Assembly (NCBI RefSeq): GCF_030028105.1
Contig: NC_092393.1
Coordinates: 36,309,248-36,373,247, forward strand
Origin: Mobula birostris
Taxonomy: Eukaryota
Reading direction: 5' to 3'
DNA: 64,000 nucleotides
Part shown: in pieces, positions 1 to 64,000 of the stretch
Layout: the number at the start of each line of letters is the position of its first letter
How positions within the stretch are numbered: position 1 is the stretch's first letter
Notes under the pieces: model-generated
The model's database searches: none
The model's input: the letters and a program-made list of their open reading frames with translations, nothing else
Told to the model about the DNA's origin: nothing
Made by a program: the position numbers and the translations under genes

Positions 1-401
1 AAGGATGTTGCTGGGACTTGAGAACCTGAGTTATAGGGAAAGTTGAACAGGTTAGGACTTGATTCCTTAGAGCTTAGGAGAAAGGGAGGAGATTTGTTAG
101 AGGTATACAAAATTATGAGCGGTATACATTGGGTAAATGCAAGCAGGCTTTTTCCACTGAGGTTTGGTGAAACTAGAACTAGAGGTCATGGGTTAAGGGT
201 GAAGGGTGAGATGTTTAAGGGGAAGTTGTGGATGCGGTGTCGATTTCAACACTTAAGAGAAATTTGGATAGGTACATAAATGGGAAGTACATGGAGAGTT
301 ATGATCCGGATGTCAGTCAATGGGACTATGTAGAATAATTGTTCCACATGGACTAGATGGGTCAAAGGGCCTGTTTTTGTGCTGTAGTGTTCTATGACTC
401 T
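1..401 (+). mobile_element. CR1 LINE, 3' end of ORF2 and 3' UTR (degenerate)
   Basis: ORF 43..279 RLGLDSLELRR.GGDLLEVYKIM...TRTRGHGLRV is the typical CR1 ORF2 C-terminus; ends in tgtgctgtagtgttctatgactct tail. Confidence 0.85.
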
Positions 402-874
402 GAAGCCTTGCACCTTCAATCAACAGGTAAGCTGAGGTAAGCATCTGGTGCTAAAATGCGTAACATTACAAAGGAGCAGCATCTCCAACTTGTCAATGAC
501 AGGTCAATTACATCATGCGGCCTTATTGAAATAACAAAAAGCCTTGTCTCTGAAAGCATTAAAAGTAGCCACAGGGTATTTGCCACAGATGCAGACAGCA
601 GACGCTCCATACCCCCAGGTTACTAACCATTTGGAATGGAACTGCTCACCAGCTCAGCTCTTCCCATCAGAGGATGCAACAGGACAAAAGTACACAAACA
701 GCAAACTTCACAACACACCAGGGGAAAATTCACCTATATTTAAAAGATTCCATAAAGCTCATTTACTGTCATTTTCAGTCTTCGTTCTCTAGAAAGGAGA
801 GCAGCAAGGTATCTGTTCCCAAGGTAGGATCCAAATAGACATAGGCAAGATGAGGTGCAGATGGATAAGGGTCA

Positions 875-1406
875 TGCAGACATCCCACCTCTCCCGGAAG
901 TTCCGGGAGTCTCCCGCATATTAATAGTGGCTTCCTGATGCCCACAAATTATATAAAATGTCCCAGAAATCAATTTTTTGAGAGAGAAAGCGAGCGAGCG
1001 CGAGAGAGAGCGAGCAAGTGTGAGAGAGAGAGAGAGAGAGCAAGCGCGTGCCATGGCAGAGTGTTCCAAAGAAGAAAATATAAAACATACGTCACCCCAG
1101 ACTACCCTAAAGTGTACCCCTGCCTAATAGGGGTCAAAAATAATGACAGTCTTGCTCGCTGCACTGTTTGCAACAGTGACTTTTCTATTGCCCATGGTGG
1201 GTTAAGACTGTAAAAGACATGTTGAGGTGAGTTTAACAGGTGTCATTCATTCATTAGCATAGCTAATGTTATTTAAACCAGCTGGCTAGCTGCTAAGGAG
1301 CTACTCTATTGCAGACATCCCACCTCTCCCGGAAGTTCCAGGAGTCTCCCGCAAATTGATGGAGCTACCTCCCTGAAATGAGTTTTTGCAGGGTGGGATG
1401 TCTGCA
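875..1406 (+). mobile_element. Non-autonomous hAT-like DNA transposon (deletion derivative) with an N-terminal zinc-finger remnant
   Basis: TIR tgcagacatcccacc / ggtgggatgtctgca; internal YPCLIGVKNNDSLARCTVCNSDFSIAHGG..KRHVE (hAT N-terminal C2H2/BED-like finger) followed by splice donor gag|gtgagt; left terminus repeated directly at ~1310-1352; sits in a CR1 3' UTR remnant; no clean TSD. Confidence 0.7.
979..1041. repeat. (GA)n/(GAGC)n microsatellite inside the hAT element
   Basis: gagagagaaagcgagcgagcgcgagagagagcgagc...gagagagagagag. Confidence 0.9.
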
Positions 1407-1531
1407 TATGGGGGTAAATTGGATGAGTATGGATAAGTACAATTGTTGACATGGGTGCAATGGACAGAAGAGGCTGTTTATCCACTGTATGTCTCAATGA
1501 ACAATATGTGGGGGGGGGGCGCAGGTGGAAT

Positions 1532-1703
1532 CTGAAAGACCAAGTTTCAAAATGTACACTTCTAACAGGAAACTCAACACATGTGTAATTGCACCTGTGT
1601 TCTGAAATAGCCATATGCTGAAAGACAAAGTTTCAAAATGTATACCTCTAACAGTAAACTCGTCACATATGTACTTGCACGTGTGTTCTGAAATAAACAT
1701 ACA
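1532..1703. repeat. Two-copy ~86-bp imperfect tandem duplication
   Basis: ctgaaagac.aagtttcaaaatgta...gtgttctgaaata starts at 1532 and again at 1618. Confidence 0.85.
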
Positions 1704-4700
1704 CTGTGGTGGGTGAGACCCCATCCTAGGCGCCAATGTTCTGGTATGCATAGTCCCTAAAGGTTAACTAGTATACATCAGATGCAACTTCCCTGCTATG
1801 GCTTAGATTACTCTTGGGATCTAACTCAGCCACTCTCCAGGGAGATGAATTAGTTGTGATTGAACCCTGCTTACTCATAGCTCCAGGAAAGCAGTTGGTA
1901 CTCACTGTTGTCACTGTAATACGAAGTATTTTATTCCCCTCTTTGCTATAAATTTAAAAATTAGCAATTTCAGTAGCAAAGTGATTGAGCTACAGTGCAT
2001 ACAATGCTAATACCACTGGTAAAACATCTATATCACAGCAGCTTACTTATTAATTCCTCTCATTATCTAAATGGCACACCACAGATCAAATTTTCCCAAC
2101 AGAATGCATCAGCTGCAAATTTAGTCACTGTATAGCACTGTAAATTAGTGGTGGTGGGTGGTAACAGGACAGAAGAATGGACTGAAATAAGTTGTGCCCT
2201 TCTACAAGACATTTTGAAAGTGCAGGAAGCTCCCATGACAGAGAGGTGAGAGCTCATCTAATGAGAGCAAACAGCGTTATTTGAACATCATTGCTAATTC
2301 TTAGCCTTTGGTTCTGATCAGCATGTCTATTGCAGTAATTTTTTAATGTAAAACATGGAGAAAGATTAAGTAGAGGTTATGAAGGATGCTTTATAAGTCT
2401 TGTGGGGTAATGTTATTTTTAATCATTTAGTGAGTTAAAAGGCTTCTGCCTCAGGTTCTTGCATATTTTGTTAACGTTATAGAGCTGTGAGATTTTTCTC
2501 AATCAAAGGGGTGTGCAAATTCTAAACGGTAAATCAATATGGCCTTTACCCAGTCGTGCAGAGTCGGCAGAGCAGCTTCGATTTCTGTTCTGAGTTAACA
2601 GTTCATCCTATCTGAATATCAAAAATATGGACTTTTGCAATTGACTCACTGATAGATAAATCCTTGCTTTGATGTAAAGATGATCGCCAAAGACCTTTAA
2701 AGCAATAAAATTAAACCAGGCACTAATAAGTGTATAAACACAGGGAAGAAAGGACTAACCAGATTTGTTGAAGATGGGCCGAGTTGTGGTGGGAGGAGGT
2801 TCATTCAGATTAAGATGTGATCTGGAGCCTGATGGCCCAAGCAGTTTGTTCCTGTGTAGTAGATACTATGTTTTCTGAGATCACTGGTAAGATATAAAAC
2901 CATAAGCCATCGGAACAGAATGGGGTAATTTGGCCCATTGAGTCTGCTACACCATTCCAACATGGCTGATGTATTATCCCTCTCAATCCCATTCTCCTGC
3001 CTTCTCCCCAAAACCTTTGATGCTCTGACTAATCAAGAACCTATCAACCTCTGCTTTAAATATACCCAATGACTTGGCCTCCACAGCCATCCACGAAGAT
3101 GAATTCCACAGATTCATCGCCCTCTAACTAAAGAAATTCCTTCCCGTTTCTGTTCTAAATGGACGTCCCTCTACTATGAATCTGTGTCCTACACTCCCCT
3201 GCCATAGGGAACATCCTCTCCACATCGACCCTGTCTTGGCCTTTCAATATTTCATAGGCTTCAATGAGATCCCTCCCCTTTATTTTAAACTCCTGCGAGC
3301 TATCAAACACTCTCCATAGGATTTATACCCAGAATCATCCTCTGGACCTCCTCTGGAAATGTCAGCACATATGTTCTTAGATAAGGGGCCCAAAGCAGCT
3401 CCAAATGTGGTCCGATCAATGTCTTATAAAGCCTCAGCATTACATACTTGATCTGACATATATTCTAGTCCTCTAAAAATGAATGCTAACATTGCATTTA
3501 CCTTCCTTACCACCAACTTAACCTGCAAGTTAACCTTTGGAGAATCCTGCTCAAGGACCCCCAAGTCCCTTTGCATCTTTGATTTCTGGATTTTCTACCT
3601 GTTTAGAAAATAGTCTATGCTTTTACTCCTTCTATTAAAGTGCACTTGTCTACATTTATTTCTATCTGCCACTTCTTTGCCCATACTCCCAATCTATCTT
3701 AGTCCTTCTGCATACTCTCTACTTCCTCAGCGCTACCTGGCCCTCCACTTATCGTCTGCAAGCTTGGCTACAAAGACATCAATTCTGTCATCCAAATTAT
3801 TGACATATCAAAAGTTGTCCCAAAACTGACCCCTGCAACATACTATTAGTTCCCAGCAGCCAGCTAGAATAGGCCTCCTTTATTCTGACTCTTTGCCTCC
3901 AGCCAATCAGCCAATCTTCTATCCATGTTAGAATCTTTCCTGTAACACCATGGGTTCTTATCTTGTTAAGCAGCCTCACGTGTGGCACCTTGTTACAAGC
4001 CTTCTGAAAACCCAAGTAAGCAATATCTACTGACTCTCTTCTGTCTATACTGCCTGTTATTTCCCCAAAAAATTACAACAGATTTGTCAGGCAAAATTTC
4101 CCCATAAGGAAACCGTGCCGACTTAGACATACTTTATCATGTACCTTTAAGTAGCCCGAACCTCATCCTTAATAGTGGACTCCAGCATCTTCACAACCAT
4201 TGAAGTCGGGCTAACTGGACTATAATTTCCTTTCTTCTGCCTCCAGAGCAATTTTCCAGTGCCCCGAAACCATTCCAGAATCTAGTGATTCTTGAAAGAT
4301 CATTACTAATGCCTCCACAATCTCTTCAGATACCTCTTTCAGAACCCTGGGGTGTAGTTCATCTGGCCCAGGTGATTTATCTACATTCAGATCTTTCAGT
4401 TTGCCAAGCACTTCTTAGTAATAGCAACTACACTTCACTTCTGCCCCCTGACTATCTCAAACTTCTGGCATACTGCAAGTGGCTTCCTCAGTGAAGACTG
4501 ACACAAATACTTATTAAGTTCGACTGCCATTTCTTTGTCCCCCATTACTTCCTCTCTAGGGTCTGATATCCACACTCACCTCTCTTTAACTCTTTAATTG
4601 TCTGAAAAAAATCTTCAGGTATCCTTTTTTATATTATTGGCTAGATTACCTTCATATTTCATCTTTTCTCTTATGGCTTTTTAAGTTGCCTTCTGATGGT

Positions 4701-4802
4701 CTTTAAAGGCTTCCCAATCCTCTAACTTCCCATTAATTTTTGCTTTCATGCAATCTTTGACTTCTCTTCTCAGCTACGGTTGCATCTTCCTCCTTTTAGA
4801 AC

Positions 4803-6665
4803 GAATGGTTGTCCATCATACTGGACGATACCAGTTCGACTTGTGCATTCTGTTTTGTGTTCGTGAGGAACTACTGAGTCTGAGTTGTGAGTGGACCCTT
4901 TGCTTCTTTGTCAGGAAGAAATTAGTACTGCTCGGCTTTTCTCCTTCAAGTTGTTGTGAGCAGTTCTAACCAATGTATGTCAGCCAATCCGGTCTTACGC
5001 ATTCTGTTCTAGCCATTTTAATAAAAGCCCAGCATGTGCTCTCACACAGTCTTTGAACCTGTACCTTGATTCCTATTGCCCAGCAAAAGCTCATCATATA
5101 GAAGCTGCCTGGGGATTTGGGAATCATTCATGTGTATGACACACTCTGTCCACTGATGCTATGCTTCTACAATCATGTCCTCAACACTCGTGGTCCCTGC
5201 CATGTCGAGGGCTTCCAGGTTTAGTCATAGTCATAGCCATAGTCATACTTTATTGATCTCGAGGGAAATTTGGTTTCGTTACAGTTGCACCAACCAAGAA
5301 CAGAGTATAAATATAACAATATAAAACTATAAATAATTAAATAGTAATATGTAAATTATGCCAGGAAATAAGCCCAGGACCAGCCTATTGCCTCAGGGTG
5401 TTTGACCCTCCAAGGGAGGAGTTGTAAAGTTTGATGGCCACAGGCAGGAATGACTTCCTATGACGCTCTGTGTTTCATCTCGGTGGAATGAGTCTCTGGC
5501 TGAATGTACTCCTGTGCCCAACCAGTACATTATGTAGTGGATGGGAGACATTGTCCAAGATGGCGTGCAACTTGGACAGCATCCTCTTTTCAGACACCAC
5601 CGTGAGAGAGTCCAGTTCCATCCCTATAGCATCACTGGCCTTGCGAATGAGTTTGTTGATTCTGTTGGTGTCTGCTACCCTCAGCCTGCTGCCCCAGCAC
5701 ACAATAGCAAACATGATAGCACTGGTCACCACAGACTCATAGAACATCCTCAGCATCGTCCGGCAGATGTTAAAGGACCTCAGTCTCCTCAGGAAATAGA
5801 GACGACTCTGACCCTTCTTGTAGACAGCCTCAGTGTTCTTTAACCAGTCCAGTTTATTGTCAATTCATAACCCCAGGTATTTGTAATCCTCCACCATGTC
5901 CACACTGACCCCCTGGATGGAAACAGGGGTCACTGGTGCCTTAGCCCTCCTCAGGTCCACCACCAGCTCCTTAGTCTTTTTCACATTAAGCTGCAGGTAA
6001 TTCTGCTCACACCATGTGACGAAGTTTCCTACCGTAGCAGGTTTGTGACTCAGACCTGCCAACAGATACTGAGGATTGACCTCACACTACACATATGGAA
6101 TCCTTCTAGTATTTTGAGGTGTCTTCTGTAAATGGTCCAGATTTCATATCCATACAGGAGACTGCTGAGGAGAACAGCTTTGTACACCTTCAGTTTTGAG
6201 GACAGGGAGATATTGTGCTGCAATCGTAGTCGACCAAGGCACTGGCCGGCCTTGCAAATCCTAGCGCAGACTTCTCTGTCCAGTGATTCTGGGGAGCTAC
6301 TTGAATTCTTCCACTGTTCTCAGTCTTGTTCCCTCAATAGTTATAGAGGGGGTTGTAGCAGCTGATCCAGGAGCAGGTTGAAATAGGACTTCTATCTTGC
6401 TTAGGCTGTCACTAAATCCAAAGATATGTGAGGCTTCAGCAAACTTGTTGACCATTAGTTAAAAGTCAGACTCAGTGTGTGCCCTCGGAGCGCAGTTGTT
6501 GGTGTACAGGGCTTCAAGGATGAATTTGTTGCTATCTTTGTTCAGGCACTCAGATGACACAGGTCGAGGAGTGATCCATCAAGTCCATACTTCAGGTAGA
6601 CACCACATTCAAGGTCTTTGATTGTGTGGTTCAGCACTTAAGTGTGCTTCTTCATCTTTGGCATC
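4803..6665 (-). mobile_element. RTE-clade LINE fragment nested in CR1 and split by a Rex1 insertion
   Basis: Minus-strand KLKVYKAVLLSSLLYGYEIWTIYRRHLK...ICWQ (6050-6200) continues as TNLEALDMAG...IPRQLLYDELLLG (5070-5220): RTE RT C-terminal region. Confidence 0.75.
5223..6037 (-). mobile_element. Rex1/Babar-clade LINE, 5'-truncated, copy 1
   Basis: QLNVKKTKELVVD, FYESVVTSAIMFAIVCWG, SHPLH motifs; (CTATGA)n tail; TSD caggttt at 5216-5222 and 6038-6044. Confidence 0.9.
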
Positions 6666-8761
6666 TATCTATCCTGCACCTTCCAAATTCCCCCTAGAAA
6701 CTACTGCTATTGTTGCTCTGCCATTATTCCTGCTCGTGTCCTGTAGAGATTAACTTTGCCCTCTGTAATTCACATTACTCCATTGTAATACTGATTCATC
6801 TGACTTTATGTTCTTCATCTCAAACTGCAAAGTGAATTCTATCATATTATGATCACTATCTCTTAAGGGTTCCTGTACCTTAAGCTTCCTAATAAAATCT
6901 GATTCATTATGCAATGCCAGTATTACCATTCCCCTAATAGGCTCAACTACAAGCTGCTTTAAAAACCCATCTCCTAGGCATTCTACAAATTCCCTCTCTT
7001 GGGATCAAGCAACAACCAGATTTTTCCCAATCTATCTGTGTATTGAAATCCCTATGACTATCATAACATTGCCCTTATTGCATGCCTTTTCTGTAATTTA
7101 TATCCTACATCCTGACTACCGTTCAGAGGCCTGTATATAACTGCCATCAGGGTCTTATTACCCTTGCAATGTCTTAACTCTACCCACAAGGATTCTACAT
7201 CTTCCAATCCTATGTCACCTCTTCCTAAGGATTTGATTTAATATTTTGCCAACAGACCTATCCCACCCCCTCTACCTATCTTCCTATCCATTTGATAAAA
7301 TGTGTGTCCTTGGATGTTAAACTCCTCACTGTGATGCTGTTTCAGCCACAACTCAGTGATGCCCTCAATGTCATACCTTCCAACCTCTTAACTGCACTCG
7401 GTTCATCTACCTTATTCTGTATACTGCGTGCATTCAAGTATAACACGTTCAGTCCTGTATTCATCACCCTTTTTGATTTTGCCCCCATGCCATCTCACTG
7501 ACTGCAATTATACCCTATCATCTGTCTGACCATCCTCACAGTCTCACTGCACAATGCATTGACATGTATACCAATTTACCCCATCCTCACTCCTATCTCT
7601 CCGGTTCCCATCCTCCTGCCAGGTTAGTTTAAATCCTGCCCAACAGCTCTAACAAGCTCGTCCACAAGGATATTGGTCCCCGTCGGATTCGGGTGTAACC
7701 GATCTTTTTTGCACAGGCCCTTTTTTCCCCAGAAGAGATCCCAGTGATCCAGAAAACTGAAAGCCTTCCCCTGCACCACTTCCTCAGCCACTCATTCATC
7801 TGTGCTATCACTCTATTCTTGTCCTGACTAGCATATGGTACTGGGAGTAATCCTGAGGTTACTACCTTCGAGGTCCTGCTCTTCAGCCTCTTCCCTAACT
7901 CCCTATACTCACTGCACAGGACCTCTTCCTCCTTTCTACTTTTGTCATTGGTGCCAATGTGCATCACAACCTCTAGCCCACCTTCACTCTTGAGAATCTT
8001 CTGCAGCTGCTCTGAGACATCCCAGACCCTAACTCATGGGAGGGAACACACCATCCTGGCATCTTTTTTTATGGCCGCAGAGTCTCCTAACCATCGTCCT
8101 AACTATCGAGTCTCCTTATCACTATCGCCCTGCCAGACTTTACCCTTCCCTGCTGAACCTCAGAGTTGGCCATAGTGCCACTGGCCTGGCTTTTGCTGTT
8201 GTACCCTAACAGGTCATTCCTGCTCCCAGTAGAATTCAACGGGGTGCACTTGTTGCTGAGGGGAATGGCCACAGTGAGACCCTGTGCTGACTGCTTACTC
8301 CCCTTAATTCTGCTGCTGGTCACCCATCTACTATCCCCTTTCTCAACCTCTCGGTCTCCATCTTTGGAGACAGACTGTCCACTGACATCTACAAGCCCAC
8401 TGACTCTCATAACTACCTTGACTATACCTCTTCCCACCCCGCCACATGCAAAAATGCCATTCCCTATTCCCAGTTCCTCCGTCTCTGCCACATCTGCTCC
8501 CAGGATGAGGTTTTCCGTTCCAGGACATCTCAAATGTCCACTTTCTTTAAGGATCGTGGTTTCCCTTCTGCCATCATCAATCATGCCCTCACCCGCATCT
8601 CCTCCATTTCCCGCACTTCGGACCTCACCCCATCCTCCCGCCACCACAACAGGAACAGAGTTCCACTTGTCCTCACTTGTTCCACCAGCCTCTGGATCCA
8701 GCACATTATCCTCCGCAACTTCCGCCACCTTCAACAGGACCCCACCACTAAGCACATCTTT

Positions 8762-8802
8762 CGATCAATAAAGTCGATCAATAAAGTATGACTACTACTA
8801 CT
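8762..8802 (+). mobile_element. 41-bp extreme 3' tail of a Rex1-like LINE inserted into the Penelope ORF
   Basis: gatcaataaagtatgacta matches the Rex1 3' ends at ~5240 and ~27295 (reverse complement); TSD atcttt at 8756-8761 and 8803-8808. Confidence 0.8.
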
Positions 8803-9572
8803 ATCTTTCCCTCTACACCCCTCTCCGCTTTCCGCAGGAACTGGTCCCTCCGCGACTCCCTGATCCACACGTCCCTCCCCACGGATCTCCCACCCGGCAC
8901 TTATCCCTGTAAGCGTAAGTGCTACATCTGTCCCTACACCTCCTCTCTTGCCACCATTCAGGGCTCCAAACAGTCCTTCCAGGTGAGGCAACACTTCACT
9001 TGTGAGTCTGTTGGGGTCATCTATTGCATCCGGTGCTCCCGGTGTGGCCTCCTGTACATTAGTGAAACCCGACGCAGATTGGGGGACCGCTTCGTCGAGC
9101 ACCTCCGCTCCGTCCGCCACAACAGACAGGATCTCTCGGTAGCCACCCACTTCAACTCTGCCTCACATTCCCATTTGGATATGCCCATATATGGCCTCCT
9201 CTACTGCCATGATGAAGCCAAACTCAGGTTGGAGGAGCAACACCTCATATACTGTCTAGGTAGTCTCCAGCCCCTTGGTATGAACATAGAATTCTCCAAC
9301 TTCCAGTAATTCCCTCCCCCTCCCTTCCTCTATCCCTATTTCACTCTGCCCCCTCCCCTAGCTGCCTATCACCTCCCTCATGGTTCCACCTCCTTCTACT
9401 ACCCATTGTGTTTTCCCCATTCCTTCTACACCTTTCCTGCCTATCCTCTCCCTGCTTCCCCTCCCCCACCCCTTTATCTTTCCCCTTACTGGTTTTTCAC
9501 CTGGAACCTACCAGCCTTCTCCTTCCCACCCTCCCCCCACCTTCTTTATAGAGCCTCTGCCCCTTCCCTCTA

Positions 9573-9610
9573 CAGTCCTGACGAAGGGTTCCGGCCCGAA
9601 ACGTTGACTG
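9573..9610 (+). ncRNA. Minimal type-I hammerhead ribozyme motif (Penelope-associated)
   Basis: CAGTC-CTGACGA-A-GGG(ttccgg)CCC-GAAA-CGTT-GACTG: stem I CAGTC/GACTG, CUGANGA box, stem II, GAAA box, palindromic AACGTT helix III, NUH site. Confidence 0.75.
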
Positions 9611-10296
9611 ATCATTTCTACGGATGCTGCCCGACCTGCTGAGTTCCTCCAGCGTGCTGTGAGTGTTGCTTTGACCTCAGCATCTGCAGAGTATTTTGTA
9701 TTTACTATCTGAAGCCAACACTCTGGTGAAAGTCTCATCGATGAAGTTTTCAGCCTCCTGGATGGTCCTGAGTGCGTTCAGCTCCAGCTCCAGCTCCATG
9801 ACATCGTTAATCAGGAACTGCAGTTGGGTGCACTGTCATCAGGGAGACTGTCAGATACCCTTGAGATCCCACATCTCACAGGAGGAGCATTCCACCTCCT
9901 GAACTACCATCCCGCCTACATTTGTTGTACCTCTAACTTCTCAAGCTTAAGTTCCAGCCTCAGCCTGTTCTTAAATAAGCCCGTCAAGCCAGACTATTGA
10001 CTCCAACAAAGGCTGCTCCGTTTACACCCCGCTTCTTTTTACTGGCCCCGATTGTTATGATTACAGCCCACTGAAAATTTCCAAAAGGTCCCAAGCTCTT
10101 TTTAAACCTTCCACGTAAAGACAACAAGGAGCTGTCTCCAACACACTCTGTGACCTCCCACCGCACAAGACAAGTCTCGACAGGTCCTGGTCACTTTTTA
10201 AACCTGGCACGTAAAGTCCACAAGGAACTGACGGCAACTCATAGGAGAGAGTTTTATCTGAGGAACTTTGAACTTTAATCCTCAGTTTCATCTGAG

Positions 10297-10590
10297 GATC
10301 AAAGTTCAAAGTAAATTTATTATCAAAGCCATATACGGTATGTCACCGTATACAACCCTGAGATTAATTTTCTTGTGGGTATTCACAGTAACTACAAGAA
10401 ACACAACAGAGTCAATGAAAGACTGTATCCAACAGGATGTACGAACAATCAATGTGCAAAAGACAACAAACTGCAAATACAAAAATAAAGAAGTATTAAT
10501 GATAATAGTAAATACATAAGCAATAAATACAGTATCGAGGGCATGAGATGAGGTGAGGCTATAGGTTGTGGGAACAGTTCAATGGATCAA
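10297..10590 (-). mobile_element. 3' end of a Rex1/L2-like LINE with (TTTGAAC)n tail
   Basis: aaagttcaaagtaaatttattatcaaag...; same sequence recurs at ~24640, ~26325, ~41135 and ~42143. Confidence 0.7.
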
Positions 10591-10689
10591 CGTTGTCTAT
10601 GACCCTGCCTGAGAAGTCACCAGATTTGGAAATCTTACTCTTTTTCATTCAAAAAGTAGCAGTGGGACTATGGAGGGATGCCCGGCCAC

Positions 10690-10940
10690 CCATTGCTGTA
10701 AGCAGACCCACATGTCCTTGGACTTTTCCGAGAAAGCCTGTGTGCGTAGGCTCCATTTCTCTGGGGAGGAAGTGACAGAGCTGTGCCATATGCTGCAGCC
10801 TGGCCATGAGCCGAACTCTGCACAACAGGCTCAGCAACACCGGTGGCCATGAAGGTCACTTCAGCCTTAACTTTGAGGTGTGAGGCTTACTCCAGGCATT
10901 CCGGATGACCAACCTGTGCTGAGGATGCCTTGTGTGCAAA
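10690..10940 (+). mobile_element. PIF/Harbinger (HARBI1-like) transposase remnant
   Basis: SLDFSEKACVRRLHFSGEEVTELCHMLQP, then frameshifted PVAMKVTSAL, resembles the Harbinger transposase N-terminus (RRLRFSK.TV..LC.LL...LPVAVKVTAAL). Confidence 0.55.
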
Positions 10941-11839
10941 CAGGAACCTCATGTTAATGGATAATCAGACCTGTGAGGCTGTGAATCAAGGCCAGCTGCT
11001 GAGCTATCCACAGATCCTGTTCTGCTTCCACGTTGGATTTGCTTATGCTCCATTTTTGGCTGTTTAATACAGATGAATTCATCCACAGGATGAATTTCAG
11101 TCTTTGTAAAAGCTGCAAGATTTGTTTTCTCCTATCGTGGCCTTTCAGCTGGAATTAACTTTATCCTGCTTTTTTTTTATTTCTACTGGGATTTTCCAGT
11201 CTTCCTTCTCCTGCCCCACACATACTTGGATTGCTTCATTCACAAGGTTAATGCTGTAAATAATTATGGAAATGATCTGACCACAGTAAATTGCACTTAG
11301 CTGGCATGCTCCACATGTGACTAGTTTTGTACTTTTTCTGGTTATTCTGTGCTGAACTTTGACAACCTACACTCTACGCTTTAGCATTTATGTAATTTAT
11401 TTTTAAATTGGAAGGGAACCATAAAACTGTTCTTCATCAGTGAAATTAAATCCACTTTGGGCACGAAATCCACTTCCCATTTAACTTTCAATTTCCTGCT
11501 GTGTAGAGAAACGAAGTCTGACCACTCAGGGAACTTTTCAGGGCATTGTCAAATATTATACATATAAGTCATTATTGCCAGAGAATGAAAGAAATTAAGA
11601 GCATATCTGATTTCTATATTAATATTTCATTTTGTATTTTTCTCTGCAATGTCAGAATGGGAATCAGATTTATTATCACTGACTTACATAATGTGAAGTT
11701 GTCATTTTGCAGCAGCACTGCAGTGCAAAGACATCAAATTGCTATAAATTGCAAAGATAAATAAATAATGCAAAAAAGGACTAAGTATACCTAGCCTGAA
11801 GAAGTTTAAATCTTCTCTTCGATGGGAGTTCAGTGAAAT

Positions 11840-12085
11840 TCCCTCTCACTGCTGCCCCTCTGTGATATCTGCTGCCCTCCAACTCTTCGACTTTTCCCGC
11901 CTACCTGGCTTTACCTATCACCTTCCAGCTAACCTCCTTCCCCTCCCCCCCCCCCCCAACCATTTTATTCTGGCATCTTTTTCCCTTTATTCTCAGTCTT
12001 GGTCCGAAATGCCAAACTATCTATTCATTTCCATAGTTGCTACCTGACCTGCTGAGATCCTCCAGCGTTTTGTAAGTGTTGCAGA
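11840..12085 (+). mobile_element. Penelope pseudo-LTR fragment inserted in a Rex1/L2-like remnant (~11650-12380)
   Basis: cacctatcaccttccagct...cctgacctgctgagatcctccagcgttttgt homologous to 9500-9670. Confidence 0.7.
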
Positions 12086-13911
12086 ATGAAATAATGTTCC
12101 CTAGCTAGTCAGAAAGCTAATGTCAGAGGGGAAGGTGCTGTTTCTGAATCGACGAGTGTGGGTCTTCAGGCTCCTTACTTCTTCCTCAATGGTAGTAATA
12201 TGAGAAGAGTGTATTTCCCAGATAATAAGGGTCCTTAGTGAGGGATGCTACCTTCTTGAAGCACTGCCTCTTAAAGATTTCATTATGCCCGTGATGCAGA
12301 GAGCTGAGTCTACACCCTCTACAGCTTCTTGTAATTCTTCACACTAGGCTGTGATGCAACTATCCGAGATGCTCTTCACCTGTAAAACCAGTAATGCAGG
12401 TCACATTTAGACAGACTGTCTGTTCCCAGTGCTATAATATCAATGTTTCATCATCCAGCACAAACTCAGTGGACTGAATGGCCTCTCTCTGCCTATAATT
12501 GCTCTGAAATCCAATGTCAGCTCTTAAGCATGTAGGGTTTGTGACGTGAACTCTTCGTCAGCAAAGTAATTAGAATGCAGGTATGGGATAATCTAATCCA
12601 AGTTCAGGATAAGTGAATTGACAGAAAGATGAGGGGTAAATAAGCAGGAAGCCAACCAGCACAAAAAGTGGTGAACAGGTAATGTAATGAATTTCAAAGA
12701 CCTACATAATTCAAAATGGTAAACTGGAGTAAAGGCAAAAAAGAACACAGAGCAACAGCGCATTCAGATGCCTACAGCAGATAAGGAAAGATCAATTTTG
12801 AACTACAAAACTCTCACTAGTACATTAACTTCAAGACCACAAGATTTCTCTTCTTTAGGGAATAGTTCAGTTCAGTCAGCTTTGTTTTACAGCCATGGTG
12901 GTGCACTCACCTCTGTATCAGAAGGTTGTGAATTCAAATCTCATTGTAGCACTTGAGCAGAAAATATCAGGTCGGAAGTCTTGTCTGGTACAGAGGAAAT
13001 GCTGCATTGTGGGAGGTGATGTTATTTAGTATTCCCTCAGATGAACATAAAGAATTCTAGGGTAATATAGAGAAGAAGAGTAGAAGGTTATCCTTAGTTG
13101 TCACCAATATTTGGTGGATTCAGAATTGGCTTAGTGATAAAAATTAGGGGGCAATGGTTGAAGGTCAATTCTTTGAATGGAGGTCTGTGTCTGTTATTCG
13201 TTATTTATGTCAATAATTTGAATATGAATGTACATGGCATGATTTGAAAATTTGCTGATGATTCTAGATTAATGGTTCTTGTTGATAGTGATTTGGGTTA
13301 CAATGAATTTCAAAAAGAGCTGAATCAGTTAGAGACATTCATACCAGGGTAGGTCTTCTATGTAGTGATTGGCAGGGTACTGACAAGTGTTGTTCAACAG
13401 AGGGACCGAGGAGTACAAGCAGACGATTCATTGAAAGCGATCGCACAAGTAGGCAAGTTGGTGAAGAGGCTTTTAGCATGGTGGCCTACTTCAGTCAGGG
13501 CATGGAGTTTAGTGGTAGGGTCATTATGTTGCAGTTATATAAGTCATTGGTGAGGCTGTGTTTGGAGTATTGTGTCCAGGAATGGTCAGCCTGTTGGAAG
13601 AAAGATGTTGTCAAGCTGAAGAGAGTGCAGAAGAGATTTACAAGCATGCTGTCCAGACTAGAAGGCCTAAGTTATAGGGAGATGTTGGTCATGCTGAATC
13701 TTTATTCCCTGGAGTGCTGGAGAATCAGGAGTGATCTCATAGAAGCTTATAAAATCATGGGGCAGGGTGTGGATAAGGTGGACAGTAATAATCTTTTCCT
13801 CAGTGTTGGTGAGTCCAAAGCTAGAGGGCACAGGTGCAAAATAAGAAAGGAGAGATTTGAGAGAGACCTGAGAGGTAACTTCTTTACACAGAGGGCAGTG
13901 AGTACCTAGAA

Positions 13912-14701
13912 CAGGGGTCCCCAACCTTTTTTGCACTGCGGACCGGTTTAATATTGACAATATTCTTGCGGACCGGCCAACCGGGGGGAGTGGGGGGGGG
14001 GCGGTGTTCAGGTAGGGTTAAACTCACCTCAACATGTCTTTTACAGTTAGGGTTGCCAACTTTCTCACTCCCAAATAAAGGACAAAAGTAGCAGTCAAAT
14101 CCCGGGACACTTTACCCCAAGAAAGACTACCATGACCATGAAGCCTTGCACGGGCACCTGTGTGCGCATGCGTGACATGCGCATGTGATGTGCGCATGTG
14201 CGTACGTGCCGAATTTTTCTCCCACAAGTTGGTTTTGCCTTCATCTTCCCGACTATACTGTACATACATTATTTCAACTTTATATAGGCTGTGTATTTAT
14301 CATATCATTCCTGCTTTTACTATATGTTAGTGTTATTTATTTTTGGTTTTATGTGTTATTTGGTATGATTTGTTAGGTTATTTTTTGGTTCTGGGAACGC
14401 TCAAAAATTTTTCCCATATAAATTAATGGTAATTGCTTCTTCGCTTCACGCCATTTCGGCACAAAAGGTTTCATAGGAACGCTCTACCTTAGCGGAGGAA
14501 ATACGGGACAAGGGCGATCCCTGTGGGACAAACGAATTTAGCCCAATAAATGGGATGTCCCAGCAAACATGGGACAGTTGGCAACCCTATGTTCAAGTTC
14601 AACAGTGCGTGACAGGGAATGAGGAAAGGTGCAGCTGACTCACATTGTTTCCTCGTGGCCCAGTAGCACATGCTTTGCGGCCCGGTGGTTGGGGACTGCT
14701 G
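13912..14701. mobile_element. hAT-Charlie type MITE (composite)
   Basis: TIR caggggtccccaacc / ggttggggactgctg; 8-bp TSD acctagaa (13904-13911) / gcctagaa (14702-14709). Confidence 0.85.
14013..14589. mobile_element. Nested second hAT MITE (TAGGGTTGCCAAC type)
   Basis: TIR tagggttgccaact (14048) / agttggcaacccta (14589), gggac subterminal repeats; 8-bp TSD tgttcagg (14005-14012) / tgttcaag (14590-14597) flanks an outer tagggtt end at 14013. Confidence 0.7.
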
Positions 14702-14954
14702 GCCTAGAATAAGCTGCCAGAGGAAAGGGTCAAGAAAAATACAACTGCATCATTTAAGACGCATTTGGATAAGTACATAGAGGCAAGGGCCGTAGTGGGT
14801 TAAGAGCCAAGGGAGGCAACTGGGACAAGCAGAGAGAATACTGTGGTTGTCATGGACTTCTTGGGCCTAAAGACCTGTTTTTGTGCTGCACATGATTCGA
14901 TGACTTTATCAAACCCAATACAGAAGTCAACGGAACATGCAGCAGTAATTTCTT

Positions 14955-15172
14955 CCATAAGACCATAAGACATAGGAGCAGAACTAGACCATTCAGCCCA
15001 TCGTATCTGCTCCGCCATCTCATCATGGATGGTTCATTTCCTTCTCAACCCCTTTCTCCTGCCTTCTCCCAATAACCTCTCATGCCCTGACTAGTCAAGA
15101 ACCAATCACCCTGCCTTAAATACACCCAGTGACCTGGTCTGTGGCAAAGAGTTCCACAGATTCACCACCCTT
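14955..15172 (-). mobile_element. CR1 3' end fragment
   Basis: ccataagaccataagacataggagcagaa... tail as at 2897 and 52675. Confidence 0.75.
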
Positions 15173-17535
15173 TTTCACATGTTTGGTGCACACAGCTGAA
15201 GACAGGTTATCTGGAAGCTACTACATCACTGTTTCATGACAGGTTGTTTTCCATGAGTTGTATTACAACATTGACCACACTTCAATGATGTTTCATTACC
15301 TCTAAAGCACTTTGGACGGTCAGGAAAGGGGCAATATGACTGCAAGTCTTTATTTCCTTACAGTTTCATACTTTATTCTAAACCACAGAATGCATGTTAT
15401 GTTGATTTACTCTTTAATCAACTGATTAAGGGATATTCTTGGCTAACGTTTTAAAGATCTATATGTAACAAAGCAACTTCTTTCTTTTAATTGATTTTCT
15501 TTTAGACTCACAATTTTATTCCTTTTATTAATAAATATGTTTTAATGCAAAATATGACAAGGTTCTCCTTTGGCGGAGTACTTACCCGATCCCAGCAATA
15601 ACAAATTCTTAGTGCAATACAATGGTGGCACAATGTTTCTACGTGCACCAGTTCCTCAGAACCTATTGGGATCAGCGTCATGGGAAAGCTGAAAGGACCA
15701 TAACAATACTAAGCAAGCTCACCAACCGGAAGAAGGTTAACCATTCACTGAAAAAGAAAGTGAATGAGCTAGCATACTTTGCTATAAAGACGAGATTCTG
15801 CAAATGCTTGAAATCCAAAATGTCCTGAGTCCTGATAAAGGGTCTCGGCCCAAAATGTCAACTGTTTCTACCTGTCCATAGATACTGCCTGACCTTCTGA
15901 GTGTTACTCTAGAATATTGTACTGTACTCTGTAGTACAGGAGTGCACCAGGGAGATGAAGTTTTTCTATTTTAACTATAAAATTGTTCAAAATTACAGTA
16001 AAACTGTGATTTGTTTGCTATAGACATAGCTGCCACATACGGAAACAAGACATTTACCATGTGCTTGTCAACACAAATTAGTTTTATGGTTGTTTTCTAG
16101 AAGCTCTGATGGACGTTGTTGCTTTTTTTTATATTGTCAATCAAGGAAAAATTGCTGTAGAAGCTTATCAAAAATTGGAAGTCTCTACAACTGTTTCCTT
16201 GGTGTTTGGTCACCTTAGCATCTTTTTAAGGCTATATAGTATTGTTTGTCATTTGCAGAATGTGTGCTCACATTACAGCTATTGTAATTTTTGGACAAAT
16301 ATGTCTTTAAGCTGCTGATATTTCCTACGCACCTCCTTACCTTTTTAATCACATCAGAAACATTAAGTTAAATAGAACATTGGGATAAAACCATTAATGG
16401 CTTAATTTTGATTTATTGTATAATGGTTGTAAACACTTCTACATGATTTCTTTCTCAAGCCCGTTTGTTTTTGCCCTTTTCTTTTTTAAGCTCCACACCA
16501 TATTGATCATGTTCTGAATTCTGCTGGTCATAGCAGTAAATCTGAATAATTAAGTTAAGATGCATTAGATTAGGGCATGCAGCACTCTTTATATCTCACC
16601 AGTAAATATATGCTGCTAATAATGCAAACTACTTGAAACACCTTTACACATGGCAACCTGAAATGGGTTATTTTGCCTCAAGATTTCTCTCCTTTTGGCT
16701 ACAACTAGCTCACTGAATGCTTAACATTGCCATGACGAAGTAAGACAAAGACAACTTCATGACTTTCGTCATTAGCAGGGATCCGTGTTTATATTGGTGA
16801 GGACACACTTGTTTAGATAATGGCATATTTGCCTAATTCATGAGTCAAAATTGTTTGTTTACTGGCATTCCTGGCCTTGGCAGGATTTTTTAATTTGTAA
16901 TTGTACAACAGTGTAAAACAACATGGTTTGCCAATGAACATTAATGAAGGAAGGTTATTTAACAATATTCATAAGGCTGTTTATTCAGACCTGGTTTATT
17001 ACAAACCACAGATCATAGTCACTTTTGTCTTTGGTCAGCAAGGGTCTGTGGAATATCAACTCTTAACTAATTTGTACAATTTTTTCTTTCAGTGCATACA
17101 TTAATATGGTAAAAATCCACTCAATTTTCAGTCCTTTCCCAAGTATTACTGGAAAATATCTTAGGAATTGTTTTCACCTCCTTTGAAGTCAGTGGTGCAT
17201 GCCTGAAAATAGTTTCACAAACTGTGCCAGTCCTCCAGAATTTTTCCAGAGTGCCAGTTTTTATATGTGTGCAGGGAGAGAGACTGTAAACATCTCCACC
17301 CAACCAATTCCTTCTTGAGTAGATACTGATTGAAGCATTATATTATCACTAATATTTTTTTCTTTTCAGTTGTTGGAAATTAGAAAAATTCTCTGCATTT
17401 TCTTGAATACAGTTTTGGGGTAACATCAATGATCAAAACAATTTATATCTGTAGGGCAACTTTTCTGTTGAGCAAATCATTCCAAGCCACCATCAAATTT
17501 GACACTGAGGAACATGAGGAGATCAAAATGCAGCT

Positions 17536-17788
17536 TGTTATGTTTTGTGAATCTAAACCACAAAGCTAATCAAAATAAAAACAAGGGGGAGTCAAGGATA
17601 ACTCATGTATTTTGTTTTTAACCCTAAGAGTGAGGCGTGCATGTTTCACGTGGAGACGTAGTGACGTATGCCATTTCCATACTTTTACATATAACTCGCA
17701 TTGCATTAGGTAAACAACAAAAAATGCTTAATCAAACAATATATTTACAATTTTACTCAAATAGTACTAAAATATTAAATACACAACA
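17536..17788 (-). repeat. 3' LTR (253 bp) with adjacent polypurine tract
   Basis: tgttatgttttgt...aatattaaatacacaaca; followed by ctctttcctctcctttc (minus strand gaaaggagaggaaagag = PPT). Confidence 0.85.
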
Positions 17789-17838
17789 CTCTTTCCTCTC
17801 CTTTCATAGCTATACACTCCAGCTCAATATAGAATGTG

Positions 17839-17844
<6 letters not shown>

Positions 17845-17878
<34 letters not shown>
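17845..17878. repeat. (TA)n microsatellite in the LTR element 3' UTR
   Basis: tatatatatatatatatata... Confidence 0.95.
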
Positions 17879-17879
<1 letters not shown>

Positions 17880-17884
17880 TTAAT

Positions 17885-18090
17885 TTAGGCCTAAAGATTT
17901 AATCTCTATGGAAGATTTCTTACTCTTGTGGGATTACGTCTTTCCTGACAAGAAAAGTCACTCTGCTTGGCAGGTGAGACTTGTGGCTTTGTAGAAAATC
18001 ACAGGTTCTGGGTCCTCCTCCATGGTGGTTGTAGACATTGATTCTGAGTCTGCTGGAGGTGGCTCTGACAGCCATGGACACCTCTCTTCT
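17885..18090 (-). pseudogene. Gypsy pol (integrase) C-terminal tail remnant
   Basis: Minus strand EERCPWLSEPP..STTTMEEDPEPVISTKPQVSPAKQSDFSCQERRNPTRVRNLP*RLNL* (RRYPxRxRxPPxRL-type Gypsy IN end). Confidence 0.65.
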
Positions 18091-18890
18091 CTTTTTCTTG
18101 GGTTTTCCTTCATTATCTACTTCAATCCTTGCTTCTCTTCATATCCTGGCCTTTTTCTCTCTATTTATCCCACTCTTGATCCCTATCATGGTCTTACTCA
18201 CAGTCCTGAATCTACTCATGTTGTCATTCCAGCTTTTTATTTCTTCTTGTTTCCTGTGATTATCCCTGAATTTGCTAATTTCTCAAGAAATTAGCTTTTC
18301 TTCATCCTATTCTATTTCCATGGCTCTTATGTCCTCTTTCATTTCTTTTCTCTTCTTTCCAGGATGTGCATCTTTATCTTGGGAAGGTGCATTTAGTTCA
18401 CTAAAGTATTCTTTTATTAATCCTTCTTTTGCTCCCTTTACAATCTGATTTCTGCTGTTGCTTTCTCATCCATAACATCATTTGACGAATCCTCTGTTTT
18501 CGTATCTCCATTGATTCCTTTATTTTTGGCCTTCCATTCATCCATCTGGGCTTTGGTCTTTGCATCTACTTTTACAAGCAGCTTTCTGTCTCTCACTTGA
18601 AGTTTGTGCAATAATTTTAATTCACAGAGTTGATTCTGATTCTTTATACTCACACAAACTGAATGCTTGCAACTTTCCTGAAAGTTCTTGAACTCCCCTC
18701 CAGCTTAAACCTGAGCCACATTTCACAATGAACTGACCAATTATCATTTCAGAAGCTTTCTCAGATACGTTGCTTACAAAAACTGTTGTAGTCAGATCAC
18801 TGCGTTCATCACTTTGATGATTCCTCTGAGCAGCACGGCCCTTCCTTGGTCCAATATGCTTTCCAACCAGAGCTACAGAGGTTGGACCAT
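18090..18890 (-). pseudogene. RBM25: Processed (intronless) partial retrocopy of RNA-binding protein 25 (RRM through start of the RE/RD-rich region)
   Basis: Minus strand VGKHIGPRK...TTTVFVSNVSEKASEMII.QFIVKCG..LSWRGVQELSGKLQAFSLCEYKESESTL..LKLLHKLQVRDRKLLVKVDAKTKAQMDEWKAK...IKEYFSELNAPSQDKDAHPGKKRKEMKEDIRAMEIE*DEEKLIS*EISKFRDNHRKQEE; colinear with vertebrate RBM25, no introns, with stops and frameshifts. Confidence 0.92.
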
Positions 18891-18937
18891 AAATTGTTTT
18901 CCCTCTGTTAGGCAACAGTTCACGGTATACTGCATAG

Positions 18938-20203
18938 ACACAGTTGTAGCATTCTCCAGGACCTTTCTTAATTTGCTTTCAGTTGGCAATTTTACAGGGG
19001 ATGGGGCATACAAATGGTGGGTGGATCTCCAATCAAGTTGTAGTTGTCTCAGTCAAATCATGTTACCACAATGATCGCCCTTCTGCTTTTACCACATAAA
19101 AGCCTAGTGTGGATTGTTGGTTGTTGTATTTTACTGTTACAAAATGTCATTCCCACAAGAGTTAATCTTTTCTCCAATATAAATTCTTAGTTAGATACCT
19201 GTAGGCTTCAGTTCTGTATCTTTGAAATGCCATTCAAACTGATTTTGTGGAATGACTGAAACAGCCAAGTCACTGTCCAATTCCATTTTAATTTTTTTAC
19301 TGTTTACTTCTGGTGTAAGCCATATGGCTTATCTATTGTTTTTGCATTGTAAATCTCAAGTCTACTCAGTCCAGTGTCACTCTAATCATAATCAGATTTT
19401 TCATCAACAGCACGCAAGTTAGAACTCTTTTAGAAACTGCAACTTGATGATTTTTTTTATTTATTTATAGCCTTTTCTTTTCGCTATGCAGTGAATTTAT
19501 TTTTGTTTGCCCAACATGCTCTTTGTATATGTTCTTCTTCGTGGCATTTTCTGCAAGTTTCACCTTTAAACCTGCATTGGTCTTGTGTACATGAGCCCTT
19601 GCCACAACAGTAACACCAATTTGTTTGGCCAAGCCAGTTACTGTTTAGAAATTGCAATTTTGTTCACACTCACTTTCATTCCTTAATACAAGTGAATTGT
19701 GTCTCTGCCTGCTGTTTCCATTGATACAGCCATTTCAACAGCTCTTTTAAATGTAAGTTGTGCTTTAGGTAGGAGCGATTTTTGTATGCTTTCTTGTAAG
19801 ATTCCACAAACTAAGCGATCTCTCAGTGCAGCATTAAACCCATTACTGAACTGTCAATGCTGAGAAATTCTCTTCAATTCAGCCACAAACGCTGAAATGG
19901 ACTCCTCTTCCTTTTGATTCCATTTATGAAACCTAGAGTACCTACAATCAACACTGGCTTCAGTTCTAAATGTTCCAACATTGCTTTCACAATATCAGCG
20001 AAGCTCATTTTGCCTGGTTTGGTTGGAGCAGTTAAACTGCTAAGCAAACTGTATGCCTTTAAATTCAAAGCACTGACCCAAAATTGGTAATTGTTTCTCA
20101 TTGGCTATTCAATCTGATTTACAAATACTGCTCAATTAGTTCAGTACACTTAAACCAGTTATCTATTGTGTAATCAAACGTGTCAATCTTTCCAATGTGC
20201 CAT
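18938..20203 (-). pseudogene. Gypsy gag-protease remnant
   Basis: KAYSLLSSLTAPTKP...LRDRLVCGI; knuckles CYCCGKGSCTQDQC and intact CRKCHEEEHIQRAC (~19515-19615); protease MELDSDLAVSVI (~19255-19290); LRQLQLDWRS linker; breaks off at ~18938. Confidence 0.85.
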
Positions 20204-20454
20204 TTCTGCTCTTTTCTTAATGATCATCATCACCTAGTGCTCACTGTTTATGAACCTGTGAATTCTTCCATTTTCTGCCTTTTTTTAATTCGAATGAATT
20301 TCTCGCCTTGCGAAGAAGAAGGAAAAACCTTGCTGTGCTGCTGTGTTGCACTTGGCCGTTTCTTGCTGTGCTTCTTAAAACCGTGAATATCTTGCTGCAC
20401 TTCAATAGGTACCTAGTCATTTCAGGTTGATTTTTAAAAATACCTCATCGACAC

Positions 20455-20675
20455 TGTTATGTTTTGTAACTACAAAACATAAAAACTAATTAAAAGGAAA
20501 ACAAGAAAGCTAGGAATGCAAGTCTAATTTTATTTTTACTTTAAGCGAGGTGCATGCATATCATTTATGTACTTTTACTTATATCCCTCAATGCAATATG
20601 TAAACAACAAAAGATGCTCAATCAAACAATGCATTTACATTATCACTCAAATTATTAAATATTAAATCCACAACA
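20455..20675 (-). repeat. 5' LTR (221 bp) with adjacent PBS-like sequence
   Basis: tgttatgttttgt...aatattaaatccacaaca; internal flank reads gtgtcgatgagg on the minus strand (degenerate tggcgacgagg-type PBS). Confidence 0.85.
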
Positions 20676-21632
20676 CATCAGACCTAAAGTCTGATTAAAG
20701 ATGTGGGCATTAAGGACTGTCTTAAATGAAAAAAGGAGAGAGAGAAAGAGAGAGAGATTTCAAGGCCATTCACAGTAGGAGAAATTACTGATGATGATTA
20801 AAATTAAAGATGCTAAAGAGATCAGATTTTGTGGATTATATGTAGATATCTGAAGGTTACAGAAGAGAAGGTGGGGCAAAGCCATGGAACAATTTGGAGA
20901 GATGTCTTTGATCTATTAGTGTAAGCAGATAAAAATCTCCACTCAGCAGGTCATCCAAAAGGAAGAAGCATGAATAGTTTACTTTTCCCTCTCTAACGCA
21001 AGGAAATTTCGTCAGTGGTTTCATCCCAGTGCTGCCCAACCAAGATAAATTAACTTCAACAGAGAAGGAATGAACCCAGGACTTTCCTGATATTGCGGAG
21101 ATATTATATCCATCCTGCCAAAGAGACATAGATGTTCTACCTGTAACAAAGTATTTCAGGGTATTAGAAAAAAAAAACTGCTGATGGAGCTATTTGGCTA
21201 ACTTTCCTGATAAGCTCCTTAAGCGAGTCTCGCATAATGTCAATGTATATTTTGAAGATAGGAGGCACTAATAGATCCTTTTTCATAAACAATGCTAAGA
21301 TAATGTTACTCAATTTGCACAGATTGCTTATGGGCTTTGATATTGAAAAGTATGAAGGATAAGGCTGAGAGGCAGCACTCCCATCGAGGTCACCTGATAG
21401 CAGTTTCAAGCCACTCTCCAGAGTCTTGAGCGCATTATCTGATTGGCAAAACTGAAGGAACGATGCAATGACAACAGTGCTGCCTATAGCCTCTATTTAT
21501 ACTTGGAGCTAATACTACATCAAGTCTATCCACTTGCTGTTGAGCATGAGCACACAGAAAAGAATCAACTGAGACATTCAGAAATATTCTAAGTAGGAGA
21601 CCACAGGAGCCATTTGTGGTAAACCATATATA

Positions 21633-21842
21633 TGTTGTAACTGGGTTAACTATCTGGACACACCCCTCTGCTGACTGCCCCTGTGGCTCCTCCCACAGAC
21701 CCCTGAATAAAGGTGATTTCGCCTTGCCCCTCCTCCTCAGTCTGGGGGCAGACACTCAGCATGGAGGTCGTATTTTACTGCGAATAAAAGCCTTTCAGTA
21801 TTTACCCTACTTCAGTCTTTTGGAATTATTGAAGGTGCTTCA
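21633..21842 (+). mobile_element. Probable solo LTR (~210 bp)
   Basis: TG...CA ends (tgttgtaac...ggtgcttca), TATA-like gaataaagg, AATAAA signal then a GT/T-rich U5-like tract; no clean TSD. Confidence 0.55.
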
Positions 21843-22864
21843 CCATTCAAGTCAATGGAGGGACCATGTGTACATTAATGCCATCAACATTTTGGCTATT
21901 CTGAGTATAAAGCAAGAGTTCAAACTCATTCAGAGAACTTGTTCAGTTACTTTGTATCCACAGGACCTGGCTTTCACAAGCTCTAAACCTTGGGTATTTT
22001 CTGCAGCGTCTGATGCAAGCATGCTTAGCAATAAGTCATTATTGCCAGTGGACCCTGTGGTGTTTCTCAGAGGTGTCAGTATGTAATATTTGAGTCCATG
22101 CTTACCTTTGAATGATTCAACATCTTGCCAGCCAATGACCCTACTTTTAATACCTGACTGTATATAAAATAATAGTGATTTTTTTTAAATCATTGCTCTG
22201 AGCTAAATACTGGAAGAGCATTAAAGGAAATGAAATACTTTGGAAGGATACCTTTGTGACAACTCTGTGTGCAAGGGGCACTGTGACAAAGCGAATGCAA
22301 TGATTGGCAGTGTGATAAAACAGCTCTGCTTGAAATTGTGCAAGCTCTTGTTCTCTGTATGTGAAGAGCCTGAGTGACTGATCCCTGTCAGTGGGGAGCC
22401 GAGGGCCTGTTATCAGAATATTCAGCTGGTTTTCTGATTTAACCTATCAATGCAACAGCTGGAAATGCTGACAAAACTGCAGTGCTCAATCACGGGCTAT
22501 AATCAAGTATTTATCAATTAATTGATCTCTGGTATTTTCCTAAGCATTGCAGTTCCGATCTGCTGAAATGCTGTGTGTTAATGATGTGTTGTACAAAGGG
22601 TACTGTTCCCGAGAGTAGTGTATACATATATTTTTGTAATTATTAAATTCCACCTATGTTCGACAATAAGAATTGTCAGGCCACAGCTACTGTGAGATCC
22701 CACAAGTACTTTTGTTCCGCTTGTCACTTGGGAAATTTATGGTTTGAAATATTACATATGTTTTTTTCCTAATCTCCCTGCAAATGGCTATGGTGAATCA
22801 TACATTTCTTTATATGGAATTATATGTATGAATGCTGACAGACTTTATTATTGTGTTGTTTCAG

Positions 22865-23113
22865 GGTAACCAAGAAGCCACAGCACCCCCAGAAGCAATG
22901 GCACAGCCCTATCCCCCGGCCCAGTACCCCACACCGCAGAACGGAATCCCCGCTGAATATGCTCCAGCGCACCCACACCCTACTCAGGACTACACCGGAC
23001 AGACCACGGTACCAGAGCACGCCATGACCATCTACACACCCACGCAGACGCATTCCGACCAGCCGTGCACTGATGCAAACACACAGTCCTTAACGGGCGC
23101 ATCCACAGTACCG
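22865..23113 (+). CDS. RBFOX3: Coding exon of RNA-binding Fox-1 homolog (N-terminal Pro/Thr-rich region), most like RBFOX3/NeuN
   Basis: Acceptor ttgtttcag|GGT at 22864/5, donor CCG|gtaagt at 23113/4; 83 codons [63 protein letters not shown]...TVP; PYPPAQY and HPTQDY fit RBFOX3 better than RBFOX1/2; MAQP ATG at 22898. Confidence 0.93.
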
Positions 23114-23344
23114 GTAAGTGCTCAACCCTTACACCTTCTACATGAATGCAGCCAACAGTGATTGGAAACAGAAGTAGGAAATGCAAAGACAAAACCGCTT
23201 TGTGTAGAAAATAATTGTTAATATTCTACCAAAGTAACATTATTTAATGCAATTTACTTCAATATTCCATATCACAATTGCAAATTGACAATTCCAAAAA
23301 TATTGAGGTTAATAGCCCTCAATGAAACCTGTCAACTATTGAAA

Positions 23345-23675
23345 GGTTGAGATGAAAGAATGGATGTGAAGAAGATGTATCCTATAGTGGGGATTCTAGG
23401 ACCAGAGTAGGACATACCTTTAGAACGGAAATGAGGAGAAATTTCTTCAGCCAGACAGTAGTGAATCTATGGAATTCATTACCACAGACAACTGTGAAAG
23501 CCAAGCCATTGGGTATGTTTAAAGCAGAGTTTGATAGATTGTTGATTAATAAGGCATCAGAGGTTACAAGGAGAAGAATGGGGTTGAGAGGGATAATCAA
23601 TTAGCTTTGATTGGATGGTGGAGCCTACTCAATGGATGGAGTGACGTAACCCTGCTCTGATGCCTTAAGGTCTTT
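23345..23675 (+). mobile_element. CR1 3' fragment
   Basis: ttagaacggaaatgaggagaaatttcttcagccag..gtgaatctatggaattc; CR1 3' UTR. Confidence 0.8.
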
Positions 23676-24639
23676 TAATTATGTTACAATTAACAGACTA
23701 GTGTTTGAATGGGAAGTGCCACATGAGGAAAAATCTTTAAGAATTTAGTTTTATTTTGAAACTTAAGTAAACATCTTGTATAAAGAGAATTGGTGCAGGG
23801 CAGTTTTTAAACAAAACCACTTACATTTTGACACCTGCCAATGCCAAAAAGGCTGGAACAGTCTGAACTGCATTGTTGATTGTGATACTTTCAAAGCATA
23901 TATGAAGGTGGTTCAAGGTGAGAATGACCTTGAGGCACATGACTCAGTTTTAGGTTGCTGTCTGTTGAAGACCACACAATAATAATGGGAAAGGTGATGA
24001 AATGTATGCCAGGTACTTCTAGCATGTCGGGATTGTGCTTCGCTTTCAGGGTAAGACAAGTGGAGCTCCGACTTGCAGTCAGCTTATGCCAATACAGCCT
24101 GAGTTGCACTTGGCGGTGGCTCATGCTACCAGTTGGTAAACCATCTGCATTTACCAGCGTGCTGAATGCATTCACACACTAAAAATAATCCTGCCCTTGC
24201 ACATAGTCTTTGGCACCAATGACAGAGAAGTACACAACAAAATGACTGGAGTATCCTGGCACTGAGTAAAGCAGGCAGTGATCCCTTATATGCAGCAACA
24301 ATCACAGTATAGGTCGCACCACTCTGAGTCATTGTATACTTTTTAAGACTCTGCTTTCCACTTCTATCAATTGTAAAAGAGCAGATTATCTATTTGGAAG
24401 GAACAGTGTGACAGGAGTAATCCACTCTTCACCTTAACATAGAGTTTGATCATGGTAAACTTTTAAGATTGAGCCCCACTTACAGTGATATAAATCTTAT
24501 GTTGATAAACACTTGAAAATAATGAAAGCAATTCTACGTATTCTTAAATAGTTGTGGGATGTTTCAGTTTTTATGATAATGTGTGGTGCACCTAAAATTG
24601 TCCTGATATTCACAATCCTCAAGAGACGCAAGTAGAGGT

Positions 24640-25332
24640 ACTAAAGTCGAAGTAAATTTATTATCAAAGTCGACACATGCCAGCTGAGATTCATTTTCTT
24701 GTGGGCATACTCAATAAATCCATAATAGAATCAGCAAAAGACCACACCAACTAGGCATTCAACTAGTGTGCAACAGGCAACAAACTCTGCAAATGCTAAA
24801 AGAACAAAATAATTAATAAATAAATAAATAAATAAGCAAGCAAGCAAGCAATAAATATTGAGAATATGAGGTAAATAGCCCTTGAAAGTGAGTCCATAGG
24901 TTGTGGGAACATTTCAGTGATTGGTCCAGTGAAGTTGAATGAAGTTATCCCCTTTGGTTCAAGAGCCTGATGGTTGAGGGGTAATAACTGTTCCTAAACC
25001 AGGGGTAATAACTGTCCTGAGACTTCTGTGCCGCCTTCTTGATGGCAGCAGTGAGATGGGAGCATGTCCTGGGTGGTGGGAATCCCTGAAGATGGATGGT
25101 GCTTTCCTGCAACAGTGTTTCATGTAAATGTGATCACTGGTGGGGAGGGCATTACCCGTGATGGACCGGACTGTATCCACTGCTTTTTGGAGGATTTTCC
25201 ATTCAAGGGCTTTGGTGTTTCCATACCAAGCTGTGATGCAGCCAGTCAATATACCCTCCACCAGACATCCAAGGAAGTTTGTCAAAATTTTAGATGTCAT
25301 GCTAAATCTTTGCAAACTCCAAAGGAAGTAAA
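24640..25332 (-). mobile_element. Rex1/Babar-like LINE 3' portion
   Basis: ORF 24959..25315 ILTGCITAWYGN...DSHHPGHA..SLLPSRRR.RSL; aaagtcgaagtaaatttattatc tail; internal (TAAA)n/(GCAA)n. Confidence 0.8.
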
Positions 25333-26324
25333 CAAAACACTAAGTACTATAGGCAAAACAGAAAGACAAAATACTCTTTTCGGCCTTTTAACAATACTAA
25401 AAATTAATGGACCCACTTACCAAATGCAACACTTTTTAGATGCTTGTTTTATTCTTTCCATCCAACAAAAACACGCATCACCATATCCCACCCGGTTCAG
25501 ACTCACAGCTCTGCAGATAGTGTTAAATGTCCACTACATAATGCTTGCAATGCTGCAGTATCTCAGCCAACAAGAGCCAAGTGAACACAGGGGATTCATG
25601 AAACTACTGTGCCTTGTTGAGGGTTTTGCATACACTGCAATTTGTAAGATATGATTTTTTAAACTACAGTAATGTTAATTTAAAATGTGAATAACTATTT
25701 TACTGTTAGTTATTTCCAAAACAGTATTTTAGCAATTAGTTGAAAATGCATTTGTATAAACAATACTACCATACTTGATAGCGAAGGAAATTCAAATATT
25801 GTACAAATAACTGATGAGCCTGATATATATTTTTGAGGACGAAGGTTTTATTTCCATTAATAAGGGTTCTCAAAGAATAGGCTCTTTATAGTTAACAGTG
25901 TTGGGCATATTAAGGATTCGTTTCTAAAGATGCCATAACACTTAACAGGTCAAATAAAGAAGTGTTTTACAGAAATAAACTCTAGCAGGTTTTTCTAATG
26001 AATTGAACACTTTTTCTTGTAAAATAAAATCCTAAAACTTTGTCAATGAATAATAAATTGGCTGGAATTGAGTATAAAATGACCCTTGAGGTTACATGCC
26101 CTGAGAGCAGTTATGCATACTTACAAGTTTAGACAATATTTCCAATTCCCTTGTCGGTAGCAGAAGCCTTGTTCAATACATTGTTAGGATGAAACTACAG
26201 CAATTATGGGAACTTAACAATTGCAATGCAAAAGAAAGTCATTTGATCCAAGATGGCTGTGTTATCACAATTTTTATTGGGTTATCTACGCAAATTTCCT
26301 TTCCTAGTATCTATTTTCTTCTCT

Positions 26325-26640
26325 TCAAAGTTCAAAGTAACTTTATTATAGAAGTATGTATATAACACCATACATGACCAAGAAATACATTTTCTTGCAG
26401 GCATTCACAGTAGAGCAAAGAAAAACAATAGAATCAGTGAAAAACTACACACAAAGACTGACAAAAAAACATGTAAAACAAGAAAAGCTATGCAAATATA
26501 AAAAAGACACATAAATACATAAAATAAAATAATACTGGGAACATGAGTTGTTAAGTCCTTAAAAGTGAGGCCATAGGTTGTGGAATCAGTTTATTGTTGA
26601 GGTGAGTGAAGTTACCTACGCTGGTTCAGGAGTCTGAATG
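26325..26640 (-). mobile_element. 3' end of the same Rex1/L2-like family
   Basis: ttcaaagttcaaagtaactttattat...gtgaggccataggttgtgg. Confidence 0.7.
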
Positions 26641-27277
26641 ATTGTTGCTTAAAGGATTCCCTCTAAGGTGAAATAATTGATACAGCTCCTAAAATAATAT
26701 CAATTGTTGCATTGCATATTCTTAAAACTGTTGTCCTGACAATAACAATTCTTCCAGTGTCTGTTTTACATATTTCAGATGTGTTTTACACTGTGTAATG
26801 TTGTTGGCCAGTGGGATAGTCCCTTTAAACATTGTTTATTCAGGCATCTTCCCAAATTACCCAAGGGAATCTTGTGATCTGGATATTGACCTGTCATATT
26901 TACCTGCATATGGTTATCCACAATTAAAGGCAGACAAAACTTCTGGTGTACAGAGCCAAATAAGTTGCTTTATTCTACAAGTAACAACTAAGAAGATAAA
27001 ATAGTATTGAAAGGAGATTTCACCTCCTGAATTCAATCCCAATACTCCTGGTTTAAAAAAAAAGGAAACCACACACCCTATTTGCACTTGTTTTAAACAT
27101 TATCGTCCTTTCCAGTGAATTTCAAATGGAAAATATTTTAACTCTTTGAGTTTTCCTTCCAAGCCTGCACTTTTGTGTCTCCTCTCTACTTCCTGTTTGG
27201 CCTTGAATATAGTACTGTTTCCTTATTACCTTTTAATGTGCCTCTAGGAGCCCAAAGTGTGACTTCATAGAATCATA

Positions 27278-28332
27278 CATAGTCATAGTCATAGTCATAC
27301 TTTATTGATCCCGAGGGAAATTGATTTTCGTTACAGTTGCCCCAACCAAGAGTAGAGTATAAATATATCAATATAAAACCATAAATAATTAAATAGTAAT
27401 ATGTAAATTATGCCAGGAAATAAGTCCAGGACCAGCCTATTGCCTCAGGGTGTTTGACCCTCCAAGGGAGACGTTGTAAAGTTTGATGGCCACAGGCAGG
27501 AATGACTTCCTATGATGCTCAGTGTTGCATCTCGGTGGAATGAGTCTCTGGCTGAATGTACTCCTGTGCCCAACTAGTACATTATGTAGTGGATGGGAGA
27601 CATTGTCCAAGATGGCATACAACTTGGACAGCATCCTCTATTCAGACACCACCGTCAGAGAGTCCAGTTCCACCCCCACAGCATCACTGGCCTTACGAAT
27701 GAGTTTGTTGATTCTGTTGGTGTCTGCTACCCTCAGCCTGCTGCCCCAGCACACAACAGCAAACATGATAGCACTGGTCACCACAGACTCGTAGAACATC
27801 CTCAGCACCGTCCAACAGATGTTAAAGGACCTCAGTCTCCTCAGGAAATAGAGACGGCTCTGACCCTTCTTGTAGACAGCCTTAGTGTTCTTTGACCAGT
27901 CCAGTTTATTGTCAATTCGTATCCCCAGGTATTTCTAATCCTCCACCATGTCCACACTAACCCCCTGGATGGCTACAGGGGTCACCGGTGCCTCAGCCCT
28001 CCTCAGATCCACCACCAGCTCCTTAGTCTTTTTCACATTAAGCTGCAGATAATTCTGCTCACACCATGTGACAAAGTTTCCTACCGTAGCCCTGTACTCA
28101 GCCTCATCTCCCTTGTTGATGCATCTGACTATGGCAGAGTCATCAGAAAACTTCTGAAGATGGTAAGACTCTGTACAGTAGTTGAAGTCCGAGGTGTAGA
28201 TGGTGAAGAGAAAGGGAGACAAGACAGTCCCCTGTGGAGCCCCAGTGCTGCTGATCACTCTGTCGGACACACAGTATTGTAATCACACGTACTGTGGTCT
28301 GCCGGTCAGGTAATCAAGAATCCATGACACCA
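27278..28332 (-). mobile_element. Rex1/Babar LINE, 5'-truncated, copy 2 (same young family as 5223-6037)
   Basis: ORF 27935..28270 GAPQGTVLSPFLFTIYTSD...KFSDD; (CTATGA)n tail; visually >90% identical to copy 1; inserted in the tail of a V-SINE. Confidence 0.9.
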
Positions 28333-28650
28333 GGAAACATGACCTTTCAGCCCCTCAAGTTGGTGCTGACCGTCAAACAGCCATTTTCCCCAATCATTTG
28401 CTCATTCGTCCCACAACGCCACCAACTCCTTCCAGTTTCTGTCGCTATATACAGTTTACTACAATGGCTAATTAACATGCCGATCAACATATTTGTGCGA
28501 TATGGGAAGGAAACTGGAGAAGAGCACCTGGAGGAGACTTAAGGAGTCACAGGGAGAACTTGCAGACCCCATGCAGACAGCACTGGAGGTCAGATTGAGC
28601 CCAGGTCACTGAAGTTGTGAGGTAGCATCTGTGTCAGCTGCACCTCTCAA
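28333..28650 (-). mobile_element. HE1/V-SINE (tRNA-derived)
   Basis: gggaaggaaactggag..cacctggaggagac...cacagggagaacttgcagac.ccatgcagacagc is the reverse V-domain. Confidence 0.7.
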
Positions 28651-29084
28651 ACCCTCCAACAGCAGGTCCGCTAATCAGTTGATCCGCCTCCCCAAGTATA
28701 CACAATGTGAACACCTCACAATGTATCCATTGAAAAAATATCTTTCCTCACCATGATGGCTATGAATATATGATGTGCAATTGAAGTGAAACAGTAAATC
28801 GTTTAACTTCCCTAGACATTCTGTCTAATGGCTAAGAAAGCTTGTGAGCTGTAGTATGACTCAAAAGTCTGTGGTCCCTTTTATTGGTAATGTGAACATT
28901 CAATCTTTTTTAATATGCAACTCTTAAGTGCAACTCAATTCTAAAATCCATTCGCCAATCTATTTTTCTCCCAAGTTTACGCATGAACTCCGATGACCCC
29001 TTGTTATCAGTTTATTGGAAACACCGTAACACTATAAATCTACTTAACATCCAGTCCAAACCAAACCACTCTTGTGTATTGGAG

Positions 29085-30082
29085 ACAAAGAGACTGCAGA
29101 TGCTGGAACCTGGAGCAAGAAAACAAATTGCTGGTGGAACTCATTGGGTCGGCAGCATCTCTGGAAAAAATTAGACAGTCAAGGTCTCAGATAGAAACCC
29201 TTCAGCTAGGCTGAAAGAGTGTAGAGGGGTGTTACAAAGAGGTGATGGATGGGGTTGGGGCCAGAGGTGGCAGGCAATAGGTGGATCCAGGCCAGGAGAG
29301 ATGATTGCCAGATGGATGAGGGAAGAGTGGAATATTGACAGGAGTTGGAGGGTAGGAGATGGAGACAACTAAGGGTGATAGACGGTGGAATCTTACAGGA
29401 AAGGAAAGTGGGTCTTGGAACCAAATAAGGGAAGAGGAGTGAACAAATACAAACAGTGGAAGTGGACCCAGAGTGGGGAGAATGGGAATTATGGGCGCAT
29501 GGAGTAGAGGAAAGAAATTGGCTGAACCGGGTGTTGGAAAAGGGGTGTGGGTTTGGGAGTGTGCAGCAAGAACTGAGTGGACCAGAGAAAAGGACAGAGA
29601 GGGGAGCAGGTTGCCTGAAAATATAAAATTCAGTGTTCATGCCATCTCATTTGTAGACTACCCAGATGGAATAGGTTGCATTTGGCCTCACCCTGGCAGT
29701 GGAGGAAGCAAAGAACAGACAGGTCCATGTGGCAGTGGGGATGGGAATCAAAATAGATAGCCACCAGAGCTCAAGGTGTCCACATGAGCCGGACTGTCAA
29801 TGCTCGATAAAGCAGTCGCCTAGTCTGGGCTTGGTCTCATCAAATTAGAGGACGCCTGTGTATTGCCTGTGATCTAGTTCCAGGGTGGTATGGGAAGGAC
29901 CTAGAAAAATGACCAATCCCGGAGCAAAACACACAAAATGCTGGAAGGACTGATGAAGCAGTTGATGAAACAGCCTGAAGCAGTGCCTGTTTATTCCCCT
30001 CCATAGTTGCTGCCTGGCCTGCTGAGTTCCAGCACCTTGTGTGTGTCATTCTGGTTTTCCGGCATCTGCAGAATCTCGTGTA
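29085..30082 (-). mobile_element. Decayed Penelope-like 3' region plus inverted pseudo-LTR fragments
   Basis: gagactgcagatgctggaa...; GIY-YIG C-terminal remnants (MNTEF) at ~29620-29840; inverted terminal fragments at 29925-30082. Confidence 0.65.
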
Positions 30083-30811
30083 TTTAAGTGACCAGTTCTT
30101 TCCTGGAATGGGTGAACTGAAGGGAGGTAGTATCAAAGATTTAATCTTTATGTCAGAAAGGAGAGCCTGCTGCGGAAGGAGATTGTTTCATGTCAATGTG
30201 CTGGACGGTGGAAATTTAAAATGGATGGGAAGTGCTAATAAACCAGTCTCAACTGCCAATACTATCAGATTACGATTAACAAAACTGTCAAACTTCCTTT
30301 AAAGGTGGCAACTGTCTGTTAATAACACACCTATCAATGCTTCTCATTATCCCTCTTCTAACAGCTAAAACATTCATCAGGAAATAAGCCAGAAACTGGA
30401 TTTCTTAATATTGTAAGCTACCAGCTTCCCATCTTAAACATGCAAAGGATATGATATTAAATTCTAGAAATTTAGTGCTTAATAAAGCAAACCTAATACT
30501 GTAAGTGATGTGAGAGATTGGAGCGATGTAGGAAACATCTCAGTTGCAGTACGCTTGTACATATCTCCTTTATCAAGAGATGTCTGCACTTTTATTAATA
30601 AGCTGTTAGAAAAAAATATCAGAATGCAAAATACATATTCCCATACCACAACCAAATCTGGTTTAAATTTGCATTATGATCAAAACAGAGAAATTATGTC
30701 ATGATATCTTGTGTTCCTTAGGAAAATATATTCCGTAAATTGCTTAAGGAGGTTTTGGGGGAGAAAAAGACAAGATTTAGGACATGCCATCTAGCAGATG
30801 AAAGCACTGCT

Positions 30812-31480
30812 GTCTCCAGTCCTCATGGAGGGATCAGCAGTGGAAAGGATGAGCAGTTTTGTGTTCCTGGGTGTCAACATCTATGAAGGTCTATCCTGGG
30901 CCCAAAATATTGATGCAATTACACAGAAGGCATGACAGTTGTTATATTTCATTAGCAGTTTGAGGAGAATTGGTATGTTACCAATGACACTCGCAAATTT
31001 CTACAGATGTACCACGGGGAGCATTGGCTGGTTGCATTCACCATTGGTATGCAGATGCCATTGGAAAAAGCTGCAGAAGTCTGTGAACTCGGCCAGTTCC
31101 ATCATGGACACTAGTCTCCCTAGCACTGAGGCGATTCCTCAAGAAAGTAGCATGGATCATTAAGGATCGCCATCACCCAGGACATGCCCTCTTCTCATTG
31201 CTACCATGAAGGAGGAGGTACAGGAGCCTGAAGACACACACTCAACATTTCAGGAACAGCCTCTTCCCCTCCACCATCGGATTTCTGAATAGACAGTGAA
31301 CCCATGAATACTACCTCACTATTTTTCCTCTTTTTGCACTATTTACTTAATTTGATCTAAGACCAAATATGTATGCTTAATTGTATTTATATTTTTTATT
31401 ATTATGTATTGCAATGTGCTGCTGCTGCAAAACAGCAAGTTTCACGACATACGGCAGTGATATTAAACTTGATTTTGATT
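30812..31480 (+). mobile_element. Rex1/Babar-like LINE 3' portion
   Basis: FLGVNI..GLSWAQ...LYFISSLRRIG..LANFYRC; HPGHALFSLLP; tail attaaacttgattttgatt. Confidence 0.8.
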
Positions 31481-32281
31481 GGATAGGGAATGAACTTTCA
31501 TTGGAAAGCGAAGAGTATATACAGACTCCTTGGTTTCTGACATGGATTTTATACGGTGCAATTTGTTGCTTAAGAATAGAAATGTTATCAGTTTAGTAAA
31601 TTGGGACAGATGGTACTGTGAATGACACTTGTCATTTGATAGAATTGAACCTGCTCTTGCACTTTCTGTGGGGTTTTGGAAAACAAAGTTGCTGTCAACA
31701 GGACAAACAAAGGCCTGGTGCCCTCTACAGGGCATCTGGGATCACTGTGAACAGAGCAACAGCCTTTTAAACTAAACCAGCCGAAGAATAGTGAGAGAGA
31801 AAGGGAATTGAAATAAAAAACAAATATTTAATATCATTAATATCCCTGAAAATAATAGTGAAGGAATGCCAACCCAAAGTGCTAGGGGAGCGGGAATGAT
31901 GTTATTTTTCAGTAATCAACTGGATACTTCTGCTGGAATGCTGAAGACTTTAAAAGTGGTCACTAATTTGGCTGTGTCCAATATGTAAATACAGAACATT
32001 TGTGGAGTTCAGTACAGTTGAATATGGCACCAGAGAGCAAGATATACTTTCTGTGTGTGTTACAGATACCATCTCAGACACCAGCCTCTGGATTCTGTTG
32101 TTTAACTGTGTATCCAGCCTTACCTAAAGCTGTTGTCAAACATATGCATCAGTAACAGGGGATGGTTAGTCGAGATGAGTGTGATGTGATATAACACATT
32201 AAATATTCAATATTGCTCTATTCTGAGGTATGAATATTTTGTAAATAAAAGAAAGGTCAATGCCTTTACAGTGTAGATGTT

Positions 32282-32880
32282 CAGAATCAGAATCAAGTTC
32301 AATATCACCAGCATATGTCATGAAATTTGTTAACTTAACAGGAGCAGTAAAATGAAATCTATAATAAATGAATATAGAGAACAAAAACTTAATTACAGTA
32401 ATTTATATATCTCGCTATTAGATAGTTAAGTTAAAGTATGTATTGCAGAAAAAAAACTAATAAAATGTAGTGAGGTAATGTTGGTGGGTTCAATGTCCAT
32501 TTAGAAATCAGATGGTAGGGGGAAAAAGGGCAACACATACAAAATGCTGGAGGAACTCAACAGGGCAGGCAGCATCCAGGAAAAGAGTACAGTCAACATT
32601 TCGGGCCAAAACCCTGCAACGTTCCTAGATGCTGCCTGGCCTGCTGAGAGTTCCTCCATCATTTTGCGTGTGTTGCTCAGATTTCCCTCTCTTGTTTGTG
32701 AGAGGGAAAGGTGCTGTTCCTGAACCGCTGATTGTGTGCCTTCTGGCTTCTGTACCTCCTTCTCGATGGCATCAATGGAAGGAGGGCATGTCTTGGGTGG
32801 TGGGGATCTTTAATGATGTACCTTCCTAAGGCACTGCTCCTTGAAGATATCTTGGATACCACAGAGGCTAGTACGCATCA
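32282..32880 (-). mobile_element. Rex1-like 3' fragment interrupted by an inverted Penelope pLTR pair (32530-32676)
   Basis: cagaatcagaatcaag tail; KDPHHPRHALLPLMPSRRRYRS. Confidence 0.7.
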
Positions 32881-32914
32881 TAACCTAAACTAACCTAGTG
32901 ATCTTATTATTTTG

Positions 32915-33305
32915 TAACACACACACACAAAAAATGCTGGTGGAATGCAGCAGGCCAGGCAGTATCTATAGGAAGAAGTATAGTCGACATTTAGGGTCGA
33001 GACCCTTCGTCAGGACTAACGGAAAAAAGAGATAGTAAGAGATTTGAAAGTGGGAGGGAGAGGGGGAGGCCTGAAATGATAGGAGAAGACAGGAGAGGGA
33101 GGGATGAAGCCAAGAGCTGGGAAGTTGAATGGCAAAAAGGATACAAGGCTGGAGAAGGGGGAGTATCATGGGACGGGAGGCCTAGGGAGAAAGAAAGGGG
33201 GAGGGGAGCACCAGAGGAAGATGGAGAACAGGCAAGGAGTTATTGTGAGAGGGAAAGAGAGGGAAAAAAAAAATTAAATAATAAATAAATAAATTAGGGA
33301 TGGGG
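32915..33305 (-). mobile_element. Penelope pseudo-LTR with a mutated hammerhead (32981-33018)
   Basis: Reverse complement tagtcctgacgaagggtctcgaccctaaatgtcgacta. Confidence 0.75.
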
Positions 33306-34008
33306 TGTTTTGTACTACTGTTATTCATAACTTTTATGTTTATTTTGCATACAATTCATTTATTTCTGATATTTATTCCTGAGATTAGGTTAGGGTTTGT
33401 CGGGTTTGTTGGGAGTTTGCTGGGACAGTGTGGCTCGAAGGGGTGGAAGGGCCTGGTCTACTCAGACAACCAGGTCAGCAGGGACCTATTGGACCGAAGG
33501 GCCTGTTTTCCATGCTCTTTGATTCTATGACTTTATGCTTACTCTCCAACTTTATGCTTACTCTGCTGGTGATTCTGTGGTCACACTAACCTTACAAAGA
33601 TTTATGGAGCAATTCAAGTTCAAGGCCAGGTTTCCACGAGCAGCGACTGGGTTTCAGGATGTGGATTCTAAGGCTCCATCTCTGGACTCTTTACAGCTTG
33701 GGTTATCAAAAGCCTTTCCAGACTTCTAAATGTCTCTGATAATTGGAAATACCTACAAGCAATTAAAATAGTTTTTCAATAGTATCATTTGACAAGAGAA
33801 TACATTTATATAAAACTCTTTTAGCTGATATTGTAATTAGATTAAGGAAAGAAGGTATTTTTTCAAACAAGCTGGTGGTGGTCCCAGTCACATCTAGCTA
33901 CAATTGGTATAAAGCTGATAGACCAGGAACAAAACATGTGCTCATACCTAAGCTCTTCCTCTGAGTTTAAATGCTCAGTTCAGTAGCAAAATGAAAAATC
34001 AGACACAC

Positions 34009-34088
34009 CAGGGGTACCCAACCTGGGGTCCATGGACCACTCGGTTAATGGTAGGGATCCATGGCATAAAAAAGGTCGGGAACCCCTG
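34009..34088. mobile_element. 80-bp hAT-Charlie MITE
   Basis: TIR caggggtacccaacct / aggtcgggaacccctg; TSD agacacac (34001-34008) / agatacac (34089-34096). Confidence 0.85.
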
Positions 34089-36439
34089 AGATACACCAAA
34101 GTCTAGTGTATTCTGCTCTTTGGAAGAGATTCACAGTCTGGTCCAATAATGACCAAATTTATGGATGAATAACTTGACTGCAAGCACAAAGGGAGACGAT
34201 GGATTGGATGTTTTTCTTTAACACTGATATTCAACGCACAGAGAATGAATGCAGAAGATATATAAAAAAAAAACAAGTGGGCAGATCACACACCTTATCA
34301 AAACCCAACAAAGTAAAAACCTGGGCAAAAAATAACAAACTGCTGAAAGAAGTCAGCAGCATCTGTAGAGTCTGGGAGACAGGCCAAGCTTTGGGTGCGT
34401 GTATCTGCAGTCACTTGTGCCTCCGAGAAACTGCAACAGGGAGGTAATGTTCAGCAGTTTTCCTTCCCACCAACATCCAGTGATTAATGATCCTGGGTTT
34501 AGGATTTTAACTTCTTCTATTCGTGTGCACAGTAAAAATAACGTCATTCTATTTCTGGATCTTTCCTATCCCCCTTTTGGCTCCTGAGGGACTTGGATCC
34601 TTCATAGACAAGTCCCACATCCAGCAATCATTGAGAGCGCTCGTTCAGGCCCTGAAACATAGTCAACTTGGCAATAAAGAAAATAGAGTTTATTATTTCC
34701 CTATTTGTTTAAACTTGAAGTATTAACTTCGATTTGAAATAAGAATAGAAAATATTGGAAATGTTCTGGCAGTATTTATGGAGAAAAAAAAGTTTTACAT
34801 TTCTATGCTGTGACATTCCATCGCAACTCTGGAAGATTAAAAATCAAAAATATTTCAAATGGTAAAGAAGTGGAAGGGTGAGCAGAATAAGAGGAATATC
34901 TGTGGCAGAATAGAGACTCTATATTCCTTAAGTTCTGATTTCCAATATCTGAAGGTAATTAATTAGTGATTTAATTTTAATTTGTACCAGACAATGAGCC
35001 ATACATGTGGACAATTTTGAGCTCAGTCTTTGTCCAATATAACTAAAATTAAATATATAGTAACTATGATTGAATGAAGCAAAAGACTGGAAAGGTTTAA
35101 CATTTTCCAATTTTGTCCCTATTAACTTTAATTGAATCAGATTTCTGAAGTGGAATTCAATGCATATACATTGCATGTTTAAAACACACAATAGACCACA
35201 GTTTTATACCCCTTGTTTTTTTCTTGTGGCAGTCCTTATTTGGTAATGATTCATTCAATGTTTGTTTCAAAAAGAGTCCCTGATGACTGCAGTGATTTCC
35301 AATCATCCACCTCTGCCCATTTAGCAATATCCTTATTCAGACTTTCCTGGAATCCATTGACAATGGATTTGAGGGAACAGCATTGAGTGTCACAGTGACA
35401 ATATGCCCAAAGCAAACAGAAATCCTCTAAAAATTATTTTTAAATTTGTAAATTTACAACTTTCGAAAACACTCTTTGTTCTGTAACTTAGCAGCCTGCT
35501 TGGGAGAAAAATAGTTGGAAACTTAAATGCAGTTTATTTCAATTTGTTTTTTCATCATTGCATCAGTCCACTTACCTTTAATATTATTTATATGACCATA
35601 TTACCTGAGGGAAAAAGAACCAAAATCATGATGTAAGGTGGCCTTGAATCCATGACTGTTGGCAGTTTAGTCTCTCTGAAAAAGGAAAATAGTCAAATGA
35701 GCTATAACTCTGTAGCAGGTAATAATTTATTCTGTTTGGAAGGAGCTGAAGGTAAGAGTGGGAAAAATCATATTATCTGATCTGATCTTGCTCACACAGA
35801 GTTTTGAATTATAGCAGGAATTGTTGGAAATTCACAATAGGCCTATCTGCATCTGTGGAGGGAGAGAAATAGGGCTAACATATGAGGTCAGTGGCCTTTC
35901 ATTTGATGCTGTGGTCCAACTGAATATTTCCACCATCTGTGGTATTTTGCTACTGAATGAAGAAAATTACCTGTGAAATACTTGTTCAAAAGATTTAAAG
36001 AAGTCTTATTTTGAAGATATTTCTTGACACACAAATCCCACATATTTTCAGTTTTGACATACAAACTGTTAAAAAGATTTTGTCAGTAAATGTGAGTCAA
36101 TATTAAATTTCAGCATGCTTTGACCCAGTCTCCCATTTCGCTCCACCCAGGTAACCTGTGGCTGAGGCTAGTCAAATAAAGTAATGAAGAAAGAATGATA
36201 GCCATTATCAAAGTCCAAGCTCCTAATCCTGTCTTCACTGGGACAATGAATTTGTAACATTTAATTTTCTTACCAATCATCTGAAATACTTGGTCAAAAG
36301 ACTTAATTCCCTAAATATTTATAATTACTATAATTCTTTGTTTAAGAAAGCTGCCCAAATATTTGGATACTTGATGTCTTTTTATTTCCTTATCTTAGTT
36401 AATTAAGGAGAATTTATCACCATTATTCACCATCATATT

Positions 36440-36710
36440 TTTACAGCCTTTTACCTTTTCCAGTTATCACCTCCAAGCTTTTCACTTCCTCCTCTCTTCC
36501 TCCATCTAACTACCTTCCCCGTCACTTGGCTTCACCTATCACCTGCCAGCTTGTACCCTTCCCTCCCCCAACTTCTTATTCTATCTTGTGCCACTTTCCT
36601 TTCCAGTCCTGATGAAGGGTCTCAGCCCAAAACATTGCCTCTTTATTCCTCCCCGTGGATGCTGACTAACCTGTTGACTTCCTCTAGCGTCTTGTGTGTG
36701 TTACTATTAG
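36440..36710 (+). mobile_element. Penelope pseudo-LTR fragment with hammerhead remnant (36604-36640)
   Basis: cagtcctgatgaagggtctcagcccaaaacatt. Confidence 0.75.
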
Positions 36711-37689
36711 TTTTTCAGCTTTTGGAAAAGAGAGAAAAAACACAGAATCTCTTTGAAGGCTAAATTCAGTTTTGTCGATTTTATGTTAATAGCGCCGAGG
36801 AGCTGCATCGGCTAGGAAGTTTGCTGCCTCTTTTGACAGGAGGGGCTTTTTGAAGGGTTTTAAAATCATTTTAGGTTAAGAGCCACTCACTTTAATCAGC
36901 TGGAATGTATCAGCTTGAATGATAGCCACACTGATGGCTTCAATTATGTGCTGAATTGCAGCTACCAACATTTCAGTGGGGAAATCTGCAGAGGATAGCA
37001 CTTCAGAACAATTTCCTGATAAAGACAGAGCAGGCAGGAGTGCTGTATTAGTGGCTTTCCAGCACATAGATCGGGCAGGCTCCATATCATTTGAGAGACT
37101 AATACGGTTAAAGGATTGTTGTGATGCTATCAGGGAACAACAGGGCATGTTAGTCCCTGGTGCAGGGGAGGTACAGGCAGCCTTCTGGATTAAGGTTCAC
37201 TGGCACTGATAACATGACAATCCATGATGAATAACATCCAATAAGTGTTCAGCTTCCCATGGGTTTAAAGTGTATGCATGCTGGCTTCCTGCATCCCAAA
37301 GGCTAGCATAATGTTGAATAGCGAGCCCAGTAAAAATTCGCATTTTCTTTTGATTTATAATTTTTTTTTCCTGGTTTGCTGCAAATTTAAACAATCTTTA
37401 AAATGCACTTGTGTCAGCTTGTGCTCTCAAAATTACTGTTCCCTAAAATACAAGCAAGACTATTATGTTTCAAAGATTTTGGAAGCCATGTCACAGCAGA
37501 TGGATAATGAGCAGATAGCTTTCGACATGAGTCTGTAAATTTCAAATGTATTGACAACCAAAATGTCAGGATGAGCTGATGCAGGTTTTATGATCATGAG
37601 AGTCATCCATTAAATCTTTCAGCCAAACCACAGGAAATGAAACTTACTGTTTACAGCAGTCATCTATTAAAGAAGTAACCAGAGTTAAA

Positions 37690-38118
37690 AACAAATTGCT
37701 GGAGGAGCTTAGCAGATTGCCTGTTTGTGCTCCTCCAGCCTCTCGCTCCAACTTCAGCACCCCCCACCACTCTAAATGCCCTTTCTTTCCACCCCCCATC
37801 TGCTTCCTCCTATCACAACCTGCCTCTGTCTCCCGACTCCACCCCTCCCTCTTCCCCACCTGGCTCCTTCTACTTGTCATCCCTCACCCTTCTTGGTCCA
37901 TCGATCACCTTTGGTCCTCCATCTCATCCCTCTCCCTCTCCTCTTGAAACCTTCTCTCTTCCCTCCCTACTCTCAGTCCTGATGCAGATCTGATTCTCAA
38001 CACAAAACATGGACAATTCTTTCCCCCCTCCTGCTTCATGCTGCCCAACCTTGCTGGCTTCCTTCAGCGGTTTGTTTGTTGCTCCAGATTCCAGCATTCG
38101 CAGTCTCTTACGTCTCCA
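37690..38118 (+). mobile_element. Penelope pseudo-LTR fragment with a short inverted 5' segment
   Basis: Pyrimidine-rich body, cagtcctgatgcag, ends ccagattccagcattcgcagtctc; inverted ttgctggaggagcttagcag at ~37695. Confidence 0.65.
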
Positions 38119-38261
38119 AGGTTGACTTTGTTATGAATTATAATGCATTTGGGAAGGTGCAAAGTCAGGGAATTTACAAAACAAAGGAACATTTAATAAA
38201 AGGAAGAACAATGGTGCAGAGGAACTGAGGGATCTTGGAGCATTCCCACAGATCCTTAAGG

Positions 38262-39570
38262 GCCTAACACACTGACGCAGTCATGAAGAAGGCACATCAG
38301 CAGCCCTACTTGGTTAGGAATTAGACAAGATTCTTTATGTCACCAAAGACCCTGAGAAATTAGATGTATGGTGGAAGGTATTCTGATCGGTTACATCACA
38401 GGTGTCAAGATGGCACCAAGCGCAGTTTGCATCGAGATTGTGACTCAGGCTTAATTGTTGTTTTAAGTTCGTCTGGATGGTTTCAGGGACAAAAAGGGAG
38501 GTAGTAGGGATGGTGATGTGGAGAGTTAGAGGTCAGATTAGGGTTTAGGGAGAGGGATGTGGAGAAGTTAGAGGTTAGTCCTCCACCCCACATTCAACGT
38601 CCAGCTATGCAGATGTGTGACGAAGGACACCTCCGCCCGGTGCTCGAAGGCCAGCCACGTGAATGGGTGGTGAAGGATGTCTGGAGTCTATGCCTCCACT
38701 CCGCACTCGAAGGCCAACCAGGATCGGATGCCTGTGCAAACAGGAGGCACAAGGGCCAGTCAGTTGCTGCACCTGGAGCTCAATACCCCATGATCATCTA
38801 GATCAGGGGTTAATACCGAAGATCAGAGACTGAAGGTCAATCAGAAATCGAAGACTGATAGTTGGAGACTGGAGACTTTGGTCTGTCCTGCAGTTAGACC
38901 ACTGTCCGTGTGTTTGGATGGGTGGGAGAGAAGAAAAGGGCTTGCTTTGCTGTTGTTTGTTGTGTTCTGCTTTGATATGTTCTCTGTTGTTCTGCCAAGC
39001 ATCATGGGCATGCTAAGCTGTCGCCGGAACGTGTAAGACATTTGCAAGCTGCACATCCCTGAGTCGTTAACGCAAATGAAGCCTTTCACTGTGTGTTTTA
39101 ATGTACATGTGATAAATAAATCTGAACTGTAGCATAGAGGCTCCAATGCACCTGAAATCACAAGAGGCTGCAGAAGGTCGGATACTCAGGTAGCTCCATC
39201 ACAGGCACAACCTTCCTCACCTTTGCGGATATCTTCAACAAGCAATTCCTCAAGAAGGGCATATCCATCACTAAGGACTCTCACCATCAAGGACATGCCC
39301 TCTTCTTGTCACTCCCATCAGGGAGAAGGTACAGGAGACTGAAGACTCACATTCAACAATTCAGAAATAGTTCCTTTCCCCTCTGGCATCAGATTTCTGA
39401 ATGGTCCATAAACCCATGAACATTACCTCCTTATTCCTTATTTTGTACTATTTGTTTACTTATTTTTGTAATCTATACAATTTTATGTCATTGCTCTTTA
39501 CTGCTGTCACAAACTAACAATTTTCATGTCATCTAAGTCAGGGATAATAAATCTGATTCTGATTCTGAAA
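38262..39570 (+). mobile_element. Rex1-like LINE 3' portion with a nested non-autonomous element (38405-39128)
   Basis: KKAHQQPYLVR...ILIGYIT resumes at 39130 (HQGHALFLSLPSGRRYRRL); tail tctgattctgattctga; insert starts caagatggca and ends ataaataaatctgaact. Confidence 0.7.
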
Positions 39571-39734
39571 GGTAGTAATTCAGATCAATGAAGTTTTTAC
39601 ATGATGCCTGTTATTAGCTGAAGTATTGACAATTCAAGGGAGCAAGTAGTAGCAGGGACACCGTGCACATCACTTGCTACAGCTTGAGTTCCACGTGTAC
39701 TTCTGATCACTGTGTTACAGGGAAGACACAATTA

Positions 39735-40020
39735 GGGTGGCACGGTAGCATAATGGTTAGCACAATGCTTTACAGTACCAGTGACACAGGTTCAATTCCC
39801 AGTGGTGCCCGTAAGGAATTTGTGCATTTTCCCAGTGACCACAAGGGTTTCCTCCGAGTGCTCTGGTTTCCTTCCACAGTCCAAAGGTGTACCGGTTGGT
39901 AGGTTAATTGCTCATTGTAAATTGTCCTGTGATTAGGCTAGGGTGAAATCAAGGGATTGCTGGCAGCGCGGTTGTAGGGCTGGAAGGGCCTATTCTGTGA
40001 CATATCTCAATAAATAAAAA
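39735..40020 (+). mobile_element. V-SINE (HE1-like)
   Basis: A box ggtagcataatggttagc, B box ggttcaattccc, V-domain ttcctccgagtgctctggtttccttccacagtccaaag, AATAAATAAAA tail. Confidence 0.85.
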
Positions 40021-40179
40021 TACAAGAGAGGTTCTGAGATGATTTATGGACTGGTCCAGATGAAAGGCCCCAACCTGAAATGTTGACTGTCCGTTTCCCT
40101 CTACAAATGCTACCTGACACCTTGAGTTCTGCTAGTAATTTGTACAATTTTCCAGCATCTTCTGCCTTTTGTATTTTCA

Positions 40180-40620
40180 TTTATGAGAATCTGGCCAGAA
40201 ACTCGTAGCTTTGAGAAAAGGTTGTACAAGCTGAGATTTTTGGCTTTTGAACAGAGGAGGTGGAGAGAGTGTGTAAAAATATTAGGAGGAGCTTAGGATA
40301 AACCTGATTGTTCTATTTCTCTTAGTAAAACAGTGGACACAGATTTAAAATATTTGGTAACTGGATTCGAGGGGAAATAACAAAAATGATCATCATGTGG
40401 AGGGTGAGTTGGATTTGGAATTCACTGTCTAAAAGGGTGAGAGAAGAAAGAAAGGTCATTGTACATAAAAAGTAGTTGGAAGGGCAGTTGGAAAGCCAAC
40501 ATCTGTGGGGATGTGGAGCAAAAACAGGAAGGTAGGGTAAGGTTACTTTTCTACCAGTAATGACTTCTTGTGTCAAATAACCTCACTCTGTGTCATAAAT
40601 TTGTCTATGATTCTGTTCTA
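40180..40620 (+). mobile_element. Old CR1 3' fragment
   Basis: ttttgaacagaggagg...ttggaattcactgtct...ctctgtgtcataaatttgtctatgattct. Confidence 0.6.
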
Positions 40621-41559
40621 CTTAAATTTGAAGAGTAATATGCATAAGGGTCCAAAGTTTACTGTCACAACTTTGAGGCAAGTGTTGTTCACCATTTGTA
40701 TACCTCAACAATGACAGGCAAAGGCAGAATGCAAAATGCAAAAAAAAAAATTACTGTCATAGGTTTGCCACTCTAGCGTTTAGCTTTGTGAATGCAGGTC
40801 ACCATTTACAGGGCAGCAAGAAGTTCCTGTACTTGCACTGTGCATTCAAAGCAAACTCAACATGGAAAGTTAAGACAAGTTGAGTCACTTCAGCTGAGTT
40901 ACCTGTATAATGACATGATAATTATTAATTCAATGCTTCTGACACCATGTGTTAACTGTTACAAAATGGGAGTCACATTTCTTTGACTTTAAGTTTATCG
41001 GAGATGTTAAATGCTTTGCTTAAATTTTACCTCATGGTTTATTTTTCTCATTCTTGTTATGCTCACTTTACCTCCCTGAGTTAATGTTGAATTTCCCTGT
41101 TCTACCTGGCATTTCCTCCTCAGACTTTCACAGTTAAATTCAAAGTTCAAAGTAAGTTTATTATTAAATTACATATATGTCACCGTAGACAACCCTGAGA
41201 TTCATTTTCTAGCTGCGATCACAATAGATACAAGAAACACAATAGGACTAATGAAAGACTGCACTCAACAGGATGGGCAACAACCAATATGCAAAAAAAA
41301 ACATACTGTGAAAATACAAAAAGAAAAAGAGAAAAAAGGAAAATAATAACAATAATAAATAGCAATAAATATCGAGAACATGAGATGAAGAGTCCCTGAA
41401 AGTGGAAACAGTTCAATGATGGGGCAATTGAAATTGAGTGAAGTTCGATCACATAATCCTTCAATTTGATTGAATTGGGAGGTGCAGTTACTTACCCTGT
41501 TCATCCAGGTCAAAAATACCCCAATTCTACTCTGTAGTGACATTAAATATCATCAATGT

Positions 41560-42142
41560 TAAATAAACAAGTCCAATAAACAGTGTTCAACCTTCCTTTG
41601 GAGTATTGTGTTTAGTTCTAGTCACCTCATTTCAGGCAGGATGTGGAAGCTTTAGAGAGGGTGCAGAGTAGAGTTACCTGGTTGCTGCCTTGATTGGAGA
41701 GCATGTCCTGTGAGGAAAGGTTGAGCAAGCTAGGGCTGTTCTCTTTGGAGTGAGGCGGGGGATGATAAATGACATGATAGAGGTGCTAAGTCATTAAGAG
41801 GCATACATAAGTTGTTAAGAGGCATAGATAGGATGGACAGCCAGCGCCTTTTTGCTAGGGTGGCAATGGCTAATATGAGAGGGCATAATTTTAAGGTGGT
41901 TGGATGAAAGTTGGGGGGGGCATCAGAATTAGTTTTTTTTACATAGAGAGTGGTAGGTGTGTGGAATGCACTGCCAGGGGTGGTAGTTGAGGTAGATACA
42001 TATTTAAGAGACTCTTAGACAGGTACGTGGATGAAAGAAAAATGGAGGGCTATGTGGGAGGGAATAGTTAGATTGATCTTGGAGTAGATTAACAGGTCAG
42101 CACAGCAATGTGGACTGAAAGACCCATACTGTGCTGCACTAT
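41560..42142 (+). mobile_element. CR1 3' fragment
   Basis: ttggagtattgtgtttagttctagtcacc...gagagtggtaggtgtgtggaatgcactgcc. Confidence 0.8.
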
Positions 42143-44128
42143 TCAAAGTTCAATGTAAGTTTATTATAAAAATATATATGTCACCATTTACTACCCTGAG
42201 ATTCACTTCCGTACAGACATTCACAGTAAGTACAAGAAACACAATAGAATCAATGAAAGACTGCCCCCAACAGGGTGGACAAACGACCATTGTGCAAATA
42301 CAATCAGAATCAGATTTAATATCACCAGCAAATTAGATTAGATTAGATTAGGAGGACACTCAGTCCACGTTTATTGTCATTTAGAAATGCATGCATTAAG
42401 AAATGATACAATGTTCCTCCAGTATGATATCACAGAAACACAGGACAGACCAAGATGAAAACTAACAAAAACCACATAATTATAACATATAGTTACAACA
42501 GTGCAAAGCAATACTGTAATTTGATAAAGAGCAGACCATGGGCACAGTAAAAAAAAAGTCTCCAAGTCCCGATAGCCCATCGTCTCACGTAGACGGTAGA
42601 AGGAGAAACTCTCCCTGCCATAAACCTCCAGCGCCGCAAACTTGCCGATGCAGCACCATTGGAAGCACCCGACCACAGCCGACTCTGAGTCTGTCCGAAA
42701 ACTTTGAGCCTCCGACATCAAGCACTGACCATCATCTCTGCCGAGCGCTTCGACCCCGCCCTGGCCGCCGAGCAACAAGCAAAGCCGAGGACTCGGGGCC
42801 TTCCCCTCCAGAGATTCTGGATCACACAGTAGCAGTGGTAGCAAAGCAGGCATTACAGAAGTTTCACCAGATATTCTTCAGTGCTCTCACGTCCGTCTCC
42901 ATCAAATCAGGATTGTGCATGGCATCCTACTTGACAGATAACGGATATTCATCACCCGAGTGGCCACTGCGCACTGCGTCGAGCTACCATCTTCTCTTCT
43001 CCGTGAAATGCCATGAAATTTGTTAACTTAGCAGCAGCAGTACAATGCAATACATGATAATATAGAAAAATATAATAATAATAAAGAAATTAGCAATAAA
43101 TTCCAAGAAGCTGAGATGAAAAGTCCTTGAAAGTGAGTCCATAGGTTGTGAGAACAGTTCAGCAATGGGGTGGGTGAAGTAGAGTAAAGTTATCCCTCTG
43201 GTTCAAGAGCCTGATGATTGAGGGGTAGTAACTGTTCCTGAACCCGGTGGTGTGGAGCTAAGGCTCCTGTACCTGCTTCTTGATGGTAGCAGTGAGAAGA
43301 AAGCATGGTCTGGATGATGGGGGTCCTTGATAATGGATGCTGCTTTGGTATGACAACGTTCCATGTAGATGTACTCAATGGTGGAGAAGGCTATACCTGT
43401 GATGTACTGGGCCATATCCACTACTTTTTGTAGGATATTCCATTCAAGAATATTGGTGTTTCCATATCAGGCTGTGATGCAGCCAGTCAATATACTCTCT
43501 ACCACACATCTATAGAAGTTCGATAAAGTTTTTGATGACATTCTGAATCTTCACAAACTTCTAAGAAAGCAGAGGTGCTGGCGTGCTTTCTTTGTAATAG
43601 CACTTATATACTGGGCCTAGGACAGATCGCCAGGAATGATAACACCGAGGAATTTAAAGTTGCTGACCTTCTCCACTTCTGATCCTCAATGAGGACTGGC
43701 TTGTGGACCTCCGGTTTCCTTCCCCTGCAGTCAGTAATCAGCTCCTTGGTCATACTGATGTTGAGTGAGAGGTTGTTGTTGTGGCACCACTCAGCCAGAT
43801 TTCCAATCTCTCTCCTATACCGTGATTCATCACCACTTTTGATTCAGCCAAACAGAGTCGTATCATCAGCAAACTTAAATATGTCATTGGAGTTGCGCTT
43901 AGATTCACAGTCATAAGCATAAAGTGAGTAGAGCAGGAGGATATGCACACAGCCTCGTGGTGCACCTGTGCTGATGGATATTGTGGAGGAGACATTGTTG
44001 CCAATCCAAACTGACTGGAATCTGCAAGTGAGGAAATTGAGGATCCAATTGCACAAAGAGGTATTGAGGCGAAGGTCTTGAAGTTTATTGATTAGTTTTG
44101 AGGGGATGATAATATTGAATGCTGAGCA
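42143..44128 (-). mobile_element. Rex1/Babar LINE 3' half with two nested insertions (42303-43080 region)
   Basis: [11 protein letters not shown]...[10 protein letters not shown]...GAPRGCV..LLYSLY...KFADDTT (43844..44149); DPHHPDHAFFSLLPS. Confidence 0.8.
42332..43004 (-). mobile_element. Young non-autonomous LINE-dependent element with (TCTAA)n tail, CpG-rich
   Basis: attagattagattagattag tail; 5' end gagaagatggtagctcgacgc; splits the aatcagaatcagatttaatatcaccagca|tgccatgaaatttg Rex-type tail. Confidence 0.6.
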
Positions 44129-46154
44129 CCCTGATATATGCATCTTCATTGTTCTATGTTCTTAAATTTACTGGAGCAATTTTTGTCCAATACTCATAAT
44201 TAAATTTTCCACTCTACCTAGCTTTTGACTAATTTATTATGCGTCAATCTATGAACAGACTGAACAACAAAAAGAACCAAATGCTAGAATTCTGAATTGA
44301 AAATAGAAAATGCTGGAAATACCCACAAATCCGGCAGCATCTGTGGAAAGAAAAATGAAGTTAACAATTCATATCAATGACCATTGGAATGGTTCTCAGC
44401 AGTCAGCAAATCATTTGACAAAATTTTCCCATCTTAGGTGTTTTAATTGGTTATTTCCCAAGTCTATGAATGGACCATACAGTCAGTTCTAAGCAGGTAT
44501 GATTAAGCCTTTAAATACACCTCTTGCTACGATGACCAGTCAGCTTGCTCTCAGTAATTGTGGGGTTTACCATGTTGAATCTGGAGATTAACTATTAGCC
44601 GGCGAACTCCAGTAATGACATTAACCATTTCAGCCAGCTTTGGCTAGTACTCCAAGGGAATGAACAAACTGGATGAAATTCAATTAAGTTTCAGTGAAAT
44701 GAAGCTGGTAAAATAGTTTGCTGGAATCCCTCGCTTCTAAATGAATTATTGATTGTTAAATAACATTTCAGTCAGTCTATATTAACCATAAAATGTCTGC
44801 CATCCATTATGGTTCTGGATGTCTGTTCTTTGAGAAGGAAGAGCTTATAACAAAAGCCATTGCTTGCATCATTACTGCTGAAAAAATAAATATAACATGC
44901 CCTAGGCACATTGAAGAACAGATTTGGAGGCACATCCTCCTTGGTTCAGCAGGCTCTGCCCGATTCAAGTTTATAATCAAAGCAGCCTTGTGACAGTATA
45001 ACACAGTTTTCTTTGCGATGCTTGCAATGTGAAGCTAAATTAATATTGGTTACTTTAAAAAAAAACTTTATTTTAATCATTTCAATTTTTCAAAAAAAAT
45101 GTCACATCGAATCCCTAAACGCTTACGGCTGCATTAACCTTGCAAGATCCCACCCAGAATAAACCAGAAGTGACGCAGACCTGGCATTGTGATCCGCCTA
45201 CACATCTGTAGCAGCTGGTCAGCTCAATCATTTAAAATAATATGCAAAAAGATGTACAGCCAGTATTTTTGCATAATTCTGTCTCTCCACTGTTCTACTA
45301 GTTCCCTCTAGGCCGTCACAAAGCATTAGTACCAGTTCAGGACATTGAGGGGAAGAAAGGAATGGGTTGAAAGACATCTACAACTGCAATTTTCAAACTA
45401 CCTGTGATATTTAATTGGCAATGCTCCCAGCAGAATCATTAAAATACTAGTTTTACCAGAAAACAAACAACCAAATAGGTAAAAAAAATATATATCTTGT
45501 TATAAGGTGTTTAAATTCTTTGAAGTGGAGTTATGGTTCTCTCTTGGAAGTGATGGTTTAAACCTCCACAACACTGGCAGGGAACAGCGACTGAGAGCAA
45601 CTTCTTAAATTTGTTTCATACCTGGCCCAACTCAGAGAAACAGAAGGAATAAGTTACTCCGGCTGACTGTGCTGGTGAAGCCCTGCCTCTGTACTTGACA
45701 GCCATGAAAGCTCCTGTACTCTAAAATCAAAGAAAATTCATGTGTTGTTACATGTGGAATGCCTGGCTGTGGCATATTAATTATATACACAGTACATGTA
45801 CTTAATAATTATATACGATGTATTTCAGCTGTGGCTCTAGTCAGTGGCTTAGAAAGTTGTGAATCTGATTCCTAGTTTGCCTCTTGAACAAGAAAGCAAG
45901 GTTGGATTTATAATCCAAGGTACTCTTCTTTGGTTGATTTCACAACATAAAAGTACTGGCCATTTTAATCAGATACACCAAAAGAGATCATTCAGCCCTT
46001 TGTGTTGTGCTGGTCCTCAAAAAATCAATAGCAGTGAAAAAAATTGGTATCAGGAGTTATACTCCAAAACACCTTACAGCACTTCTGAGAGCAGAGCAAG
46101 TGTTGCTTGAATGGAAATCATTTTCTTTTAATGGATATAGGGTCAGTGCAAATC

Positions 46155-46310
46155 AAAACCAAGAGATTCCACAGCTGCTGGAAATCGAGAGGAACACACG
46201 ATGAACCTATGATAAAGGGTATCGGCCCAAAACGTAGACTGTTTAATCCTCTCCATAGGTGCAAACTGGCCTGCTGAGTTCCTCCAGCATTTTGTGTGTG
46301 TTGCGCTGGG
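46155..46310 (+). mobile_element. Inverted Penelope pLTR fragments with hammerhead remnant
   Basis: tgataaagggtatcggcccaaaacgtagactg...ctgctgagttcctccagcattttgtgtgtgttgc. Confidence 0.7.
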
Positions 46311-46674
46311 ATCATGCAATTCCAGTCCTTGATACAATTATGTGCAGATTTCACCGTCTTTCAGGCAAAGCTGAAATGTTTAGTGAACCTGTTAGTTGGG
46401 ACTGAAAATAATACATAAAGTCGTTAAAAGAAGATCAAAAACCCCCTCTGTTCTTTGGTTTGGATTATTTATCTGTACCAGTTTCAACAACCACTTTGTG
46501 ATAAATTACAACAATGCCTTTGAAATAAAAAGAAAATAAAAGAAGGATCTGGAAAGGAAGGAGGAGAATAGGGACTATCATCCTCCTCCTCTTCCAGAGC
46601 AATATAACATACGCAGGTCTGAATAGCCACTTCTATGCACTGAGAGTTTATAATTCTATTTATTTTCATTAATG

Positions 46675-47072
46675 GGGATATGATAGTGTTATGGTAAAGT
46701 TATTGGGCTAGTATTCAGATACCTGGACTACTGATGCAGAGATTTATCATAGAATCATAGAATGGTTACAGCACAGAAGGAAACCATTTGGCCAACAATG
46801 TCTGTGCCAGCTGTCCACCAGATTAGTGATGGTAGTCATGAAACAGGCAGATTATCACAAATATCAGGTTCACTAATGTACTCCAGGGAAGGGATGTCCT
46901 TTCTAGGGAAGAAGATCTTCCATCTTTATTCCCAGGGTATACAAGCTCCCAGTCCCTATAATGTAGTTGACTCTGACTTGCCCTCGGATATGACCTATCA
47001 AGCGTCAAGTTCAACATGGCAATTAGAGCAGGGTGATAAATACTGATGATGCCAGCAACACCTACATTCTCT
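46675..47072 (+). mobile_element. Decayed tRNA-derived elasmobranch SINE
   Basis: ggttcactaatgt...agggaag...tgtagttgactctgacttgccctc...gcaattagagcagggtgataaatactg. Confidence 0.5.
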
Positions 47073-49834
47073 GTCAATCGAGGCAGACTGTGCTGTTTCC
47101 TTGCCTCACTTGCTGCAGGCATTTATCTTATTTTAGCATCTGCAAACTTACCAACCACTCACAATTATTCTGAACCGCTTGAATGTAAAGCTTTCTCTCC
47201 AATTCAAATTTATAAATGTCTCGACCAGATTTCCAACAGTTGCCACATCCTGGGAAAAAGAGTTAAAAATTGTGCTCTGCCAGAAAGTGAATGGATTAAT
47301 CACAATGAGCAAACATATGTTAAAAAGTGCAAGGGGAAACCCTCAACTTTTGAGGTGCAAATGGCTCGGAAATCCACTCCATCCAGTTTTTAACCAGATA
47401 GCATAGATATTAGATGGCATGGCATCTTTTTTTTTTGTAATGCATGATATAATTTGTATGAAATAGAAAACGTGAACAAAAATCTGGTATTTATACCAGA
47501 GTTTTGCACTGGATTCTTCTTCTTTGTATCTCACACACAATGCATGGAGAACTTTGGATATTCCCATATTGACCTCAAATGACCATCAGTGCAAATCCTG
47601 TTGTCACCTCCAGGATTTGTTTTGAAGTGACCTGCCATTTCTACAACCCTCTGCTGAGGTTGAGTCTGTATGACTTGAAGGGGATTCTGCTTTCTCAATA
47701 GTCCAGCTGTGGGATCCCAAGTCAAGTTGGACCATTTAGTATTTTATGTATTGGCTCTTCTTCAGATTCTCCCATCATATTACCCGTACTCTATTGTACT
47801 AGCTCCAACTCCCACAAGCTAATGATCCCATTCACCGAGTTCCTTACTGATTCACTGATTAATGTACTAGAACCACCCCCACTATCTTCCAACCTACCAC
47901 TCTCCTGAAATGGCACATTCCTTCACACACTAACCATCCAACCAGACCCTTCTGGGTGACCGCCTGACCCTAACCCTCTGCAACACTTCTCACCCAATCA
48001 GATTTCCCTCTGCACCACTCAAGTGTCTCCTGACCTGACCAACCCCATATCCTCAGCCAGGGTTAGTGGCCTCCTCACCAGCACAATCAACATCCCCAGA
48101 CATCAGACTTTGCCTTGACATGTTTCTTAATCCAAAACATTTGCCCATCCATCTTCAGATGATTCAAACCAAATGGCTAGTCAAGATTTACCTAGTTTTC
48201 ATCATCATAAGTTGACCAATGTGGGGAAGATACAGAAAACCTCAGGTGCCTTTGAATAGCCAATTGGCAGATTCACATGAAAGAAAGGTGTTGGGGCACT
48301 GCAGAGTAACTGTTAACTTGTCTCTGCCAATGTTGTGGAAGTACTAAAGTGGTTTGTTTTTAAAAAAAACACACTGGTTAGCAACAATTAGGAATATATT
48401 TCTCACAACTAATGATGCTTTCTCAGTATTTAACCTACTGGAAGTGGAAATGTTCAGGGCACAAACGCATACATTTGAGTTGTTCTCTGATCTTGAGAAT
48501 GTACTTGCAAACACTTCATCACCATGCAAGGAGATATCACAGTGTGCTGTTGATTGTGATATGTCTTCTGAATAATCGGGAGGACACACCAGAATCAACA
48601 ATGCACTGACAATGTCACCTCACATGGTAACGAAACGTTTGCAAGTAAATTCCCAAGATTGGAGAACAACTCAACTACATCAACTACCTGAGCCTCACAT
48701 CTTCTGAATTATTTCCGACACATACATTTCCCCAGATGGCTGGATGCAGTGCTCAGCAGGAGCACAAAGTGTGCTGTCTTAGTGAAGAGGAGTGTAAACC
48801 TGTATAATGACACCTTCAGAGATTTTCAAAAGAAATGTAGCACACAAAAAAACTAAAATTACTTCATAAAATGCTTGAGAACAATTATTAGTGATGGTAA
48901 TTAAGTTATCTCTGATGTTATGCAGTTCTAAATCTTTGACTTGAAATGTTACCCTATCTACTAAGCTAACTAGGGCCTGTATTTGTCCTCCTGTTGCTTC
49001 CTCTACCCATACAGAAGACAGATGTCCTCTCAGTACACGCCAGAGGACAAATAAATAGTTCATTAATCGAGTGACCTGGTCTCCAGCAGACATTGGGTTA
49101 ACTCCAGACTTAATACTCTATTTATTGTGCAAATTGGATGGTTAGATGAAGAAGAATTGGCTCAATAAGGCATATTTATTGATATCTGAGAAGGTAATGT
49201 TTAATTGGAGCCTGTTATTCACCTCTTAAAAGTTAACCTTTCAATTTGTTAAAAAAAAACAGGTGACATTTCATTAATGTTTCAACCTTTTGCATTCCTG
49301 TTACGAGTGAAGGAATGGAATATGGCCTTATTTGTATTCTGTGTGAACAGGAAACAGAGCCACAGAATTGGTCCTGAACCCAAGAAGGTCCATGCTCAGC
49401 TCACCTCAAATGTAAAGACCCAAGACACATTTCCATATTAATCAGAGTATTCTTACCCTAGTTTACAAATTTTTTAAAAAGTCTTACGCCAAAATGAGCC
49501 TGATCTTCAGTGGGTTGCCACATTTTTGTTTTGAATTAATATTTGGTCCTGACATAGCCATTAGGCCCACGGTAGACTCAACATTCCTCATGCTTACATG
49601 AGTCAGGGCCCAAGGCACTCAGAATCATTGGTGGTGGCTGAGTCAATGATAGTACTCATAAACATTTGTATTCTATTCCTAGTTCATGAGGGAAAAGTTT
49701 ATATCTTGATATACATAGGAAAATGTTGCAAGATCCTGTCCCAAACATTATACAAGTAATTTAAAAAGGTTACCAATCAGTGGCAAGCTGGAACAATCAT
49801 AGATCTTCACCAGTTGTTTACTTATTGTAATTCG

Positions 49835-50230
49835 TCATTATTATTATGTGCCATGATGTATGACGTGGGCAATCGTGATCTTTGACTATCATTGTTCATG
49901 GCAAAATTTTCAACAGAAGTGGTTTGCCATTGCCTTCTTCTAGGCAGTGTCTTTTCAAGGAAGGTGACCCCCATCCGTTATCAATATTCTTCGGAGTTTG
50001 TCTGCCTGGCGTCAGTGGTTGCATAGCCGGGACTTGTGACGTGCACCAGCTGTTCATACGACCATCCAGTGCCTGCGACCATGGCTTTACGTGACCCTGA
50101 TCGGACAGGGGGGAGGGTTGCTAAGCCAATGCTACACCTTGTCCGAAAGTGTCCTGCAGGCTCGCGGAGGGAAGGAAGGCCCACCTTACATCTCCTTTGG
50201 TAGAGACGTATCTCCACCCCTTCTCCCAAT
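49835..50230. mobile_element. RTE-associated SINE-like repeat
   Basis: cagaagtggtttgccattgccttcttc motif typical of RTE/BovB-linked SINEs; (ATT)n end. Confidence 0.45.
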
Positions 50231-50529
50231 TAATTATTGTAACTGTTGTATATTAAGTTGTAAGTAGGATGCTAGTGAGAGAAAGCGAGTTAGGGTGCCT
50301 GAGGGAGAAAGGGGAACATAGATATTTTATAGGATAATATGAAATAATGAGAAAGAAGGCTTATTTCATTGTCAGTTTGACAGTCTATCTGCTGTAAATT
50401 CTACATTAGTTGGTATTGTAAGTGTGTGTAGACAAACTGCATTTGAGTTATAACCATATTTTGCTAATATATGTTGAGAGGTCCCACTGTATGCATATTA
50501 CCTTGTAGGCTGGCCTACCTGAAGGTTAG

Positions 50530-50800
50530 GTACAGGATGTCAGAGTTCAAAGTTCATTCCCGGAGTCCTCTGTAAGGAGTTTGTACATTCCTCCCTTGAC
50601 TGCATGGATTTCCTCCAGGAGCTCTGGCTTTCTCCCAGAGTCCAAAGACATCCCGGTTAGTATGTTAATCGGTCATTGTAAATTGCCCCGTGATTAGGTT
50701 AGGGTTAAATAAAGCCGTCAGGGGTTGCAGGGTGATGCAGCTCGAAGGGCCGGAATGGCCCATTCTGCGCTGTATCTCTAAGTAAATAAAATAAATAATT
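50530..50800 (+). mobile_element. V-SINE (HE1-like)
   Basis: gtaaggagtttgtacattcctccc...ttcctccaggagctctggctttctcccagagtccaaagac...taaataaaataaata. Confidence 0.8.
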
Positions 50801-52069
50801 AAATAGAATTTAGCCATAGAAATAAACCCTTCCCTCATTCACAGTCATACATTCTGATCATGTTTAAAGCATCTCATGCACTGTTGCAGTATCTGACAGT
50901 CCTTCCCTCTGGACTATGTTTGAATGATGATCATCATTTCCCTGGGTCTCCAACGGTACACCCATTACGCAGACCTTATGTGCTGCTTCACTTGTTTTGC
51001 CAAAGATAATTCCCGAATTGTTTAATTAAACTGATAATCTACAGATAATATGGACTCTAGTGTTTGTTGAAAATGCCAGATGTTCTGCCATGTGTTCCCT
51101 AGAAGGCTACTGAGCTGGAAAGAACAGAGGCTCCTCAGATCAGTGGAAAGAAAAATGGATCAAAAGCACTTTGTCATTGAGCAGATAGGCAATTGTTCCT
51201 TTTAACTAAACTTGTATTGGAGTGACCATTTATAGTCATTATGTATTTTATTATTCACTGAGTTGAATACTTATAATGTTATGCCTTCTATTATCTTTGG
51301 TTGCCTTATCCTTTGCCTACCTTTATGGTCCCTTGGGGTGGAAAATATTGCACTTCGACTGTCTGTTCTTACTAAATCAATAGAAGGAATCAATAAACAC
51401 TCGCAGATCTTCCCAGGCATTATGCACAGGTTGGGCAAAATCCCTACCGTAGCAGTCAAAGTGCATCAACAGTTTCCCCATCAGTCAGTGACAGCGACCT
51501 CGAGAAGCACTGTTGCTCTGGTGCAGTGGCACTTCACGCACGACCAATGCTGGAAATGCTAGCCCTGCAGGTAAACTATAGGTATGATATCTGCCTATCA
51601 CTTTATAAGAGTTTGCCTGTACTTTTTCGCTCCACACGCATTGATTAAAATAAATGGAGCAGTTACATTCGGAACAGGAGGCTGTATTAAGAGCTCAGAC
51701 ACGAGATCCAGTGCTGAAGTCTTATGGTGTATTTGTTCCACACTTCCTTCAAGTGTGACTCCCTGTGGAAGTGTGGGAGTTCTAAATTTGCCCTTTTATT
51801 TTTAGTAATTTGCATTATCAAGTATATATTTTTGCCTAGCCTCCCACAGTGGATTTGTTTGGATTGATTAAGATACAATTGCTTCATTTACTTCCCCAGA
51901 CTACTTTCCTGGTCATGCAAGTAATTAGAAAATGAAGTCTTTTCACTGTGGTTGTTATTGCACAAGGGAAAGATATATGCAAGGGAAGGATTTTGCCTTT
52001 GCGAATTCTACACTGCCAGCACTCATTTCTGATCTTTCCCCCTTATTATCACCCAGTGTATACCTTGGG

Positions 52070-55000
52070 AGACAGACAAGAGAAAATCTGCAGATGCTGG
52101 AAATCCAAGCAAAATGCTGGAGGAACTCAGCAGGCCAGGCAGAGACGAGCTGACATTTTAGGCAGAGACCCTTCATCAGAACTGGGGAAACACAAGGTTA
52201 TAGGTTAAACTGGGAGTGGAGAGGGAAGGGGTGAAGTAAAGAGCTGGGAAGTTGATTGGTGAAAGATTATAGGGCTGGAGAAGGGGGAATCTGATAGGAG
52301 AGAACAGAAGGCCATGGAAGAAAGAAAAAGGGGAAGAGCACCAGAGGGAGGTGATGGACAGGTAAAGAAATAACGTGAGAGAGGGAAATGGGAACGGGGA
52401 ATGGTGAAGGAGGGTAAAGGGCATGACCAGAAGTTTGAGAAATCAATGCTCATGCCATCAGGTTGGAGGCTACCCAGACAAAATATGTGTTGTTCCTCCA
52501 GCTTGAGTGTGGCCTCATCATGACAGTGGAGGAGGCCACAGATTGACATATTGGAATGAGAATGGGAAGTGGAATTAAGATGGGTGGCCACTGGGAGATC
52601 CTGCTTCTTCTGATGGATGGAGTGTAGGTGCTCGGTGAAGCAGTCGCCCAGTCTTCATCAGGTCTCACTGATATCACAAGACAAAGGAGCAGAAGTAGGC
52701 CATTCGGCCCAACGAGTCTACTCCGCAGCTCCCCCATGAGCTAAACTATTCACCCATCTAGTTCCAATTTCCGGCTTTTTCCCCATATCCCTTGATACCC
52801 TGACTAATTAGATACCTGTCAATCTCCTCCTTAAACACCCTCAATGATTGGGCCTCCACAGCTGTGTTTGGCAACGAATTCCACAAATCCACGACCCTCT
52901 GGCTAAAAAAGTTTCTCCTCATCTCTGTTTTAACTGGGTACCCTCTAATTCTAAGACTATGGCCTCTTGTCCTGGACTCACCCACCAAGGGAAACAACCT
53001 TTCCACATCTACTCTGTCCAACCCTTTCAACATTCGAAATCTTTCTATGAGATCCCCTCTCAATCTTCTATACTCTAATGAATACAGTCCAAGAGCCGAC
53101 AAACGCCCTGCATTCCAGGAATCATCCTCGTAAATCTTCTCTGAGCTCTCTCCAACATCAGTACATCCTTTCTAAGATAGGGGGCCCAAAACTGCACACA
53201 GTATTCCAAATGAGGTCTCACTAATGCCCCATAGAGCCTCATGAACACCTCCTTACTCTTGTACACTATTCCTCTTGAAATGAATGCCAACCGCCGATCC
53301 AACTTGTGGTTAACCTTTAGGGTATCCTGCACGAGGACCCCCAAGTCCCTTTGCACTTCTGATTTTTGAATTTTCTTCCCATCTAAATAATAATCTACCT
53401 GATTATTTCTTCTTCCAAAATGTACAACCGTACATTTGTCAACGTTGTATCTCAGCTGCCATTTCTTTGCCCACTCTCCCAAACTGACTAAGTGTCTCTG
53501 CAACCTTTCCGTTTCTTCAACATTTCCCACTCCTCCACCTATCTTGGTGTCATCCGCAAACTTAGTCAGAAAACTATTTAATCCATAATCCAAATCATCG
53601 ATATACATCATAAAAAGAAGCGGCCCCAACATCGACCCCTGCGGAACACCACTAGTAACCGGCAACCAATCAGAATAGGATCCCTTTATTCCCATCCTTT
53701 GCTTTCTGCCTATCAGGTAATGCTCCACCCATATCAATATCTTTCCTATAATTCCATGGGCTCTCATCTTATTAAGCAGCCTCATATGCGGCACCTTATC
53801 GAAGGCCTTTTGAAAATCCAAATACACAACATCCACAGCCTCTCCCTTGTCAATCTTATTCGAGATTACCTCAAAAAATTCCAATATGTTGGTGAGGCAG
53901 GATCTTCCCTTCATGAAACCATGCTGGCTTCGGCCTATCTTGTCATGCACCTCGAGGTATTTCATAACCTCGTCCTTGAGGATTGACTCCAATATCTTTC
54001 CAACTACCAATGTCAGACTAATAGATCTGTAATTTTCTTTTTGCTGCCTCCTTCCTTTCCCAAATAGCGGAACTTCATTTGCGACCTTCCAGTCCTCCGG
54101 AACCGTGCCAGAGTCTATTGATTCCTGGAAGATCATTTCCAATGCTTCCACAATCTCCAAAGCCACCTCCTTCAGAACCCTTGGGTGCACCTCAACCGGA
54201 ACAGGAGACTTATCTATTCTTAGTCCACTTAACTTCCCAAGCACTTTCTCTCTAGTAATCTTGAGTGTACCTAATTCTATTCCCTGATACCTCTGGCTAT
54301 CAGGTATATTGCTCATGTCTTCCACTGTGAAGACTGATGCAAAATACTCATTCAGTTCCTCCGCCATCTCTTTGTTATCCATTATAATTTCTCCAGCATC
54401 ATTTTCAATTGGTCCCGTATCTGCCCTTGTCACTCTTTTACTCTTCATATATTTAAAAAAACTTAGTATCCTTTTTTATGTTAATCGCCAACTTCCTTTC
54501 ATAATTAATCTTTTCTTTCCTAATGACTTCCTTAGTTTCCTCCTGTCAGTTTTTAAAAGTCTTCCAGTCCTCATTTTTCCCACTAATTTTTGCTTCCTTT
54601 TACGCCATTTCTTTTGCTTTTATTTTTGCCTTAACCTCTCTCGTTAGCCACATTTGTGCCATTTTTCCATTCATGATTTTCTTTTTTCTTGGAATATATT
54701 TTTCCTGCATTTTCCTTATTTCTTGTAGGAATTTCATCCAATTCTGCTCTGCCGTCCCTCCATTTAGCTTACTTTTCCAATCGACTTGGGCCAGTTCCTC
54801 TCTCTTACCACTGTAATTTCCCCTGTTCCACTGAAATATCGATACACCTGATACCAGCTTCTCCTTTTCAAATTTGAAAGTGAACTCAATCATATTATGA
54901 TCACTACTTCCAAGGGGTTCCTTTACCTCCAGCTCCCTAATCGCCTCGTTACACAGCACCCAATCCAAAACAGCCGGTCCCCTGGTGGGCTTCTGGACAA

Positions 55001-55605
55001 GCTGCTCCAAAAAGCCATCCTGTAGGCATTCTACAAACTCCCTCTCCTGAGATCCATTACCTTCCTGACTTTCCCAATCCACTTTCATATTAAAATCCCC
55101 CATAATTATCTTGACATTTTCCTTCTGACATGCTTTTTCTGTTTCCAGCTGCAACTTGTAGTCACATCCCGGCTGCTGTTTGGAGGCCTGTATATAACTG
55201 TTATTAGTGTCTTTTTACCCTTGCCATTTCTTAATTCTACCCATAAGGATTCTACCTCTTCTGATCCTATGTCCCTTCTTTCTATTGATTTGATATCGTT
55301 ACTTACCATCAGGGCCACGCCACCTCCTTTACCTACCTTCCTATCTTTCCTATACACTGTGTATCCTTGGATATTCAGCTCCCAATCATATCCATCATTT
55401 AGCCATGACTCGGTGATGGCCACAATGTCATACCTTTTAACCTGCAGCTGTGCAGCAAAGTCATCCACTTTATTTCTAATGCTGCGTATACAGGAGGTCA
55501 CATCGGGAGCACCAGATAGAGTAGATGACCCGAACACACTCACAGGTGAAGCATTGCTTCATCTGGAAGGACTGTTTGGGGCCCTAAATGGTAGTGAGGT
55601 GTCTT
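52070..55605 (-). mobile_element. Penelope-like element (pLTR + GIY-YIG) split by a CR1 insertion; parts 52070-52674 and 55488-55605
   Basis: ATHLNSTSHSHSNMSICGLLHCHDEATLKLEEQH (52205..52591); GIY-YIG segment resumes at 55488 (caggaggtcacatcgggagcacc). Confidence 0.8.
52675..55487 (-). mobile_element. Young CR1 LINE, ORF2 nearly intact (EN + RT), 5'-truncated
   Basis: ORFs 55106..55543 (ITESWL, YRKDR, IYRPP), 54600..55154 (GDFN, SDH) and 53075..54448 (YLDFQKAFDKVPH, GVPQGS.LGP, FADD). Confidence 0.93.
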
Positions 55606-55617
55606 AGTTAAACAAGA

Positions 55618-55813
55618 GATTCAGATTCAGACACACGGTGAAATGTATCGTTTGTATTAAAAACCAACGCAACCTAAGGATGTGCTGGGGCCAACCCTCA
55701 AGTGTTGCCACGTATTCTAGTGCCAACGTAGCATGCCCACGCAGCTCAGCGGAACAATGCACAGCACGGCAAAACAGAACACAACAAGCAACAAAACAAA
55801 CAACAACAGCAAA

Positions 55814-55855
<42 letters not shown>

Positions 55856-56075
55856 CCCCAATCCCAATCTCAACCCCAACCCCAACCCCAACCCAGGACA
55901 GGTTGACTCTGGACTCCAGCCTCCAGTGGACTCATGCACTTGCAGACACTGGGCCTCAACTTTCCAGTGGACTCGGGGCTCTGGCTCAGAGAGGAGATGT
56001 AGAGTCTCATGATGGAGACTTGTACTGTATCTCCTCCGTTCATTTGCAGAGTTCACACCATCATTTGCCAAGTGA
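55618..56075 (-). mobile_element. Non-autonomous element of the same family as 38405-39128, containing (CA)n and (AACCCC)n
   Basis: gattcagattcag tail; reverse-complement similarity to 38940-39125. Confidence 0.6.
55815..55895. repeat. (CA)n microsatellite followed by (AACCCC/AATCCC)n hexamers
   Basis: cacacacaca...aaccccaatcccaatctcaaccccaaccccaacccc. Confidence 0.9.
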
Positions 56076-56435
56076 TGTGACCTCCTATGTTGCTCTAGGC
56101 TTTTTGGTTGCAGAAGGATTTTGGCTTTGCACCTTACTATCCTGGACTCTTGGAGATATAAGAGAATAGTGTAGATTGTAATAACACTTCATAAAACATG
56201 GCCATGTCTGCTGTTCTGTCCAATTGCCAGACTATATTTTCTCCCTGTGATAAAATACCTATCTTGCATTGATGCTTTATAAGGCAGGAGTTTCTGGATT
56301 TGGACATGGTCAGCATTACAGGATTAATATCCCATCTCTAACTGCTCTACAGAATAGGAACAAAAGACCTGTCACAGATCCAACCTGACTGATGTATCCT
56401 TATGGACTTAGGTATTGATGGTCAACCCTGCTAAC

Positions 56436-57240
56436 CTAAACACAAAAGATTCTGCAGATGCTGGGAATCCAGAACAATACACACAAAATGCTGGAGGAAA
56501 TCAGCATGAATGGAGAGGACCAAACAGTTAACATTTTGGGCCAAGACCTTTTATCAGGACTGGAAAGGAAAGGGAAAGAAGTCAGAAGAAGAAGGTGGAG
56601 GGAGAAGAAGCCTAATTCTTCCCTCCATCCAACCATCTTCCCCCTCACCTGATCTCACCTATTATTGCCAGTTTGTACTCCTTCCCCTGCCCACCCGCCC
56701 CCCACTTTAACAATGACAATGGCAGGGCACAATTCTAAAATGGGTGCAAAAAGATTAAATAGCAGCTGGTATCTGGGTTCTACAAATAAAGCCCAAGAGC
56801 ATATGAGCATTGAAGTCATAATGAAGCAGAAAAACAAGCTGTTGGATGAACTCAGCAGTTCAGAACATCTGTGAAGAGAAAACGGGGCAGTAGACATTTT
56901 AGATTGGGACCCTTCAACTGGAGTAGAGGTGAAAGAGTACCCAAAGGGGAAGGGGAGAAATGGGGAAAAAGCAGGAAAATAACAGGTGGATCCAGCTGAT
57001 GAGGGATTGGTTGGTAGATGGAGTCAGGTAGAGGAAGGAAGGGTGCAGGTAGCAATAGAAGCTAAGAGGTGATAGGGGAAGACGACAAAGGGCCACCAGT
57101 TTTGGAATCCTGAAAGGAAGGAAGGCTAAGAATGGATCCAAATAAAGAAAGGTTGGAGGGAAGATAGGAACAATGAGGGGGAGGGGAGTTGTGGAGAGAG
57201 AAACTGATAGGGGGCTAGAGAGGGCAATGTTTAGGAAGAA
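56436..57240 (-). mobile_element. Two Penelope pseudo-LTR fragments with hammerhead remnants (56524-56562, ~56888-56920)
   Basis: gattctgcagatgctggg...cagttaacattttgggccaagaccttttatcaggactg. Confidence 0.7.
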
Positions 57241-57257
57241 AGGGGTGTCTGCAAGAG

Positions 57258-57523
57258 GACCATGGCAGCGTAGCGGATAGGGCGACGCTATTACAGCGCG
57301 GAGCCTTCCAGAGTTTGGAGCATGATTCCAGTGCCGTTCTGGAAAGTTTCTGTACGTCCTCCCTGTGGAATGAGTGGGTTTTCCCCAGGTGCTCCATTTC
57401 TTCTCATGGTCCAAAGACGTACAGGTTAGGTTAATTGGTCCTGTGATTAGCCTAAGGTTAATCGGGATGGTGGGGTTGCTGGAATGGCGTGGCTCCGCAC
57501 TTTATCGCTAAATAAATAAATAA
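57258..57523 (+). mobile_element. V-SINE (HE1-like)
   Basis: ggcagcgtagcggatagggcgacgct...gggttttccccaggtgctccatttcttctcatggtccaaagacgtac...aaataaataaataa. Confidence 0.8.
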
Positions 57524-57539
57524 GTCAGAAGAAGGATAG

Positions 57540-58100
57540 GATAGAGGGTGAAATGGTTACCAGAAATACAATGAATCTTTATAAAATATTGGTTCAGCCA
57601 CAGTTACAGTATTGTGTGCAGCTCTGTGCACCCCACTTTAGGAAAGCTGAAAATGCTTTGAAGAATGCATAGAGGGGATTTATGGAAATGACTCCTAGGA
57701 TGAGGGATTTTGTTTATGTGGTCACACGAGAGAAGCTGGAGTTGTTCTTCTTGCAACAGAGAAGGCTGCAATGAAGTGAAACTGAAATATTTAAGGTCAT
57801 AAAGGATAGAAATTGAGGAACTGTTCCCATTGGTAGAGGGATCAAATACTTGGGGTTTTGAAATGAGGCGAGTGGCAAAAAAAATGGAAAGTGTGACACT
57901 GACAAGCTTCCGGGTCTAAAAAATGTGGCTGATGGTAGAAGTGAATGCAGGTTTATTTGGAACATTTAATAGGGATTTGGTTAAATCTGTGAATCTTGCA
58001 AGGTTGTAAGGAGAGCAGGATTGTTTGACATAAAGCCAGTCCTGAATTAGTTGGCCAAGAGGCAATACTGCACTGAGCCAAAGCCATTGACCTCTATAAC
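57540..58100 (+). mobile_element. Old CR1 3' fragment
   Basis: ctttataaaatattggttcagccacagttacagtattgtgtgcagctctg (LYK.LV.P.L.YCVQ). Confidence 0.65.
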
Positions 58101-60644
58101 CTTTTATCTCAGCATATGTGACTTTGATTTATCTTTCATATTTTGGCCCTTTTTCTGTTTATTCCCATTTCTCTTCTCATTGTATACAATTTAATATCAA
58201 TTTTGCTTCGTGCTTTTTGGCCATGTTGCCTTACGTTTTGGTATGATATCTTCCTGCCTGCTTTAATGCAAGTTCTCAGAATATCCTTCCATCCACTCTG
58301 CTTAGGATAATGACGTTGCCTTTATTTATTACAACCTTTTTGCTTTGAAATGGGTTGAAGTAGTTTCCAATAAAGTGTAAAAAGAGCTAAATGGGCAGAG
58401 ATTAACGATTCTGCCAGAGTGGTAATTAGAAATGGTAAAATTAGATCAGCCTGCACTGTGGAAGTTTTACAAGAGACAAAACGTAAGAGCTTGTTTCACA
58501 GTGCCCAATTGCAGCATCTGCTATAACTTTTCCTGCTGTGCTAGGTTAGATGGTTAGTTGATTTTCACTCAATGCTTGATGAAATAGCTCCCCATAACAA
58601 GTTAATACATTTGTCTACTTTACTTGAATTAGCAATGGAACAAAACAGCAATTGCCACAAGCCAAAATGCATTAAGGTAAATGCAGGTAATTATATATTT
58701 TAAACTTATAGGTTCTGGTCCAGCAAATTCAAGTTTGCTTTGATGGCAGTTGCTCAATTGAAACGTTGTTCTTAGCCTCCCTCCTTTAGTCCCACCAACC
58801 CTGGCAATAATTTTAAGTTTCCCAAAGGATGTGTATTATTTATAATTGTCTTCTTGTTTCATATCCAATAAGAGAATCTCTCCTTTAAAATGATGTTCCT
58901 TCAACATAAATTGAATCTTGTTATCTCAGTTCAAAAGCCTATGTTCTCCATTTTGATTTTGGTGCGCTAGCTTTAAAGTACAAATTCTGAAGACAATCTC
59001 AAACTTGTTTCGCCCTCAGACCCACTTTGTCATGAAATTCAAGCTTCCTCCTTGAATTAGTCAATTATCTTTCATTTCTAGCTAACGTAGTGAAGTGCTG
59101 ATGTTCCGACTGAATTACCATGCTTCACATTTTTAGGTGTTTAAAGTGAACATACTGAGCCAGGTAATACGTAACTTCTACCAGAAGTTCAACAGCTCTT
59201 CTTTATTGTTCAGCTCATCTCAGATTCCATACTGCCATGTTGAATCGTGGAAAGTCCACACGCTTTCAGCAACCCAAAACAATTGACTGTAGACTGGTGG
59301 ATATTGCAGGTGGTAAATTTAGAATTCAGAATGATCCATCGCATTGTCACTTCCACAGAAATACTGTTTGTAAAAATATTCCTATCTATATCTTTCTGGA
59401 CTTTGAGGTTATAATCAGAGTTAACTTAACTCCTGAAGTTTCATTGGTCTAGAAATTGTAGCTAGTAGCAAGTGATCAGGTTCATCATGCTTATGAATAC
59501 AGAAAGCCAGTGTCAGCTAACAGTCTCACTTCTGAATTAGGTGTTTGTGAATGTGAATCCCAATCAAGAGTGTGAGCATACCTAACTTAAAAGGGAACAT
59601 AGCCCTGTTCAATATGCTGAGTTTCAGGTGAGGGAGTGCAGCTGCCACAGAGGTTTGCATTTGCTTTATCAGTGAAAGTAGAACATCCATGCCAGGAGCA
59701 AGGGTGAATATTTACCACACAACCAACACCTAAGACTAATTATCAGAATTTTTTTTATTGCCATCTTTTGGAGAATGAATAAAACCACAATTGCTCTTTG
59801 ATTAAGTGGAAAGTGCACTGGTTATGAAATGTGCTAGGGCAGCATTGTTCATTTTGCCATTTCACTCTCTTTAGTAAGTACTTCCAAGAGCACCTTTTAC
59901 AAACTCTGCCTTACGTTCTGGCCCGAGAAAGTCTTGGAGGGGGGAATGCATCTTTTGTCAATGACACCAAGCGTGCGTGATGGCATTAGCCATTAGCTGT
60001 ATTCCGCTCTGCGCATTCAGATGCACTGAAGTTACTGGCAGCTGGAACATTGTGGATGGTTTTGTTTTCTCTCAGCTGTCACGGCAGCACTCAGTTTGAA
60101 TTCTGAACAGCATCATGTCGGTAGAAGGAAAATTAAACTATCCAATCTGCTAAGCAGTCTGCGACTCAAATTCCGAACTGTAGAGTGAAAGAGATAAACA
60201 CCTCCAAAGACTGATTGTAACAATCAGGATTTACGCGACATGAGTCCTTTGTTTGCAAACGGTACTCGAGTGATGGTCGACAAAATACCAAAACTGACAG
60301 CGGAGGACTTTTTAAAGTGAAGAAAATAAATTAAACTAAACAATTCAGGAAGGTCAAAAATTGCTGTGAGATTTTCTACTGCTGTAAAACTTTGCAGAGT
60401 AGTTTCTGGTTAGCAATAGTAACAAATTTTGCGGTTGTCTAATAGGAGTCTGTGATTTTAAAACTGAAGATGCTTGAAAAGGTCAGCAGAACATAAGAAC
60501 TACAAGCAGGAGTGGACTATTTAGACTCCTATACCTACTCTACCACTAAATAACTGCACTGCTCATATTTTACCTCAGTGCCACTTTCCTGTACTGATCC
60601 CATAGGCTGATTCCTTTAATATCTGAAAATCTATTGATCTGTCT

Positions 60645-63085
60645 CACACAGATTCTAATAAAACATTGGATCTCTTATATGCAAATATTAACGATGTCTA
60701 CATCTCTAAAGCACTCCCCCCATTTGGAAGATCAGATCACAGTCTGGTTCACCTCATTCCCTTGTAAAAGCCCAAAGTACTGCAAAATCCAGCTACCACC
60801 AGGATAGTAAAGAAATTGTTTCCAGAGGCCACCGAGGCCTTGAAGGGCTGCTTTGAGGTTACTGGCTAGAATATGCTTTGTGAACCATATGGGGAGGACA
60901 TTAACAGACTTACTGTTTGCATCACTGGCTACATCAACTTCTGTGGTGGACACTGTAATACAAGGACTGTTCACTGCTTCCCTTACAACAAACCATGGGT
61001 CACCAGTGATCTAAAAGCTCTTCTCAACCACAAAAAAGAGACCCTTTAGATCAGGAGGCAGTTCAGAGGGAGCTAAAGGAGAAGATGAAGGTGGCTAAAG
61101 AGGAATACAGGAGAGAGCTGGAGAACAAGTTTGGGCAGAGTGGCACACGGAAGGTGTGGAGAGGCATGAAGAACATCACTGGCTTCAATCAGCCTCACTG
61201 TAGAGCCTCGCAATGCAGCCATGAATGGGCTAATGAGTTAACCCAATTGTTCAATAGGTTTGACCATTGCCCTCCTGTCCACACCCCCCTCAGCACACCA
61301 GTCCATGTGCCGAGGCACCCAATGCTCCCTCAGCACCAACACCTCCCCTCCACCCTCCTCCCCTCTCCAGCTCAACATGTGGATGAACAACACAGGCTAC
61401 CACTTTCTACATCCCCTCCTTGCCTTGCACCTACTATCCACAACTCCACATACCAACTGCTATCGTCTTGATCTTCACCTCCCTCAGCCCCCACCTTGCA
61501 CCAACTTCCCAGACATCACCGACTCACCTTCACTACCGAGCCGGTGAGAAGGGCTCTGGCGAAACTCAGACTGAGATTGAGCATTGAGATCAGAAGGTGT
61601 GAACCCCAAGCTCCTGAAGGAGTGTGCTGAGCAGCTGTGCGGAGTTCTCCAGCATATTTTCAATTTGAGTCTCAGCCTGGAAAGGGTGATGACTGTGTGG
61701 AAACCATCGTATGTGGTCCCAGTACCCAAGAAGGGACAACTGAAAGTCTTGAGTAACTACCGTCCAGTGGCCCTGACCTCACACATCATGAAGACCTGAG
61801 AGAGGCTGGTCCTAGCTCACCTCCGACCCTTGGTCAGATCAGCACTCAATCCGCTGCAGTTTGCCTTCCAGGAGCACATTGGAGTCGATGATGCTATCAT
61901 CTATCTGCCGAACAAAGCCTACTCCTATTTGGATAAGCAGGGCAGCACTGTGAGGGTCATGTTGTTGATTCTTAAGTGCCTTCAATACCATACAGCCCTC
62001 ATTGCTGGGGGGAAAACTCCATTCAATGCAGGTTGGCACTTCCATTTTATCCTGGATAATGGACTACCTGACTGGCAGACCACAGCTTTTGTGGCTTCAG
62101 AGTTGTGTGTCAGACATGGCTATAAGCAGCACTGGGGCCCCACAGGACTGCACTGGCTCTCTTCTTGTTTACCCTGTATACCCCGGACTTTAGATACAAC
62201 ACTGAGTCATGTTGTCTGCAGAAATTATCTGATGACTCAGCAATAGTTGGGTGTATAAAGGGAGGATGGGAGGATGAATACAGGGCCCTGGTGGAGGACT
62301 TTGTCAAATGGTGCAAGCTGAATCATCTGCAGTTCATCATCTGTAAGACAGAGGAGATGGTGATGGAGTTTAGGAAGACTAAGCCTGCACTGCTCCCTGT
62401 TACTATTGATGGTGAGGATGTGGATGTGGTGAGGACCTACAAGTACCTGGGGGTGCATCTGGATGACAGACTTGAGTGGAGCATCAACACAGAGGCTGTG
62501 TACAAGAAGGGCCAGAGTCGCCTCAATTTCCTGAGGAGACTGAGGTCCTTTGGAGTATGCAGTCCTCTCCTTCACATGTTCTACCAGTCTGTTGTTGCCA
62601 GAACAATCTTCTATGTGGTGGTGTGCTAGGGAAATGGCATCAACACAGGTGATACCAACAGACTTAATAAACTGATTAGAAAGGCTGGCTCTGTTGAGAG
62701 TCAAGCTGGACACGTTGGAGGCTGTGATAGAACAAAGAACTCTACGGAAAATGCTGGCAATTCTGGGCAATGTTTCTCACCCTCTACATGCCACCTTGAC
62801 TGAACAGAGGAGCACTTTTAGTCATAGACTAGGACAACAGCATTGCTCCAAAGAGTGCTGTATGAGGTCATTCTTACCCTTGGCCATTAGGCTTTATAAT
62901 GAGTCAACCAGGGAAGTGATGACCCCCTCCTATTAAACTGTTTGAGGTAAGTTTTTAAAAATTTTTTCTTACTTCACTCCTAGCATTTGTATATTTATAT
63001 ATCTGCATTTGTAATGCTATTGTGACACTGTAAGTTCCTTTGGGATCAATAAAGTATCTATCATTCCATCCATCTATCTATCAAC
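60645..63085 (+). mobile_element. Rex1/Babar LINE (EN end + RT), decayed, inserted in an old minus-strand CR1 (60490-60640 and 63090-63530)
   Basis: GRSDH, KPWVT, LLKECAEQL..V.QHIFNLSL, YRPVALTSHIMK, KLSDD, YKYLG, SHPLH; tail gatcaataaagtatctatc. Confidence 0.88.
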
Positions 63086-63535
63086 TAAACATCCATAGCC
63101 CACTTAAGTAGTATATTCCAAAGTTCTCTAGTGTTCTGGGTGAAGGTATTTCCTCTTAGGTCGGATCCTTATTCTAGGACTGTAATATTTGATTCTAAAC
63201 ATCCCATCCAAGGGACTCATTGTAATTGTATCCAACCTGTCAAACTCCTTAAGAATTATGTACATTTTAAAGGGATTATCTCTCGTTCTACTAAACACCA
63301 GAGACTATAAAGCCAGTTTCCTTAATCTCTTTTCATATGACAAATTTACCATCCCAGACATCAATCCAGTGAGCCTTTGCTGAGCTCCCTTAGTTGCAAG
63401 AATTTTCTTTCTTTGGTAGGAAGACCAGACCTTTACACAATATTCCAGCTGAGATCTCATCAGGTCTCTTTATAATTGGAGCAAGATACCTCCATTCTTA
63501 TGCTCAAATCCTCCTTCAATAAAAGCCAGTATATA

Positions 63536-64000
63536 CACTCAATGGCCACTTTATTAGATACTTTTGTACACTTGCTTGTTAATGCAAATATCTAATCAGC
63601 CATTCATGTGGCAGAAACTCGATGCATAAAAGCACACAGATATGGTCAAGAAGTTCAGAAGCTGTTCAGAGAAACAGCAGAATGAGGAGGAAATGTGATC
63701 TAAATGACTTTGACCATGGAATGACTGTTGGTGCCAGACAGGGTGGTTTCAGTATCTCAGAAACTGCAGATCTCCTGGAACTTTCATACACAACAGTCTC
63801 TAGAGTTTAGAGAAAATAATGCAAAAAACAAAATACATCCGATGAGCAGCAATTCTATGGGTGAAAATGTCTTGTTAATGAGAGAGCTCTGAAGAGAATG
63901 GCCAAACTGGTTCAAGCTGACAGGAAGGTAAGACTAACTCAAATAACCACGCATTACAACAGCTGAACACAACATGTTGAACATTTAAGTGGAAGGACTA
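63536..64000 (+). mobile_element. Tc1/mariner transposon, left end and decayed transposase N-terminus (runs off the window)
   Basis: TA|cactcaatggccactttattagatac terminus; MRRKCDLNDFDHGMTVGARQGGFSISETADLLELSYTTVSRV paired-like HTH. Confidence 0.85.

Follow-up and report, generated by a model that had tools for sequence, protein, structure and literature searches.

Minimal type I hammerhead ribozymes have been described from the terminal repeats of Penelope-like elements (PLEs), where thousands of them occur in fish, coelacanth and frog genomes (PMC4209133). These motifs are reported to pair via a palindrome, swapping their stem I strands, and the Schistosoma version does not cleave as a monomer and cleaves at a low level as a dimer (PMC4209133). 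A PLE hammerhead from Anolis cleaved only together with the element's protein, and RNA-seq revealed no ends at its site (PMC11167929). In trans-cleaving designs, GUU ranks next to last among the cleavage triplets (PMC8879150). Non-LTR retrozymes, which carry related hammerheads, have been reported in the one chondrichthyan sampled (bioRxiv 10.64898/2026.07.22.740005). The main-text sections of PMC4209133 covered here do not name cartilaginous fishes, whose motifs its supplements may list, and a search by title and abstract start, with repeat libraries outside its scope, found no publication on the ray family described below.

We analysed a 64,000-nt stretch of ray DNA (the window) in which 9573-9610 had been read as an intact minimal hammerhead core within a Penelope pseudo-LTR. 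A direct sequence check of these letters agreed with that reading, and a type I descriptor run over both strands of the 64 kb matched this place and no other, confirming the core together with its 5-bp stem I and 3-bp stem II (Table 1). The features of metazoan PLE minimal hammerheads are all present: CUGANGA, GAAA and UH, the extra nucleotide, a G10.1-C11.1 pair (G9586-C9597), a palindromic 15.2-16.2 and the lack of helix III. By these sequence features the motif belongs to that group, and the class originally assigned agrees with the published motifs. Standard numbering also puts the predicted cut where it had been foreseen, after 9605. In the active hammerhead fold, A14 and N17 are unpaired core residues. 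The loop-less helix III that had been proposed is indeed palindromic, but the palindrome is ACGU; the longer AACGUU adds A14 (9600) and the cleavage nucleotide U17 (9605), and in that form the claim was given up.

Table 1. Coordinates of the features discussed, in window positions.
Feature	Position	Strand	Basis or remark
Target-site duplication TACTATC, left copy	8329..8335	+	7 nt
5'-truncated, putatively Neptune-like Penelope element, 1367 nt, single copy, no tandem partner	8336..9702	+	target duplication, contig depth
RT C-terminal end (putative thumb) and linker start	8336..8762	+	ORF 8291-8791; RT core missing
47-nt secondary insertion	8763..8809	+	duplicated ATCTTTC at 8756-8762 and 8803-8809
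Linker and GIY-YIG endonuclease	8810..9309	+	CX3CxxC zinc-finger-like motif in ORF 8785-9309
3' untranslated region (pseudo-LTR sequence)	9310..9702	+	pyrimidine-rich stretch, hammerhead, shared tail; repeat families D3, D11, D12
Minimal type I hammerhead motif	9573..9610	+	sequence, fold, descriptor, copy alignment
Stem I of hammerhead	9573-9577 with 9606-9610	+	5 bp
C3-A9 box CUGACGA	9578-9584	+	
Extra A between 9 and 10.1	9585	+	
Stem II	9586-9588 with 9595-9597	+	3 bp; possible fourth pair U-G (folding)
GAAA (G12-A15.1)	9598-9601	+	
Palindrome ACGU	9601-9604	+	C15.2 = 9602, G16.2 = 9603, U16.1 = 9604
Triplet GUU	9603-9605	+	U17 = 9605; predicted cut 9605/9606
Target-site duplication TACTATC, right copy	9703..9709	+	7 nt
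RBFOX3 coding exon, AG acceptor, GT donor	22866..23113	+	only RBFOX3 core exon found in window
Older motif copy, enzyme half broken	46204..46241	+	substrate half ACGUA/GACUG intact

The chance control for the descriptor, 60 simulated sequences with the same dinucleotide make-up, gave 0.05 matches expected per 64 kb. The folding energy of the motif is ordinary (z -1.69; 12 of 200 shuffles equally stable). A search with hammerhead models, the first check proposed for the motif, came back empty: two Rfam covariance-model scans at E up to 10 returned 11 and 1 matches, with the hammerhead family among none of them. A motif without helix III would suit these models badly.

Relatives were found by an exact core pattern search, which recovered at least 121 metagenome loci that have the core, the extra A and ACGU in common with the ray motif. 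Stem I is paired well beyond expectation, with 38 of the 87 distinct motifs among the matches listed having at least four stem I pairs (shuffled mean 8.4, maximum 16). Covariation was scored on 46 rows, namely the 45 listed metagenome motifs with a 6-nt loop plus 9573-9610, and reached 0.322 for stem I as compared to 0.095 after shuffling (0 of 500 shuffles as high) and at most 0.098 in slid controls; 44 cells were changed on both sides versus 18 when shuffled, a type of count that relatedness inflates. Since stem II is fixed by the search pattern, this cross-family result covers stem I. The stem covariation anticipated for genomic copies is thus seen for stem I across metagenome families, but not among the 11 copies of the window (178 of 500 shuffles as high), as expected from neutral decay of one family. 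Twenty-one of the 121 listed loci also match the peptides of the host element described below, and 41 loci may have short flanks; among these 21, the motif lies downstream on the same strand in 17, within 82-220 nt in 13, and on the other strand in 4. At L012, L037 and L077, two opposite-strand hammerheads lie 52 or 476 nt apart, an inverted arrangement also noted in PMC4209133.

Regarding the host sequence, the proposed Penelope-like origin stood, but the presumed pseudo-LTR is here one solo 3' end without a tandem partner. Run X10 has a contig that matches the window from 8161 to 8335, where it ends; in four runs, contig depth goes up from bin 8270-8343 to bin 8344-8417 and drops after 9676-9749; and no second long element copy was found nearby. 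The peptide encoded by 8336-8762 matches a hammerhead-bearing metagenome locus, L003 (tblastn E 2e-40), and a Pfam search of the upstream ORF gave no match. The endonuclease matches Pfam PF01541 at E 0.009 and 16.7 bits, under the 22.6 cut-off; Atlas clusters with GIY-YIG match the ORF at 0.96-0.97, the GIY-YIG family being found on 13-22% of cluster members. The YIG glycine is Ser in this copy (base 9061), a position at which family reads differ. The hammerhead is placed 269 nt past the GIY-YIG stop and 97 nt short of the element end. A CX2-5CxxC zinc-finger-like linker has been described for Neptune and Nematis (PMC8557442). From the sequence we infer the clade as no more than 'Neptune-like', because the RT core is absent from the truncated copy.

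The 47-nt insertion disrupts the reading frame, with a stop at 8789, and a form without it is present in runs X5 and X15 (joint 8755-8803, 47 nt skipped, 7 shared letters). In appearance it is the tail of a retrotransposon, inserted as a very short piece and accompanied by a duplication of 7 nt. It has a 19-nt stretch in common with the end of another repeat (5226-5260), and its start recurs at the end of a younger repeat present in two window copies, 5226-5525 and 27278-27577, which are 94% identical. When compared to a transposition-competent PLE, the element is 5'-truncated, is broken in frame at 8763-8809 and has one 3' end.

The flanks of the element resemble an older repeat of LINE type in the opposite orientation, presumably of a CR1-like family. 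All four runs aligned contain the element family itself in great abundance, and in the three that carry no RNA label its summed depth, which is not a copy number, exceeds that of bin 9972-10045 by 3-5 orders of magnitude. In organism B, an X5 contig covers 7993-8377 with the same 5' junction (2 differences, 1 gap), therefore the insertion predates that split; at the motif itself, paralogous contigs swamp the orthologue in this comparison. Diverged endonuclease fragments of the same family lie on the minus strand at 52205-52654 and 55489-55592 (70% amino-acid and 86% DNA identity). An X18 contig jumps back from 9665 to 8996, spanning 670 nt at depth 202, and so represents a different copy of the family in a tandem (partial) or circular form. 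X15 contigs, from organism G, reach 9610 or 9618 and, 5-7 letters further on, begin again at 9574. This suggests that another part of that genome has hammerheads in short repeats of about 45-50 nt, arranged head to tail, which could dimerise.

Searching the window for ungapped motif matches with at most 14 mismatches gave 12, of which 11 were kept as copies, 5 on the plus and 6 on the minus strand, without orientation bias; 12529-12566 was dropped, having 14 mismatches and no shared tail. CUGANGA is kept in 4 of the 11, GAAA in 3 and ACGU in 2, and all boxes occur together solely at 9573-9610, the single intact enzyme half on the plus strand. The copy at 46204-46241, 36.6 kb downstream, is the sole conceivable same-strand partner in the window.

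The copies vary at three core dinucleotides in a manner typical of CpG sites. Across the 11 copies, 11.1-G12 reads CG in 2, CA in 4, TG in 2, TA in 2 and otherwise in 1; 15.2-16.2 reads CG in 2, TG in 7, CA in 1 and otherwise in 1; and 17-1.1 reads CG in 1, TG in 5, CA in 2, TA in 1 and otherwise in 2, so that 9 of 11 show CG or its decay products at the cleavage site. The ancestral sequence was probably GUC followed by G, and the GUU of this copy would then be a CpG deamination product, a reconstruction kept tentative because most window copies have U at position 17 (U in 6 of 11, C in 4). Position 9605 does not appear in the variant rows listed for the runs, which are 40 out of 120. With CpGs at G12, at 15.2-16.2 and at the cleavage site, ordinary methylation decay would disable copies of the ray family.

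The element has a CpG observed/expected ratio of 0.49 versus 0.27 for the window, and the motif keeps 4 CpGs in 38 nt (1.15). Counting pieces at least 90% alike, each run shows 78-89 variable places in 2201 nt. The description of the motif as intact is thus correct in that the core is complete, but the completeness is best explained by a copy younger than its neighbours, rather than by selection, and one CpG change has probably already struck the cleavage triplet.

A GUU triplet alone does not mean a dead ribozyme, as it is natural in some families: of the 87 listed metagenome motifs, 24 have U at position 17, next to 60 with C, 1 with A and 2 with G. In no listed GUU motif is U17 followed by G. 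GUU and then U is a frequent reading in those metagenome motifs whose loop II is 4 nt long (L016, L017, L020, L026, L038, L043, L097, L103, L114 and others), which represent natural GUU minimal hammerheads.

We also modelled the folding of the RNA. In the predicted monomer, core residues G5-G8 are paired with 15.2-17 at a probability of 0.6-0.7 for three flank lengths, and the core is predicted to fold into an inactive rod. Relative to two monomers, the active dimer is predicted to be less stable by 9.3 kcal/mol, a figure that leaves out tertiary energy; as a family-like version with GUC and U7 has a predicted penalty of 8.3 kcal/mol, the penalty is mostly a family property and does not single out this copy. 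A dimer register that pairs AACGUU is predicted to be 2.6 kcal/mol stabler than the active register (-19.1 versus -16.5), which makes this pairing a drawback of GUU rather than a feature. For C17 variants, energies that count an A14:N17 pair were left out, such a non-standard pair not being meaningful. Contigs from X18, a run guessed to be RNA from organism A, span the family including the hammerhead region, strand, level and ends not being visible in them; the X18 piece over 9470-9618 has 11 differences from the window, and so comes from another copy.

The weak activity expected in the original prediction is in line with published monomers being inactive, dimers being weak or protein-dependent and GUU ranking low. 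Self-cleavage within a pre-mRNA, there put forward as a potential, is not supported as likely, given the solitary state of the copy, the absence of a full core from all 10 other window copies and the predicted rod.

The proposed host gene was borne out by the exon at 22866-23113, which is 99% identical to RBFOX3 of the stingrays Hemitrygon akajei and Hypanus sabinus and lies 13 kb downstream of the hammerhead on the same strand. Shark and ray isoforms have a conserved coding exon further upstream; the window was searched for it without success (tblastn E 0.13 at best), and three shorter alternative starts were likewise not found with one mismatch allowed, 2 of 5 motifs covering them partly. 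In those RBFOX3 isoforms that include the upstream exon, the motif lies within an intron in sense orientation; an unannotated first exon, or alternative ones of unmappably short length, could lie between 9610 and 22866. An Atlas search with the RBFOX3 exon gave no usable match, and a bacterial promoter and terminator scan of the window, a method not applicable to vertebrate DNA, returned nothing. On the plus strand, 50500-50652 matches, at 86%, an extra segment of the RBFOX3 isoform P0005 annotated in Hypanus sabinus; it contains two stops here, has a repeat copy at 39787-39891, and is probably a repeat-derived predicted exon. A near-perfect 50-nt hairpin at 10265-10314 (+), at the edge of another repeat, is matched weakly by microRNA models of Rfam (E 0.016, 27 bits versus 70 needed) and is probably an inverted repeat junction.

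Taken together, this analysis suggests, with a probability of roughly 86%, that the copy, although transcribed, is in essence a silent passenger from a Neptune-like Penelope element, cleaving little or not at all. In the mechanism we propose, the hammerhead would be part of the terminal repeat of such a retroelement. Wherever the element is active and in tandem, two halves would pair via ACGU, exchange stem I strands and cleave each other, as is known in other animals, and this mutual cleavage would free the element RNA, probably with the element's protein helping. The present copy would have inserted, 5'-truncated, into an older repeat of the RBFOX3 intron before the close relative split off, and a second insertion would then have struck it, leaving a passenger whose motif is presumably transcribed within RBFOX3 pre-mRNA. 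Little or no cleavage is expected because the motif has no partner, a poor triplet and a predicted inactive rod fold.

It is unlikely, though less so than the readings that follow, that low but real cleavage takes place in vivo, through pairing in trans with one of many transcribed family copies, through pairing with the substrate half at 46204-46241, or helped by the element's protein, slightly reducing RBFOX3 output. Such cleavage would be compatible with the fully intact enzyme half, the family hammerhead region within the X18 contigs, the protein-dependent cleavage of the Anolis element (PMC11167929) and the natural GUU families (24 of 87 listed metagenome motifs). However, the trans pair would be held by just 4-5 bp helices, mispairing of the motif's own stem I and core is predicted at a probability of about 0.7, the dimer lies energetically above two monomers (tertiary energy uncounted), the other copy is 36.6 kb distant, the X18 piece over the motif is another copy and the Anolis site shows no RNA-seq ends (PMC11167929). 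A broader version holds that ray pre-mRNAs contain many sense hammerhead halves, and that an intact enzyme half such as this one could pair with the substrate half of a different copy, within one transcript or in trans and perhaps aided by the element's protein, and cut the RBFOX3 intron; we regard this as quite improbable. If it were true, CpG decay at the three core positions would amount to a built-in ribozyme off-switch of the host, and if RBFOX3 pre-mRNA is cleaved at all, an abundant repeat would be a source of intron cuts in rays.

Still more doubtful is the domestication of the motif as an RBFOX3 regulator, by analogy with the conserved intronic hammerheads of amniotes (PMC6155905). 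That this is the only intact copy of 11, with 4 CpGs kept in 38 nt, sense to the gene and in an insertion common to organism B, would fit such a role, but the whole element looks young, so an intact core is expected anyway; moreover, the motif lacks helix III, canonical loop contacts and an Rfam match, its cleavage site has probably already been hit at the CpG, and the copies have no orientation bias. Finally, a chance pattern without ribozyme homologue, with which the ordinary folding energy (z -1.69), the missing Rfam match and the lack of covariation in window copies (178 of 500) would be consistent, has a negligible probability and was rejected on the descriptor control (1 match versus 0.05), the shared core, extra A and ACGU in at least 121 independent loci with metagenome stem I pairing and covariation (0 of 500 shuffles), and a position in the element that agrees with the published one.

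With the silent passenger as the preferred reading, the single locus matters little, given that Penelope terminal-repeat hammerheads are already described; the placement of CpGs in the core and the natural GUU in other minimal-hammerhead families are side results of modest value.

Among known systems, the locus most resembles the metazoan PLE minimal hammerheads, including those of Xena, Poseidon and Neptune of fishes, as the covered part of PMC4209133 describes them: type I without helix III, a palindromic 15.2-16.2, an extra nucleotide between 9 and 10.1, G10.1-C11.1, a helix I of 4-5 bp, and a place in terminal repeats, mostly as solo copies from truncated elements. It differs from the Schistosoma families of that report in helix II (3-4 bp here versus 7-8 bp), and from its examples in the GUU triplet. 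As in Poseidon PAc of Anolis carolinensis, the hammerhead lies in the pseudo-LTR of a vertebrate PLE; PAc, however, is full-length, tandem and active in vitro with a protein-dependent ribozyme (PMC11167929), whereas the ray copy is truncated and solitary and, unlike PAc, has the zinc-finger linker motif described for Neptune and Nematis. With animal non-LTR retrozymes it shares a type I hammerhead from Penelope terminal repeats, but those are non-coding tandem arrays with a hammerhead per unit (bioRxiv 10.64898/2026.07.22.740005), as opposed to one truncated coding element here; against the retrozyme pattern of tandem units with intact hammerheads, the plus strand of the window has one enzyme half. 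Like the amniote intronic hammerheads, such as that of RECK, it is of type I and in a vertebrate gene intron, yet those are canonical and conserved (PMC6155905), while the ray motif is minimal, lies within a transposon and bears no sign of selection. The motif at 9573-9610 is thus an ordinary and probably inert member of an already described kind of hammerhead.

Follow-up and report, generated by a model that had tools for sequence, protein, structure and literature searches.

The window analyzed here, the whole stretch of DNA of 64,000 nucleotides, contains between positions 17536 and 20675 an old Gypsy element that is now dead and that carries, in place of its copying enzymes, a piece of coding sequence of the host splicing-factor gene RBM25 with no intron-sized gap. 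Its features, and the positions that flank it, are given below from the 5′ to the 3′ end of the element.

20676..20680, minus strand, left copy of a possible decayed 5-bp target-site duplication, 3/5 bases matching 17531-17535
20455..20675, minus strand, 5′ LTR, 221 nt, TG...CA, without about 25 nt found in the 3′ LTR
20443..20454, minus strand, PBS-like site directly 3′ of the 5′ LTR
18939..20199, minus strand, gag, protease and linker, matching residues 4-414 of P0094, a 1312-aa fish Gypsy polyprotein
18898..18938, minus strand, filler at the 5′ junction, 41 nt, matching nothing convincingly
18086..18897, minus strand, RBM25 coding fragment, 812 nt, beginning just before the RRM and running through the RE-rich region
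17894..18085, minus strand, integrase tail, last ~64 codons, with a low-complexity tail and a terminal motif
17789..17805, minus strand, polypurine tract of 17 purines adjoining the 3′ LTR
17536..17788, minus strand, 3′ LTR, 253 nt, TG...CA
17531..17535, minus strand, right copy of the possible target-site duplication, partner of 20676..20680

Both this order and its coordinates, which a preliminary description had proposed, are reproduced by the alignments, and the outer limits at 20675 and 17536 are borne out by a pair of directly repeated LTRs, each starting TG and ending CA, with an alignment score of 178, against a best score of -1 in 500 shuffles. The LTRs differ at 42 of 218 aligned columns, in addition to the gap of ~25 nt. 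The cis signals had been described as retained but are decayed, with the LTRs 19% apart and the ~25-base gap in the 5′ copy. The site next to the 5′ LTR resembles what we take to be a decayed tRNA-Ser primer site, with mismatches, and there are no tRNA genes within the 64-kb window; tRNA-Ser is the commonest primer listed for mosquito elements of the Mag lineage in Table 1 of PMC3286476. At the exact termini of the element 3/5 bases of the possible target-site duplication agree, which is at chance level and neither proof nor disproof at the element's age. A 26-nt imperfect hairpin (20457-20482) lies at the U5 end of the 5′ LTR, and a (TA)17 microsatellite (17845-17878) follows the integrase stop and precedes the polypurine tract.

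The paired TG...CA LTRs, the homologous gag and protease and the polypurine tract place the element in Ty3/Gypsy; the PR-RT-RH-IN order with integrase last is read from the homologues, the RT/RH/IN core being deleted in the element itself. The gag-protease query matched 22 proteins out of 605 candidates, and among the named ones are K02A2.6-like Gypsy polyproteins from ray-finned fishes. These homologous polyproteins carry RT, RNaseH and integrase in the Gypsy order. Against residues 4-414 of P0094, 211 of 406 aligned residues are identical, and the coding stretch is broken by nine stops and seven frameshifts. Two CCHC knuckles are present in gag (~19615-19574 and ~19555-19514), the first of which has lost its His, and the protease motif position (~19283-19269) is altered. 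A Pfam scan of the six raw frames of the element, which is too decayed, found no relevant families.

On the 5′ side the Gypsy homology stops at 18939, corresponding to residue 414 of the 1312 in P0094, and it resumes only in the integrase tail. In that tail the last ~20–35 codons are matched by sequence and the remainder is assigned by position and length; four of four references have 67–73 residues beyond the last conserved integrase motif. The C-terminal motif (17950-17894) matches five of seven polyproteins (shuffle p<=0.02). Thus 834 polyprotein residues, or ~2.5 kb, are absent exactly where the RBM25 segment lies, and no trace of the RT/RNaseH/integrase core is found anywhere in the 64-kb window at E<=1, in agreement with the multi-kb pol deletion claimed at this position. 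From these values we estimate a parent element of ~4.8 kb, compared with 3.14 kb for the chimera. A query with the 69-residue tail for a closer autonomous parent gave two candidates, neither at E<=1.

It is conceivable that the two halves were once parts of different Gypsy copies, brought together beside an independent RBM25 retrocopy by a genomic deletion or by ectopic recombination, as the 19% difference between the LTRs, the ~25-nt gap and the 3/5 target-site match might suggest. However, the same five polyproteins (P0090, P0094, P0096, P0099 and P0100) match both halves, the alignment of the LTRs covers them from one end to the other, and the LTR distance agrees with the independent estimate of cargo decay (see below). 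We regard this explanation as very unlikely.

The RBM25 assignment of the cargo is secure. A 227-residue query gave 88 significant matches among 369 candidates (best E 2.5e-44), and all 88 are RRM/PWI proteins of the RBM25 type, some of them partial models, from Xenopus (2) and teleosts (86), with no cartilaginous fish or mammal in this reference set; all 89 tblastn rows fall within 18223-19026. In frameshift-aware alignments the cargo is 53–57% identical to three references. The two RBM25 ORFs taken alone returned no Pfam family. In the RE-rich stretch (18226-18086) 37 of 47 codons encode R, E, D or K or are CpG-decayed Arg codons, a count reached in none of 5000 shuffles, and the proposed identity of the segment, ~800 bp of RBM25 from the RRM to the RE-rich region, is upheld. 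The segment also has the orientation of gag-protease and has lost both mRNA ends, as claimed, with neither the RBM25 N-terminus nor the PWI end present in the 64-kb window at E<=1. The RE-rich part (18235-18086) is ~50 codons long, compared with roughly 75 or more in the references, which would reflect a deletion within it or a host protein that is itself shorter. With six or seven stops, three or four frameshifts and a neutral level of divergence at non-degenerate sites, the cargo does not have the properties of a functional retrogene; cargo and element are both dead, and there is no coding function today.

The earlier claim that the cargo is intronless holds in the sense that no intron-sized gap is present. 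About 270 codons are colinear with the RBM25 protein, and the extra bases within 18897-18086 amount to at most 2, 12 and 18 in the three references tried. Isoform insertions occur at three points inside the cargo (in 12+2, 1, and 7+4 of the 88 named RBM25 gene models); these points are probably exon junctions, and at each of the three the window sequence runs on without an insertion. In the human gene there are, we believe, about seven introns across the stretch matching the cargo. Judging from the gene models of other vertebrates, loss of introns relative to the host RBM25 gene is very likely. Our literature search found no publication on the exon structure of vertebrate RBM25, PMC3087554 being irrelevant as far as its accessible text goes. 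Duplication of part of the RBM25 gene at the DNA level could appeal to the fact that the exon structure is drawn from other vertebrates, but it would have to account for ~270 colinear codons with no more than 18 extra bases across three likely exon junctions, and we give it almost no credence.

The cargo also bears on where the RBM25 sequence came from. For the variable stretch that precedes the RRM, comparison with the two Xenopus proteins gives scores of 78 and 77, whereas none of the remaining 86 references, all teleost, exceeds 49, and the GKH motif of this stretch recurs only in the two from Xenopus. This pattern, Xenopus-like and not teleost-like, would fit a copy derived from the host, and it argues against import from a bony fish. 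Horizontal transfer of the cargo together with the element would be in keeping with the ray-finned fish origin of the closest polyproteins found, to which the gag segments are 59–71% identical, but given the scores of the pre-RRM stretch we consider it highly improbable.

At the 5′ junction the cargo is separated from the protease linker by a filler, the presence of which had been noted correctly and the length of which is 41 bases, not the ~45 bp given before. It has no stop in the gag-pol frame and no second copy in the 64-kb window, and 66 frame-by-protein tests gave no convincing match that would indicate its origin (best p=0.01 uncorrected). A faint likeness to an RNaseH stretch was rejected as unsupported, as were likenesses, by eye only, to an RT start or an intron acceptor. 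At the 3′ junction about ten purine-rich bases could belong either to RBM25, as its last bases, or to the tail, as its first, and would look like putative microhomology. The suggestion that both sides of this junction are purine-rich applies to the RBM25 side and not to the integrase tail, which is only 53% purine. The claimed absence of poly(A) is correct, the longest A-run near the 3′ junction being five. The further claim that the cargo lacks a target-site duplication of its own largely stands, although the junctions are not perfectly clean: a 7-base word is common to both junction zones (18902 and 18108). Shuffling produces such a word 14% of the time (p=0.14), and the right-hand copy sits inside sequence that is still readable as RBM25. 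The cargo therefore has no poly(A) and no convincing target-site duplication, and the 7-base word is the main point in favor of a later capture.

Such a capture is the main rival explanation, and repair of a break by spliced cDNA can yield a similar single locus. An RBM25 cDNA would have been patched into a double-strand break of a resident Gypsy element, or inserted by a LINE without a poly(A) end, with pol deleted and filler added. Capture of reverse-transcribed spliced mRNA at breaks is described in the available text of PMC4516963, filler DNA and a common 7-base word are present at the junctions, and the window contains CR1-like and other LINE remnants. On the other side, the cargo is no younger than the two LTRs, poly(A) is absent, the 7-base word is at chance level, and the orientation and two-ended truncation are those predicted by template switching. 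An insertion somewhat later than integration is possible, the age intervals being wide, but overall we judge later capture to be improbable.

The comparison of ages assumes that, if the cargo was captured during the reverse transcription that gave rise to the present copy, cargo and LTRs have had equal time to decay. The K2P distance between the LTRs is 0.225 (95% 0.16–0.30), and half of this, 0.11 (0.08–0.15), is the divergence per LTR. For the cargo, 29 of 238 non-degenerate sites differ (K2P 0.135, 0.085–0.193), counted against residues conserved in >=90% of the 88 references, which are frog and teleost proteins and not the true parent; the RRM alone gives 17/152 (K 0.123). A first cargo estimate (K 0.19) was dropped; it included the unreliable alignment of the RE-rich part. 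Stops occur at ~8.6 per kb in the cargo and 7.1 in gag-protease, frameshifts at ~3.7 and 5.6 per kb, and the CpG observed/expected ratios are 0.19 and 0.22. Because its divergence, disablements per kb and CpG loss are like those of the LTRs and gag-protease, the cargo is neither clearly younger, as for a later insertion, nor clearly older, as for long carriage in a family or a spell of selection. The equal decay would fit capture at or shortly before the present insertion. Given the width of the intervals and a reference other than the true parent, the element may also have gone through a rapid burst of copying, or the capture may have come slightly later. An apparent excess of G>A changes in the cargo (19 vs 4) disappears when the unreliable RE-rich alignment is left out and base counts are normalized (10/64 vs 4/39, p=0.56), and there is thus no hypermutation signal. 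A>G changes exceed T>C (7/86 vs 0/49, p=0.048 uncorrected).

The best explanation, and one we hold to be probable, is that the locus is an LTR-mediated retrocopy made by a double template switch. The cargo takes the place of 834 polyprotein residues and does not interrupt an otherwise continuous element, and it is same-sense and truncated at both ends; an mRNA fragment that replaces an internal part of the ORF between LTRs, with neither poly(A) nor its own target-site duplication, is what characterizes LTR-mediated retrocopies. The core proposal of the preliminary description, that mRNA capture by template switching replaced pol, thus agrees with orientation, truncation, absence of poly(A), site of the deletion and decay alike. 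Weighing against it are the 41-nt filler, which exceeds the 2–26 bp de novo inserts seen at some junctions in the portions of PMC5131818 available, and the weakness of the target-site evidence, with a word flanking the cargo in the manner of a target-site duplication (p=0.14) and a match of only 3/5 for the element.

Within a Gypsy particle, reverse transcriptase would have started copying the element RNA from its 3′ end and switched away from it some 64 codons into the integrase tail. A co-packaged spliced RBM25 mRNA may then have served as template for ~810 bases before the enzyme returned to the element RNA just after the protease, possibly via a short third template or untemplated bases that would correspond to the 41-nt filler. 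The resulting chimera of 3.14 kb, its parent having measured roughly 4.8 kb, would have integrated with enzymes supplied in trans and since then have decayed neutrally and been methylated. We infer the template-switch step, the microhomology, the trans-complementation and the loss of introns relative to the host gene.

On its testable features the locus is an LTR-mediated retrocopy of an already described class, of which there are vertebrate Gypsy examples (PMC5131818). According to the accessible portions of that study (Tan et al. 2016), partial mRNAs replace part of the internal ORF in all 15 assembled Drosophila cases, microsimilarity is present at 25 of 29 Drosophila junctions, the bases shared at switch points have a median of 6, and some copies re-mobilize. 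Five of seven young zebrafish retrocopies are reported there as LTR-mediated, and three zebrafish retrocopies have Gypsy flanks with 7–9% divergence. The zebrafish examples (Gypsy35/97/115/164) resemble our element in that a partial spliced mRNA, truncated at both ends and without poly(A), replaces part of the ORF. In comparison with the cases described in those portions, the cargo here is RBM25, the copy is older (~11–13%) yet both LTRs survive, the filler is longer, and the host, judging from its SINE family, is probably a ray or some other cartilaginous fish. RBM25 does not occur in the nine supplementary files of that paper that were searched, and no paper on an RBM25-carrying Gypsy element was found in the open-access literature searched and this supplement.

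Other systems share some of these properties. Maize Bs1 and Drosophila CG17604_r and CG10212_r, as summarized in the text seen of PMC5131818, are likewise non-autonomous LTR carriers of host exons, but they exist as several copies sharing switch points, whereas here there is one known copy with a disabled cargo. CrocERV31-nectin3 and CrocERV29-KIT-ligand also place a host mRNA inside an LTR element of a non-mammalian vertebrate, and in CrocERV31-nectin3 the capture cost an element gene (PMC4299795, from its available sections). These crocodilian elements are retroviruses in multicopy lineages with intact cargo under purifying selection, whereas our Gypsy element has no env and its cargo is dead.

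As for the element itself, the closest likeness is to fish K02A2.6-like Gypsy elements. These encode gag-pol, including two CCHC knuckles, in one ORF of ~1300 aa, and they share the short LTRs (~220–250 nt), the size of ~4.8 kb estimated for the parent, and the terminal integrase motif. We presume that this clade belongs to the Mag lineage (Jule-like). The Mag-lineage rows of Table 1 in PMC3286476, the part of that source used here, agree with the element in size, LTR length and a possible 5-bp target-site duplication. The clade name is a lead only, as RT, RNaseH and the integrase core are deleted.

The window also contains an open host exon:

22865..23113, plus strand, open host exon of 83 codons with AG/GT borders

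We take this to be an N-terminal exon of the RBFOX3 type. Of 12 short motifs, 2 matched, both within 22865-23113, and the rest of the window gave no match to motifs of the RRM exons of that family. The intron preceding the 83-codon exon probably harbors the element, in antisense orientation.

Several other repeats are present in the window. A CR1-like LINE (53075-55558, minus strand) has an endonuclease and a 466-codon RT ORF, and a GDSL-like ORF1 piece of a related LINE is found at 7632-8033 (minus strand). Penelope-like RT/GIY-YIG remnants lie at 8291-9309 (plus strand; with a weak GIY-YIG match, E 0.009) and 52205-52654 (minus strand). A decayed LINE RT region (61010-62629, plus strand) has a Pfam ALKBH8_N match of a sort we assume to be typical of LINE-derived ORFs. 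A SINE-like family (D3, D7 and D10), presumably typical of ray genomes, spans 9604-46304 and 29923-56516, with at least seven copies on one strand and six on the other. There is also a perfect 31-nt inverted pair 12.8 kb apart (1207-1237 and 14017-14047), and a 300-nt direct repeat (5226-5525 and 27278-27577; 94% identity) that is younger than the other repeats in the window.

The element had also been proposed to have amplified into an RBM25-carrying family, and for this we find no support. No second LTR, internal piece or cargo is present in the 64-kb window. A 118-residue ORF spanning the 5′ junction has 129 matches, which are at most 64% identical; none starts before query position 26, and none of the 129 covers the segment upstream of the cargo (positions 1–25). 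Many short matches end at positions 84–88 or 105–106, as exon-limited fragments would, an observation that bears on intron loss in the cargo and to which we give little weight. These are weak tests for an old and dead family, and amplification is unsupported, not refuted.

It is tempting to suppose that, in a lineage of cartilaginous fish, the chimera gave rise to a non-autonomous Gypsy family, multicopy but short-lived, that spread the RRM/RE region of RBM25, possibly first as a Gag-protease-RRM fusion reminiscent of retroviral gag-onc fusions, and that antisense copies within transcribed introns could be a source of small RNAs directed at the parent splicing factor; we consider this doubtful. 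If the element is indeed intronic and antisense, the host pre-mRNA would contain antisense RBM25, and silencing RNAs derived from retrocopies exist elsewhere (PMC9674220, in the part available).

A single dead copy changes no model, and the locus would matter more with a multicopy family sharing both junctions, or with small RNAs matching RBM25. As it stands it is an RBM25 pseudogene fragment that can mislead annotation and repeat libraries. If the host is a cartilaginous fish, LTR-mediated retroposition would be extended to a vertebrate group that is not among the species of PMC5131818, as far as its available portions go, and with such chimeras still recognizable at ~12% decay, a genome-wide census in that group would be feasible.
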